This document shows positions 1-64,000 of a DNA stretch of 64,000 nucleotides, in pieces. The notes under the pieces were generated by a model. That model made no database searches, had not been told where the DNA came from, and saw only the letters and a program-made list of their open reading frames with translations. The position numbers were made by a program, and so were the translations under genes. Source of the DNA: Epithemia pelagica (Eukaryota; Protista; Bacillariophyta); NCBI GenBank assembly GCA_946965045.2, contig OX337230.1:1984001-2048000 (forward strand). Direction: 5' to 3'. The stretch's first letter is position 1. Every line of letters begins with the position of its first letter.

Positions 1-939
1 CTTGCCCTTGTTTGTCTTGCTTTCGTGAACAAAGGATCCACTGGAAGTTCTCATTTCTCCCGCCAATTGACAAGCATGAACAATCCACCAAATCAATTCA
101 TGGACCGACAAGGCTTGCAACATTCCCGAAAGTTGAGGGGTTGGAGAGTTATTGTCGTTATTGTTGTTGCCGTCCGTTGGGGTCACGGCAATGGCATTCA
201 ATCGAGTAGCAATGTTGTTGACTCGATCTTGAATCCATTGGAATTCCATTGCACCGTATTGTTCCTTGAGTTTTGTTAAGGATTCCTCCACTTGTCCCAA
301 TTCAAGTTCGGTCTGTGCCGCCTCCTCTAATTTTTCCGCTCGTAACTGAGCAAAGTCAGTCACCGCCTTTTGCCGCAACTGAGATCCTTTGGTAAATTTG
401 GTTTGCAATTGTTGTCGCAATCGTCGTTCCTCGGCTAAAATGGTTTCACAATTGTCAGCACAGGTCCCCACCGTTTCATCGGCTCCCTCACAACAATCAC
501 AAACGCCATCGTGAAGCCGACTCATGGGAAGCTTTAGTTTGGGTTGCTGAGGACAAGTAAACACTACAGGACTGCACGAATATATACCGGAACGATGAAA
601 TGTTTCCCAAACATGAACCAGAGACGACTCTCTCGTCAGAAGAATTGAGCCACAACCACTCTCACAATCGGCATCGTAACACACGAACCTTTTGGGACCT
701 TGGCTTTGAAACCCATTCCAATTCAAACTTCCGGAACAGGCGGGTGTATTGGGTTCATCGGCACCTGTCAAGGGACAATCGCAATACCCATCATTGATGT
801 TCTCCACTGGAATGACTTTGGATCCAGAATGATGCCAGTAGCTGTCGGGACATTCCACTTGGCCATGAACCCTATCAACATTGGTGGCCAATGCAAGAAG
901 CACGACAACAATCTGCCACCCACCGACATCAACCTTCAT
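1..939 (-). CDS. Glucosidase II beta subunit (PRKCSH-like), 5' part; runs off the window start
   Basis: My minus-strand translation from ATG 939 gives MKVDVGGWQIVVVLLALATNVDRVHG (signal peptide), then INDGYCDCPLTGADEPNTPACS and FTCPQQPKLKLPMSRLHDGVCDCCEGADE...CADNC, followed by coiled-coil-like sequence. These are the Cys-rich motifs of PRKCSH. It is absent from the ORF track because no stop was seen in the window. A possible in-frame intron lies around 575-690. Confidence 0.85.
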   Translation of the reverse strand, partial: MKVDVGGWQIVVVLLALATNVDRVHGQVECPDSYWHHSGSKVIPVENINDGYCDCPLTGADEPNTPACSGSLNWNGFQSQGPKRFVCYDADCESGCGSILLTRESSLVHVWETFHRSGIYSCSPVVFTCPQQPKLKLPMSRLHDGVCDCCEGADETVGTCADNCETILAEERRLRQQLQTKFTKGSQLRQKAVTDFAQLRAEKLEEAAQTELELGQVEESLTKLKEQYGAMEFQWIQDRVNNIATRLNAIAVTPTDGNNNNDNNSPTPQLSGMLQALSVHELIWWIVHACQLAGEMRTSSGSFVHESKTNKGK

Positions 940-1499
940 GGTCCTCCTAATGGCTTGACGGTAGTCTTCCTTTTGTGGGTCTATAAAGTTGTTGTGTGTC
1001 CTCGTGTTCCGGGTGCACCTTTTTTGGTCACGAGCAATGAGAAAGTCACACACAAAAAAGGAAGGCAACTCGCTTGGAGGGTTGGTGGTGTCCTCCACCA
1101 CGAGGCGACGAAGATCGACGAATCCGGGACAGGATTGGATCAATGATACAACGTCATGAAGTAAGGACAACGAACCATTTTCGTGCCGAACACCACGTCA
1201 CAAATCACGGAGCATACATCACTCGATTTCCTGTTTTGCCTTTCTGCTCCCTCTTCTCTCCAAAGCCAAAGAAGCCAGTTTGGATTGTTGACTGCCCTCT
1301 TGAATTTCAATCCGAGAGAAAAGACGCACTATAATTCTTCTCCTTCTCTCCCTTCAAATTGGCCACTGTCGTCGCACACAAAAATCTTGTCAAGTTGAAA
1401 ACGAGAGATATTTTCGTTCCTCGCACATCTACCTAGCTTGTCGATAGGCAATGTGTGGCAAAGCTGTATAGGACAACAAACCCACGACGACGATAGACT

Positions 1500-4006
1500 A
1501 TGATGTTGCTCTTCTTGCGGTGTCAATGGTGGATGGTCCCCCTCGTGCTGTTGCTGTTGTTCTCGGCACAAGTAAGGTCCTTGTTGCAATCTTCATCACC
1601 GACAATTAGGACGACCAAATCATGGAATACGGCAATACCCCAATGGAACGTTTCGCCACAAGAGGGAGCGACGCGGTTATTCATGACTGATTTTTCCAAA
1701 GAATGTGAGAGAGCCATTGTCTCGTTGTTCTATTGTTGTCGGATACCTCTCTCTGACCCATCTTGTCACTCTTTTTGTTTGGTCGTTTGTTTTGGCTGCA
1801 CAATCCTCTAGCTTTATCGACTACAGCCACATCGGAACCGACGGCTCCATCCAGTGGTAGTACAGTGGTAATATCAACCATTCCAATGGACAACAACAAC
1901 AAGAACAACAACAACAAGAATGGCAAGAGTGCGCAGCAACAGCTTCAACGACGAGCTCGGAGCAACAACAACAACAGACGACGACGGAAATATTCCCGAG
2001 ATCGACCACCGACTGTAGATTCAGCGCTGTTGCGATTTGTGGGACGACAAAAGGAAAGTTTGGGAGGAGCAAACGTCGATCCAGTGGCGGGGTTGGAGGA
2101 ACAAGACCAACCACCCACAACACTGTCCACGCAACAACAACAACAACAAGAGCAAAAGAACGTGGATCGTTCCAGTTATGCGACAACGAGTTTAGACACA
2201 ACAACACCTTCCGTGGGGACCGACGCGGCGGTGAATGGAGGTTTTGTCGAAGATAAGGACAAGACGGATGTTAGAAGCACCCCGAATGAGAAAACGGACG
2301 AGGAAATCAACAGCAGTGAACCAACCGTGACGTCTACTTGGTGGGGGCAATACAACACACATCGCGTCGAAACAGTCCTCCTCTCGAGAGATGAGACTCT
2401 GGATCGTGTGGCAGTCCATAAAGCGGGCGTTCGAGTGCAAGCCCAAGTCTTGGCCCGCACGGTACGACGGAGGATACGAACCTTTCTCAAAGAGCGCGAT
2501 CAAACATGGCAGGCATCGAGCGTCACCATTGGAGCGGTGGGAGACATGATGTCCCCCGGATCTATGGGAACCGGTCACAGCTTGGAAGACTCGGTGGACG
2601 TGATGATGGACCATGGTTTGACCGCCAAAGATGTCACAGATATCTTGCAGCATTCTCCTGGTATTGTGTTGATGCGACCGCGTGGCAGTGCCAACGAAGG
2701 CGAATGTTTGGACGATACCTTACGTCGGGTCTTTTCCTTGCTATGTGAAACACTCTCACTCCGAACATATGATGCCCGCAAAATTATACGTGCGTCTCCT
2801 AGTTTGCTCACCATGCGTGGATCCAAGTCGGCCGAATCAGTCGTTGATCTTTTATCGCAACTGGGAATCTCGCACAATGCCGTTGCGCGAGACAAGGCAT
2901 CGCTTACTGACTTTTTGATGCGTTCGCCGGCTTCCATCTTTCGATTGGTGGCGTTCTTGTCTGGCGATGCAATTCGGATGCCCGTTTCCAAAATTGGACC
3001 ACTGCTCCGACGCAGACTCTCACGGGAGCTGTTAGATGCCGTGGCACCAGTACCACAACAACTCAGCGGAACCAACGAGGTCACTTCAACTCTGAGCAGC
3101 AACTCAACCGATGATTCCGCCTCATACGTGGTAGAGGATCATGAATTGGACCCATGGATTGCATCGGCTCTATGGGGAAGGCAAAGTCAAATTCGTCGCG
3201 ATCGTATCGATGACATTTATCGGAGAATGACGAAAACGGCTCTGACGTTACGAAATGAGGTTGGTACGGCGGATCTCAGCAAGGTTGTTGCAGCCTACCC
3301 ATCTGTTCTGCTTCTGGACGCACAAAACCAAATTTTACCAAATGCTGCATATATCATGGATAGTCTGGGCATTTGCAAGGGAGACCTATCACGTGTATTG
3401 CAGCTTTACCCGGCCTTGCTTGGATTACCAATTGAGCGAATGGAAGCGATGGCGACGGCGTTGCAATCCCTGGGTATTTCGTCCTCGGAACTTACCTCCA
3501 TATTTCGATCCTTTCCCGCCTTGCTTACGTTGGATGTCAAGGAGAATGTGATTCCAGTTGTACGATTCTTGCGTGCAATTGGAGTCATTGATGTTGGTCG
3601 GTTCCTTACAAGAATACCGCCAATCCTGGGATACTCAGTAGAAACGGAACTCATACCAAAATGGAGACTCTTGCAGTCGTTTTCATCGGATCCTCGATTC
3701 GAAGTTACTAAATTCCCGGCATACTTCTCATATCCCATGGAGCGTGTCATCAAGGCCCGGTACGAATACATAAGAGACGTCAAAAAGTTCCCAACACAGC
3801 TGATTAGTGTGGAAAAGGTCGTCTCGTATGGTGACCACGACTTTGCTGTGCATATTTTGAAGGAAGAGGATGAAGGGCAGGCATTTGAGCGATTTCAGGA
3901 ACAGCGCCGGCAAGAACGGCATCCGAAAAAGAAAGCAAAAAGAAGGAATACGAAGAACCCCAAACCCAAGACGCAGCAGGTAAATCAAGGTCCAGCGCAA
4001 TCATGA
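1500..4006 (+). CDS. mTERF-family protein with N-terminal signal/transit presequence
   Basis: Exon 1 1500-1704 (MMLLFLRCQWWMVPLVLLLLFSAQVRS|LL). Intron GT 1705..AG 1811 joins in frame to ORF 1763..4006. mTERF-like repeats (YPSVLLLD, YPALLGL, FPALLTLDV, IPPILGYSV, FPAYFSYPMERVIKARY). Confidence 0.85.
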
Positions 4007-4527
4007 ACAGTTTTCGGAGACAAAGCATGCCTAGATCCATCAAGTTGGAATGTACGTCTTTGCTTTCACGTATGGGAGCTTGACGATGCCCGCTACCAGC
4101 CCAACTCTCTTGAGTTCTCCTTAATGGAACATTTCAGACCGTGCGGTTGTTGCTTTCGGGACAAGGGTAAGTACATTTAGCTATCCATGTACGTGCCTCT
4201 GTTAAAAGTAGAGCATAGATTTGCTACTTCCTACCATATGTACAACAGTGGATTGTTATTATTAGTATACTGCGTGGGTGAACAAATCCGTGAAGATCTA
4301 TCGAGGAGAGTTGGACTCCATGGTGGATTGATGACAAGCTCAAGGACGTAGCCAGTAGCCAGCCTAGCCCAGATCGACGATGCGTGACCCACGCGGGACA
4401 CGAGAAAAGTGACGTGGGATTCTTTCTGATGTCTCTCGCGGATAGTACAGAGGGCCACGTACGACGCTGATTCTCCGGCCGTACGAAAAAAAACAGCGCT
4501 CTGGTCAGATCATATACCTTTTTCACC

Positions 4528-5354
4528 ATGAAGTTCGCCTCGTTGATTGTCGCATTTGTAGCCGCTAGTACGGTTTCGGCCTACTCGATCCCTAGCAGAT
4601 CGTCTCTCCGCCAACTGGGGCAAAAGTCGGTGAAGGCAACTCCTTCTCACCAACGACCTGCCTCCATTAGCTCCTCTCTTAAGATGGAAGGTAAGGCCAC
4701 TCACACTCCTGTGTAATGACAAATGTGCCAGACCTGTGCTTATGAGTTGCTTCAGATTTTGGTTTGTTCAGAGGTACGAAATTCAGTTTTGACGAAGAAT
4801 GGGAAGGTGAGGTCGTTATCTCCGAGGCCGCTTTGGAGAAGCGTTTGAACAAGGATGGCCTCCGTTACAAGATGAACCGCACGGAAAAGGAGGCTGCCGA
4901 GGTTGGTCCAATGTACGACTTGCCTGGATTTACGGTCAATCTGCCTTTGATCGGTGAAACTTACCTTGGCCCACCAAAGGTTGCCGACATCTGGGAAGCA
5001 CTTGGCTTCACTGCCACTTCGAACAACGAAGCCCGTCAGGCAGAAAAGATGAAGGCCATTGAAAAGGCTCGTCAATCCACCAAGGGAGTATTGAACGGCC
5101 CTGGAAAGGAAATCCGTGCTGAATGGTTGGAAAAGTACGGATACCCCCGTCTTGTAGGAAGTGGTGGTATTTTCTATGCCGACCAACTGTCTACTGATAA
5201 GGAACCTATGGGCGGCTTCAACATGGGCAAGTCTGGAACCATCTGGCCTGTCCCATCCGTCGTTGAATCTGGAACCTATGGAGGAGCTAAGGGATGGGGA
5301 ATGAAGAAGAAGGGCACCGCAGTCGACGGTTTGCCAGCTGCCAAGAAGCCGTAA
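4528..5354 (+). CDS. Uncharacterised plastid-targeted protein, 2 exons
   Basis: MKFASLIVAFVAASTVSA|YSIP is an ASAF-type presequence. Intron GTAAG 4691..CAG 4755 joins KME|DFGLFRGTK in frame with ORF 4764..5354. Confidence 0.8.
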
Positions 5355-5845
5355 ATCTTTCCCTATCAACATATAGAGCTATCCGTATGTGTCCTGTTAT
5401 TATGGTTGCAGCACCATCCTTAGACGTAGTCAAAATCATTTGTAGTTCCGAAACATGGAGGAGGTTTCAACTATCGAAGTGATACATTGTAGACATGTAA
5501 ATTATGGTCTTCTTACTGGCTTTGGACTCTTCTCAAGAAATCCCATGAGGATGAAGTACGAGTAGGTAGACTACCTAGGTAGTAGAGGTAGCGTTTCGAA
5601 TCTTGTTTCCGATTCGGGAACGGGACTCAACTACGGCTACTTGTGCTCGGTTGAAGCAGGATCTGCTTCTTCGAACACACGTCAGTCACAACCACCTGCT
5701 TTGGAGGACATCGTTTGGCTACGTCGCCACTATGACTTTCGGCAGTCCCGAAATCTGGGGAGTTTGCTTGTGTTCGTTGGTGTCAAAATTTTGATGCCCG
5801 GGGTCTTCCAAGAAGATACCCGGACGAGAAGTCTGATCCAACAGT

Positions 5846-7523
5846 ATGGGATACATTTCCCTAATCGAAGGGCGCCATCGTCGGACGAAAATGGTTTTCT
5901 CCATGCTTTCCGCTGCGTGGGTAGGGGCACTTCTTTTCTCAAGGGGAACATTCTCCTTCACAGCCTCGGCTGCCAAGTCGCCTGTAAATGCCGTTTTTGG
6001 CAGCGCAGCAATGGCAACGAGGGCACAAGTTCCGCTTGAGACAGATTCGTCGGGAGATACCTCCCTTGACAATCGAACAATATTCAATGCGGGAGAGGTT
6101 ATTTTGGATCCGGCTACCCATCGAAAGCCCATGAAAGTTCTGTTCTTGTCAGCGGATACTGGAGGTGGTCACCGTGCTTCGGCAGAATCTTTGGGCAAGC
6201 AGTTTCTTCTTCATTACCCTGGAAGCAGCTACGAACTTCTCGACATCTGGACCGACAAACGAATTGCTTGGCCCTACCGCCAGATAGTTAGTGCCTACCA
6301 GCACCTCTCGGCCCATCCGCGACAATGGAAGTTTCTATTTCATCTCTCAAACAGTATGCCTTACAGTTTTTTCATGACAAGACACGCGTGCCTTTTGTCG
6401 GAGAAGTTGATTCGGAAAAAGATTGAAGATCATGACCCTGATGTTATTGTATCCGTGCATCCTGCTATGCAGTTGATTCCCCATATCTCCTCGCGCAAAC
6501 TCTCAAAGCAGAAAGGGAAGCACATTCCGTTCTTTACAGTTGTCACCGATCTTGCGTCTGGTCATGCGACATGGTTCATCAGGGACATGGAAAAAATGTA
6601 CCTTGCCTCGGACAGTCTCTTCCGTAAAGCGAGACGTAGAGGAAGGACACCAAAAGACAAGATTGTGATGTCTGGTCTTCCAATTCGTCATGATTTTGCA
6701 GTCGAAGCTACTGCATTGGGAGACAGAAACAGTGCGGAAGGAATCATTTATCAAATGTCGAAAAAGACAGAACTTGGAATTGATCCCAACAAGCCCATGA
6801 TTCTGATGATGGGAGGAGGTGAAGGTGCGCTACCACATTGGACAATCTCACGGTTTGCGTTCCTCGACTAACATATTTCGCCTTTCTGCAGGTGTCGGTT
6901 CGTTGGCAAAGATTTCGGAAGAGTTGTACACCTCTCTGACCAAAAACGGTATCGATGCGACCATCTGTGTTGTTTGTGGGCGTAACGAAAAATTGAAGAC
7001 CGAATTGGCGGAAAAGGACTGGGACGCAGTTGTCAAAGGAGAGCACAAAAAGAAAAGAAGAGGATTGTTCCGTCGTTTCCGTCGCAGAGCCCGGGCAGTG
7101 GACAATGAAAGAGAAAACGATGATTCGACTGTGAAAGCAGGTAATGTCGACGTCGTGGGGCTTGGTTTTGTTACTCGAATGGCTGAGTACATGGTAGCAT
7201 CAGACGTCTTGGTGACTAAAGCTGGTCCAGGAACCATTGCAGAAGCAGCATCGGTGGGGCTCCCGGTGATGCTTACCAGTTTCATCCCTGGCCAAGAAGC
7301 GGGAAATGTAGATTATGTGCTGGAGAATGGATTTGGAGACTTTTCGAAGAATCCTGTTGAAATCGGAGAAGAGGTATCAAGTTGGTTGATGGATAGTGAT
7401 CGCATGAAGCAAATGAGTGCCAATGCACGAACAGTGGGTTATCCAAATGCTGCTGCAGAAATCGTCCTCGATATCGGGTCACAAACGCAGACCTGGATGG
7501 CATTGAACGAACAGTCCTCCTAA
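5846..7523 (+). CDS. MGD: Monogalactosyldiacylglycerol synthase (GT28), copy 1, with presequence
   Basis: Motifs VLFLSADTGGGHRASAESL, IVSVHP, FFTVVTDL, GLPIR, MGGGEG|VG, VVCGRN, GFVTRMAEYMVASDVLVTKAGPGTIAEA, GQEAGNV. Intron 6825-6891 with CTAAC branch point. Signal-like MVFSMLSAAWVGALLFSRGTFS|FTA. Confidence 0.93.
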
Positions 7524-7818
7524 ATGCGTATCACTTGAACATGTGTTATTGACTTCGGCGTGATAAAATGTTATCTTTATATATTTGCCTAAAAGAAGGA
7601 CCTCCCTAAGTTGTTACTATGTAAATGGATTAGACTCTCTCATAAAAGAGCAAGTTTGATAATCGTCGCTTATCTACCCAGAGGCTCTCTACTAGAGAGA
7701 GAGATCCTCTAGCTACCCTCTCTACTAGAGAGAGACTGCCTCTAGGTAGAGTAGCTACCCAGGCACAACGCTGCGTCCCTGCCCTCGCCACTCATCTCCC
7801 AATGCAAAGAGGAAGACC

Positions 7819-9057
7819 ATGGGATCAAGCGGCTTGTTACCCCAGACAAGAAAATGGTGGTCCGGAAAGCTGATGCTCCGTGGTCTGGTAGTGATACTTC
7901 TTTTTGTAGATGTTCGCCGAACGAAAGCAACAGGACGTCTGGATTTGACGCCATCCGAGATTTCAAGAAGAATCGGCATCTTCGCTCGAGGGTCAACAGA
8001 CGTTAGACAAAAGATTTCACAAGGACAAAGAAGAGAGAACCGTGGGGAATGCTTGGGACCCAATGATGATATATCTCAATTACTTTGCTCTAGCACTAAA
8101 TTTGTGGGTGGGGCACAACCCAATTCACCATCAAGACTTTTCCCGAACAGAACGTCAACTTCTGCTTTGCTAGATGGGTTACGATCGGCCGCAGCGTCAG
8201 GGATGGCCGCAGCATGTTCGAAAGCATTGTTACAACCTCTGGATGCTATTAAAACACTCCAACAATTCCAGAAAACAGTAAAGGTTGAACAACGTGCGCT
8301 TTCAACTTTGGAAGCAGCTCAAGTACTAATTAAGCGTCCCGGTGGTATTGCCAACTTTTATGCTGGGTTGGGCGTGTCGGTGATTGGATCTATGCCAGGT
8401 GTGGCCTTGTACTTTGGTCTGTATCAATTTTTCAAGCAAAAATTGACCCAAACTAGATGGGGCGCCGATCACAAGACAGTCTCTATTGCCTTGTCAGCAG
8501 CATTTGGAAACACCATTGCTTCTGCCACCAGAACACCGTACGAAGTTCTGAAACAAAAGCTTCAAATGGGAACTTATTCCTCATTTGGCGTTGCGGCAAG
8601 AGCAGTTCTTGCTAATCCGATGGAGTCGTTGTTTCCAAAGGGAGGAGTGCTAATACAGATTGTTCGCGACGTCCCATATGCGGTTGTCACTCTTTTAGTA
8701 TACGAATCCCTACAAGAAGCCCTTCGGTCACGGAATCTTTCGGACGAAAGAAAGAAGCAATGGGATTTCGTCATTGGCGGAATAGCGGGTGGAGTGGGTA
8801 GTTGGGTCACCAATCCCATGGATGTGCTCAAAACGAGGTTACAAACTGACTCGGCCAATGTTTATGGTGGGTCTCTGTTCAAATGCGCTGGAATGGTGTG
8901 GGAGGAAGGCGGTGTACAGGCCTACCTTCGAGGCTCTGTCCCACGTCTTTTGCACAAAGTACCGGCGAATTGCTTTTTCTTCTTATTCTACGAAATGTTT
9001 CGACGAGTGTTGCACGCCCCTGTTCAACGGAAAAAAGATTCTAAAGAGCAGCGATAG
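7819..9057 (+). CDS. Mitochondrial carrier family (SLC25) protein, SAM-carrier-like, with N-terminal extension
   Basis: Three carrier repeats with Px[DE]xxK motifs: PLDAIKT, PYEVLKQ, PMDVLKT. Confidence 0.9.
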   Translation: MGSSGLLPQTRKWWSGKLMLRGLVVILLFVDVRRTKATGRLDLTPSEISRRIGIFARGSTDVRQKISQGQRRENRGECLGPNDDISQLLCSSTKFVGGAQPNSPSRLFPNRTSTSALLDGLRSAAASGMAAACSKALLQPLDAIKTLQQFQKTVKVEQRALSTLEAAQVLIKRPGGIANFYAGLGVSVIGSMPGVALYFGLYQFFKQKLTQTRWGADHKTVSIALSAAFGNTIASATRTPYEVLKQKLQMGTYSSFGVAARAVLANPMESLFPKGGVLIQIVRDVPYAVVTLLVYESLQEALRSRNLSDERKKQWDFVIGGIAGGVGSWVTNPMDVLKTRLQTDSANVYGGSLFKCAGMVWEEGGVQAYLRGSVPRLLHKVPANCFFFLFYEMFRRVLHAPVQRKKDSKEQR

Positions 9058-9521
9058 GGATCGGAACCTAGGTTTCCATTTTCACCACACAAGTTTTCGT
9101 CTCATAGCAGTAGTTGGTGTGCTTCTTTCTTGCATCAGATGTAAGGAATCATGATGCTACGCCTACTCCTACAAGACTGTAAGACCTTCGGACTTCGGAC
9201 TCGGACATAGTAAAGGTAGATATCGCGGCCTCCGTCTGTCTGTCGGCACGCCGCACGTTTGACCACCATCCCAAATCCCAACCAAAAGCCGAACACAAAA
9301 ACTGCGACAACGAAGAAGAACCACAAAATCAATCTCCCTGACAGAACATTAGACGCTTGAGGAGACCATCGCTAACCTTGAGAGGCACTGTCCTTTTAAT
9401 GCTACCTCTGACAGTTAACCCCGGAACCGTCGGACTCTGTTTGAAACAAAAGTGCTGTCAAAGGTTTGAGACGCAAAACACATCATCTTGAGTTGCCAGT
9501 AGTACCGCAACGAATTGTGCA

Positions 9522-10742
9522 TTGATGGCCAATCTTTTGCTCGGTCGCGCTTGGTGGATACTTTTTTGGCTGTCTCAACAGCATCATCATGTGTCCGCCG
9601 TATTTCCTGCAATGCACTGGGACAATCAAAGAATACATGCGTCAAAAGCACTAGAGGCCTTGGCTTACCGAGGTGGCGGAGAATCTACTGGAGATGTTGT
9701 CCAATCCGCCAGAATTCTACCAACGGCCTCGAAATCCAGAGATGACATGGAAGCAGTCTGTCGACGAGACGACAGTGGATCGAGATTCTCTCTTTTTCCA
9801 ATCGAATACAGTGATCTGTGGTCTTTGTACAAACAGCATGTTGCCTCATTTTGGACTGCCGATGAGATTGATTTGTCGGCCGATTTGACGGATTGGCACG
9901 AAAAATTGACCGACTCGGAGCGTCATTTTATATCCATGGTACTGGCCTTTTTTGCTGGCGCCGACGGGATTGTGATGGAAAACCTGGCCGAACGTTTCTG
10001 CCGCGAAATAACTGTTCCCGAAGCACGCTGCTTTTACAGTTTTCAAATGGCGATGGAAAGTATTCATCAAGAAACATATTGTTTGCTCATTGATACGTTC
10101 ATCTCGGATTCAAAAGATCGAGAGGTTTTATTTTCGGCTCACCAACACATTCCAAGCGTGAAACGGAAGGCGCAATGGGCCCAAAGGTACATTGGGTCTG
10201 CGGCTTCTATTGGAGAGCGGATAGTCGCATTTGCAGCTGTGGAAGGCATATTCTTCTCGGGATCCTTTTGTGCCATCTTTTGGCTCAAGAAGCGGGGACT
10301 CATGCCGGGTCTCACATTTTCGAATGAACTGATAAGTCGAGATGAAGGGCTCCATTGTTCCTTTGCGTGTCAGTTATACTCTAAACTACAAAGAAAGCCC
10401 AGTGAACGAGAAATACACGATCTAATCCGTGAAGCTGTCGATGTGGAAAAGAGCTTTGTATGTGATGCCTTACCTGTTAGTTTGATTGGAATGAATGCGC
10501 AGCTCATGTCACAATACATTGAATTTGTGGCCGACCGACTGTTGCGTGACTTGGGATGTCGCCCTCTGTTTGGGACCAAGAACCCCTTCGACTGGATGGA
10601 TATGATCAGTTTAGAAGGGAAAACAAACTTTTTTGAGAAACGAGTGGGCGAGTATCAGAAAAGTGGCGTCATGGCGTCTCTCCAACAATCGGAGCAGGCC
10701 AAGAGAGACAAGGCATTCCTAGCAGATTCGATTGACTTCTAA
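9522..10742 (+). CDS. RNR2: Ribonucleotide reductase class Ia small (R2/beta) subunit with N-terminal presequence
   Basis: Motifs [36 protein letters not shown] (Fe ligands plus radical Tyr), [32 protein letters not shown]-terminal ..IDF. Confidence 0.95.
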
Positions 10743-10943
10743 CTAAAACTATTGTAGGGAGAGGTCGACAGTTTTATTCATCAGTTAGAGTTAGATAGGG
10801 TTAGGGTTTCAAATCGCATTGGTTCTGTTCGCGGGAATCCTAACGATTCGATCGCACATATGCGAGTGCCATGTGCCATCATCATCATTGCATGAGAGGA
10901 ATACAATATCGACTTGTCATTCACAAGAAGGCCACTTCGGATC

Positions 10944-12412
10944 ATGGAGTCAAGTAGCAAGAACGACATGAAACCGATGAAGGTACTGTTCTTGTCGGCC
11001 GACACAGGCGGCGGACATCGGGCATCAGCAGAATCCCTAGGCAAGCAAATCATGAATCATTTTCCAGGGAGTTCCTACGACATGCTTGATGTTTGGACGG
11101 GTGGCAACATCTGGCCCTATAACGCGTTGGTCAAGTCGTACAAGCACTTGTCAGCGAACCCAAATCAATGGCGGACTTTATATCATACGATGAACAGCAC
11201 GCCTGCTGGAAGCTTTGTTCTTTGGCATTCCAGAGTAACAGGGAAGACGAGAGTTAGCGCAGAAATTGAAAGATTCGATCCTGATGTCATTATTTCAGTT
11301 CACCCAACGATGCAAAATACACCTCTTCATTGCTGCAGAGAAATATCCAAGAAAAAGGGCAAGTACATTCCCTTCTTTACAGTTGTCACAGATCTTGCTT
11401 CTGCCCATTCAATGTGGTTCGAAAAAGGAGTGGACAAGATATATGTGGCATCTCAAGCTCTCTATAATCGTGCCAAAAACCGAGCTCGTATCCCAGAGAA
11501 AAACATTGTCATGTCGGGTCTACCTATTCGAAATGAGTTTGCTTTGGAAGCCGAAAAACTGGGTGATCGATACTCCAGCGAGGGCAGAAAGTACCAGCAA
11601 ACCATCCGAACAGCTCTTGGGCTAAACCCCGACAGGCACATGATTTTGCTCATGGGTGGAGGAGAAGGTGAGGCTTATCGGGCAGCGTTGTTCAACTCGT
11701 TCTACGGAACTACCATGAAATACTCACACTAGTCACAACCCATTTGTGTTTCAACAAAACAGGTGTTGGTGGACTTTCCTCCATTGCCAGTGAGATATAT
11801 GTATCGTTATCTCTTGATGGGCTAGACGCAACAATTTGTGTGGTATGTGGAAGGAATGAAAAATTGAAAGCAGATCTTGAATCGCGTGACTGGGAAAAGT
11901 TGGTTGTTGACGACGAGGCATCCACTGACAATAGAACAAAAGTCACGAAATGCACTCCGACTTATCTCCCCCAACCTCCCTCACCTACATTCAAAGAGGT
12001 GGAAAGGAAAACGATTACTCTAGCTGAAGATGCTGGTCATATCAAGGGAAAAGTCCAAGTGATAGGCCTTGGTTTTGTGACCAACATGGCACAGTATATG
12101 GTTGCGTCAGACGTCTTGGTATCCAAGGCGGGGCCAGGAACAATATCAGAAGCTGCAGCCCTTGGTTTGCCCCTCTTACTGACAAGCTTTTTGCCTGGTC
12201 AAGAGGCAGGAAACGTTGACTATGTAGTGGAAAATGATTTTGGAGAATACGTGGAGGAGCCAATCGAAATCGGGAATACAATTTCCGAATGGTTGCAAGA
12301 TCCCCAGTACATGGAACTAATGTCATCCAAGGCCAAAGCAATGGGACGACCGACTGCTGCTGAAGAGATTGTTCTTGATATAGGAAGGACTTCGCAACAA
12401 TGGCTCAAGTGA
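10944..12412 (+). CDS. MGD: Monogalactosyldiacylglycerol synthase (GT28), copy 2, no presequence
   Basis: Same motif set as copy 1. Intron 11668-11762 is at the identical position (GGGEG|VG). The first in-frame ATG is 10944, with an in-frame TGA upstream at 10893. Confidence 0.92.
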
Positions 12413-12490
12413 AACTTGATGTCGACGATTTGAGCGTTTGCGTGTCCCAGCTTTGTGTGCCTTGTACGTACTACAGAGTTGGAGAACCTT

Positions 12491-14218
12491 TTAAGCAGTT
12501 TTGATTCGCTTCGACAAACCCTGATCGTCCTCATTCTCATCTGACTCTTGCCCCGAGGAATCAAGATTGGAGAGCAGTTCCAGTAATTCTCTCCTCAGCG
12601 AGTCCAAAGTTGCTTTTTCGTCTAGACGTAGTGCAAGGCCATAGATTGCACGCTGTTTTTCTACAGAATGGCCTCGTGCATTGTCACCAGGTTTGCTGTC
12701 GTTGGTAGCGCTGCAAAGTAGGTTTTGCAGTAACAGCTGATCATTCTCGTGAGGAATACCATTCCACACAATTGGTTTGTACAGCGCCAATCTTTGTTTG
12801 ATCACGCTTAGTAAGCTTGTGCAAACTAAATGTCCCAGGAAGTAATCTTCCAGAATCTCTTTGCCAATCAAAGCTTGAGCAGCCTCGCGATAGGCGCAAC
12901 TCGGAAGAAAGGGAGCACAGGCCAACGTGACGAGGGAATCCGAAAGCGACGATACGGCCGATTCTCCTCCTCCTCGTTGTACCAAAATATGGTCCGGCAA
13001 AAACTCGGCGCGTCGTGACCGATCCACCTGGACGGTCCATACTTCGTCTTCCATACCAGCCTCTTCCATTGCTTTTGCGAGTCGTTGTGGCAATCCAGAT
13101 TCAATGACAGCCCAACAGGCTTCCAGAACCAGCTGTTTGGGAATCAAGACAGGGGTAGGATTGCGCAATGCCGTGTGTTGTTTCTCGGAATGACCAGCCA
13201 AAATCTCAATGGTGCGTTGTTCGACAAACCCAAATGTTTGCAAAAATTGGCAACTTGTCAAATCATCTCCATACGAATGACAAATTTCTTCCCCTGCAGA
13301 AATGGGTCGTTCCGCGTGCATCACAAACCACTCGCTCGTCCCTTTCAATGTGGTCGCCTTGTGTTGCTTGTCGGTGGATGAACAGTGGTTCAAGAGATCC
13401 ATACAGGGGAGAAGATATGGCCCCGTGTATTCATCTCCCATGGATTTCGCATCGGTCGGCATCATGACATGAAAACAACGAGTCGACAAACACTGCGAAA
13501 CAAGTAGAAACTTTTGGATTTCCTGCTTGTAATTTATTTCTGTCGCAGGTAAGCCATTGGTAGACTTTTCTAGGACAATGCCACAGCCGTGAAGATAGGG
13601 ACGTATCTGACCCAAATATCTCTCCTTCAAGACATGGTCATTGTCTTTCCAGAAACAAGATGCGGTCGAATTGGTGGTGAGGGACGGACCCGGACCTCCC
13701 TGTGGTTGTGTCGTGCTTGTTCCTGCCAAGAACGAATCAATCTGGTCCTTTTCCCAGGACAGGGAAACGGTTTCATATTGCTCCGGCAAAGACTGGAGAT
13801 AGATTTGTTTCGAAATGGTTCCACCGGTATGCGTCGGTTCATATTCGGTGTGATGATGATTAGATTCCTTGTAGTATGCGGCAAGGCATCTTAACCAAGG
13901 CGAAGCGTATCGTTTTCCCGGTTCTGATCCCTCCATACACGTCGATTGTGTCACTGAAGAAGCCTCCCTCGCCATTGTTGATGTTTCAGGATCGTACTCG
14001 TATTGACGTGGCATGGAACGTCCGTCAATGGCCAAAGTTCGGGGCAACCGAATTAAAACTTCCCCTGGAGCAATGGAGCGAGTAGCATACACGCCCCGAT
14101 TATTGTCATCCTCGGCGATACGGCGCAACTCCAATCCACCATGAACTTGTCCTCCATGGGATTGTATCCATGAACACAAGTTCTTCCATATCGACTCTAC
14201 TGTTGACGACTCGTTCAT
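12491..14218 (-). CDS. SET-domain protein lysine methyltransferase (SETD6/Rubisco-LSMT-like)
   Basis: RGVYATRSIAPGEVLIRLP, GPYLLPCMDLLNH, GEEICHSYG, FLQTFGF. Confidence 0.85.
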   Translation of the reverse strand: MNESSTVESIWKNLCSWIQSHGGQVHGGLELRRIAEDDNNRGVYATRSIAPGEVLIRLPRTLAIDGRSMPRQYEYDPETSTMAREASSVTQSTCMEGSEPGKRYASPWLRCLAAYYKESNHHHTEYEPTHTGGTISKQIYLQSLPEQYETVSLSWEKDQIDSFLAGTSTTQPQGGPGPSLTTNSTASCFWKDNDHVLKERYLGQIRPYLHGCGIVLEKSTNGLPATEINYKQEIQKFLLVSQCLSTRCFHVMMPTDAKSMGDEYTGPYLLPCMDLLNHCSSTDKQHKATTLKGTSEWFVMHAERPISAGEEICHSYGDDLTSCQFLQTFGFVEQRTIEILAGHSEKQHTALRNPTPVLIPKQLVLEACWAVIESGLPQRLAKAMEEAGMEDEVWTVQVDRSRRAEFLPDHILVQRGGGESAVSSLSDSLVTLACAPFLPSCAYREAAQALIGKEILEDYFLGHLVCTSLLSVIKQRLALYKPIVWNGIPHENDQLLLQNLLCSATNDSKPGDNARGHSVEKQRAIYGLALRLDEKATLDSLRRELLELLSNLDSSGQESDENEDDQGLSKRIKTA

Positions 14219-14408
14219 CGTCTCAAACCCCCCAAAAAGAACCGAAAAAAATGAGACTTCGTTACCGAAAGTCCAGTCCTACATTCATTTTAAGTCCCAT
14301 GTATTGGTCGCTCATGATTTTCATTATCCTCATTTTTCCAATGACACCAACAAAACTCTTGGTCGGTGTCTGTTGTTGTGATACAGGCTTTGGAGTACAG
14401 CTTCATCA

Positions 14409-15557
14409 ATGTCTGCCACTATGGATATGTCATGGGAAAATGCCATCTATGACGACAATCAAACATTTCTTGTCCAGAAGTTAACTTGGTGGAGCTTGAC
14501 TCTCTTTCTGATTGTCATCCTCGTCATTGCATTATGCCATGGACGAACCTTGTTTTGGGATTCTCATGGTTGGCGTCATCGATTGGCAGGAGGAGCGCTC
14601 CTGTCGTGGCTCTTGCTTGGATGCGTGCTCTTGTGGTGGGACATTGTCGATCAAGAGCACAACAAGAGCCAAAACTACAGTCGAGTCGTCGTCGTTTTGG
14701 CATATGACATTGGATTGGGTCTATGGGGGATTGCGGCAACCTTGACGGCAGCTCGGGATTTTCCACACAAACATGTGCGCAACGTGGCTGGTCAATCCGG
14801 CACTTTGGCGGAAAGGGCGATTGTCACACAAGCTGAAATGGTGGAACATTCTTTTTATCAAGGCCTGAACCTGTGGCAAGCTCTTTATTTGCATTTCATG
14901 GCAGGCACCACAAGTCCTACCAGTTCCCTTGGGATCCCTCAGTGGTTCCGAAATGGCTTTGCCTTGTGGCTTGTAACTGCCCCATGGTATCTCCGCAATC
15001 GATTCCCTGTGCACTCCTTCAGCAACAATTGGAAACGGTCCAAGTATACCAGCGATCGTGATTCAAGCGACACGATGAAAGCAACGCAGCAGCACTCGAA
15101 TTTCAAAGAAGCCACAATGTACAAGATCAAGAAGTGGCAATATGTGTTTTACAAACATGTTATTTTGCATGGCCTCAATATTTCAATCTGCCTACAACAA
15201 CGGAGTCAACAACCAGCTCTGCCCCTCGTATCAAACGTGTACGACCCAGAAGGCATTGTCTACAAACCGGGATGGAGACTGTTTTGGATTGCCTTGAATG
15301 CTGCCTATGTATTGGAGTTTTTCTTGCAATCACTGGTGAAACGCAAGATTCTATCCCAGTCTTGCATGTTGATGTTGAATCAGTCTTTGATGCTTATTTC
15401 GTCCCTGGCGGCTCTGCAATCCGTGTTGCGTGTCGTGCAGTGGCCCATATGTCTGGTCTCTGTTCTTCTCAACTTTGCAAATCGACATCACGATATCTTC
15501 AACACCATACTTGTTTACACCGTATTCCAATGTCTGCAAGCATATCAAGAACAATAA
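14409..15557 (+). CDS. Multi-pass membrane protein of unknown function
   Basis: 382-aa ORF with several hydrophobic segments; no family recognised. Confidence 0.7.
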   Translation: MSATMDMSWENAIYDDNQTFLVQKLTWWSLTLFLIVILVIALCHGRTLFWDSHGWRHRLAGGALLSWLLLGCVLLWWDIVDQEHNKSQNYSRVVVVLAYDIGLGLWGIAATLTAARDFPHKHVRNVAGQSGTLAERAIVTQAEMVEHSFYQGLNLWQALYLHFMAGTTSPTSSLGIPQWFRNGFALWLVTAPWYLRNRFPVHSFSNNWKRSKYTSDRDSSDTMKATQQHSNFKEATMYKIKKWQYVFYKHVILHGLNISICLQQRSQQPALPLVSNVYDPEGIVYKPGWRLFWIALNAAYVLEFFLQSLVKRKILSQSCMLMLNQSLMLISSLAALQSVLRVVQWPICLVSVLLNFANRHHDIFNTILVYTVFQCLQAYQEQ

Positions 15558-16242
15558 GCGTCGCCAGCAAATCCATTTTAATCATGAAGAAAGCGAGGGA
15601 TGCAGACAATTGGTTTGGGGGCTATCCTTATTTTGTTCTTCAGCCGCAATCAACAGCGTATGGGACTGGAACTCGGGTGCTTCATGTTTCGTTTTGCATT
15701 CGTTGACCTTTCCTTCGATATTGAGAGTTGTGAACGAACTTGTTGCCTCCGTTCTTTCATTGACTCAAGTTCGTCCCCCACCTCGAGAATGGATCGAGTT
15801 GATCCAAGTCGCAGCCCTAAGAGATTGCTGTCAACAGCTTCTCGTTGCTCCTGTCGTAGAGAAGAAGAGTGTTTGCGATACGTTGGACGGCGTCACTTTC
15901 CATAAAAGAAAGGCGGCAAATCGAGCAATCAAGTAGCAGCGTTCATCGAAGATCTGTTGCCATAATCCTACCGAAATCATGCGACATTGACTTTTGGAAC
16001 AGAACCACAGTTTGCACTCACAATCACAAGTTGGTCCGACTCGCACAAAGGCTGAAGGTAGTACGGGGTGTGGCCATGTGAGCTACCCAATGCTGTTCTC
16101 AACGCCCCATATGAGTAGTGGCAACTTAAAGCAAATTGATACAACTCCATACGATGAGCTTGAGTATTGGGATTGATTCGGGTACAGGACCTTCAGTACC
16201 ATCGCATGGTTTGTTACTATACCATTAAGGTGTCAGACCTCA

Positions 16243-17322
16243 TTAATCATTCCATTTGTAGGAATCAGGCAACCCAAGGGGCGGTGGAACACGGTTCGCT
16301 CGACCAAACATCTGCACAATCCACTTTTCACGTTGCGGTGGTAGGGACTCGTGCGTCGTCCGATCGTCCGCCAACCAAGTCTCTTCCTCCGCAGGGAAAA
16401 ATACAAGCCCCTTTCCACGTTTTGGTTGTACGCCAAATTTGAGTTGATCAAAATATGTTTCACCTCCTTCTCCTTCGTCTAATGAATTGAGATAGCAAAT
16501 ACACGTCACGACACGTTGTCCACCCAAATCTTTCCATTCACTTCCTCGAGAAGGAGAGGCATCTCCATGTCGGGAGAAAACAGCCCCAGCATCGTATCGA
16601 GTCACCACTGGAGCCTCCCATCTATCCCATGGGTGCTGTGTCAGCTCAGTGACACGGTCCACCAGAGGCTGGATAGTTTCAAAGTCATTTGGCTCATTCA
16701 AAGCCAGGGCAGTACTGGTCCGTGAAGACGCAGCTGAAGTCCGTCGCAATAAAGGCAACACAATGCCATAAGCCAAAAGAACAGAACCCATCAAAGCAAC
16801 AATCACTGGTGGTATGGCCACAGAGAGTAATTGTTGTATGGACAGAGCCGCCCCCGATGTTGATGTCTCAGATTGCTGCTCAATGAGCCTCAGAGAAGGG
16901 GGGATTCCCGCAAGGAGCGATAAAAATGGCAACGGCCACAATTTGTCAACATTCAGAGAAATATCGGGTGGATTCGAAAGCGTCATCATACGTGTTCCGT
17001 CTTCCTGGAGGATTCGGACGTGTTCTCGAAAGCTGAGGCATTCTTCTTTCGATAGAAGCCCGTCAACCGTGTAAACTAACGGATCGTTGGATGCAATCTT
17101 CACGTGAAAGACATTTGTATCTACATCCGGTATCCTGTCATCGCAACTACGCGCGACACGTTGATGAAGGAGGAGTGATAATCTTTCATTTCGCTCCCCA
17201 CGATGAGTTGATCTGTCGCGCCATGTACAGCAGTCGGAGTAGCTTAAGAGGGCACCATGGGCTATGTGTAGGATAGCGGCAACAAACAGCAACCTCATGA
17301 CGCTCAAGGTTTGTTTCTTCAA
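16243..17322 (-). CDS. Prolyl-4-hydroxylase-like 2OG-Fe(II) dioxygenase with signal peptide
   Basis: PLVYTVDGLLSKEEC, VTRYDAGAVFSRHGDA (HxD), QRVVTCICYLN, GGETYF, PKRGKGLVFFP, THESLPP, KWIVQMF. Confidence 0.85.
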   Translation of the reverse strand: MKKQTLSVMRLLFVAAILHIAHGALLSYSDCCTWRDRSTHRGERNERLSLLLHQRVARSCDDRIPDVDTNVFHVKIASNDPLVYTVDGLLSKEECLSFREHVRILQEDGTRMMTLSNPPDISLNVDKLWPLPFLSLLAGIPPSLRLIEQQSETSTSGAALSIQQLLSVAIPPVIVALMGSVLLAYGIVLPLLRRTSAASSRTSTALALNEPNDFETIQPLVDRVTELTQHPWDRWEAPVVTRYDAGAVFSRHGDASPSRGSEWKDLGGQRVVTCICYLNSLDEGEGGETYFDQLKFGVQPKRGKGLVFFPAEEETWLADDRTTHESLPPQREKWIVQMFGRANRVPPPLGLPDSYKWND

Positions 17323-17624
17323 TTTTTTTTGTTTTGAGAGGGTGTATCACATTCTCCTACGCACGCTAGCAAATGGGAAGTCGCCATCTCGCCCTCTAAG
17401 TCTAAGGTTGGCCTCTAGCATAACCCAAAATATCCTTCTACTCTCTCCTTTGTGATCATTTTCTTTATCATGAGCTTCCATTTTTAGAAAACTTTTCTAC
17501 TCTCCGACATCTTTCTTGTTCGGGTTGCCAAACCAAAAAAAAACGGTTTCCTATTGCAATGGGATCATTTTTCTCTTTATGAGCTGTTCGTGCTCATTGT
17601 AGTTGGAATCCTCGTAGGTTGCCC

Positions 17625-19036
17625 CTATCTCTGAAAAGAAGGTTTCCATTCTGTGATTCTTGTCATAAGTTCGGGATCTTGGTTCACCAATTGTGTTCTT
17701 GATTCCTTGTTGGTTTGGTTCACATTGAGAGTCCGTTCTAATGAGGCAGCGTTAATCTCTTTCACACGGTCTATTCGGCCTCTCCAGAAATTCTCAAGAC
17801 ATTGAGAGAGAACGGAAGCCTGACCATCGGCAGAGGTCTCGTCCGCTAACAGGAACGAGGCAATCTGTGCAGAGACTTCACATGCGTCTTCCAGGCCTTG
17901 GTTGGCCCCTTGACCAAGACCAGGTGTCATAGCATGAGCCGCATCACCAATCAAAACAACTGGACCCTTTGACCATGCTTCCAAGACGTCCATATCATAT
18001 ACGGCGTTGACGAATATGCTATCAGATTCAAGCCTATCGATAACATGCTGAACTTTGAATGGGAAGCCACGAAAAAGATCAAAGAGAAGTTTCTTCTTTT
18101 CGTCTCCTTCTCCATTTTGTGTCGTAGAGTCCATTATGGACCCGGCTTCTGGTACAACAGACATCGCAGTGATCGTCACAATACCCGTAGCTGTCTCTCG
18201 AAAGGAAAACAATTTGCCTTTTTCATCACCTGCGTAGCCGACCTGGATGCCGGTTGGAGGGCATGTTCCTCCATCCAACTTCTCCATCGGTATGACAGCC
18301 CGGTACATGTATTTATTCCGGTAGTTCAACTTGTGCTCTTTCTCGGGGAAAAGCAGCGACCTGACCTTAGAATGAATACCATCTGCTCCCACAAGAACTC
18401 TAGCTGTGTATATTTGCATTTCATTAGCTGAAGAAGAACTTGGATTTGATGTCTCCGTGTCAGTTGATCGAGGCTGGATATGGACTGTTACTACTCTGCT
18501 ATCCTGGTCTACAGAAAAGGAACTCAGCTCTTGATTTAAGCGCAAAATTCCACTTGAATCATCGCTGTCAGTGAGGTCTTCCGCCAAATATTGCTGAAGC
18601 AGGTACCATACAAGATAGAGAGGCGTTACCCTCGCCACCTTGGCAAAGTCGGTTTCTTTTATCATTTCGTCTTCAAGATTGCGCATTTCTGACGTGAGTA
18701 GCTTGATGCTGGCATCTTGAACACGATTATGCACATTCTCGGAAATGGCCTGCAATGCTCTCATACCATTAGGGAAGAGACCAATGGCAGCACCAACAGG
18801 CTGCAGCTTGCGAGCCTTTTCAAAAACAGCAATTTTACGGATGCCGCGTCGATAAAGACCGACCGCTGTGGCAACTGTTCACACACAACAACCAAAAGTG
18901 TTAACCAGCTATGAGTACATAAAAGCAACGAGGAAATGGTCTGATATGAGCCGAATAGCAAAGAAACGAAGCGAAACGTACGTCCTGCAATTCCTCCACC
19001 GATTACGATCACATCAAAGTCTGTGGAGGGAGACAT
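17625..19036 (-). CDS. FAD-dependent monooxygenase (salicylate hydroxylase/zeaxanthin epoxidase-like fold)
   Basis: Exon 1 MSPSTDFDVIVIGGGIAG (Rossmann), intron 18981-18875, then LATAVGLYRRGIRKIAVFEK...GAAIGLFPNG, GADGIHSKVR, LIGDAAHAMTPGLGQGANQGLED. Confidence 0.9.
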
Positions 19037-19182
19037 GATTGGTTGGCGTTTGGAAAATGGCAAGCAAAACGATATTCGTTCTGTTCGTGGCGTTTGGCAT
19101 ATCCTCAATCTGTGATATCAGATATCATTCTCGTCATGTGAAGGGGGGGAATAAAACGTCACAAAATTGAGACGAAATGCAA

Positions 19183-19608
19183 TGGCAGGCAGAATATGCG
19201 CGACTAAATATTTCCCTATCTCCTTGTTCGTTGCTATGCCAACCCAGCTTTGTATCTAGTTGTAGGGGTGGAAGTGGAATGCATTGAACTCCTACTCCTA
19301 CTCCTCTTGTACTTTTCCTAGTCGCAGGTTGGAAACATAAAGAGGAAGGATTCAACAATGCCGACGAAACAAGCAAGCATTCTATGTCGCAGAAACTTGT
19401 AACATCAAAGCCACGTAGTGGCAGGCACAATATACGCGCCTAAATATTTCCCTTTTCAATTCGTTGCTACTATTGCTATCCTTCTATGCCAAGCCAGCTT
19501 TGTAGGGGTGGAACTAGTGCAATGATTCAATAATGTCCACGAAGGAAGCAACCATTCTATGTCTCAGAACATGAAACATGTGACTTCACCTGAAATCAAA
19601 GCCACATT
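19183..19608. repeat. Degenerate tandem duplication, unit about 236 bp
   Basis: tggcaggcagaatatgcgcgactaaatatttccc at 19183 recurs as tggcaggcacaatatacgcgcctaaatatttccc at 19419. Shared downstream blocks (cagctttgt, tgtaggggtggaa, gattcaa, cattctatgtc, tcaaagccac) are in the same order; copy 2 lacks an internal segment. Confidence 0.75.
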
Positions 19609-19645
19609 CCGCCAAGATCAGCACACACAAAAATTAATTCAATGT

Positions 19646-19701
19646 TCAACACACCTATGGTCGAGCACCCTTGTCAACACACCTATGGTCGAGCACCCTT
19701 G
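19646..19701. repeat. Perfect 28-bp tandem direct repeat overlapping the stop codon of the DUF262-HNH gene
   Basis: tcaacacacctatggtcgagcacccttg at 19646-19673 and again at 19674-19701. Confidence 0.95.
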
Positions 19702-21335
19702 CTGAGGTTGCATGCCGCATGAACTAGGGCAGCATTCTCTTCAATAGATGGGCCACCCATGGAATATGGACGGATATGGTCCAAGTGTACGTATGACCCA
19801 TCGTCCAGTCGATGGAAGTCAATTGACTGGTTGCAAATTGTGCACAGACCGCGTTGTTGCTCATAGAGTTTTCGTTTGAGCTTTTCTGGATTGTCAAACT
19901 GGCGCTTTCCGTCTTGCTGTTCTCGGAGAATAGCCGCGAGCGTCTTGGTCATTATAGTTCGGCGATGAATGAACTTGGCGACAGACGTTGGTCCATTGAA
20001 ATCCAACTCTCCAGATTCAAACAGCCTCTTGATTGCATTCTGTAGCTTTTCTTTGTTGCGTGTATAAACAGCCTCGGAGGGGAATTCGTTTCGAAGCTCT
20101 TTGAATACAACGTAGGACACATCCCAAAATTGTGGTTTGATACTTTTCGTCCAGCTCCACGTTCCATCCTTTTCTTGGTTCCAAGAACGAAATGCTCCTG
20201 CATTCTCAGAGAACACGTTGCGCCATACTTTCATTACAAATACAAAATCATCTTCATATTTTTGCAGCTCATGCTTCAATCGATTGGGGTTTGCCTTTTC
20301 TAAATTTTCAAAGTGTTCCAGTTCGGCATTCAGAAATGTTTTCATGGGGCTCTTGTACTTGGAGCTGATATGAGCCCAGGCAAATGCCCGCAAAATGAGC
20401 TCTCGATCACTCTCTCTTTTGCAGAGCGTGTACTTGTTCTTCTTGAAGTCATCCGGCTTTCGGATGCATTGAAGATCTTGATTTTCAGCCAACTTATCCA
20501 AGAGTTCAATGTAGGGACCATAATACACGGCACGTCGCAACTGTTGGGCCGACAAATCCTCTCCCCCCGAATTGATATCTTCGTAACACGAAAAGACATC
20601 TTCCTTGGTTGCAGTGTGGGGTATGATTGAGCAGGCAATGTCATAGTTCTCGTAAACATTCTGTCGTTCCTCCGACAAGTCGTCGAATGTCAGTCCATTG
20701 AGAGCATCGTAATTCTCGTCCAATTTTCCCAGTTTGATAAACTGAGTGGAATAACCTTTTGAACCACTATCAGTCTCTTGGCTAGCTAGAAAAAAGCTGA
20801 TCAAGGTCGTCAACCGCTGCTTGCCATCCACCACTTCATATTTTCCTTTTTCTCTTTCGTGCAAGACAATTCCTGGTGCCAGGCGATTACAAAGCACAGT
20901 CACTACCAAGCGTGAAGCGCGATCTTGTTCCCAGACATAACCACGTTGATAATTTGGATTGAGCGTAAGCTTGCCTTTGGTTACCCATCCGGCTAGTCCC
21001 TCAATAGACAGTAATTTGGGGGATCGTCCATACAGTTGGTGACTTTCAAGTTCTCTCAAGGCGTTATCAAACCTTTGTTTTACTACACCATCAGTGCCGG
21101 AGTTTGTGGCAGAGAGTTGGTCTTGGCGGAAAGAGAATTCTCTTGTCGCCATGGCGCATCGTCGTGGTTCTGTCCACCGTCTCCCATTCGTATGAATGAT
21201 TTGACGGAAGACAGAAACCGGCATCCGATTCTGCCATGCATTTGCAGCACTGTAGCAGATCATGAGAGTTCTGGAGAACGTCCATACAATTCCAACCGCA
21301 ATTGCTCGCAGTTTCATGCCCGCCTTCCTGATCAT
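19683..21335 (-). CDS. DUF262 (GmrSD N-terminal, ParB-like NTPase) + C-terminal HNH endonuclease, intronless, with putative bipartite plastid presequence
   Basis: DUF262 motifs LNPNYQRGYVWEQDRASRLV, YEVVDGKQRLTTL, YEDINSGGEDLS. HNH motifs CTIC...HLDHIRPYSMGG...ENAALVHAACNLSKG. Likely ATG at 21335 or 21317; the ORF track extends to 21500. Confidence 0.88.
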   Translation of the reverse strand: MIRKAGMKLRAIAVGIVWTFSRTLMICYSAANAWQNRMPVSVFRQIIHTNGRRWTEPRRCAMATREFSFRQDQLSATNSGTDGVVKQRFDNALRELESHQLYGRSPKLLSIEGLAGWVTKGKLTLNPNYQRGYVWEQDRASRLVVTVLCNRLAPGIVLHEREKGKYEVVDGKQRLTTLISFFLASQETDSGSKGYSTQFIKLGKLDENYDALNGLTFDDLSEERQNVYENYDIACSIIPHTATKEDVFSCYEDINSGGEDLSAQQLRRAVYYGPYIELLDKLAENQDLQCIRKPDDFKKNKYTLCKRESDRELILRAFAWAHISSKYKSPMKTFLNAELEHFENLEKANPNRLKHELQKYEDDFVFVMKVWRNVFSENAGAFRSWNQEKDGTWSWTKSIKPQFWDVSYVVFKELRNEFPSEAVYTRNKEKLQNAIKRLFESGELDFNGPTSVAKFIHRRTIMTKTLAAILREQQDGKRQFDNPEKLKRKLYEQQRGLCTICNQSIDFHRLDDGSYVHLDHIRPYSMGGPSIEENAALVHAACNLSKGARP

Positions 21336-21733
21336 GGCGATATCCCCAAGAAGAAGAAGGGGTTTTGCGGTGAAGGTGAAAGATGCGGTCGCGTTTTCCG
21401 AAAAGATCGCGTCGCAAAAAAAGATCGCTTGAATCATGTCCGTCAGTCGTCCGTCCACACGTACTCCTTCGCGTCCACAGGGCCCTCCGAGTCTTCTCAT
21501 TCTCTCATTGATCTTTCTCTATTCTCTACATTTTCTTTACTGCAGATCGTTTGCTCAACTTCGCATTCGGTAGAACAGAACCACAAAAGAAAAAGCGACG
21601 ACCAGATATAATCAAACTGGGAGAGAAGGCGAGAAAAGGACAAGCGCGGGTCCTTTGGAATTGGAAAAGAACGAGCTACTCACTTTGTTGGTCGAAAACC
21701 TCCCGGTGGTACCGATACAAGTCACTGGATATC

Positions 21734-24470
21734 ATGCCGCTCCCTCGAATGAGATCTCGGTCAAGATCCAACAGTTTGCGTTCCAATCGAAGCAATTCCT
21801 TCTCATCGGCGGATGGCAGCCACAAATCGCAGGGAAGTGGTAAAAAGACACGAAGCAAGCATGTGGATGGCAAGTTACCTCCTCCTATTCTGGTCTACCA
21901 TGAAAATGCTCATTCGATTGTGTTTCGAGACCATCTTCGACGAGTCGCCAAGCGTCAAGGATCATCTAATCTGAGTCGAAGTGATAGCAAGCACGAAGAT
22001 CCACAACGACAAGTATCATCGGCATCGTCTCAACACAGTGACACTTCCAAGCCGAAAAAGAACGCTCCAGTTAGTAACACGGAAGATTCGCCACGCCGTG
22101 ACACCTTTATTGAAGTCGCGACGGAATTTACGCACATGGTTGGAATGGACAACGGCGAGACTGTCATGCCGTCGCAAGCGCAGATACCAAGCGATCAAAT
22201 TGCCAATTTTCAGCCCCAGATCCAGCCACTGCCACTTTTGGCACTCGGTCCAGACGACCAATTTGGTCCCCTCGCGCAACAGGTACCCGTCCTTGAAACG
22301 GAGGATTCAGATAGTGATATTCACAGTGACTGGTCTCCGGCGGAAAAAGAGGTGGTCGGACTCTTACAAACCGAAAAGGCTTGTGTTAAAACGGTGCGGA
22401 ATGGGGATTGGACGGCCTTTTTGACGCGATTTCAACAGACGCAATCGCAGCGTGGGAAGTGGTCGACTCATCATATGGACATTGCACCACACGATGGAGA
22501 TGACTTTCCCTTCAATAGTTTTGTCACCAGTACCAGTTTGTTGCCACCCAGTGGCAAAAAGATGCGATGTTTTGGTGCCATTAATCAATACACGGTAGGA
22601 GTCGTCTTTGCCTTGCCAAATGCTTTCCAGAATCCAAACGATAAGACAAGCGAGACTGAAGCTGAAGCGTGCGACCGTACGAAAACATGGTCGTGGCCTG
22701 CAGGATGTACGAGCACTTGATCAACGTGAAAAGGGAAAATGTCTACTAATTTCCTTACAATCTCACACCCTTGCTTTCTTGTCTGTGTCCACAGATTCTG
22801 CCAAGACAGAATTCAACATTGATAGTAGAGGGAATTTGACGAATGGCCGTCAGGAGGCCCTCACATCTCTGGCAGTAATGCGGAAATACAACCATGAATA
22901 TCTGCACGAAGAAGAATACACAGTTGCGGGACGAAAGATTTCGGGTCTTAGTCAGATTCCGTACAATGAGGTGTTTTTGCGTGTAGGTGGACGTGGTCGG
23001 ATTGCTTGTGGGGTCGATTGCGCGTCGGACAAAGATCGAAACGACGCGACAGGGACAGGACGATCGTTGGACCATGGTGTGGGCTTACCTGTGGCACTCT
23101 TTGTTCGATCGGCGTCCTTTGGACATTTGATTTCCCTGTTGCGTACGAGGGCTCGCTGTGCACATGTTTTGGGCGAAGCACATTTTAAGGATATTCCCCT
23201 TCTGCTCATTACATCTGAAGAGGGAACGCGAGTGTTGACAGAGTCGCTTCAAGTAGAATTATGGAAAGTTGCATCGCAAAACCTAAATCCCTTCCAAAAT
23301 CCTGCACTGGCTCGACGAACCACTATTGACAATATGGATGAACCATCGTTTCAACAAAAGGTAGATGAGCTACTGGACTTGGATGGGACCATTCGAGAAA
23401 AACTCACTCCGGATGAATTAGCTCGATTAGCTGGAGGCTTTGGTGCCACAGATGAGAGTGTTGCGGATATGCTAAAGCAAGTGATGTTAGATGATATCAA
23501 GGAAAATCGCCAACGTCGTCACAGCAGCCACGATGAAGGCAAGAGTGCCCCTGAGGAGGAAAGTCACCATTTACAAGATTTTGTGAACGAAGGATTAACT
23601 GCTGCTGTACGTTCTGGGGATTATTTGACGGCTCGGCAGTTGTTGATCCTATACTCCGTTGTAGCGACACGGAAGGAAGAGCTAAATGATGCGGACGACG
23701 AATCCCTGAGCGACTACAGTGCCTCGGAGTGTAAACAGAACGAGAGATCTTTGGAACGGCGCCGCGAGGTTTCGCTTGGGAAGGATGCGCAACTACTCGT
23801 CGAGGATTTGGAACTCGTGAAGAAGCATGGGAATACTGAAATTGCTACAGACATTCCTGCGCCTCCACCTCCACCGCCGCTGGATACAGATCGTCTTCGG
23901 GGAGCAACCAACTCCGATGGTCTATTGGCTGTTTTGGGTGCTGCTCAAATCCTCAAGGCGATGCAAGATGGCGGAGCGAAAAAACGAACAGAAGAGGTTG
24001 TGGATGCAGTCGATGATTGGTGTACCCATGGCGAAAATTCCATGGCTTTCCGCATCTCTTCGTGGTACGATCAACGTGCCGCTCAAGACGACTTAAAGAT
24101 CGCTACAGAGGTAGGTTTTGGCTTCTGGCACTGGTGATTCAACACGACCCATCATCATTCTCACCGTTGACATATCATGTTTTGCCGTGTAAAGAGTGAT
24201 TCTACCTTTATGGCATTTGTTACCAACAAAGCAATTGCCAACCGTCGAACGTTTGCAACGCAGCTACGTCAAGCCGTGTCGAGTACCAATTTTGCAGATG
24301 TGAGATTTTTACGAGCCATTGAAGAAACGGTCAACAACATGCATGCGCCTTGCTTGCGTCTTGAACTTTTGCAGTACGTGTTGGGATTGGATAATCGTTT
24401 CTCTGTGTCCCACGTTAGTCGAGCCGTACACTTGGCGGTCACATGTTTGGGAGTTTCCAGTGGGGTGTAG
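21734..24470 (+). CDS. Uncharacterised protein, 3 exons
   Basis: ORFs 21551..22720, 22608..24137 and 24177..24470 are joined in frame by GT-AG introns 22707-22794 (WPAG|YSAK) and 24111-24194. Confidence 0.7.
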
Positions 24471-24718
24471 GGTGTAGGAATCATGCAAATTCACGATGAT
24501 CACTTGGTTTAATTTCTGTATTATAGAACGTAGTGTTAGGTGTAAGGCCCTTGACTCTCTACTTCAATTCTTGAATTACAAGCCATGTGCCAGAACCAAG
24601 GTTTCGGCTCGGAGCATACGTGACAACGGCATTGGACCCACGATCTGAATTCGCTTGTCCTCAACACCATAGAACTTCTCCGTTGACCGCACGATTTTGT
24701 ACAATGGGTGAGCTGACC

Positions 24719-27700
24719 TCAAACCCAGCTATCTTGTAATTTGGAGAGAACTTCCGACGTCACATCAGACGTTGTTCCATTGTTAGAAACTGTGGTAGAG
24801 TTGCTTGGTGGAGATGTGTCGAAACACTCCAAAGTTGACAAATGTTCCGATTGTACGTTATCAACCATTTTCTTTGGAATCACCAACGGCTCCTCAGTTT
24901 CATCTGAGTTTTTAAGGCCAAATGGAGGAGGAGGCCCCAGATGTGTTACTGCAACGACTTCCTCGTTTGCGTGATTCCAACGACCGCTTCTACCCACGAA
25001 TTTCTGGCCGTGAGACTCTCCTGTTTTCCGCGCTGCAGTCACTCTGGTTTCGTACGTTTTTACGATGCTCGAACTAGGTACAGGAAATTCATTGGAGAGC
25101 CTCAGTTCCAGATCATTTTTCCCGATGACTCCAGCGGAAGTTGAGCTAGCCACAGTCGAGGTTTTGGGTTGCAGAACCGGGAATGTTGAAGTCCCCACTG
25201 GAAAGCCATCGGTAGACAGGGTTGACGAAAAGATTGGTTGTTCAGATTCCAGGAGGTTGTGGACGTAAATATCTCCATTATTGGTTGCTGTGACTATTCC
25301 TAGCACTGAAGCTGGCTGTGACTGTCCAGATGACAAGGGAGTAGAGTCGAACATATGAGGACTTGTTATGAACGAGTCGAGTCCACACGTGAACACTTTC
25401 TCCCCAACATCGGGAAGCGGGAAGCAGGAGCTCGACGCGATGCTTGTTTCTTTGTTACCTGGCCAGTTTGCAGATTCGAGGCTATCCGTGTGGAATTGTG
25501 GTCGCACCAAAGGCTTGCGGTAGAGATGCAAGCCAAAACTTCCAGGGGTGCAATTGACCCCCAAAAGAACTTCCTGTCTCTTGTGCGGTCCACTGGCTCC
25601 GAAGTTCAAAGCGTGAGGAGGTGATGGCGGCACTGACAAAAGAAAACCTGTTCCATGCACACTCGAATGTGGCTTCTTCGTACCGGGTCCATCACAGCTA
25701 TGAGGTAAAGACCACGTGTTCACCACTTGGCAAGGCATCCGAGAATCCAGTTCCCAGGTCTTTTGTGCAGAAATTGACGACACCAAAACTGAATGCTCGT
25801 GTGAAGAGTTCCAATTGGTCGCGACAGTGGAGAGGGAATGCACTCCTTCTACCAAGTGTTGATGAACACTGGGGCTCCATTGAAAGGTTGCCTGATTGTT
25901 GCTTGACCGGAGATCGATGCTATAGAGGGAATATCCGTGACCCAACATTGGTGTATCATGTTGTGAATCCAGCACCGGTGTGGGTCGAATGTACGACCTT
26001 GCTACACCCCAAAGCACCATGGGATGTTGTTTGCTAAAGTCAATCTGCCGAATGTCTTGAAGATTGTTTATATAATGGTCGGTCATACGAACACTGGTAC
26101 TTCCAACATTGGCATGCTTGATGACGTTGCAATGACCAGAATCATCATCTTTTCCAGAAGCCATGACAATAGCCAATTTCGAATCTGTAAATCCTCCTCC
26201 GTAACGGGGATGGGCGGCAACGAAACGCGGCGTGAGCCTTGCCGCATCACCCGTGATGGGGCTTGGGGAAGGTAAAAAACACTTGATCTTGTGCAAAACA
26301 TTCAAGGAGAAGAAACATCCACGGCATTGGCCATGCATTTGTGCGATCACAGACGGATCTTGCCCACATCTCTTCGAAGCAACCTGAATCACTGTGCAAT
26401 CCATGGCAGTTCGTGCAACATATGTGTCCGCCCCGCACCTGCAAAGCTGCCAAAGACGGTCTCCGATGTCAATCTCCGTCATCATGTTGTCAAATTGATA
26501 AAGCATTGGTATTTGTGGGGTGGGGTGTCGTTGAGTTTTCGGAAGCTGAATACGTGAGAGGCGGAGGCGATTCATGAATGGACCAACAGGATGAATCAAG
26601 AACCAGTTCCCCTGAGATTGAATTTCGCCTTCGGCAAGACCAGCCTCATGGCAAACGCTACAGAAACAGGGGAAACAGGCAATGCAATTTCCAACGCGAT
26701 GCGTCAAGGCATCTTCCACAGTCTGCGGAGGAATGGCCGAGTCGGGAAGAAGGGGAGTTGTTTTGATTGACTGTATACGTTGGCGCTTCCGCCTAGGAGG
26801 AGGAGAATGCTCATCATAATCGTCTATTGAGTTGTCAGCTACCACTTTGGCCGCCTCTTCTAGTGACGACCAAGCTGGTGCCGCCAAGTAGGCAGGATCG
26901 GCGCACATGAGTCTTTGTTTTATCGCCTGTTTTGCTCTTTCCTTTTGAGCTTCCGTTAAAGATTGACGATACGAGCTGTTTTTAGATGACGACTTCATTC
27001 TCCTTAGTTTGGGCGGCATGTACGTTAGTTCAAATTTTTGAACGGTGCGGGCAATCAGTTTGGCCAATCGAACCGACTCTTTGAAGGTTGTGGTAGATGC
27101 TACATTGTTCTTGTTGTCCAGCTCGGACAAGATGCGAACGCGAGCATTCTGTTGAATGTTAAACAATTGTTGTTTCTGGTAATCTTCGTTTAGGAGAATT
27201 GAGTTTTGTGCTCTTCGCCGATAAATTTTTCCATGAACAAGGGCAGCTTTGTACAGATGCGACTCCTGTCCCTCTTCTTCGTCCTTGCGATCCATAGGAT
27301 GAAGTGAGGACGATGGATGACCATCTGGAGGTTGCTTGGTAGCTTCCTCGCAAGCCAAGTCATACATCAGTTCCATGGCGTCGGCCTCGGCGGCACGCTG
27401 ATAACCACGTTTTGATCTACTTTTCTTGATGGCACGCCGCGCGTAGGGTTCAACCTCTTGAACGATTTGCTCTGCAGCTTCCAAGTCGCCTTCCAAAAAG
27501 TGTGATAGAATGCTTGCTAAACCATCCATGTCATCATCCTCGTAGGACTCAGGATCACGCAAGATCCAAACAGCGTGACTTAACATATCTTCTTCCTTCT
27601 CGTCTCCATCCTCTGCCTCCTCTTCTTCAAACAACTGCGGAGCATAATTACTGAGGACTTCATAAATCTTTTGTTCCAAGCGACGTTGGCTTTTGGTTTG

Positions 27701-28093
27701 ATGTTTAGCGGCCTCTTTTTCGAGCTCCTCCATGACCCCCGCCGCTTCATGTATATGTTGGTCAATAGGATAATACCATCGAGCTTGCATTCGAAGCCGA
27801 CGATAAAAGATTGCAGTTACCTCATCCCGATTATTCTTTTTGATACGAGGGACTACCACGTCTTGAGTTGTGTACGATTCGGGGTTGCGATACAAGAGCA
27901 CCGGAGCACCCCATTGCATGTGAAAGACGGCACCCACATTTTTGCTCTGATTGAATGTCTCATCATCAGGACCTGACTCTACCCTGCATGGATCGAAGTC
28001 GTATATGACATCGTCTTCTTCATCACTGTAATGGATTTCATTGGAATGCAAGTTGGAGGAGAAGGTAGCCGAGGCTGTTGCATCCGTTGCCAT
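24719..28093 (-). CDS. 1124-aa protein; C-terminal half is beta-propeller-like, possibly TAF1C/Rrn6-like
   Basis: Long uninterrupted ORF with beta-strand-rich repeats. LYSIDLRS and TWELDSRMPCQVVNTWSLPH resemble the TAF1C segment as I recall it. The family assignment is tentative. Confidence 0.5.
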   Translation of the reverse strand: MATDATASATFSSNLHSNEIHYSDEEDDVIYDFDPCRVESGPDDETFNQSKNVGAVFHMQWGAPVLLYRNPESYTTQDVVVPRIKKNNRDEVTAIFYRRLRMQARWYYPIDQHIHEAAGVMEELEKEAAKHQTKSQRRLEQKIYEVLSNYAPQLFEEEEAEDGDEKEEDMLSHAVWILRDPESYEDDDMDGLASILSHFLEGDLEAAEQIVQEVEPYARRAIKKSRSKRGYQRAAEADAMELMYDLACEEATKQPPDGHPSSSLHPMDRKDEEEGQESHLYKAALVHGKIYRRRAQNSILLNEDYQKQQLFNIQQNARVRILSELDNKNNVASTTTFKESVRLAKLIARTVQKFELTYMPPKLRRMKSSSKNSSYRQSLTEAQKERAKQAIKQRLMCADPAYLAAPAWSSLEEAAKVVADNSIDDYDEHSPPPRRKRQRIQSIKTTPLLPDSAIPPQTVEDALTHRVGNCIACFPCFCSVCHEAGLAEGEIQSQGNWFLIHPVGPFMNRLRLSRIQLPKTQRHPTPQIPMLYQFDNMMTEIDIGDRLWQLCRCGADTYVARTAMDCTVIQVASKRCGQDPSVIAQMHGQCRGCFFSLNVLHKIKCFLPSPSPITGDAARLTPRFVAAHPRYGGGFTDSKLAIVMASGKDDDSGHCNVIKHANVGSTSVRMTDHYINNLQDIRQIDFSKQHPMVLWGVARSYIRPTPVLDSQHDTPMLGHGYSLYSIDLRSSNNQATFQWSPSVHQHLVEGVHSLSTVATNWNSSHEHSVLVSSISAQKTWELDSRMPCQVVNTWSLPHSCDGPGTKKPHSSVHGTGFLLSVPPSPPHALNFGASGPHKRQEVLLGVNCTPGSFGLHLYRKPLVRPQFHTDSLESANWPGNKETSIASSSCFPLPDVGEKVFTCGLDSFITSPHMFDSTPLSSGQSQPASVLGIVTATNNGDIYVHNLLESEQPIFSSTLSTDGFPVGTSTFPVLQPKTSTVASSTSAGVIGKNDLELRLSNEFPVPSSSIVKTYETRVTAARKTGESHGQKFVGRSGRWNHANEEVVAVTHLGPPPPFGLKNSDETEEPLVIPKKMVDNVQSEHLSTLECFDTSPPSNSTTVSNNGTTSDVTSEVLSKLQDSWV

Positions 28094-28378
28094 GGTGAAA
28101 ACGAAGGGATCATTTTTTTATGTGGCCATCATTTTTTCGTCTTTGTTGCTTTTAGTCGCGTTCCAGACGCACTCAATCAGGGCGGCTGCCTGTCCGTGCT
28201 CCGTCATCGCGACTCGGCATGAGGTTACGCAGCGAGAAAAGCTGGATGACCATGGTGTAGAGATCTGACAACCCACGGCTCGTTTTTTACAAAAGAACGC
28301 AAAAGCTCCAGTAAATCCGTAGTGATCTCATCCTCGGTCTTAAGTGGATAAGAACTCAGACGAAGAAACCAAGGAGAA

Positions 28379-30582
28379 ATGAGCCAGTACAAACCTCATC
28401 CATCAGAGTCCAACCGCAATTGTTGGGCAACGGCACGTGAAAAAGCCAGACTCCAGGCTCGTTTTAATATTCGACAACGCGTGATTGGGGGGACCAATGT
28501 TTGTCCCAGCGACCATCAAGGAGAGGCAATGTCCACAGACTCACAGATTTTGCCAACATCAAACGATGTGTCGAAGCTTGTCACTGATGATAGAACAGGC
28601 GACCTAGAAGAAAACCCAAAGAACGACGAATGGCGATTGCAACAATCAATCATTGGTGAAGCACTGCGTCGGGTGGTAGACAACGACCGCTCCTTTTTCT
28701 CTCTTACTCGCCTGGAAGAAAACGAACTGCTTTACTCAAGGCCGTTTGAGACTAGACTATTGTTCAGTGAATACAACGCATCCAGTGTCCTTCTGGGACA
28801 AGACAAACTTTTGAGTTGGTTTGGACCAAAGGAGCTCGAACGAACGCGCCGCCTGCTTCTGGACCAGGTCTTTACCCTAACTCTCCTGGAGTTTGCTCTC
28901 CTCTTCCGACGGTATGGCATAGTGGGTGCTTTGTTATTGGGTGGTATCAACCCTTGTCACCGCGGAATGCTTTCGCTGAACACAATGGAAAACTGTATCT
29001 ACAAACCAGAACAGGACATCGAGTCCCAGCGACACGTCATTCAATTGGGAGAAATTGGCAAGCGAGTCCTGCAAAAATTCTTTCAACCCATCCCGCTTTC
29101 CTTACAAACTTACATTCTGAAACGTGTCTTTGATTTCCGTTTTAGAATCTGGACCATGACTACCAACTCTTCTCATCATATTGAGGGGGGCCAACCGTCA
29201 CCAGCCTTGCCCGTATCCCATTCTTGCTCTCTGTGTGGCCAAACTGTTCCCATATCAGTTTTTCTTTCCATGGACACTCCCTGCGAACATCTTGTTTGTG
29301 AGTTATGTTTTTGGGACCATCTTCTAAGAACAGTGGATGACAGGGAGGGCGATGTCGTTGTCTGCCCTCTCTGTGAACTCTCATCAACTCACACGGACAA
29401 CTATGCAGCAATCGCATCGGATTCTTCCTTGTGTATATCCATTTCTGCCGAATCTCGTTATGATGCGACTAGACAAAAGTATTTTGCATTGCCTCGCGAT
29501 AGTCGAGAATTGAAGCAACTTGTCAAGTCCCAGTCACGATCGTACTCCAAAAAGCGCCCGCTACAACTGGCGCATTCATGGTCCTTGGCAGTTTCACATT
29601 CTCTCGGAAACAGTCAAGACGTGCGACGTGACAAGTTCTTTGCGTATGTAGAGCGGTTCATCACGTTCGAGGATGTCTGGAAGCGGGAATGGATCTGGAA
29701 GCACGAAATGAATATGGCCAAACAGGAATGTACTTGGCTGCGTGGCGAGGCCATGCTTGTGTAGTTGGTACGCTCCTTCAGTACTACGATGACGCTGACG
29801 AAAGTCACTCGAACCGATCAAATGATGGAACAACTCCCATCTACGCAGCTCAAGTCAATGGACACTCGGAAATTGTAGATCGTTTGAAAAGCAGGGTGGG
29901 ATTGGTACAAGGAGACGGTGATCGTATAGGAATGTTGATAACGTCACCTACAACCGGTACCGAATCGTGCATGACAGAGCTGTCTCTCAAGGTTAGTACA
30001 CTTATCCCAACCTCGACCAATCATCCCGGAGCGGGCTCCTACACGATCGACCACGTACTCACGAACGCTGAACGAGAGAATCTGGTTGCTCTTTGGACTC
30101 GACTTCCAACCGAATCTTCAGCGTCCATGACCAAGAAAGGTGGATTGTGTTCAGTCCGCAGCTACTATTGCGATGTGGAGAAATTCATCACACGTATCCT
30201 ACTCAGAGCACTCTCACACCTTCCCTCTGGACATACTCGGGAAATTGGTCGAGCCACTTCCCTTGTGTTGCCGTACATGCGATTTTTGTCCTACGAAACT
30301 GTGGGAACTAGGCTGGCACCTCACGTCGACCTTTCTCGTGTCGATGTTGATTCCGGTGCTCGCAGCACCCATTCGTTCTTGCTCTATCTCGTGAATTGTC
30401 GCAAGGGGGGAGAAACCACTCTCCTAAATCAACTTTCGCAGGGATCAAAACAAGGAAACGTAGCTGCCAGAGTGAAACCGAAAGCAGGAAGACTTCTCCT
30501 TTTCCCGCATTCTTGTCCCCATGAAGGTGAAATGGTTGTGGATGTGCCCAAACTACTTATTCGGGGTGAAGTAGTTCTGTGA
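28379..30582 (+). pseudogene. RING-finger + ankyrin + 2OG-Fe(II) oxygenase multidomain gene, frameshifted near 29650
   Basis: ORF 28379..29764 has a RING-like CSLC...CEHLVCELCFW...CPLC. The next frame reads AVHHVRGCLEAGMDLEARNEYGQTGMYLAAWRGH (ankyrin), then YMRFLSY...PHVD...FLLYL...GGETT...HEG (2OG oxygenase). No usable intron is visible at the junction. Confidence 0.65.
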
Positions 30583-30679
30583 AATCATCATTTCGAGAAC
30601 AGGTTTACGAAGCCGAAGCATCTCGATATCATTGGAGGAAAAGAAACAAGTTGATACTTTGGAGAACATTTCTTTCTTA

Positions 30680-33625
30680 TCAATCTTCTATTCCAGCTTG
30701 TTCTGGGGAGGCACCGCCACACATATCACTGGGATCGATTGGACCCGGTCCCAGCCAGCTCAAAAGGTGATAGGACAACACAACCATAGCGAAACTTCCC
30801 ACGATGTCCTGCACGGCCGTTTCCAGCGGTCCTCCCCATTTGCCGGAATCTCGTTTGAAAATAAAGCTGAAGAGTAGAGGTGCAATGGTGCCCGTACAGC
30901 CTGCAGTAACAATACTTAAGCACTGTGCAATCAAAATGGTCAAGGCAAAGGCAATATCCATGCCACTGGCAACATAGGCGATGACTCCCAACAAGAAACC
31001 CATACCAAGTCCCAAATAACCTGCCGCACCAATCTCCATGAGGAACCAGGTAAAGAAGTCATGTTCCGTCACATGCGAATGAGAAATTGCTCGGGTGGTG
31101 AGAGTACTAGCTTGTAAGCCGACATTTCCTGAAATGGCACTGGTAAGAGGAATGAAGGAAAGCAGTAGTTGATACCGTCTTCGTCCCACAAGGTCGCATA
31201 AGGCATCAGCCCCACCCGAGATCATCAGTAACACTGGCATTTCAAGGACCAAGGTAATTGTCAGAGCAAAGATCCGTTCGGGAACGGCACGTGCGAAGGT
31301 GCTGCTTCGGAGATAAGCGCTTGATTCATTATGAATTTCTTCCTTTTCTTCGTCCTCTTTTGATCTTACATCGCTAAAGACCGAATTCAGCCGACTTCGT
31401 AACGACATTCTCAAGGAAGCCAGTGAAGAGTTCCGACGCTCGCCACTCTTTTCCCGTCTAGTTATAATCTCCGGAGGTACATCGCCGAGCAGAGGTGCTG
31501 ATTCATTGGGTCCTTCAGTCCTGGCACCAACCCCTCGGCCAATCTGCCCTTCTTCAAGGGCTCCGTATTCAGGAGCAACACCACTGGTACCATTGGGACC
31601 AGGTGGCATTTTCTTGGTCACAAGTAGGGGAGAAACATGCATTTCTGGGCTGTATAATGCATGGTCGTCTGGTAGATTCTGAAAAGAATCACTGTCTTGG
31701 AATCCCGGTGAACGATGATCATGTTTGTCGAAATCGAAACCGTCAACAACGACCCGATCTTCTGTGAGAGCCGACTGAGGTATCCTCTGTTCACCCGTTC
31801 CTGCTGCAGTACCGGAAGCGGTGGGAGTAGACAGGAGATTCACCATGCCTGGTCGAATCCGCCGGTTGACAATTTCTGGTTGCGTCGTTTCACTGGAACT
31901 GGTTTGAGGTTGTCGCAACTCATGCCGTAGATTACCGTCTATACGAAGGTCGCCCGCTCCGGTTCCGAGAGGAGGTTGCTTCATATCTTCCGTCACATGG
32001 ATTCCTGCCGGTGAGGCCAGCCCAATGCTCGGTAAATCGGCGATGGGCGAAAGTACATCTGCTTCACTTGGTGGTTGCGCAGCAACAGTGTCGTTGACGC
32101 TAGCTGCTCCGTCGCCATCGTCCACACTGTGACGATCTGACGAAACTGCTGATGGCAGCTTTTCACTCCCATGTCCTCCACTAATCAACGACGCGGAGTC
32201 CATGGCTGTGGTGGGTGTATCTTGAGAAATGTCTCCACGGGGGAGGTGAGTGGCGGGATGGGCGGCAAAGTCAGCAAGTTCTCCCACTTCGGACAAATTG
32301 TCTTCGCGTTCACTGGGAGGGTAGTTCGCGATTGATTCTACTTCAGTAGCAACCATTTCTTGCATATCCGCTTCCGTGAGCGTGAGGACTCGCGGCTCAT
32401 CCGGAACTGCCGATGAGGTTGTCATCCCATGCAGGGCAAGCGGTGTATCGTCGGAGGAGGCCACTGTTCCATCCAGTAGTTCCACTACACTGTTCTCGTC
32501 ATCCATATTCGCTTGAAGCGAGGTGTTTGCGTCAATAGATATGTCTCCTCTCGTATTGGAAGGTGCACTTTGCGATGTTTCTTGCTGAACGCTGACACTT
32601 GTAGTCTGTTGTACAGAGAGGTCCACATCGAATGATACAGTTCTCTGATGTTCGTCAAAAACCGTGGAAGATTGGCCTCCTCCCACACCTTGTTGTTCTC
32701 GTAATGTCCCTGATGCAGTCGGATTCACATCCATGTTGCCCGTGACAACCGGATCATTAAGAAATCGTTCCATCAACACACTGCTGCCTCCAGTACCGGC
32801 TTTGTTGTCGCCCATATTTTGCTCTTCGTCCGTCGGCTCCAGTTGTGGATTAAAGGAATCGCTGTTACGAAGGAATCGTTCCATGGTAACAGGGAGTCTA
32901 GCCTGTTGTTGAGCCGCATCCGGATCTTCATCGGGGTGTACCATGGTGCTCTCCTCCCCCAGCGTTGCCACACTCTCCGTGGCACCATACATTCCTCCAC
33001 CAGCGCCTTCGCCTGTATCCAAATGAATGCCGCCACTCTCGCCTTCATCGGCCATGCCTTGCTCATCTTCTGTGACAAGATTGTTGTTGCTCAATGCAAA
33101 CTGTCGCTTGAGTCGGGCTCGTTCTGTCTCAATGCGTCGTTCACGTTCGCGCAAAACTAGCTTCTCTTTCATGGTCAACTCTCTCTGACTCGGTCGAAGA
33201 ACAGCCACCGGACTAGCACTGACGCCTTCTCCTTCCGATCCTCCGACTTCTCCTTGATTTGTGAGCCCAACATTCCCATTCGAGCTTTCGTTTCCAAGAT
33301 CTCCGCTGCTATTACGGTTCTCAAGAACCGACTCCATCCGAAAAGATCCTTCTCCAGCAGCTGCATGAACCTCATCCGTTTCCACGGCCCGGCTCCAATC
33401 ATCCGTGTCATCATCATCGTGGGTTGTCACCGCTTCGCCATCTCGCAGCTGCTCTAGTGGTTGTTGCGGAGGGAGTGAAACGATAGGACGGTTGTTGTCG
33501 TTCAATTCTGATACACGAATGTTCTCTTCACCTTCAGATATTCTGTGTCCATTTCCATTGGATGATGATCCTCCTCCTTCTTCTTGTTGCTCATGGTCGC
33601 CGTCAACGGTGTCGTTCATGGTCAA
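30680..33625 (-). CDS. MgtE-type Mg2+ transporter membrane domain with very long acidic disordered N-terminus
   Basis: C-terminal FIPLTSAISGNVGLQASTLTTRA and GPLETAVQDIVG match MgtE transmembrane motifs. Confidence 0.85.
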   Translation of the reverse strand: MTMNDTVDGDHEQQEEGGGSSSNGNGHRISEGEENIRVSELNDNNRPIVSLPPQQPLEQLRDGEAVTTHDDDDTDDWSRAVETDEVHAAAGEGSFRMESVLENRNSSGDLGNESSNGNVGLTNQGEVGGSEGEGVSASPVAVLRPSQRELTMKEKLVLRERERRIETERARLKRQFALSNNNLVTEDEQGMADEGESGGIHLDTGEGAGGGMYGATESVATLGEESTMVHPDEDPDAAQQQARLPVTMERFLRNSDSFNPQLEPTDEEQNMGDNKAGTGGSSVLMERFLNDPVVTGNMDVNPTASGTLREQQGVGGGQSSTVFDEHQRTVSFDVDLSVQQTTSVSVQQETSQSAPSNTRGDISIDANTSLQANMDDENSVVELLDGTVASSDDTPLALHGMTTSSAVPDEPRVLTLTEADMQEMVATEVESIANYPPSEREDNLSEVGELADFAAHPATHLPRGDISQDTPTTAMDSASLISGGHGSEKLPSAVSSDRHSVDDGDGAASVNDTVAAQPPSEADVLSPIADLPSIGLASPAGIHVTEDMKQPPLGTGAGDLRIDGNLRHELRQPQTSSSETTQPEIVNRRIRPGMVNLLSTPTASGTAAGTGEQRIPQSALTEDRVVVDGFDFDKHDHRSPGFQDSDSFQNLPDDHALYSPEMHVSPLLVTKKMPPGPNGTSGVAPEYGALEEGQIGRGVGARTEGPNESAPLLGDVPPEIITRREKSGERRNSSLASLRMSLRSRLNSVFSDVRSKEDEEKEEIHNESSAYLRSSTFARAVPERIFALTITLVLEMPVLLMISGGADALCDLVGRRRYQLLLSFIPLTSAISGNVGLQASTLTTRAISHSHVTEHDFFTWFLMEIGAAGYLGLGMGFLLGVIAYVASGMDIAFALTILIAQCLSIVTAGCTGTIAPLLFSFIFKRDSGKWGGPLETAVQDIVGSFAMVVLSYHLLSWLGPGPIDPSDMCGGASPEQAGIED

Positions 33626-33789
33626 TGAATGAAGCGCTCCTTTGCGATCTAATACATGGTCGGTTTATGCAACAAAATACGAAAACAAAGACAGCCCCAC
33701 TAATTTCTCTCATGTCCAAAGAGCGAGGTGGGGCTTCAACTCAACGATCCATTTCCGCATATGGGTCGCTGAAAAACGAAAAAGCAAGC

Positions 33790-36700
33790 CTTGTGTATCA
33801 CTCGCCTTGATGTACCAGCTGAAGACAACGACCAAGACTACGCCGCGTGTACTGAATGGATAACTATCGATACTCCTTCAGAGATCGAGACAAAGCTTCT
33901 TCAACGCAATCAACGACATTTTGGACAGGCGCAGAACACTTACCCAGCAATTCCACCTTTCTCTGAGTGGGTAGATTGGGGAGCATCCAGTCACACTTCG
34001 GAACTGATCTTAGTGGGCTCATGGGCACCACCAGAAATCGACGAGCTTTTGCAATCGATGATAAATCATATGAAATCACGCGTCAATCTTGACAGCGTGC
34101 CAGGAGGTCTTACAAAAGAGGAATGGATTGGTAAGATTAAGGCATGGCCCGAATCCACTACCACGTCCCCCTCCGGCTTTCATCTCGGGCACAGTAAAGT
34201 CCTGTTAGCTCCGACTGATCTAGAACCACAATCAACCAAATTCAAAGCTCTAGAGGATAAGAGAGCTGATTTGATTGACTGGCAAGTGGGACTGTTAAAT
34301 GTTGCCTTGGAAAATGGTTATTGCTACGAACGCTGGAAACACATCGTAAATGTTCTGATTCTAAAAGAACCGGGGAACTTGAAAATACACCGGTTGAGAG
34401 TCATACATCTATACGAGCAAGACTACAATCTAGTCTTGGCTACCAAGTGGAGAAAGATGATTTCGAACTGCTCCAATCAGCAAGTCCTAAATCCGTCACA
34501 GTTTGGTGGGGTACCCGGCAAAGATGCTGTGATCCCTACATTCATCGAAGAAATGCAATATGAGATTTCAAGGGCAAGCAAACGACCTTTAGTCCATATG
34601 GACTACGATGCAATGGCATGTTACGACCGTATAGTGATGAACTTCGGGAGTCTCGCATCTCAAGCATTTGGACAACACCGTTCTATCACTTTCATCAGCG
34701 CTCGGAATTTGGCCGAAGCGAAATATTACCTGAAAACAAAATTGGGCGTTTCGTAAAGGTTTTACAAGCATTGTCAGATTTTTCTAATCTACGGCTCGGG
34801 CCAAGGAGCAGGAAACTCACCAGCCATCTGGTGTGTGATCAGCTGTGTGCTTTTCGATGTCTACGAGGAAAAGGCGTATGGGGCAACATTCGAATCTCCT
34901 TGCAGAAAATTCAAGACTCAACTCTACATGATAGGGTTTGTCAACGATACGAGTGGAAGCACAAATGATTTTGCTCTACCTACTCAAGCTCCATTGGATA
35001 CCTATATTTCCAAGGCTACACATGATGCTCAACGTTGGAACGATACGCTTAGTCTCTCTGGAGGTGCCCTCAACCTTGAGAAATGCACATATCATTTTAT
35101 GCATTACACGTTCAGTATTGATGGTCTACCCAATTTACAACATGGCCAGAGCGGACCTGATGCTACGATTCACCTGCACAGAACGGACCAACCTCAGAAA
35201 CTTAGACAACTCTCCTCCTACGCATGCCACAAAACTCTTAGTGTTCAAAAGTCACCCAAATGCACGGATTCCGAACTCTACGCAGCGCTAGAAAAGAAAA
35301 ACAAAGCTCATATTCGGACAATGGCCAACAGTCCATTCACCCGCACTGATTCTTGGGCGTATTACCATTCAATCTACTTACCAAGTATGACATACCCCTT
35401 CCCGTCTTCAACCTTGTCTGATTCGAACTGTCAATCCTTACAACGTCCTTTCAATCAAGCCTTCTTACCAAGATACGGGTTTAATCGCAATACTCCCAAT
35501 GCAGTTGTATATGGTCCTACTGAATATGGCGGCCTTGCATTACGAGACCTATCAGTCGAAAAGAGCATCAGTCAAATCTATCTCTTCCTTGCATGTGTGA
35601 GATCCCAAGGAGTCGCTTCAGAACTAGCTTTGATTGCAGTGTCGTGGGGACAGTTCTTGGCAGGGATTAGCAAGCCTATTCTACAGCACGTGGATATACG
35701 CTTACCTCATATGGAACCAATGGTCTGGGTCCCTCAAGTACGATCCTTTTTGGCGTCTATCAAGTGTACCGTCGAGTTGGCAACAACCTTTGTTCCTCCC
35801 CTGCAGCGTCAAGGTGACAGTTTCCTTATGGACCACGCCATCTCACTGGACTTCAACGATACTGAGTTATGTTTGGTCAATGCATGCAGACTCTACTTGG
35901 GCGTCACTCTCATGAGTGACATTGTGACTGTCGATGGAAAATACCTGTCCTTGTTCGCGATCGACTGTTCTCGGGACACGCACTCTAGAGCAAAAGGCTT
36001 ATTGCCCTATCAAACTAATCCGAGCCGCAAAGCGTGGACGATATGGAAAAGACTTTTGCTGAGCTTCACTGTTTCGGGATCTTTGAAACGTCTCCACCGA
36101 CCGCTTGGAGCATGGCTGGTCACAGGTCTTGATACTTACTGCCAGTGGAATGAATACCTGGATCCAACAAACTACTCCCTCTATGTCCAGATTGATGCTC
36201 AGTTTGAGCGTTTCGTATACCAACGTCCTTACTTTGTCACCACCGCATCGCTCGTCAACATGCTTCCTTCGACCTGTCTTCCTGCTCAAAGCGTGCATCA
36301 GAATGGGCGACGTACTCTTCTCCCAGTGTCACCAGCAACCATTACACCCCCAGAAGCGCCTGCAATCGACTTGTCTAGCCATATTTCGAAATTGGAGGAT
36401 TGGGAATCACAGCTTCTTCGCGGGTTTGACATCATTTGCTCACTCAATACCTTACAGCACGAACTGTTCCAAACCAATTTGCAACTTCTCCTGTGTAGCG
36501 ACGGCTCTGCGGCCCAATTCCGGGGCACATTCGGCTGTGTTGGATGTACACTTCAAGGTCTTCGTCTCTTTCGTCTAAATGGTCCTGCTCCTGGCTATAG
36601 GACTTCATCTTTTCGGTCCGAAAGTTATGGCTGCCTCAGCATACTTCGATTCTTATTTCGCCTGTTTGAATTTTACTCCCAATCTTTACCAGATTCGGTC

Positions 36701-37950
36701 ACAGTGTACACAGACTCCAAGAGTCTGGTTCAAACTATCAACAAACGTCTCGAGTGGTCCTATGACTTCACGTACTCAACAATGAACACAGACTGGGACA
36801 TCCAACAGTCTATTTCTTCTACAGTAAGACAATTCCCACAAGTCCCGTCTTTTCGTCATGTGAAAGGCCATCAAGATAATAATGTCGCTCCCTCCACTCT
36901 GTCCCTACCAGCCCAATTGAATGTTGAAGCCGACAATTTAGCATCGTCGTACGTTTATCCACCTTCAATCTCCTCGCGGATAGCTCCTCTTATTGGGGGA
37001 GCAACTGCTATTCTTCATGGTCCCTTTGGCACGATAAATTCAAATTACCGATCCATTCTCCGTACGTTAGCCTCAGCACCAACCTTGCGCAATTACCTAC
37101 TCAACAAGCACGATTGGAGTTCTGATGTGTTCAATTCCATCGATTGGGAGTCACACGGTATTGCAGTTCGCTCTAATTTCTCCAGGCGTCATTTTGTGGT
37201 TAAATTTCTTCACCAATGGCTTCCCCTGGGTCATCTGAAAGCACGTTATGCCACCTACTACAGCGACGAATGCCCCTCGTGTCCACAACCTACACACGAA
37301 GACCATGACCATTTCCTTCGATGTCCCAACAGGTCTTGGCTTGGCTCATTACTTGATGATCTTCGAGAATTTTGGCACGATCATCACGTTCACCCGTCCC
37401 TCTGCACTCTCCTCACCGAGTATCTCCACTCCTGGTTCTCTTCCACTCAGCCATCTCCCCTACCCACAACATCTCCTTACTTCGCCCTTCAACGCACTCA
37501 ACTCAACATTGGCCTAGATTAACTAATTCTCGGCAGTTTTGCACTCCTATGGTCCGCACTACAAGACACCTACGCCACAACAACTACTACCGAATCAGCA
37601 ATTTCTGGACTCTCCATGGCTCTACATCTCCTTCCCGTGAAGCCGCAGCCTATGCACAGGCCCAACGCGAAGTTGCTGCATTATATTCTATCCGCCACAC
37701 CGTTCTACCCCGTGATCAATCACTTTTCTACGATTCCCTTGATACTCACTTCTCCATCGATACGACTTCTGTTGCTCTCCGTTCCTGGCTCAATACTTGG
37801 AGACCTGTCATCTTGCACTCTGCCAACCACACCTAACTTGCTACATGTTTCGCTCTACAGTTAGTCCTCGCCTTCGTTAGCTCGGAGGCCCGGCGCGTCG
37901 GTCGGCGTTATCCTAGCCGATACGTGCGGCAGTGTTAAAATAGACTGTAC
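33790..37950 (+). mobile_element. 5'-truncated, decayed non-LTR retrotransposon (RT + RNase H + CCHC; resembles diatom Ambal-type elements)
   Basis: RT motifs KEPGNLKIHRLRVIHLYEQDYNL, DAMACYDRI, GQGAGNSPAIW, GFVNDT. RNase H motifs CSDGSA, SFRSESYG, YTDSKS, HVKGHQD, NVEADNLA. Zn knuckle CPSC...EDHDHFLRC. In-frame stops at 34754 and 37520, then a frameshift; no endonuclease domain remains. Confidence 0.9.
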
Positions 37951-38102
37951 CTTTTTTTTTTTTGCGGTAGTTGGAGTAGCTTTTAGGAGTATAGTAGGAG
38001 TAGCTATAGTGTGTGCACAGGGCAGCATGGCCATGAGAAAACCTCACACAAACACTCAAAATAAACAACAAAAACCGAAGGAATCACCTGAGAGTGGGAG
38101 GC

Positions 38103-39850
38103 ATGCCAAGCACAAGGAATTTCGCGAAGGCGATTTTGTTAAGCCTCGTGGTATTCATGTCAAACAAGGAATGTTCCTCTTTCAGCTCCGTCTCTCAGTT
38201 TTCTAGCTCGACTCGTCGTCACAATCAATACGTTGGGTTTGATTTGGGAACTTCAGGGGTTCGGATATCCGTCGTGGAAGCGACAGACTCTTCGTCGTCG
38301 TCGTTGGTAAAAGAGGTTCATAGTCATGCAATATCGTGGAAAGAAAATGCAAATGACGATGCCAACATTTGGTTTGAATCTGTAGAGTACCTTTTGGAAC
38401 ATGCCAAACAAGCACTAACGACACTGGAAAATGTCCAGTCCATTTGCGTTTCGGGAACCTCCTCGAGCTGTGTTCTCATTAACGGCAAGAATGTTGGAAA
38501 ACCCAGTCGCTCCCCATCACGCATGTACAACTACAATGTGATATCTACCGTCACTGAACAAGGAGGAGATCCAATCCATGGAGTCCGAGCGTAAGTGGAA
38601 ATTTGACTCTAGTGCCATCCAGTTCTCTTCTTTAATGGGGACGACGGACTATGTAAATATTGACGCTGCTCTTCTCAAGAAGCGTTGTTGTCCACACCCA
38701 AATCTGCAGGTTGGAACAAATTGCCAAATTTGCGCCCGAGCAGCACACAGCCACCAGTGCGACCGGGACGTTGGCCAAACTATTGGCCTGGCATGACGAA
38801 AAACCTCTTGTCAAAGGTGAACGTTTGTGCCATCAAAGTGACTATATATCACTCCGTCTCATGTCCAATGATAAAGTCTGTGGCTCCCAACGCAATGAAC
38901 GATTCGTCTCGAGCGACTGGCACAATTGTTTAAAGTTGGGATACAATGTACGCACCTTGGAATGGCCACCATGGCTTCTGGATTGTTTAGAATCCGTAGG
39001 CCTTGACGCAACAAGTGTTTTGCCAGTCAAGGTGGTGTCTCCCGGAGAACCAATGGGAACGATAAGTAAGGATGTGGCACGTCGTTTGGGATTGCAAGAA
39101 AGCACAATCATTGTTGGTGGTACGACCGATTCCAATGCCGCCTTCTTGGCCGCAACGGCAGCCTCTGCCAATGTAGCAGTAACACCAGGAACGGCGGTGG
39201 TATCCTTGGGCTCAACACTGGCCATCAAACAAATTTCGGAAACCTATGTCGAAAACGCGGATCATGGTGTATATAGCCACCGGTTTCCATCCACCCTGTC
39301 GAGTGATAGTGTGGAAGACGCATGGTGGTTGGTCGGAGGAGCAAGCAATGTGGGCTGTGCCATATTGCGTCAAGAACACTTTACCGTAGAAGAACTCCAA
39401 GAACTGAGTGAGCAAATTGATCCAACGGAGGAGAGTCCTCTCTCCTACTATCCATTGACGCGCAAAGGGGAACGATTTCCCATTGCCGATGGGACCATGG
39501 AACCTTGTTTGGAGCCCAAACCAGCCAGCCGGCGAGATTATTTGCACGGCATTCTCCAAGGCATTAGCACGGTGGAAAAGGATGGATTTGCATTGTTGGC
39601 AACGCTAGGTGCAACCCCAAAGGTACCGAACATGATTTGGACTTGCGGTGGCGGTGCTCAAAACGATATGTGGACTCAAATGCGTCAACGGAGATTGCGA
39701 GAGGGTCTGTTAGCTATCAATGAGAATGCAATGGGGCAAACCGATCCTGTACCCCCAACTTCTGCTATTACTGTCGCCAAGGCCACCAATGTCGAAGCCA
39801 GCTTTGGTGCGGCAATCATGGCAGCGGCTCATTCGCTCCAGAAAAGATGA
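38103..39850 (+). CDS. FGGY carbohydrate kinase (D-ribulose/xylulose kinase-like), plastid presequence
   Basis: YVGFDLGTSGVR, CVSGTSSS, LCHQSDYI, SDWHNCLKLGY, GGTTDSNAAFLA, SLGSTLA, GGASNVGC, YYPL..KGERFP. Intron 38591-38709; presequence ends ECSS|F. Confidence 0.9.
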
Positions 39851-40031
39851 AACACAAGAATGGTCGTAACAACATGTTTTGTCTATTATTCGTGTTTTAT
39901 TGCATTTTATTCGATAATCTTGCTCCTGTTGGTAACTTTGACAGAACCTCCAAAAAACATTTTGTGTGTGTGTGCAAATCTGTAGAGGCACAATGTAGCC
40001 AAAAGTAGCGATGCATGCTTTCTGGAGGCTC

Positions 40032-41394
40032 CTATTTTGGTCCAAAGGATTCCGAATGGAGTTGAACAACGGCCTTGCGCCATTCTTTCCGGGCCTCCGC
40101 GTCGCGGTACAAGCCCAAGGCCGAACAAACTTTCTCACGGGCACTGGGTAAGAAAAAATCATTGCCGACTGGAAGTAAGGACAGATCTGCTCCGTTTGTT
40201 GCGTATGAAACGAGTCGTTGGTATCCATGGGCCGTTATCCATGGCACGAATTGGTCTGAACTCAAGGTGCAATGCGGCTCCACAACCCGTGCCGGTTGTG
40301 ATGGGTCATGTGGTAGATCGACCACGGTACAAAACTGTGAAGGTTGATAGCTCAAATCTACGCTCGCGGCATTGACATAGAGTGTGTGTCCATCGTATGT
40401 ACAGCCATAGTCTTCATGAATGTGGCCAAATACATGCAATCGAGGTTTAACGCGATCTTGTACTTCTCGCAATAAATCATAGCATCCCACACGTCCATTG
40501 TGGAATGTCATATCTCCTCGCCCCAAAGGAGGCCCGTGTGTTATCAACACATCCGTAGAGGATGGAATTTTGGCCCATATTCTGTGAGTTGGGTCACCTC
40601 GATCCTGCCCAAATGCCCATAATCCAAAGGTTGGTGACCAAGGACTCCCATACACCTCCAAATTTCCCTTGGTGGTTCGAAACGAAGAATCTTGCAGGTA
40701 CGTGCAGTCCTTTAGCGATTGTTGTATTTCAACCTCGTCAAAGGGCTTTTGCGTTTTGTTTCGGAATGGAAAGTGTTTCCAATTTTGAAGGTAAAAATCG
40801 GTGTGAAATGTAATGTCATGATTGCCGGCAATGCATATCACATCTTGAAAGGTGCTCCGAGACTCTCGAAAATATCTATTCAGATCCTCGATCGTTCCCT
40901 TTTCGCCCATTTTAGTCATGTCTTGAAACGTGATTTTGTTGGAACAACAGCCAACAACAAATTGAAGAAAGACACACATGTGAGTGACCTGTAAACAAGG
41001 AAACTCTTTAGCTTTCATCACTTCGAGCGCTGTACGCTTGATTTCGTATCTTACCTCCAGCATGGATGAGGACATCCCCAGGAGGAGGACAAATGTCACG
41101 ATGTCGTCCATGAGTATCACTCATAAGGACAAACCGTGTACATGCCTCCTTCTGATGGTCGTTCTCGAAGGCCGATTTCTCCAGAGGTTCCAAAAACACT
41201 TGGCAAGGAGCAATAACTTTCCACCTTCCATTTGTATCGTCAGGATCAACGAATTTATCTTGTGGTAACGGACTGGAACAGTCCGTCCTTTCGTCATCGA
41301 TCTCCATCTGGTTTTGTTCTCCTCCGTCATTGGCCGAAGGCTTTCTTTGTGGTTCAGTCATCGACGCCTTTGTATGAAATGGAAATGATGACAT
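40032..41394 (-). CDS. Metallophosphoesterase (MPPED1/2-like)
   Basis: SDTHG, LIHAG|DMT (intron 41054-40922), IAGNHD, YGSPW, DVLITHGPP, HVFGHIHE. Confidence 0.9.
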
Positions 41395-41727
41395 TCTGGT
41401 TTACTGAAAAAGTGTGAGTCCTAGATGCAGGACGTGCTGATGCTCAAGAATATTATATGAACGGGATAATGCGGTCGAGATGTCATTGATGAGAGAATGA
41501 GACGTGCCAAATGCCAAGATAAATGATGAATACACGATTTGCCATGCATGACTGGACAAAATGGCACAGCGCGACCGCGAGATTGCGAGAGATCTGGAGT
41601 TTTCCCAGTCGCTCGCGCGCGCCTCGCCTCAAACGTGCATGTCAAAACGGATGAGAAGCAGAACACTTTTTCTTGTGTGTCAAGTGTCAACATCAAAATC
41701 CTGACAAACATTCGTATCTTCACAGCC

Positions 41728-42957
41728 ATGAAAAAGCTTCCGTTTCTTTCCACGATCTTGCCTTGGATTACGATTCATGTCCTTGGCAGTCTGAAGCCAT
41801 CGGCTTCACTGTTGGTGAAGACAAGGCTAACGACTGCGCTTGGATGGCATCTATCTCCTTCAAGAAAATGGTTTGCCCTGATGAAAGCTTCTCCACCTGC
41901 AGGGATTCTGATTGATGATGATATCGTGAATATGTCCAGAAAGGATGACATGGTGATGTCGGGTTCTGAATCTCATGCCGTCCTCAATGATATCGGAATG
42001 AACGACAAGAACCATCTATTAACCGTCGATAAAATCTCCAGGAAGGCTGAATCCTCCAATGGCATTCTCTGCGTAATTCCGAGAGCAAGAATGCCAAACA
42101 TCAACAACAGTCCGCAGTACTGTGCCAGTTACTTGGAGCAGACAGAAAATCTGTGGAACCCATTCCCGGGTGCACAGCCAGCCGATACCACAGTACACGG
42201 GTACTCGCTTCGCACATGGTCGTTGGTTCCGAACGGCCCTCTCCAGCACTCTTTCCACAAAGTGGAACGCGTTCAGCTAGTCCTCAAAACTAGGGGTCGT
42301 CCACTGAAAGCCAACATTGAAGTTTGGCAAGGACCCGACAAGACTCCGCAAAAGATGACTTTGTACATTGAAAATGGATCTGAACGACCTTTCATCACAG
42401 TGATTGAAACGACTCCAAAGGGCGACCATGCGATTGCCGTTCAAAATACCGCTACTATGGAATTTCCTCTTTCTGCGACTCTTGAAGCAGAGATGCAGGG
42501 ACAGACACGACAAGGCCCACACTGTGACCTTAATCTCCTTGGTGATGAGGCTCCCCGTCGAAACACTCTCCTTGGCCTATCGGAATACTTGTACACCCGA
42601 GTCTCTCCCACTTTTCTTCAAGGACGAGGATCGGTGTACACGTATTCTTCCGGTGCCTTGGTGGAATGTGTACATCTACTCATGTGCACAGATGGGCGTC
42701 CAATGCACGCCACCATAGAGCTATTGCAGGGCCCCAACAATATCAAACAGAAAATGCAAGTTCACCACGAAGATGGAGCGGATCGGCCACTGTTTCTTAT
42801 TATTCAAACCCCAGGAAATGGAAGCGTACTACGCGTCGTCAACACTGCTGCCATGGAGTACCCCTTGAAGGTGTATGTCGAGCCGCTCTACCGTGTGACT
42901 GGCGAAGCCTTGATGACAAAGGGGGCTAACACAGAGGAGCTCTTCTACATAAGCTGA
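41728..42957 (+). CDS. Pyrenoid-shell (PyShell/Shell) family-like protein, two tandem repeats, plastid presequence
   Basis: Repeat 1: SLRTWS..ERVQLVLKTRGRPLKANIEVWQGPDKTPQK..ENGSERPF..NTATMEFPL. Repeat 2: TDGRPMHATIELLQGPNNIKQ..EDGADRPLF..TPGNGSVLRVVNTAAMEYPL. This matches the diatom PyShell pattern from memory. Confidence 0.75.
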   Translation: MKKLPFLSTILPWITIHVLGSLKPSASLLVKTRLTTALGWHLSPSRKWFALMKASPPAGILIDDDIVNMSRKDDMVMSGSESHAVLNDIGMNDKNHLLTVDKISRKAESSNGILCVIPRARMPNINNSPQYCASYLEQTENLWNPFPGAQPADTTVHGYSLRTWSLVPNGPLQHSFHKVERVQLVLKTRGRPLKANIEVWQGPDKTPQKMTLYIENGSERPFITVIETTPKGDHAIAVQNTATMEFPLSATLEAEMQGQTRQGPHCDLNLLGDEAPRRNTLLGLSEYLYTRVSPTFLQGRGSVYTYSSGALVECVHLLMCTDGRPMHATIELLQGPNNIKQKMQVHHEDGADRPLFLIIQTPGNGSVLRVVNTAAMEYPLKVYVEPLYRVTGEALMTKGANTEELFYIS

Positions 42958-43511
42958 GATTATGTAACCGATATGGTATCGCAGTTGTTAACTGGGTAGG
43001 AGGAAAGATGGCAAGATCTGTTTGCGTTTGAAATCGTACATTGCTTTGGAAATTAAAAGATCAAGGACAGGGAAAATGGATCAACCTCAGGACACATGTC
43101 TCTCAACTACTCTGGGGACCACTCCGCAAATCGATCTCATCACTGGCTTTCCATGGTTCCGCCTCTCTAGACGAAGGTTCGGGAATTTGCAGATCCTTCG
43201 GTTAATCCTTGAACGCGTCACAGTCGGACTGCTTCACCTTCACCCGATAATCGTTGCACTGACGATATATTTCAAAACAACCCCGGCTCCTTTTCGAGGG
43301 GCCCAACGTCTATATTCGGGCATTTCCTCTTAAAGGAGACGGGTTCCTGAAAATTAAGCATCTAGCTATTTCGTAGCCATGCCTTCGAAATAATGAGAAT
43401 GCGTTGTTGACGAACTTTCCGGAAAATTCTATACACAGTCAACTCGAGTCTATCGCTTGACATGAACCACATTGTGTCCACGCAGAGATTCACTTTCTTC
43501 GCCTCACATCC

Positions 43512-44804
43512 TCATATAATATATATTTGTCCATCGCTTCTCATTATCCGGTTTTCTTGGCAAAGGTGGCCAAGTAGTTGCTGGACTTCCGAATCCGCAA
43601 AATGCTGGGAATCTTCCGCAAAATGATTGATTTCGACAACGAGATTTTCCTCATCCAAACAATCTCCACCGCTCTGTTCAAGGAGTTCATGTAAGCATCG
43701 AAAAAACTCAGCTCCATGCGAGGAATCCACTTCAGCTTCATCAGGGGCGCGATTATCTTCCTCTTTACTCTCTTCTTGAGCAGAGGGAATGTTCCCTTTG
43801 TCACAAACGTTTTCAATGAACCTCGATGCAGATTTCATTGCCTTAAGGTGTTCAGATTCGAGAATGGCGTTTGGAACAAATGGGTGATCTGGTTGATCTC
43901 TCAACGGATGCGAAACTTTTTCTGTATTTTCCGACTCTTTCTTTTGGCACTCATTAACTGAAATTTTGGCATCGCATTCTTTTAGACGATTGGATTGTGA
44001 AGTTGGCATATCTTCAGGTGCAGGGTCTTCGGGTGACTCCTTGTCGCAAATGCTCACGGATGACAGATTCTGAATAGCTGGCGAACGGGCCAATTGAGCA
44101 AGAGAGCAAGATTCTTGGGTGCTTCCCTCCTCATCTGCCATGTTATCTTCTTTTCGCTTCAGAGAGGGAGAGAAAATACTAGATCTGACGCCTTTCCGTT
44201 CTGTCTCTGAAAGCATATAAGCTTTGTTCCGTCGAGCAATTCTGCCCACAGGACTTCCCAGCGAAGACATCGGGGACTGTGACGAGCCAGCATTTCTCAA
44301 AACAACGGTCTTTGGAACATCGGGAGTCGTGACTGCAGCTATCCTCGACGAGTCTTTTCGCTCTGACTTGTGCTTTTTTGTCATCGGTTTCTGCTTTGGA
44401 TTTTTGTCTTGTATTGGTTTGTCTGTTGGTTGTCCTTTGCGATTGAAGTCGAGTAATTGACGCTTCACCTTTGAAGCCTTTGAAACAAAATTTTTGCATA
44501 GAGCGCCTGGTCGTGATCGCTGACTTGTAGATTTGCTTGCAGTATTTATAGTGTTTTCATTGTTCTCAGGATTGCTTAGTGGCCGTTTTTTCCCTTTGGA
44601 AGGACTATCCTGCTGCTTGTCGTCATTGGAGGGTTGTGGAGGTGCTGTTCGCTGTGTTCGTCTTCTCCTTCGACCGGACTGCTTGTCAGCATCGATGTCT
44701 GGAGTGGCCTGAACGTAGTGTACGTCCACGTCCTTATCACATCCACCCAAGACATACCGGACGTCCACTTTGCGAACTTGACTTGTTGTTCTGTCCACGT
44801 GCAA
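43512..44804 (-). CDS. Unknown protein: short beta/Tudor-like N-terminus, disordered middle, MCM-type winged-helix-like C-terminus; true start uncertain
   Basis: N-terminal (INRPGG)..VDVRYVLGG; C-terminal FADSEVQQLLGHLCQENRIMRSDGQIYII. There is no ATG at the ORF start, so an upstream exon is likely. Confidence 0.55.
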   Translation of the reverse strand: MHVDRTTSQVRKVDVRYVLGGCDKDVDVHYVQATPDIDADKQSGRRRRRTQRTAPPQPSNDDKQQDSPSKGKKRPLSNPENNENTINTASKSTSQRSRPGALCKNFVSKASKVKRQLLDFNRKGQPTDKPIQDKNPKQKPMTKKHKSERKDSSRIAAVTTPDVPKTVVLRNAGSSQSPMSSLGSPVGRIARRNKAYMLSETERKGVRSSIFSPSLKRKEDNMADEEGSTQESCSLAQLARSPAIQNLSSVSICDKESPEDPAPEDMPTSQSNRLKECDAKISVNECQKKESENTEKVSHPLRDQPDHPFVPNAILESEHLKAMKSASRFIENVCDKGNIPSAQEESKEEDNRAPDEAEVDSSHGAEFFRCLHELLEQSGGDCLDEENLVVEINHFAEDSQHFADSEVQQLLGHLCQENRIMRSDGQIYII

Positions 44805-46153
44805 GCTCGTTACCCACCCTTGTCCACCAGGACGGTTGATACTAGATAATTTGCGGGATCAACGGCAGCGTTTAGAATGAAAACAGGTCACCCCGGTGAT
44901 TGGTTTGTAATTGACATGAGGAACAGACTGAGACGGAGAGATGCTACATCAAGAAACAACAAGTCACGTACCCAGCCCACGTCCGTGGTTGGACATTCAC
45001 AACCTGGCCGACTTCAAACATAATATTTCCCACCATCTCTGAAGACATTCCACTGTTGACAAGGGTTGTGAAGAGCAATAGGCACGATATTCTCTAGATG
45101 GAACAAATCAGCAATCCTCGAACACCTGCGTAGGAGATGATTGTGACGCGTTGCTACCTAGGCGCCAACGCACTGATATAAGAAGAAGAAGATCTGCGAA
45201 CGTAACTCAAGAGACTTGCATGGGAAAGGCTTGACAATGGAATAGAAATAATTGCAACATCGGCTATTGCCACATGCCACCACAACCCACAAAACCGTAA
45301 TGATGGCATTGAGAGAGTTGAGAGCGAGATGCTGTTGGTTTTCCGAGAAAGCGTGACACGCTCGAGTTATTTACAAAGAATAGCCCCGAAAAATGTTTTA
45401 CTAAACCCTTCAACCGTAACGGTCCTCCGGCGAGATCCATAACCCGGCGCGGTCTTCATCATTCACCCATCCAAGATCCCAGTCCCGGACTCCAGCCTTT
45501 TGTATCACGAACACCAGCATACTTACAGATACAGATCGGGAGTGATCCGCGCCGGCCACCATACGCCCTGCCAACTCTCCTTTCCTCTTCACTATTTGCA
45601 CCTACTTCTTCGATTCGTGCGACACATGTATCCTACAATCCGAACGTATAGTACGACTTCCGTTGACGCGGAGAAGTATTTATTATTTGTGGCATTTTTT
45701 GGCAAAACACAGCTTTGAAATGGTCCGGGTTTGCTGTTTGCTCGGTTGTTCCTTTGGAGTTTGTGCTATCATCTGGGACGGACGGACTGACTGACACTGA
45801 GGGTTTTGGGTGTTTTTGTCGGTGTGCTTCGCGCTGCTTGCTTGCGGTCTCTTTGTGCAAGACAGCGTTGTTGTGTGCATCTTTGGCGATGACTAGAGCA
45901 ACAAAGCGCTCCATGAAATCATTCCGTTCATCATCATACACGTCGTATCCGATCATTTGCATTAGATCACAGTCTATCATATCTGAGAAAATTGCCGTCA
46001 GCCAACAACCTGCGGTGACTGTTTTCAAATAACATCCAGAAACCTCTGACAACAATTCGCACCTCCCATTTCCCAGAGGTTCGGTTCACATAAACAGTGC
46101 ACTTGCCTCTTTGCGTTGGCTAATTTGGATTCTTAATATTCACTCCCAAAAGT

Positions 46154-49100
46154 ATGAATCCGTTTCGTCGCACACCGGGAGGGAAACGATTGGAAGGGGC
46201 CAATCCTCATAGCGAACCTCCTACGGTTGCCCCTGATGCAGCGTTGGGGCAAGAAGACGGAACCAATGGAGTTGTGCAAACCATTGACGCACTAGTGGAT
46301 TCCGATCCAGAAGGAACAGATATATTCGACGATAGTGATAATGATGACGAAGATGGACAAAATGCTGCTTCGAGTATTAACAGCAGTCGGCAATCATCAC
46401 AAGCACATCCCTCGGAATCTCCGGCAAGCTTCAAGGATGTTTTAAATCTGGGGCAGCCACTGCTTTCCACTGTTCCCAAACTCGTCATGCCGCAAGGAGG
46501 GGAGCCAGACGATCGGTCAGCGGATGAAGAGGATGATGACGACTTAGAAGATAACTCGGCCCTGGACAACGACCAGTCAACCGCCAGCGAGGATGCTGCG
46601 AATGGGTCTGACGATAGCGGTAGCGCGGAAGACTACTCAGATGACGAAGAAGAAGGTGAAGAAGGATACAAGCCGGGAGGTTATCACCGCGTAGCCATAT
46701 CAGAAACTTACAATCAGAGGTAAGAATACGAAACAGACTTATTCAATTCGCTCATTCTTCAATGTTCTCACCAGATGTTCACACGCAGGTATATCGTCAT
46801 GAAGAAGCTGGGATGGGGTCATTTTTCAACCGTTTGGATGGTCAAAGATAAACAAGCTGTGACAAATGGGAAAAGTAGCCAGTTCTATGCTCTGAAAGTC
46901 CAAAAATCAGCAGAGCATTATACGGAAGCAGCTATGGATGAAGTTGAGCTTCTTGATTGTGTTGCGGCAGAGCGCAAGAAAGTTGAGGCCATGTTTCTCT
47001 CGGGTAGCAAGGGCCGCGAGATCAAACGAGATTTGGAGCATTCCAGATATGTTGCTACTCTTCACGATTCTTTCTTCCACTCAGGTCCTAACGGGAAACA
47101 TATGTGTATGGTTTTTTCCATGCTTGGTGTCAATTTATTGAGTGTGATTAAAGCTCATAACTATCGAGGCATTCCTGTCTCCGTAGTGAAGAACATGGTT
47201 CGCGGAGTTTGTCGTGGATTGGATTTCTTGCACAGAAAATGCCGAATCATTCACACAGATCTGAAACCAGAAAATGTTCTTCTACAATTTCCACATCAAA
47301 TCGATCGAGATGAGGAACTTCAACTGGGTCTAGCGGGGCTTGCACTGGAGGAATCTGTGCAAGCACCCAAAGCTGAGGGTGTGGAAAAAACAATTGCAGA
47401 CTTAGAAGCCGAACTCGAAAATCCCGATCTCACCACTGAAGAGAAGAAACGGATCAGGAAAAAGCTTAAAAAGAAACGTCAAAAAGAACGGAAGAGAATG
47501 GCTGGCCAGGTCGACGATGGAGAGGCGGAAGAATCTTCAACTGAAGAAGACCTAGACACACACTCACCCGTGCCGCCAAATACAAAAGAGACGTCATCAA
47601 CATCAAGCTATTCGTTCTTTTCTGACTTCGAAATGGGGAAGATATTGGGTGGCGTACTGCCATCTGCGGTAAATCCGGACCAATCAGAAGGCACGCCTGC
47701 TGTGCGGTCAAGACGGAGAGCAGGCCATAGTAGGTTTGTGACTCGTAATTTTGGACCACAACAAAGGGAGATCGACGCACAAGTAATGCACTTACTCCGA
47801 GAAGATTTAGATGTTCAAGACGCCTCCAAGCGGGAAGCGGAAATTGCTTTCAGTGACGCTGAGTCCGACGGTGGTGTTGCCGAAATATCGTTCCTTGTAA
47901 GGTCATTCGTACAAGAAGAAGAGCTCGCCAATGCAATCTCTTTAGCATTTGGTGGTGCCGGGTGGATTGTAGAGGGCAGCTACCGAAAATGGATTTTGTC
48001 ATTATCCCTTCCATCACATGAACGCGCTAGATCAGGAAATTCTTCGCCCATGTCCACCATCATTCAAATATCCCAAAGATTCCGTGGGGTTTTAGATTCC
48101 GAAAAACAAGTCGTTGCGGAGATGATATCAGTGATTAGTGACAATCTCAATGAAGGAAGTGAGATGAATGCCGATACGGCGGAGGTTGCAATGGCCCAAA
48201 GACCTTCCAAAGCTCCGCCTCATTTCTTTTTGACACTCAAGGTACCTGTGAGGTCCACTTACGTAGCGCTAGGCTTCATAGAGAGTCGCCTTCCTGGTGT
48301 TGTGTTCATGACATACAAGAGAGAAGAAGGAAGTCCTCAGCTTGACTCGGTTGTATTTGGACCAAGCTTCGAGACCATCAGCAATCACCCATTGGCAATG
48401 AGGATTCGAGTTGATCCTACTGATGAATCAGCCTGCTCGGCAGCGTCTTCCATATTTGGTTTTGACCTGCGGCTTGTCCTCGATTTCCAAGCGCGACCAT
48501 TCATGGAAGACGGTTTGCCGTCGTTTGAGTTAAATATTGATGATAACGAGAGGGTTCTCAGCTGGTGGTTTGCAAGGAACGCGTTGAAAGACCGCCTGAA
48601 GGCTTTTACTGGAGTTGATCCGACATCGGAAATGGTCAACCTTTCTATTGCACCTGAAAGGAAACCAAGAAAATCATTCGCTGATGCTGGAGGATACAAA
48701 GAGGGCGGAAAGAAACCACCGGGTAGCGATACATCTACAGCTCCGTCGTCTAGGGACACGTCTGCAAGCTCTGCAGCTCGTACAGGAAATACTGGGCAAC
48801 AACCGAACCTTAAAGATGAGCAAATGCTGCTGAATTGTCGAACAGTGATTGTTGATCTGGGAAATGCATGTTGGACACACAGACATTTCAGTGAAGATAT
48901 TCAAACAAGGCAATACAGAGCGCCCGAAGTCCTTGTTGGGAGCAAGTATGATACATCTGCGGACATTTGGTCTCTTGGCTGTATGACTTTCGAGCTTCTG
49001 ACGGGTGATCTGCTTTTTGATCCCAGAGCTGGTGAAGATTACGATCGTGACGAAGATCATTTGGCAATGTTCCAGGAGTTGCTTGGCAAGATGCCCAAAC

Positions 49101-49333
49101 GTCTTGCGTTGGATGGCAAATATTCCCAGAATTTCTTCGATAAAAGAGGAAACTTGAAACACATAAAGCAGCTGAAATTCTGGCCTGTTCAGGAAGTTCT
49201 TGTGGAGAAGTACAACTTTCGAAGAGAAGATGCGCAAGCTATTGCTGATTTCATGACTCCATTGTTAGATTTTGATCCGAAGACACGAGCTACCGCTTTG
49301 GAGGCGTTGAACAGTGAATGGCTAAGAGACTAA
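46154..49333 (+). CDS. SRPK: SR-protein kinase (SRPK family) with long spacer insert
   Basis: EGYKPGGYHRV, intron 46720-46788, KKLGWGHFSTVW, ALKVQKSAEHYTEAAMDE, IIHTDLKPEN, DLGNACW, DIQTRQYRAPEV, EDHLA. Confidence 0.95.
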
Positions 49334-49384
49334 AGATCGACCATGCATTTAGACATATAGATCTTTATTTTACTTCAAATTGGT

Positions 49385-50750
49385 TTACAATTCACGTCTG
49401 TGAAGAACACTTGAACCCTTTTCTTCATATTCCTCCCGAGATACCCACATATTCTTGAAAGTTGCGAGACTGGCGAGGATTGAGCCGCCAACATACGCAG
49501 AGTGAATTCGTTCCGGTGGCGCAGAAATTCTTATGCGTGTGTGCGACGGTGATCGCGAACGGACTTCGTAGAGCATGCGATCACCAAAGCCAGGAGTAAG
49601 GGTGGATCCACCTGCTAAAACAATCTGTGAATAAAGCTTCGACCGAAGATCCAAATCGCTCCTTTGAATAGAGTTCACAAGGACATCAGCAGCGCCAGCT
49701 TCTTCAGATCCAATCAAAGAGGGATCAAACAAAACCGACGGAGCCTGGAAACGTTCCGATGCCAGCGTAATTGTTTGTCCATCTGGAAGCTGATATTGCG
49801 TCTTGGCATCGGCCGGGGGCGGAACAGAAGCACCAGTCGTCCCAGCTGCTTCCTGTACGCTAGGAGTCGGAGTCAAATAACAAACATCCTCCTTGATCTT
49901 TTTAACAAGGTCATTTTCTGCGGTTGTCGTGAACGAAAGCCCTGCTCTACGAAGTTGGAGCTGCAACTGTTTCGTCACATCCCTCCCGGCGACATCGGAT
50001 CGTGCGACGGAATGCGACAATGCGAATCCCTCATAAACGGGAACTGCTTGCATAACACCTTCTCCAACATCAAGAACAACACCTGTTGTCCGACCACTGG
50101 CATAGAGGCTTAGCACTGAAGGAGGAGTGAAGTAAAGCGCTGGCGCTCTGATCGATTCGAAGAATATTTCCGCGATGGAATCACGGTTTCTACGAGAGTT
50201 TAAAGGAGCTTCTGTCATAAGAAGAGGATGCTCTTCTTGCTTAGCGTTGAGACACTGCTTCGAGTATACATGCTAGAGAGGAACCCGGACCAAGAGAAGA
50301 CAAGATCAGTAAGACAGCAAAAGAATGTCTTTCCAACAATTGGGATACCTACCTGCCAGAGGGCTTCCATCGCATCCCATCCATTGTCTGTAACAGATCC
50401 CTTATCCATTGGATATTCCAACAGAAAGGCTCCTCGATGATCGTCAAGTTTCCGCCCGACAAAGATGCTCCTTGATTCCTGATCGGTTTCCAGAGCACCA
50501 CCAGGCATGATTCGCATGTGCTTCGGTCTCCCAACTTTCGTGCCAACCACAACCTGCAGAACAACCAAGAAGATTTAGAATGGAGGACAGAACGTGATAT
50601 TAGGGAAGAAACAGTTAAATGCCATACCTTAGGTTTCGATGAACCAGCAAAACCGGCTTTGATACTAGCAGTGCCATTGTCAATAACAATCGGTTGGTTC
50701 AAAAGAAGGGAACCTCCCTCTGTTTCCACGTCCTCTGTAGCCGTACTCAT
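49385..50750 (-). CDS. ARP1: Actin-related protein 1 (centractin), 3 exons
   Basis: NQPIVIDNGTASIKAGFAG, VGRPKHMRIMPGGALE, EEHPLLMTEAPLN, LSLYASGRTTGVVLDVGEG, LASERFQAP, IRISAPPER. Confidence 0.88.
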
Positions 50751-51162
50751 GGTCACTGCTTGTCGATCTTATGGAATGGAAATGGACACCACCGATGCAC
50801 TACGACCGGTGACCTATTATCTTCAGAAAGTTCAATGCCGCGACAAGACAAGGTCTCGGTCTTGGTTCTCTCCGTCGCTTCCTGTGGACTTTGCTCCGGC
50901 TCACATGATCCAAAATACCCAGCGGTGGGTTTTATTTTTTTTATTAACTTGGGACTTGGATCTCGAATCTATTCCTGTAGAGTGGTCGCGTTTGATATGA
51001 TCGGTCGCATGATGCATGGGGGAGAAGCTGATGCCAACAAATGACCATTGCCAGTAAAGAACGGTTATTCTCTATGTATTTTGAATTTCCCAGAGTAGCG
51101 TGACGATATGTGGTTCGTCACAAACTGCATATCCTCATTTGTTTTCTCTTCTCGGTCACAAT

Positions 51163-53594
51163 ATGGAAGCAGACGGGGAAATGAAGAGAAAGGAAGCATC
51201 CAGGACATCAACCATGTCACTTCAGGATACATCTTTCTCCATCGAAGAGGAGTCAGGAACTGCCCAAACCGTTGCAGAAGGGAACAAGCACAAAGGCAGC
51301 AAAGGTTCTGACAAAGACGAGACGGTAAGGAGCTTCTATGGCCTCTGAAAACAAACATGAGAAAACTTCGGAATGTCTCACTTTCTCCTTTATGGTCGCC
51401 CAGAATTGGATCTCTTGCACCATCCCCCCGAAACCAATCCTGATGGATAAATCAAGTGCACCAGATGCCATAGTAGACAAAATGGCGTCAACATCTCTTT
51501 CGTTTTCAGATTCTCGTGACATCAGTCATGCAACGACGAGCGAAGGCAAATCTCCGGTCAAAATACTTGAACCTTCTGAATTTCCGCATGATCCGCTACG
51601 TTTACAGACGACAGCAGCTATGGTGGCACCGTGTTCCCCGTCAGTACTGTCCTCAAACCATTCTCCGTGTCATCGGCGATATGAGGAACTCAAGCAAGGC
51701 GACAAAACTGCTTCTCAATCTTCGGGAGGGACATCATCACCATCATCCATGACGAAGAACGAGAAATCTGGAATATTAAAACAAGCGACTACAGTTACAC
51801 CTACTCCGTCTGGGGTATGTGAGTCTTTCCGATTGGCAAACAATACCACAGATGGACATAAAGTAGTGGAACCATGCTCTGGACGCAGATACATAACAAG
51901 AAGTGTTATCAGAGCCACCAAGACACCGTCCAAATCCAAAGCATTCGGAGAACTCTCGGTGGTCAACAGCTCGTTTACGGAAGACATAGACAAATGCACC
52001 ACATCAAACTCAAACATCAAGAGAAGTCGCCGTCGATCATCCATTTCAAAGCCATGTAAGAAACCAGGAGGAAAGAAAAGTGGCAACATCAATACCAAGA
52101 TCTTTCCTTTCATACTCGCAAGGTTCTTACGCGAGGTGGGGGCCAGTCATCCAGAGCATGTATATTGGAGCGAGAACGGTGAATCATTCTTCATTCGTGT
52201 GAACCCGAAGGCAAACTATGAGCTCATTGGTCAATTGGTGGCACCATATTTCAAACACGCAAACTATGATGCCCTTCGGCGCCAGCTCAACCTTTATGGT
52301 TTCCAACGCGTATCAAGTGGGCCGTACGTCCTTAATCTGACTTAGATGTTTCTTCATTCTTGATATCTGACGCATTCTTGTTCTTTTCGCGATCACCAGA
52401 AGCAAAGGGTCGTGGTACAACGTACTATTTCACCGGGATCGCTTGACGATTGAAAGCATTGGGAAAGTGAGAGTTGACCGTCGCCATTCACCGACAGCAA
52501 GAAAATCGGAAGCAAGCAAAGCAAGATCCAGTTGTAGCTTAGCCGCGTTGAGGGACATTAAAAAGCCAGCTAAGCGAAAGGCAATCAACAAGAGCGACGG
52601 CAAGAAGGCTGCCAAGGCACGATTTTCAAAGACAGCCAGTGTTCCGAGTGAGAAAGCTTTATCTAAATGTTCAGCCGAGAGTAAACAAAACCTTTCAGCG
52701 ACAACGAGAAAGGAATTAAACCGTCTTAAGCCAGGTCGCAAGAAGAGACCATCAAAAGACTGGAAGGATGTTACTCAGGTAAAGAAATCTCGACAGCAGA
52801 TCCTCAGTGTTCCGCCGACCGATTGTCTCCGGCTTTCATCCAGCAAAACAGCGAAATCCTGTCCACCTCAACAAACCATTGAGGAAAAAACGGAAGGATC
52901 ATCGGATGTCACCTCATCATGGAGTATCCAGGGAAGCACAACTTGTAACTTTATTCCTGCTCCCCCACCATATTCGTTTTACATGGAAGCCGCTTCAACA
53001 ACCGATGCGTCGAATTTTTCAGGGACGTCTACTAGGGTCAAACATCAAGAGCCACCGCTGGATCTTGAAACAACCATCCCGAATTTTGGTTCATTTCACA
53101 CCAGCTTTGTCAACTCCACAATCTGTCATTCCCCGGTTGACTGCAAATTCCGTCCAGCGTGCCTCTACTCGATTGAAGATGTCGATGAAGACGAGAGGGA
53201 ACCATGCTCAAATCTTCAGTGCCATAGTCTCTCCGAAAAAGAGACGCTTTTGACAAGTCAAGAAAAAAACACTTGGAATCATCGTTTCTTCAACGCGAGT
53301 CCTCAATATCGGGAATTGCATCACTTTGGCATCATGACACCCTCCACGAAGAGTAGTCCTTCGTATCGAAGTGGAACTACTGATGCACGCTTGACGCCGT
53401 TGGCTTCAATGGTTCACTCTTGTCCAAGTCCGACCATGTTTGAGCCTCTTTTCGACTGCACAGTCTCTTCTTCGGACACTTCTCTCTTTTCCTCCAGCTT
53501 AGTCCGAACCCCGAGTCGCAATGATGAATCAGCTCCTAAAAGGATCAGCGGAGAGAATGGATGGCTTCTTGCCGAAGACGTCACAGCAGTCTAA
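51163..53594 (+). CDS. HSF-type DNA-binding domain transcription factor
   Basis: FPFILARFL..VYWSENGESFFI..YFKHANYDALRRQLNLYGFQRV. Probable introns 51325-about 51403 and about 52325-52399. Confidence 0.75.
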
Positions 53595-53823
53595 TTCATT
53601 AGACTTCCAAAATGATCGAGAAGAAGACCACAACGGAAAAGCGTTGATGTACAAGTCCGGTCAGTAAAATAAGGTCGTTTGCATAGTACTACTATTTCAC
53701 AACAAAAGAAATTGACATAAAGAATTTTGATCGTCTCCCAGTTGGATTCAAAAAGAGCTTTCTTCCGTGCCAGCAGTCTCGACTTCATGCATGACTCGTT
53801 TACTTACAGGTGATCCGGTTACT

Positions 53824-55115
53824 CTACCTTGACTCCTCCTTTTCTCGGAATAATTCCTTCAGCTCTTCTGCCTCCATTGAAAGCATCTCGTCGACTTCTT
53901 TAAAGAGAGGTTCGCCCTTGTCAGGTTCTTGGACTACGAGACCACGTCGCTCAAGCTCCTCTTCCCAGTCACGCTTCTTGTCGATATCTGGCGCATGAAT
54001 CCATCCGGTTTGTTCCGTCGTGAACGGTCCCGTATACGGCACGAGACCCATCGCTCTGGCTCGTTTGATCAGCTTGCTAACTTTCCGGTGGTCTCGAGCA
54101 CCGAGTCGAGTATGCATTCGATGTTTTATTTGAGAAGTCGGCGTCATGAAGGATCTCAGCAATGAGAGATTGTTATGATGGAGCAATCTGGGAGGAATTC
54201 TTTTGGCTTCCTTACGATTCACCAATCGATTAGCGCTTAGGTCTGCGGGCATAATGTCCGAGTATGGATCATCGCTGGACCCATCATTCATTTGATGACG
54301 AGAATAGTTCGTCATCCATTCAACCGACAGCTGCCGCTTATCCGGAGAAGTTGGAGCGTTCCTTTCGTCTCTCCATGGCTCTGGTGGTGTTTCGTCGTCC
54401 ATTACAGGAAAGTCATTTTTGTTGATATCCTGATTATGTTCTGTATAAAGCAACGAAAAAGCATGTCAGATTCCTATCAGCACGACAAGGTCCCAGTAGG
54501 TCCCTTTATTACAGCTCTCCACCTACGGGTTTTCATATACTCTCGAAAGCTTTCAAATTCTTCACTGGTCAAGCGCTGGGAAAAGCGTCCACTGCGTTTC
54601 CCCGCTTGGGTCTTCTTCATCATATCATCATTTGGAACCTCTGTAGTAGCCTGAGCCTTAGGGCTTCGTCCCAGAACATTCAAGCCCATATCTGCCTCTC
54701 GGACTCGGCGTCCAAGTTCACTTGCCCAGTTTTCACCCTGATTCTTCCAGTGCTCCTCAACGCGGCCAAGAATTGAAGCCTCTTGTTCCGAGCCACTAGC
54801 ACTCAGAACACTTCGATCTTTGTCCGACATTTGGTTTTCTTCTCCGGTGACGCGTCCCGTCGTTGTATCTCGCTTCAGGATTGGGGGATAATCAGATGAC
54901 GGCCCCATTCTGTCCTCGCCATCTTCATAGTTGACTCCAAAGATGTCGTCATCCTTGACAGAATCCGTAGTACCGCCTTTGAGCGTATCCTTCTCACCAC
55001 TGTCACCATCCGAGGTACTCAGGAACCGAAGCTGTACTATTCGTCTTGGTTTTAGGCCAAGAGGTTTCACGCGATAAGTGAAAGATCTGCAACCAGATAG
55101 AAACCGAGGTATCAT
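53824..55115 (-). CDS. Mitochondrial ribosomal protein bS18m-like, 2 exons
   Basis: Mitochondrial-type presequence MIPRFLSGCRSF. GT-AG intron at about 54526-54441 joins YMKT|QHNQD. S18 core: HHNNLSLLRSFMTPTSQIKHRMHTRLGARDHRKVSKLIKRARAMGLVPY. Confidence 0.85.
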
Positions 55116-55258
55116 CTTGATCAAGCGTCAAATAAAGAGAATCAAGAACTTCTTGCGCACAAAATTGATGGATGGTGTTTGTCACAAAAGATCCCTTTTC
55201 GAAGACAACTTTCGATCAGTATGCGCAAAAACTGCTAATAAGTAACAATATAGAAGCA

Positions 55259-55329
55259 GCACCATTGGTTTAGTGGTAAAATCCAACGTTGCCATCGTTG
55301 GGCCCCGGGTTCGATTCCCGGATGGTGCA
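55259..55329 (+). tRNA. tRNA-Gly (GCC)
   Basis: Cloverleaf: acceptor GCACCAT/ATGGTGC, anticodon stem CAACG/CGTTG with loop TTGCCAT, T-arm CCGGG-TTCGATT-CCCGG. Followed by a T5 Pol III terminator at about 55332. Confidence 0.97.
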
Positions 55330-55392
55330 CATTTTTCTCCCATCGTGCATATTGTTTTGTTTACGGATATTGGCCTTTTGTTACACACGGTC

Positions 55393-56766
55393 ATGACGAG
55401 AATGAGCAAGTGTCGTAGGATCTATAATGTAACGCTCTTGCAATGGTACCGCCAAATCATGTTGATGTTTTTCGTTACACGCAGTTTTCTCCCAAAAACA
55501 GCCAACCCGTGTCGCTGGCGATCTTTCGTGGCGGAGGCAGGCACCTCATCGCAACCGACCTACAAAACCCTTCAAGTTCAGGTTATTCATCGCCATGGCG
55601 ATCGAACTCCAATCACACCCATGAAAGATGTTGAGTACTGGCAGGCTCAGCTTGTTCCTCCGCATCAATTGGAACGAATAGCTCTTGGTACGGCTATTGT
55701 AAGAGATAAGGGGAAAACGTTTTCTCACAATGCGGGAGGCAAGGGTGCATTTGGAAAACTGACTCAACTGGGACTCCTACAAATGGTTGAAGTTGGTGTC
55801 AGACTTCGCGAACAATTGTCTCAAGGCGACGGACCATTTCATTCTCCCCTTTTTAATGATGAGAGGCCTCTCCTAGGATCGAGTGTCCGAGTATTTTGCA
55901 CCGACTTTCCACGCACCATCCAATCAGTTCAGGGTCTCTTGGTTGGCCTCTTCGACAACATAGGGGCAGATGGGGACCAGCAAAACCTGCAATCTAACAG
56001 ACAAACTGATCTGATTCAAATTGATGTGCGGCACACGCTGACGATGATTCCGGATCCGCAGCCTCGTCATACCACGGAGCAAGAACGGTTGGAAGCCCTT
56101 GTGATGAGTAGCTCATACGTCATGGAAAAGGAGGCTGCAAACTTGGACCTGGCAAGACGTGTCACGGGAGCATTGCATCCGTTGCTAGGAACGGGAGCTC
56201 ACGAAGTTATATTTGGTGTGGATGAGCAGCATCCTGAAAAAATGTCGGTTGAAACAGAGCCACTGGGGTGGAATCAACTGGCTGAAATTACGAAGTGTTT
56301 GCTCGTACGAAATCTGTTACCACCTGAAATATCGAAAGAGGATGTGGAGATCATTGGTCAACATACGGCGTGGAGGTGGATTGAAACCTTTTCTCACCCC
56401 CGCTTGGTTTTTTTGGCCATGAACAAGCTTGTGTCTCAACAAGTGAAATATATGTTAGAATTTACAAATCAGCCTTGCTTGACGCTGTGGTCGGCGCATG
56501 ACAGTACCTTGCTTGGATTACTTTCTGCCTATCGACTGGAACAACCGTCAGCTTGGCCTGCTTATGCAAGCACCTTGGTCATTGAATTGGTTGAAGAAAC
56601 AAAACGACTAGATGATGGGTCAGAAACTTCAGAACTCGTGGTCTGCTTTTCTCTGAACGGACAAAGGCTTCGAACCATGTGGGATCGGGAAAGACCACTA
56701 GAAGCTATTCCTCTGTCTCTTTTACACGAAAAAATAAGGGAGGAAGGATCCAAACCTAGCCAGTAG
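55393..56766 (+). CDS. Histidine acid phosphatase (branch 2)
   Basis: Catalytic RHGDRTP, GKLTQLG, RTIQSVQ and SAHD motifs. Confidence 0.9.
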   Translation: MTRMSKCRRIYNVTLLQWYRQIMLMFFVTRSFLPKTANPCRWRSFVAEAGTSSQPTYKTLQVQVIHRHGDRTPITPMKDVEYWQAQLVPPHQLERIALGTAIVRDKGKTFSHNAGGKGAFGKLTQLGLLQMVEVGVRLREQLSQGDGPFHSPLFNDERPLLGSSVRVFCTDFPRTIQSVQGLLVGLFDNIGADGDQQNLQSNRQTDLIQIDVRHTLTMIPDPQPRHTTEQERLEALVMSSSYVMEKEAANLDLARRVTGALHPLLGTGAHEVIFGVDEQHPEKMSVETEPLGWNQLAEITKCLLVRNLLPPEISKEDVEIIGQHTAWRWIETFSHPRLVFLAMNKLVSQQVKYMLEFTNQPCLTLWSAHDSTLLGLLSAYRLEQPSAWPAYASTLVIELVEETKRLDDGSETSELVVCFSLNGQRLRTMWDRERPLEAIPLSLLHEKIREEGSKPSQ

Positions 56767-56996
56767 GCGTTACACTCGTGGCACAATTGAGATCGTGATC
56801 TCATCGTCGCTTGATTCTTACCTTCAGATTTGAAACACTCAATTGATTCAACTTGAAAAAAATAAATTAATCGCTTCTTTATGAAGATGTCACTACCACT
56901 TCTTCAAATGCGAACCTCGTCATCTGTTAAGTGTGGCCGAATGCTTTAGATGTGGATTTCTATATTCGTGGCGTCACCCATAGATACAGCGGGAAC

Positions 56997-59401
56997 TTAG
57001 TTGCTTGGTCGAAGATTCGACTTGCTGAGTGCCGCAGCAGCTTCGGCAGCCTTTTCAGTTTGTTGTTCATGCGGCAGAAAGGCCAAATGGTCATTGTTCA
57101 CATTGTGGCAACCATCAGTATGAGACCAATGGTAGGTCGTAACAAACACAAGAAGATGTAAGGCTGAGACGTAAAAGAACAGCGCTGTCCGCATTTCTTT
57201 TGTAGCCAGGACGGTCTTCGCCACGACAAAAACCGCACGTTCCATAGGTGGCATTTCATTCAATTTTCGTTGACGTTCTGCCTTGCTGAATTGTCTGAAA
57301 GGGTCCACAGAAGCTTCGTAGCGCTGCTCCAAGGCTTCCAAATCTAGATCTCGATCACTCACGTTTGAGCGCCGACCCGTCTTGTTATAGTTCTGCAGGT
57401 ACCGAACCTTCTCGTAGAGTTTCGTGTTATCGGCTTTCAGTGACTCGGATGACTGCACCTGCACCTGGAGTTCCCGTTTGAACGAATCACGTTCTGCCTC
57501 TAGAGCTTCGCAGCGTGCTCTTAAACGGTCTCGCTGAGCCATTACTATTGTGGCCACTGAATGGTCGTCTTCTGCTTTCTCGCTCGCCGCCGCAGAAGGA
57601 GCTGGAGCGGGGGTGATTGGCTTCGCCGGGATGGGCGCGTTGGGGTCCAAGATGGTCTGTAAAGTCTCGGGAGTCGCATCATTCCGGGCAGCAACAACTG
57701 AGCGTGGCTTCGATGAAGGAGTCACTGGCCTCGCAGTAGCAATGGCCTTTTCCAAATCCTTTTCCAGCGAGAATACTAGTTTGTCTGCTTCTTCCTTTGA
57801 TTTGAGGGCATCCGCAAGATCTCCTTTCAGAGAATCTACTTGCTGCACAAGCTCTGTCTTCGCAACACGCTCCCTCACGAGGTCAGTCTCTGCCCTGCGA
57901 AGTTTAGACACAAGAACAGCCTCCAGATCCTTATCATCGGGGCTACCACTTGTGATTTCGGGATCTCTATCCGCGTCCACGTCATCAGCATTGTACTCCA
58001 GGCGCTTCAGAACACGCAATTCCCTTCTCATACTGTCAACTTCAGCCTGGGAAGGGGCTGACTGCAGCTGAGCGTCAAGTGAATCAACAGTGGCATTCGC
58101 ATTTTCAACTTCCTGTTTCAGTTCTTTTGTCTTTTGCTCGTAAGCATCTTTCTCCATCGCGAGTTGTTTATCCTTCAGTTTAATCTCATCTCGAAGAAGA
58201 CTAGCCGTTTCGGAGAGTTCTGTCACCTCTGCTTCATAGGCTTGTCGTTCTGCTACAAGATCTCTCATGTTTACACCTCCCGATGGTGGTGGGGTTCTAC
58301 CGGATTTACCCCCTTCAAGTGCAGCCACCTTCAACCGAAGGTCGTCTCTTTCCCGAGAAGTAGTCTGCAGGGTTTCCCTCAATCGAGTAGAATCGTCCAC
58401 AAGAATTCGGCGCTGAGCTTCCCACGCTGCCTCACGCTGTGACACACCTTCGTCGGTCTCCAATAGGTGTGCTTGGGTTGCCTCCCGTCCAGCACGCTCA
58501 GCTTTCAGCTGCAATTCCAGAGTCTGTACTTTACGCTCAAGAGCCGCTTCTCGTTCAAGAGCTTCCGTTACGCGACGACCTTCACGCTCCTCCACCTCTT
58601 CCTTATGCTTTTCTAGTTCTTCCTCGAGCTGTTCTTCACCTGATGTACGGAGCTCTTCGATCCTTGCCTCAAGCTTCCGGATAGTAATATCCTGGTTCTT
58701 CAGATTTCGGAACTCAACCTAAGGAAGAAACAAAAGAGTTCGATTAGTGTTCAAAGTATCCACATTCGAAAAAGAGCTGCCCAAGCACTCACTTCATACT
58801 CGGCGACTTCACGTCTGAGGTTGATTAATTCTTCCCGTTCTTCTTTGTTTAAGCCACTCCCACTGCTTGCCCCTTGACTCTCCTTGTTCTGAGAAGCAAT
58901 TGCTGTCTCTTTCGTTTCAAGCTCCTCGCTCACAGTTTCTACCGTACGTCGCAGCTGGGAAATCTGTGACTGCTGATCATGGAGCTGTTGCACCATTGCC
59001 TGCATAATAGTTGCTGGATCGCTTTGTTCCATAAGAGACTGAGCAAGCGCACTGTATCCGGCCTCTGATGACTTGCATCGACGCGTGATTTTGTCGATTT
59101 CTTCCTGATACGCTTTAATTGTTGTCTTGCATTCTGCCGCGAGAGACTCGACAGCTTTTATTGAGGCATCAGCGTTTTCCTGAGAAAGGCTTGTTCCCAA
59201 AGTTCCTGATGCCTGTTCTGCATTCTTCAAGGAGCGTTTGAACTGCTTAGTGGTTTCCGAGAGTTGTTTCCGGGCCTGTGTTGATTGCTTGTGGGCTTCC
59301 TTTGCAGCCTGGAGAGTAACTGTTACAGAGGACAGCGTCGACTGCCAATTGAAACTAGCCCAGCCGTCGACATGAGGCTGGATCATCGCAACATCGGCCA
59401 T
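56997..59401 (-). CDS. CASP/COY1 Golgi coiled-coil tether, 2 exons
   Basis: WASFNW..L, YQEEIDKITRRCK, intron 58792-58719 (AEYE|VEFRNLKNQDITIRKLE), QRDRLRAR, DNTKLYEKVRYLQ, YEASVDPF, C-terminal TM helix. Confidence 0.9.
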
Positions 59402-59524
59402 GGTGATTGTTTGTGTTGTTTCGCTAGACCCGATATCTATTCAGGCTTCAGGCATTTGGCGGAGACTTTTGACCTATATCCCAGAAAACAAAAACCGAAC
59501 ACATGAAACGTGCTTCTTTTTTAA

Positions 59525-59566
59525 CCCTTTCAGCCCGGCATACCCCATTTTCTGACAAATATGTCA
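59525..59566 (+). repeat. piggyBac end (left): 16-bp TIR + 11-bp spacer + internal repeat CTGACAAATATGTCA
   Basis: Read directly from the sequence. Confidence 0.9.
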
Positions 59567-59749
59567 GTCATTTTCATTTTAAGATGACCGTACCACTCAC
59601 TTAACATAAATCTTGCGTATCTCTATGGGTATATCAAACCACGTCATTCCACGTAAGTATAATCTATAGGGACAAACAACCCAAGACTCGTCCCCTTTTT
59701 GTTCGTTTGCATTCATCCACCTCGTCCTCATCCCTTGCCTCTGGACACC

Positions 59750-60535
59750 ATGGAGTCCCCTACAGAGCGGCAACCGTCCAAGCGCTTTAAACACAACACA
59801 CCACAATCTGAAGCAAAATGTTTGTTCATAGAAGATGAAGACGAACAAGTTTTCAAGAAGGAATGCAAGGCGGCCTCTTCTCCGTTGTTCCTTAGCCCTC
59901 TGGGCAACAAATTGGTTATTGCTGCAGAAGCGAAAGGAGAACCAATTGATTTGCTCGAAATCAACAAGAAAGTTATTGAACACGACGTTCAAGAAATGAT
60001 TGATGAAGACAACAAGTTGCTCGATCTGGATTCCAGCAAGACTACCACTCAAGAAAGCGATGCCAAACCGCCTGCTGCAGGCCAGACTATTACCGCACAG
60101 AAGAAGAAGAAAGACAAAAAAGCAGAGAAGAAAGGTGATGTGAAGACCGAGATCGAAGCAGCTCCATTTATTCCGCACAATGCAGACGAGATCTGTGACG
60201 AATGTGGACTCAGTCCCTGCGAAGCAGAAACATACAAGGTTCTCCTACAGAAGGCAGGGGATGAAGTGTCAAAGAAAAACAACCATCATAACAGGGCTAC
60301 TCGCCACCACTTGTACAAGCTATACACCGCTACCAAGTATGGCAAACTCGGGCGATCACATCGCGTTCGGATTCCAGAATGCGTGGAAGAATCTATTCAT
60401 GATATGTTCCCCGATCCAAACAACGAGTATACTGGATTTCGACATTCTATCGGAGAATTGCAAGGCGACGACTACGACCGCTTGATGGTAGATGAACAAC
60501 CAGCCAACTACTCTGATTCTTCAGACGACGAATAA
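59750..60535 (+). CDS. Transposon passenger ORF (261 aa) with C-terminal P2X7-ballast-like motif
   Basis: Intact ORF inside the TIRs, convergent with the transposase. CDECGLSPC, then RHHLYKLY..YG-x9-IPEC..I..FP..YTGF. Confidence 0.75.
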   Translation: MESPTERQPSKRFKHNTPQSEAKCLFIEDEDEQVFKKECKAASSPLFLSPLGNKLVIAAEAKGEPIDLLEINKKVIEHDVQEMIDEDNKLLDLDSSKTTTQESDAKPPAAGQTITAQKKKKDKKAEKKGDVKTEIEAAPFIPHNADEICDECGLSPCEAETYKVLLQKAGDEVSKKNNHHNRATRHHLYKLYTATKYGKLGRSHRVRIPECVEESIHDMFPDPNNEYTGFRHSIGELQGDDYDRLMVDEQPANYSDSSDDE

Positions 60536-60691
60536 GGTAAACATATTTACTATAGAATGACTTCTCATCTTCTTTTTAGATGTAAATACTCGTACGACAT
60601 GGATTTTTTTTTAGAACTTGCTGCAATACATGAATGTAGTGCTCATTGGTGCTGATGTAGTGTTCGTGGATGCTTTTGCAGCTTTGGTCAT

Positions 60692-62934
60692 CTATCCAAA
60701 TTTTCGGACTTGGTTTTCCTTGGCACAAATTCCCTTCTGGGCTTTCTCCTTCTGTTTCTCGGTTGGAGTGTCATATCCTTCCACGTTCCAGTCCAAGACG
60801 TGGGGGTTTTCCGAATGGTACTCGTCCAAGCGATCATGAATCTTCTTACATTCATCATTGTAGTTCTTTATATTGTAATAGTTGTGATACAGGCTGAAAC
60901 ACTCCGGATGGAAGCATTTCTGGCACTGCACACAACCATAAACTGTCAACGGGTTGGCCGTTGCAGTATCGCCCATAATCCGGCAAAGGTGACAGACGCC
61001 ACGATGTTTGGATCCCTTCTTACTGTTCTTGTCAGGATTGACCGTGAAAATGTGATGATGCAATGCAGACTCGTACTTGATGAGGTTTTTTGCTCCGATT
61101 GCTGTCTCATCGTCGTCCTCTTCAACAGATCCCAAACTTGATCCACCTGCCCTTGACCGGACAGCGGAAGCCGGCACAGAGCCACTACTCGGTGGCGTTC
61201 CCTTCTTACGACCTGATTTCGGTGTTCTTTTGCCCTGTTGGTATAGTTCTGCATAGGGAGAGCAAAGAGCGCAGGCAAGTTGGCGCTTGAACTCGCGAAG
61301 TTTCATTACATTTGACCGTTTCCCATCGTCATCCTCCTCGACTTCTATGAGCTTCATTTGGTGCAACTTGAGATAGACTTGAAAGGCATTCAGGATACAG
61401 AGATCCTGAAGGAAGTGCCATACTTGGAGCGATAACTGATATTCTTTTCTACGACATGCATTGGTGGCTCTCATTTGATCTGCACGATCTACACCGTTCA
61501 TGAACAGGTTGTAGGCCACAACCGGTGCTGGTGCTTTGAATGCATGTCGGATGTGCATTGAATGACCAATCCATCGCCAGAGGGTTGCCAACCCATGCAC
61601 CTTCTCCACAGCTTCCTCATCATTGTCATACAGCAACGTTTTGGACGGAGTTCCAAAAAGATCGTTGGTGTAGAAGACAACTGGTTTTTTGTCTAAGTAG
61701 ACAATATATCCACAACAGTCTGCCGCTATGGCATATTCCTTCTCGATCTCCACTATATCTGACAACTCAAAGCCAACTTTCATGCGTGGCAATGTCTTGG
61801 AGTACTCTTTTTGTTTTTCCTTTTGCTTTTGCTTTTCCTTTTCAGGATGCACAACGGCGTTGAATGCCTTCACTAACACCCAAGAACCACGAGGCTTTCC
61901 ATCAATCGCTCGTCCCAAAGAGTGCCTTGTGTAAAAATTATCCATGTACACAATGGTAGGTGGGATCTTCTCTCTGGGACGAGTGGACTTGGCAGAGACG
62001 AGTGCACGATACAATAAGCCAAGCATGAGAACCCACAACATACTTGCAGAATCAACTGCCACAGGACAAGCATTTCTGATACGAGATTTTGTTGCTTGAA
62101 GGAACAAGTCAGTTCGCCAAACAACTTCAAAAACTGTTCTGCAGGCGTTTGATTGACTGTGTTGCCGGAACCATTGTCCCAAAGGCCAAAGGTGTATGTA
62201 TAAGTCCATCCCACTACAGCGTAATATCGAATGGCAAACTTGTCGGGCTTCGAAGGGATGTATGTCGAAGCCCTGGTCCTGGCTTTGGTCGGGCAACTTG
62301 CTTCGTCGAGAGCAATAGGACCAATGGGTTGAGCAACTGAAGCAAAGTTACGAAGAATATGGCTCTTTGCAGCTCTCATTGACCACAGAGGGTCGTCAGG
62401 ATTCTTTGCCATCGACTGAGAGTATATGCGAAGAGAACCACGAATGGCTACAAAGGTATCTCTCGACATGGTAGAAGAGAAAGCAGAAGAGCCCAAGAAC
62501 ATCTTTTGACTCCACAACTCCTTCATTTGTGTAGAGTTACAGAGCGACATCGCAATGTCCAATCCCAACACACACCGAAGAGCTTTTGTGGTGAGTACAA
62601 TTTTGGCTCTCTGTCCACTCTGCTTCTCTTCCAAGGCCTGTTTCGTTGCTTTGAACATGAATCGATCGATGAACCGAGGAGGGATAAAGAGGAGGAATAG
62701 TCCTAATGGACCAGACTCCAAGAAGGCTTGTTGGCATGCCTTTGGATCATGTAGGTGAAGATCTGAGGAGGCGATTTGGTTGTCGATGTATTGGTTCTCG
62801 CTTCGGTTCTTGGAAATATCCCCCAACTTGACCTTGCCATCACGGTGCAGACTTGTAATTACGTCGTCGTCCTCTTCATTAGCATCGTCATTGTCATAGT
62901 TGAGCCGGACAGCGGCGTCAGAGGTACTTTCCAT
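60692..62934 (-). pseudogene. piggyBac (PGBD) DDD transposase, frameshifted
   Basis: Motifs MSRDTF, ALDE, PSKPDKFAIR, YMDNFYT, YNLFMNGVDRADQMR and a C-terminal Cys-rich domain (CHLC..CVQCQKCFHPECF). Split over ORFs 61873..63003 and 60692..62296, with the frame change near 62085. Confidence 0.9.
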
Positions 62935-63242
62935 GGTTGAAAGAGACGATGGAGGTGCCTGGGTACAAAAATGAGTGGTGTGAAATTTCAGAAAAAACAG
63001 CAAAACTCAACAAGTAACTGGCAGATCATGATGGTCCGACCACCCATCGATAGAACACACTAAGACGCATCTATGGTAACAAACAGTACTCCGATAACAG
63101 AGAAGTCATTGACATATGATCGTTGCAAAATCTCAATTTTGGCAATTGATGATATTGTCATCATTTTTTGAATCACGAGTTGTTGGTCATAACTCACGTG
63201 GTGTTTTGTTAAATGGATTGCAATTTTGTTAACTATTTTTGA

Positions 63243-63291
63243 TGACAAATTTGTCAGTGACCGGGCCAAAAAAAGTGCCGGGCTGAAAGGG
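63243..63291 (-). repeat. piggyBac end (right): internal repeat TGACAAATTTGTCAG + 18-bp spacer + 16-bp TIR
   Basis: Read directly from the sequence. Confidence 0.9.
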
Positions 63292-63459
63292 TTAACAGAA
63301 CTTAATAGAAATTTAGCAGAAAAAATCAAGACCCGATTGGAATAAAAACAGAAAAAGACTTCTCTCACATTATTTGAAATTTGAATACCCGATCATCCTC
63401 CTATACGTTGTATTACAATAACAGAATATAGGGTAACCTTACTCCTATCCCTATCCTAT

Positions 63460-63631
63460 TGTTGAAATTGTGGCCCATATTTGGCAATGAACGACGAATG
63501 TGTGGAATCTACCACGGCTATGTGGCCGATTTTGGTGGGAGCTGTGTACGACTCCCATCTGTGATCCAAGGTAGATTTGTCTGTAATGAACGTATAATCT
63601 TTCTGATAAGCGAACTTTTAGCAGTTTATCA
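63460..63631 (+). repeat. Putative 5' LTR of the Copia element
   Basis: Starts TGTTG and ends ..TATCA, about 40 bp before the gag ATG. The second LTR is outside the window, so the bounds are unverified. Confidence 0.5.
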
Positions 63632-64000
63632 GACCCATTCGTTCCGTTTTTTCGAGTGAACTACATCACCATGGTACTAACTGCTGCCCAGACGACGTCT
63701 TTCTTTCAAGATGCCGATCAAATGGGCATTCCCCAAGCAACGGTAACTCAACTTCAAGTTGAAGGAATTGGCACAATCCCTGACCTAGCTGATTTTGACA
63801 AGGAAACACTCCAGCAAGTGGCCGACAACTTACGGAAACCGGGTGGCAGAGTTCCAGATCCAAACCCTGGGGCAGCTGCAGGAGCAACAATTCCGACACC
63901 ACCATTCGTATTCGGCGCCAAGTCACAACACCGTCTAACTGTGGCATGTGAATTGGTACACTATTATAACACTGTTGGACGTGATCTGACCTCTGGGAAC
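63460..64000 (+). mobile_element. Ty1/Copia LTR retrotransposon (diatom CoDi-type), 5' end; gag starts at ATG 63671
   Basis: My translation is MVLTAAQTTSFFQDADQMGIPQATVTQLQVEGIGTIPDLADFDKETLQQVADNLRKPGG...PFVFGAKSQHRL, open to the window end. It resembles diatom CoDi gag N-termini from memory. Confidence 0.75.

Follow-up and report, generated by a model that had tools for sequence, protein, structure and literature searches.

The open reading frame at positions 19683–21500 on the minus strand of the analysed window (64,000 nt of Epithemia pelagica contig OX337230.1) is a pennate-diatom nuclear gene consisting of one exon, and its architecture is a DUF262 domain followed by an NsnA-type helical domain and a Cas9-type HNH domain. 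The catalytic motifs are all intact, the gene resides in a eukaryotic genome, its family is old and its core is under purifying selection. The favoured reading, held with somewhat better than even confidence, is that this three-module protein of bacterial immune ancestry would be an NTP-gated DNA endonuclease that is probably imported into the plastid or mitochondrion, with organelle DNA as its putative target.

The reading frame is uninterrupted, encodes 605 aa counted from the first ATG and terminates at the stop codon at 19683–19685. In-frame methionines are present at aa 1, 22, 56, 62, 80, 93 and 117, and which of them provides the start codon is uncertain; the interval 19683–21335 given in the original prediction is the same frame with its start at Met56. 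Every motif quoted in that prediction is found at its coordinates, namely PNYQRGYVW (20931–20957), VVDGKQRLTT (20805–20834), DINSGG (20562–20579), CTIC (19833–19844), DHIRP (19767–19781) and HAACNLSKG (19695–19721), and Pfam matches both the DUF262 domain and the C-terminal HNH. The gene had also been read as intronless, and the core indeed contains no intron, since homologues and RNA-like contigs align to it collinearly; the encoded DUF262–HNH protein is small and derives from a single exon. A perfect 28-bp tandem duplication (19646–19701) takes in the final codons, the stop and the beginning of the 3′ UTR. The frame stops within the first copy, and the protein is therefore unaltered by the duplication.

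The DUF262 (GmrSD_N) domain, of the NTPase-type ParB/Srx fold, occupies 20523–20981 on the minus strand and carries the motifs PxYQR, DGKQR and INSGG (Pfam match at aa 174–326, E = 5.3e-27, 95.7 bits against a cut-off of 33.2). It is preceded by a conserved lead-in helix (..ALRELESHQLYG..; 20982–21080, minus) found in the eukaryote clade only, and followed by the helical middle domain (19911–20522, minus), which is homologous to the C-terminal, DNA-binding ParBDB half of Menshen NsnA and is helical in the predicted model with pLDDT > 90. A PADLOC search returned NsnA as the top match (E = 2.5e-48), covering aa 165–497 and profile positions 52–351 of 385. The C-terminal HNH (His-Me finger) nuclease domain (19686–19910, minus; CTIC ... 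DH ... N ... HAACN..K) is matched by Pfam at aa 553–604 (E = 1.6e-7, 31.8 bits, cut-off 21.4) and, among PDB profiles, by the Cas9 HNH (E = 7e-12); structural alignment with the latter by VIA-align gives Z 9.2 at 33–35 % identity over 70 residues. The domain further shows similarity to the junction-resolving T4 endonuclease VII (Z 7.2). The three modules are visible in the AlphaFold2 model (pLDDT 92.5, pTM 0.80), for which the top Foldseek matches are BrxU (7p9k; VIA-align Z 7.6 across 282 residues), DndI (9jfl) and SspE (6jiv), and its DUF262 fold matches the CTP-dependent clamps ParB, Noc and KorB. Alignments of 19 and of 59 homologues, eukaryotic and bacterial, show as invariant the Q/R of motif I, D-G-x-Q-R, the N of INSGG, CxxC, D-H, N and N. 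Within the HNH, C553, C556, D574, H575, N589 and N598 are invariant, and H594 and C597 are kept in at least 90 % of rows.

The window lies approximately 2 Mb inside a chromosome-scale diatom piece, and the Pfam assignments of the neighbouring genes (SET, 2OG-oxygenase, GT28 and, downstream and split across two ORFs, FAD-monooxygenase) are those of ordinary eukaryotic genes. A divergently oriented neighbour contains an 88-nt GT..AG intron (22707–22794, plus) whose removal by splicing is seen in a contig from run X4, which indicates both that the context is eukaryotic and that run X4 derives from RNA. The intron-containing eukaryotic flanks described originally are thus confirmed from RNA at one neighbour. 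Additionally, DNA contigs from three runs link the ORF to its flank and to this spliced neighbour, one of them spanning 20475–23077, and the contamination that the original prediction had named as a risk is contradicted by this linkage. The GC and GC3 of the ORF are those of the neighbouring genes. The gene is present as one copy within the window, and no terminal inverted repeats or transposon ends were found to bracket it.

Approximately 80 relatives fall within one eukaryote-like clade comprising diatoms, the haptophyte Emiliania and a chrysophyte, with Coccomyxa and Spirogloea (green or streptophyte algae) as its more distant members; metagenomic rows without an organism name are counted as eukaryotic in this clade solely from their position in the tree. 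The nearest relatives of the protein are those of other diatoms (57–65 % identity), and homologues at 45–65 % identity occur in Epithemia, Seminavis, Amphora, Rhizosolenia, Odontella, Bacillariaceae and Emiliania, followed by the chrysophyte (33 %) and by Coccomyxa and Spirogloea (~31 %). The green-lineage copies of the latter two are without the HNH and retain DUF262 together with the helical DNA-binding domain. No named match from Phaeodactylum or Thalassiosira pseudonana occurs among the 120 matches listed, about a quarter of which are named. In a careful tree, the 40 eukaryote-like rows group together (92/85; 96 % of bootstrap trees; UFBoot 92); among them the diatoms (support 100/98) have centrics as the earliest branch and raphid pennates in a nested position, roughly following the species tree.

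The search for a donor brought up no close bacterial or viral candidate: the nearest bacteria are only 28–31 % identical and the top viral contig 28 %. A viral origin was considered and rejected, the best viral contigs being prophage-like at 28 % identity. An endosymbiont origin, cyanobacterial or alphaproteobacterial, was likewise rejected, as the nearest bacteria come from several phyla (Proteobacteria, Planctomycetota, Myxococcota, Actinomycetota and Thermodesulfobacteriota); cyanobacterial matches are partial and confined to DUF262. An ESM Atlas feature search returned bacterial and phage clusters only, with no eukaryotic taxonomy. Of the horizontal acquisition proposed originally, bacterial ancestry and an intact gene in a eukaryote hold, but the acquisition is neither recent nor diatom-specific given the old clade (UFBoot 92) and the lack of a close donor. 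The gene is a member of an old family of photosynthetic eukaryotes with its ancestry among bacterial single-chain DUF262–HNH proteins of defence islands.

Compared with the closest orthologue, the core shows a dN/dS of ~0.14, with strong purifying selection on all three domains, and the neutral evolution against which the original prediction was to be checked does not apply to it. The N-terminal extension evolves almost freely (dN/dS 0.75–1.1). Population variants in one run comprise six nonsynonymous and four synonymous changes, a number too small for interpretation. Low-level transcription of the gene is likely: RNA-like contigs span 20080–21239 at low depth and place the in-frame ATG of Met93 (21222–21224) inside the mRNA. 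The ORF contigs are shallow (2.6–4.4), end short of Met56 and come from run X4, whose kind is unrecorded but which behaves like RNA; the locus is absent from every run recorded as RNA.

An acid-poor N-terminal extension, scored as at least 25 extra N-terminal residues, is present in 51 of 62 eukaryote-clade proteins (that of E. pelagica included) and in none of 27 bacterial ones, with a composition near that obtained by translating random upstream DNA, and gene callers favour the longest ORF. Acidic residues make up 4.5 % of the extension versus 14.2 % of the core. In E. pelagica, aa 56–140 (21081–21335, minus) form a candidate targeting presequence with a basic start, the hydrophobic stretch AIAVGIVWTF, SAANA followed by W, and a stretch rich in R, S and T. 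Read from Met56 or Met62 the sequence is MKLRAIAVGIVWTFSRTLMICYSAANA followed by WQNRM, and its hydrophobic stretch is borderline for a signal peptide. The in-frame leader upstream of Met56 (21336–21500, minus) contains acidic residues, is not presequence-like and has no RNA-like contig over it; it is probably 5′ UTR or promoter. The extension is also present in transcriptome-derived members (Rhizosolenia, Odontella and Hydrurales). Signal-peptide-like hydrophobic starts occur in 16 family members, green-lineage members have long starts rich in A, R and T, and the starts of the two closest orthologues are mitochondrion-like, not signal-peptide-like. A small residue followed by an aromatic one (ASAFAP-type) after the signal-peptide-like starts occurs in 10 of the 16, compared with a mean of 6.5 after shuffling, and 115 of 2000 shuffles score as high, so that the excess is not significant. 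Emiliania, P0004, P0006 and P0021 have no extension, and a KKRKQK cluster in the Emiliania protein could be a nuclear signal. As most eukaryotic members carry the extension, the enzyme may act on the DNA of an organelle in place of viral DNA met in the nucleus or cytosol, and the antiviral action first proposed is unsupported as worded; an antiviral role keeps a lesser probability, but nothing found here speaks for it.

The mechanism proposed here is modelled on BrxU, SspE and DndI: DNA would be bound by the DUF262 and helical domains, and NTP binding and hydrolysis would change the conformation or oligomeric state of the protein. In the same analogy, the switched state would license the HNH site (Asp574–His575, Asn589 and Asn598) to nick or cut the DNA. 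Cys553/Cys556 and His594/Cys597 are probable zinc ligands of the HNH. The workplace would most likely be an organelle, plastid or mitochondrion, because an acid-poor N-terminal extension is the rule among the eukaryotic proteins but not among their bacterial counterparts, and the substrate would most likely be organelle DNA that is foreign, aberrant or differently modified. A fuller version of this scheme is entertained tentatively, at well below even confidence: a bacterial anti-phage sensor-nuclease may have been permanently recruited to the organelles of photosynthetic eukaryotes for NTP-gated restriction or surveillance of plastid or mitochondrial DNA, the red-plastid algae keeping both sensor and HNH effector and the green algae the sensor half. 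Possible targets would then be, for example, organelle plasmids, invading elements, and unmarked or mis-marked genomes.

An unlikely alternative, though the least so of those weighed here, is a nuclear or cytosolic antiviral restriction factor that would recognise base or backbone modifications on the incoming or replicating DNA of diatom or algal viruses and cut it as bacterial type IV enzymes do. The location of bacterial relatives in defence or mobile islands fits such a role, as does the sensing of modified DNA by DUF262 in GmrSD, BrxU, SspE and DndI (PMC10952713; PMC12065111), and some eukaryotic members are free of the extension, that of Emiliania having its basic KKRKQK cluster. However, the extension is found in most eukaryotic members and in no bacterial ones, the nuclease has been lost altogether in the green lineage, and defence partner genes are absent nearby. 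An arms-race gene would also be expected to turn over rapidly, whereas this one has a single copy in the window, a dN/dS of 0.14 and descent roughly along the species tree. Strong purifying selection and vertical inheritance are what housekeeping genes typically show, and they count towards a second, more improbable, alternative in which the protein would serve organelle genome maintenance and not defence. It would be a DNA clamp of the ParB-like, NTP-dependent kind or a nucleoid protein, its HNH acting on organelle DNA that is branched, damaged or in surplus during recombination, repair or turnover. The green homologues, reduced to DUF262 and the helical domain, suggest that the conserved job is DNA binding, not cutting, and the matches of the DUF262 fold to ParB, Noc and KorB and of the HNH to T4 endonuclease VII point the same way. 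Against this, the HNH is nearer to Cas9-type HNH domains than to resolvases, and the lack of a named Phaeodactylum or Thalassiosira pseudonana match among the 120 listed (about a quarter named) would be odd for an essential factor.

It is very improbable that the nuclease gene is selfish or mobile, moving within diatom genomes like a homing endonuclease or as the passenger of a transposon. Mobile elements often carry HNH nucleases, and no microsynteny exists within 10 kb on either side with the two closest orthologous loci (L001 and Epithemia L163), both of which are near Copia-type elements and the first also near a piggyBac-type transposase. Yet the lost synteny says little, because the compared species are so diverged that dS is saturated, and the single copy in the window, the absence of terminal inverted repeats around it, the agreement of the phylogeny with the diatom species tree and the strong purifying selection on all three domains all speak against mobility. 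Contamination by bacterial DNA, or a transfer that reached this one species very recently, has the slimmest probability of all. An intronless gene with a domain architecture otherwise typical of prokaryotes might suggest it, but it is ruled out by composition (GC and GC3 equal to the neighbours), by position ~2 Mb inside a chromosome-scale piece, by DNA contigs of three runs that reach the spliced neighbour, and by phylogeny, the closest relatives being diatoms at 57–65 % identity and bacteria at no more than 31 %.

A remark from 2015 places GmrSD homologues in three eukaryotic genomes, Thalassiosira oceanica among them; beyond it, the literature search on DUF262 or GmrSD with diatoms, algae or organelles found nothing, and no paper on the algal family was found. 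Eukaryotic relatives of bacterial immune proteins are under active study, and DUF262 nucleases are not among the cases described in the literature searched. The present family is old, widespread in algae, strongly constrained and often provided with an N-terminal extension. Were import into the plastid or mitochondrion true, it would represent a restriction-type, NTP-switched nuclease acting on organelle genomes, of which no description was found, with a bearing on the policing, turnover and inheritance of organelle DNA in ecologically dominant phytoplankton. Were the extension not a targeting signal, the protein would still be a candidate eukaryotic type-IV-like antiviral factor.

GmrSD, BrxU, SspE and DndI resemble the algal protein in their DUF262 domain with a DGxQR pocket, VVDGKQRLTT carrying the D, G, Q and R of the (I/V)DGQQR nucleotide pocket, and in a common layout of N-terminal NTPase, helical linker and C-terminal His-Me nuclease; they are the top whole-chain structural matches. 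Their nuclease, however, is DUF1524, sequence identity is 12–15 %, and the algal protein differs in its classical HNH (PF01844), its N-terminal extension and its origin from a eukaryotic nuclear gene. No match to DUF1524 (PF07510) was obtained in it with Pfam at E up to 0.1. A further hallmark of the GmrSD family is NTP-stimulated cleavage of DNA modified with 5hmC, glc-5hmC, 5mC or phosphorothioate; of this, the catalytic residues are what the algal sequence shows. The assignment to a GmrSD/DUF262–HNH type is therefore retained as regards a bacterial-type DUF262 plus HNH nuclease gene, and dropped as regards GmrSD, BrxU or SspE in the strict sense. Type II-C Cas9 HNH domains (Nme1Cas9 and GeoCas9) share 33–35 % identity over ~70 residues (Z 8.2–9.2) and the catalytic pattern D-H...N...N. 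Cas9 is a domain-level relative only, the algal protein being without RuvC, REC and guide-RNA apparatus, and CxxC...HxxC in the algal HNH suggests a zinc site that is absent from the Cas9 HNH. Arabidopsis sulfiredoxin is likewise a eukaryotic ParB/Srx-fold protein of a photosynthetic organism, and a fold relative whose nucleotide-dependent activity is tied to nuclease activity (PMC4619093); it is small and single-domain, without DUF262 motifs or HNH, and no sequence kinship is detectable here.

Bacterial single-chain DUF262–HNH proteins (PF03235 + PF01844, ~430–450 aa; loci L003–L007, P0083, P0090, P0094 and P0114) have the identical domain order and are collinear with the query, 96–100 % of residues 160–605 being aligned with invariant NTPase-type and HNH residues; tblastn against L004 covers residues 2–446 of 446. 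They differ in their 23–31 % identity, in being without the N-terminal extension or lead-in helix, and in their location in mobile defence islands, where their neighbours include a helicase, an Eco57I/MmeI-type methylase fused to Schlafen, serine recombinases and a transposase, in agreement with the anti-phage setting originally proposed. No functional study of this single-chain architecture was found in the literature. The best profile match is Menshen NsnA, the sensor of the NsnABC anti-phage system, which spans DUF262 and the helical ParBDB-type domain (domain naming and description from PMC12065111). NsnA itself is devoid of a nuclease and acts together with NsnB (an ABC ATPase) and NsnC (the effector), whereas the algal protein has its HNH fused in cis; NsnB and NsnC partners are absent among the six flanking ORFs, where the sole PADLOC match is a generic 2OG-oxygenase domain. 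The two-domain form of NsnA is exactly that of the green-algal homologues.

The open reading frame is located on the minus strand, from 21500 down to 19683; it is 605 codons long if counted from the first ATG and 550 if counted from Met56, which the original prediction took as the start. All of the DUF262 and HNH motifs quoted in that prediction are found where it placed them. Pfam matches GmrSD_N/DUF262 at residues 174–326 (E 5.3e-27) and HNH at residues 553–604 (E 1.6e-7). The top PADLOC model is Menshen NsnA (E 2.5e-48, residues 165–497), followed by PD-T4-2_A and Cas9 HNH models; NCBIfam returns a Cas9-type HNH alone, far under its cut-offs. The nucleotide-pocket residues (PxYQR, DGxQR, INSGG) and the HNH-site residues (CxxC, D-H, N and N) are unchanged across eukaryotic and bacterial homologues in alignments of 19 and 59, and the C-terminal HNH is intact, as proposed. 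Given these profile matches, motifs and invariant residues, the DUF262-HNH observation is confirmed, far beyond chance.

The flanking ORFs encode a SET domain, a 2OG-Fe(II) oxygenase, an FAD-dependent monooxygenase (over two ORFs) and a GT28 glycosyltransferase; judged by predicted domains, the neighbours are ordinary eukaryotic genes, and defence models matched none of them save for a generic 2OG domain. Divergent from the nuclease gene is a gene (21704–23847, plus strand) with an 88-nt intron and the deepest coverage in the RNA-like run X4; its S/R-rich protein has no Pfam or PADLOC match. An X4 contig omits 22707–22794, the ends of which are GT..AG, and therefore derives from RNA. The eukaryotic flanks claimed for the nuclease gene are thus borne out. 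The locus is present in four public runs, all from one study. In three of these, DNA contigs pass unbroken through the locus, and one contig (20475–23077) ties the ORF to its neighbour; the fourth is X4, a run of unrecorded kind. The GC content (0.467) and GC3 (0.483) of the ORF are the same as those of neighbouring genes. Bacterial contamination is excluded by this linkage, composition and eukaryotic setting. X4 has a depth of 51–73 over neighbour genes and no contigs on intergenic DNA; on the nuclease gene it has shallow contigs only (2.6–4.4), at 20080–20330, 20397–20661 and 20945–21239. These suggest weak transcription, as far as contigs that cannot prove level, strand or ends allow.

A perfect 28-bp tandem duplication at 19646–19701 takes in the final six codons and the stop of the nuclease gene and runs on into the first part of its 3′ UTR; as the stop codon lies in the first copy (gene orientation), the encoded protein is not altered. 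In all three DNA runs the contigs end close to this duplication, at 19493–19678. The spacer from the 3′ end of the nuclease gene to the 5′ end of the FAD-monooxygenase gene (19138–19570) is a degenerate duplication of ~240 bp, with repeat families D1, D2, D4 and D5 at 71–100 % identity, and runs X1 and X3 share a 6-nt deletion at 19215. X3, from another sample of the same study, also shows a 3-nt in-frame deletion at 21348, upstream of Met56, and ten substitutions in the ORF (20026–20878; 6 nonsynonymous, 4 synonymous), every one at a variable position. The X3 differences are allelic or strain variation.

A word-based search across 5.8 billion proteins yielded 135 relatives. The nearest, from a diatom assembly, is 65 % identical, and that of Epithemia clementina 57 %; other close diatom homologues are from Rhizosolenia setigera and Odontella aurita (both from transcriptomes), Seminavis robusta, Amphora coffeaeformis and Bacillariaceae bins. 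Identity is 49 % for Emiliania huxleyi, 33 % for a chrysophyte (Hydrurales CCMP1899) and ~31–33 % for Coccomyxa species and Spirogloea muscicola. Bacterial DUF262-HNH proteins (~430 aa) are only 23–31 % identical, and the top viral contigs, which are prophage-like, 28 %. A maximum-likelihood tree (62 rows, 450 columns) separates the 40 eukaryote-like rows from the rest by a single branch (UFBoot 92, SH-aLRT 85; present in 96 % of bootstrap trees), although many rows are metagenomic proteins counted as eukaryotic by tree position alone. The diatom clade (100/98) has centrics branching first and raphid pennates nested, with Emiliania as its sister group (100/99). The nearest bacterium is a Proteobacteria bin, L003 (93/96).

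The nearest bacterial homologue genes adjoin a helicase, an Eco57I/MmeI-type methylase-Schlafen fusion, large serine recombinases and a transposase, surroundings that read as mobile defence islands. In L003 (21–7230), a helicase gene and the gene of a 1393-aa Eco57I/MmeI-type methyltransferase with a fused Schlafen AlbA_2 domain lie immediately upstream of the nearest homologue, and a large serine recombinase is adjacent; the cluster has the look of a compact mobile defence island. In another bacterial contig, L002 (10001–12272), a DUF262-HNH gene is followed by a DUF262-only gene with overlapping stop and start, an arrangement suggestive of a two-gene version of the system. Because of the relatives, the tree and these islands, the ancestry of the nuclease gene is judged from sequence to be bacterial and defence-like, with no nameable donor, and its acquisition to be older than the diatom radiation, perhaps far older. 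Horizontal acquisition thus stands as to bacterial ancestry, but not as a recent event. The orthologous loci of the two closest diatom genomes, L001 (1–5061 and 21197–21632) and L163 (Epithemia; 400–6750), are both near Copia-type (RVT_2) elements, joined in L001 by a piggyBac-type (DDE_Tnp_1_7) transposase. The window has no flanking gene in common with either locus.

Both closest orthologues are likewise single ORFs. Compared with the closest, the core has pN 0.23, pS 0.69 and dN/dS ~0.14, with dS near saturation; dS is saturated against the Epithemia orthologue. Selection maintains the gene, in keeping with the predicted retention of an intact sequence. The N-terminal extension has dN/dS of 0.75–1.1. 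Bacterial homologues begin ~27 residues ahead of PxYQR, as against a median of 92 in eukaryote-clade proteins, and at least 25 residues beyond a conserved lead-in helix are present in 51 of 62 eukaryote-clade proteins vs 0 of 27 bacterial ones; a few members, including Emiliania, have no extension.

The extensions are Ser/Thr-rich and contain 4.5 % acidic residues (14.2 % in the core), a composition close to that expected of translated random upstream DNA. For the E. pelagica gene, a real extension is supported by two observations: an RNA-like contig reaches 21239 and so places the in-frame Met93 ATG (21222–21224) in the mRNA, on which scanning ribosomes should initiate there or further upstream, and the sole indel that separates two near-identical orthologues, one codon long and in frame, falls within the extension. 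Sixteen extensions have a signal-peptide-like hydrophobic start, the kind that complex plastids would require, seen clearly in Hydrurales (MMAILLTLLFCVQFIASSTA..) and in the homologues P0038 (..VQKMEA/F) and P0045 (..RFSSG/F); enrichment of the small/aromatic motif is not significant (10 of 16 vs a mean of 6.5 after shuffling, with 115 of 2000 shuffles reaching that level). Most of the remainder resemble mitochondrial presequences, e.g. Seminavis, Epithemia and P0016, and green-lineage members (Coccomyxa, Spirogloea, P0084–P0089) have long A/R/T-rich extensions. From Met56 or Met62 the E. pelagica protein reads MKLRAIAVGIVWTFSRTLMICYSAANA/WQNRMPVSVFRQ.. and then an R/S/T-rich stretch. Import into an organelle, plastid or mitochondrion, is somewhat favoured by these features.

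By analogy with BrxU, SspE and DndI (PMC10952713; PMC12065111), we infer a mechanism in which DNA binding would fall to the DUF262 module together with the helical one, and in which a change of conformation or oligomeric state, driven by the binding and hydrolysis of nucleotide, would permit nicking or cleavage by the HNH. Some members carry the database labels 'Protein of unknown function DUF262' or 'HNH Cas9-type domain-containing protein'. Thalassiosira oceanica is among three eukaryotic genomes for which a 2015 survey mentioned GmrSD homologues (PMC4619093); our literature search found no paper on the algal family, its antiquity, N-terminal extensions or function. We class the family as a DUF262 nuclease of bacterial defence type that algae have domesticated, with nuclease activity presumed from its analogues.

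An AlphaFold2 model of residues 130–605, built from a 59-sequence alignment, has pLDDT 92.5 and pTM 0.80. Its top Foldseek chains are BrxU (7p9k), DndI (9jfl) and SspE; below these come the CTP-binding domains of ParB, Noc and KorB, and Cas9 HNH domains. A PDB-sequence profile search is in line with these. With VIA-align, BrxU matches at Z 7.6 over 282 residues, and the HNH matches that of type II-C Cas9 (Z 9.2, 70 residues, 33 % identity) and T4 endonuclease VII (Z 7.2). Three modules are predicted in the chain: DUF262 of NTPase type, a helical DNA-binding module of NsnA (ParBDB) type and an HNH of Cas9 type. The protein is not a GmrSD in the strict sense, because the Pfam search found no DUF1524. 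Homologues in Coccomyxa (P0081, P0082) and Spirogloea (P0092, P0093), and P0084–P0089, have DUF262 and the helical domain without HNH, an NsnA-like, sensor-only eukaryotic form. That green algae keep the sensor half alone is a hint that the activity conserved at the core of the family is DNA binding, and leaves room for a maintenance role alongside defence. The diatom protein resembles the sensor of Menshen, but with its own nuclease fused on.
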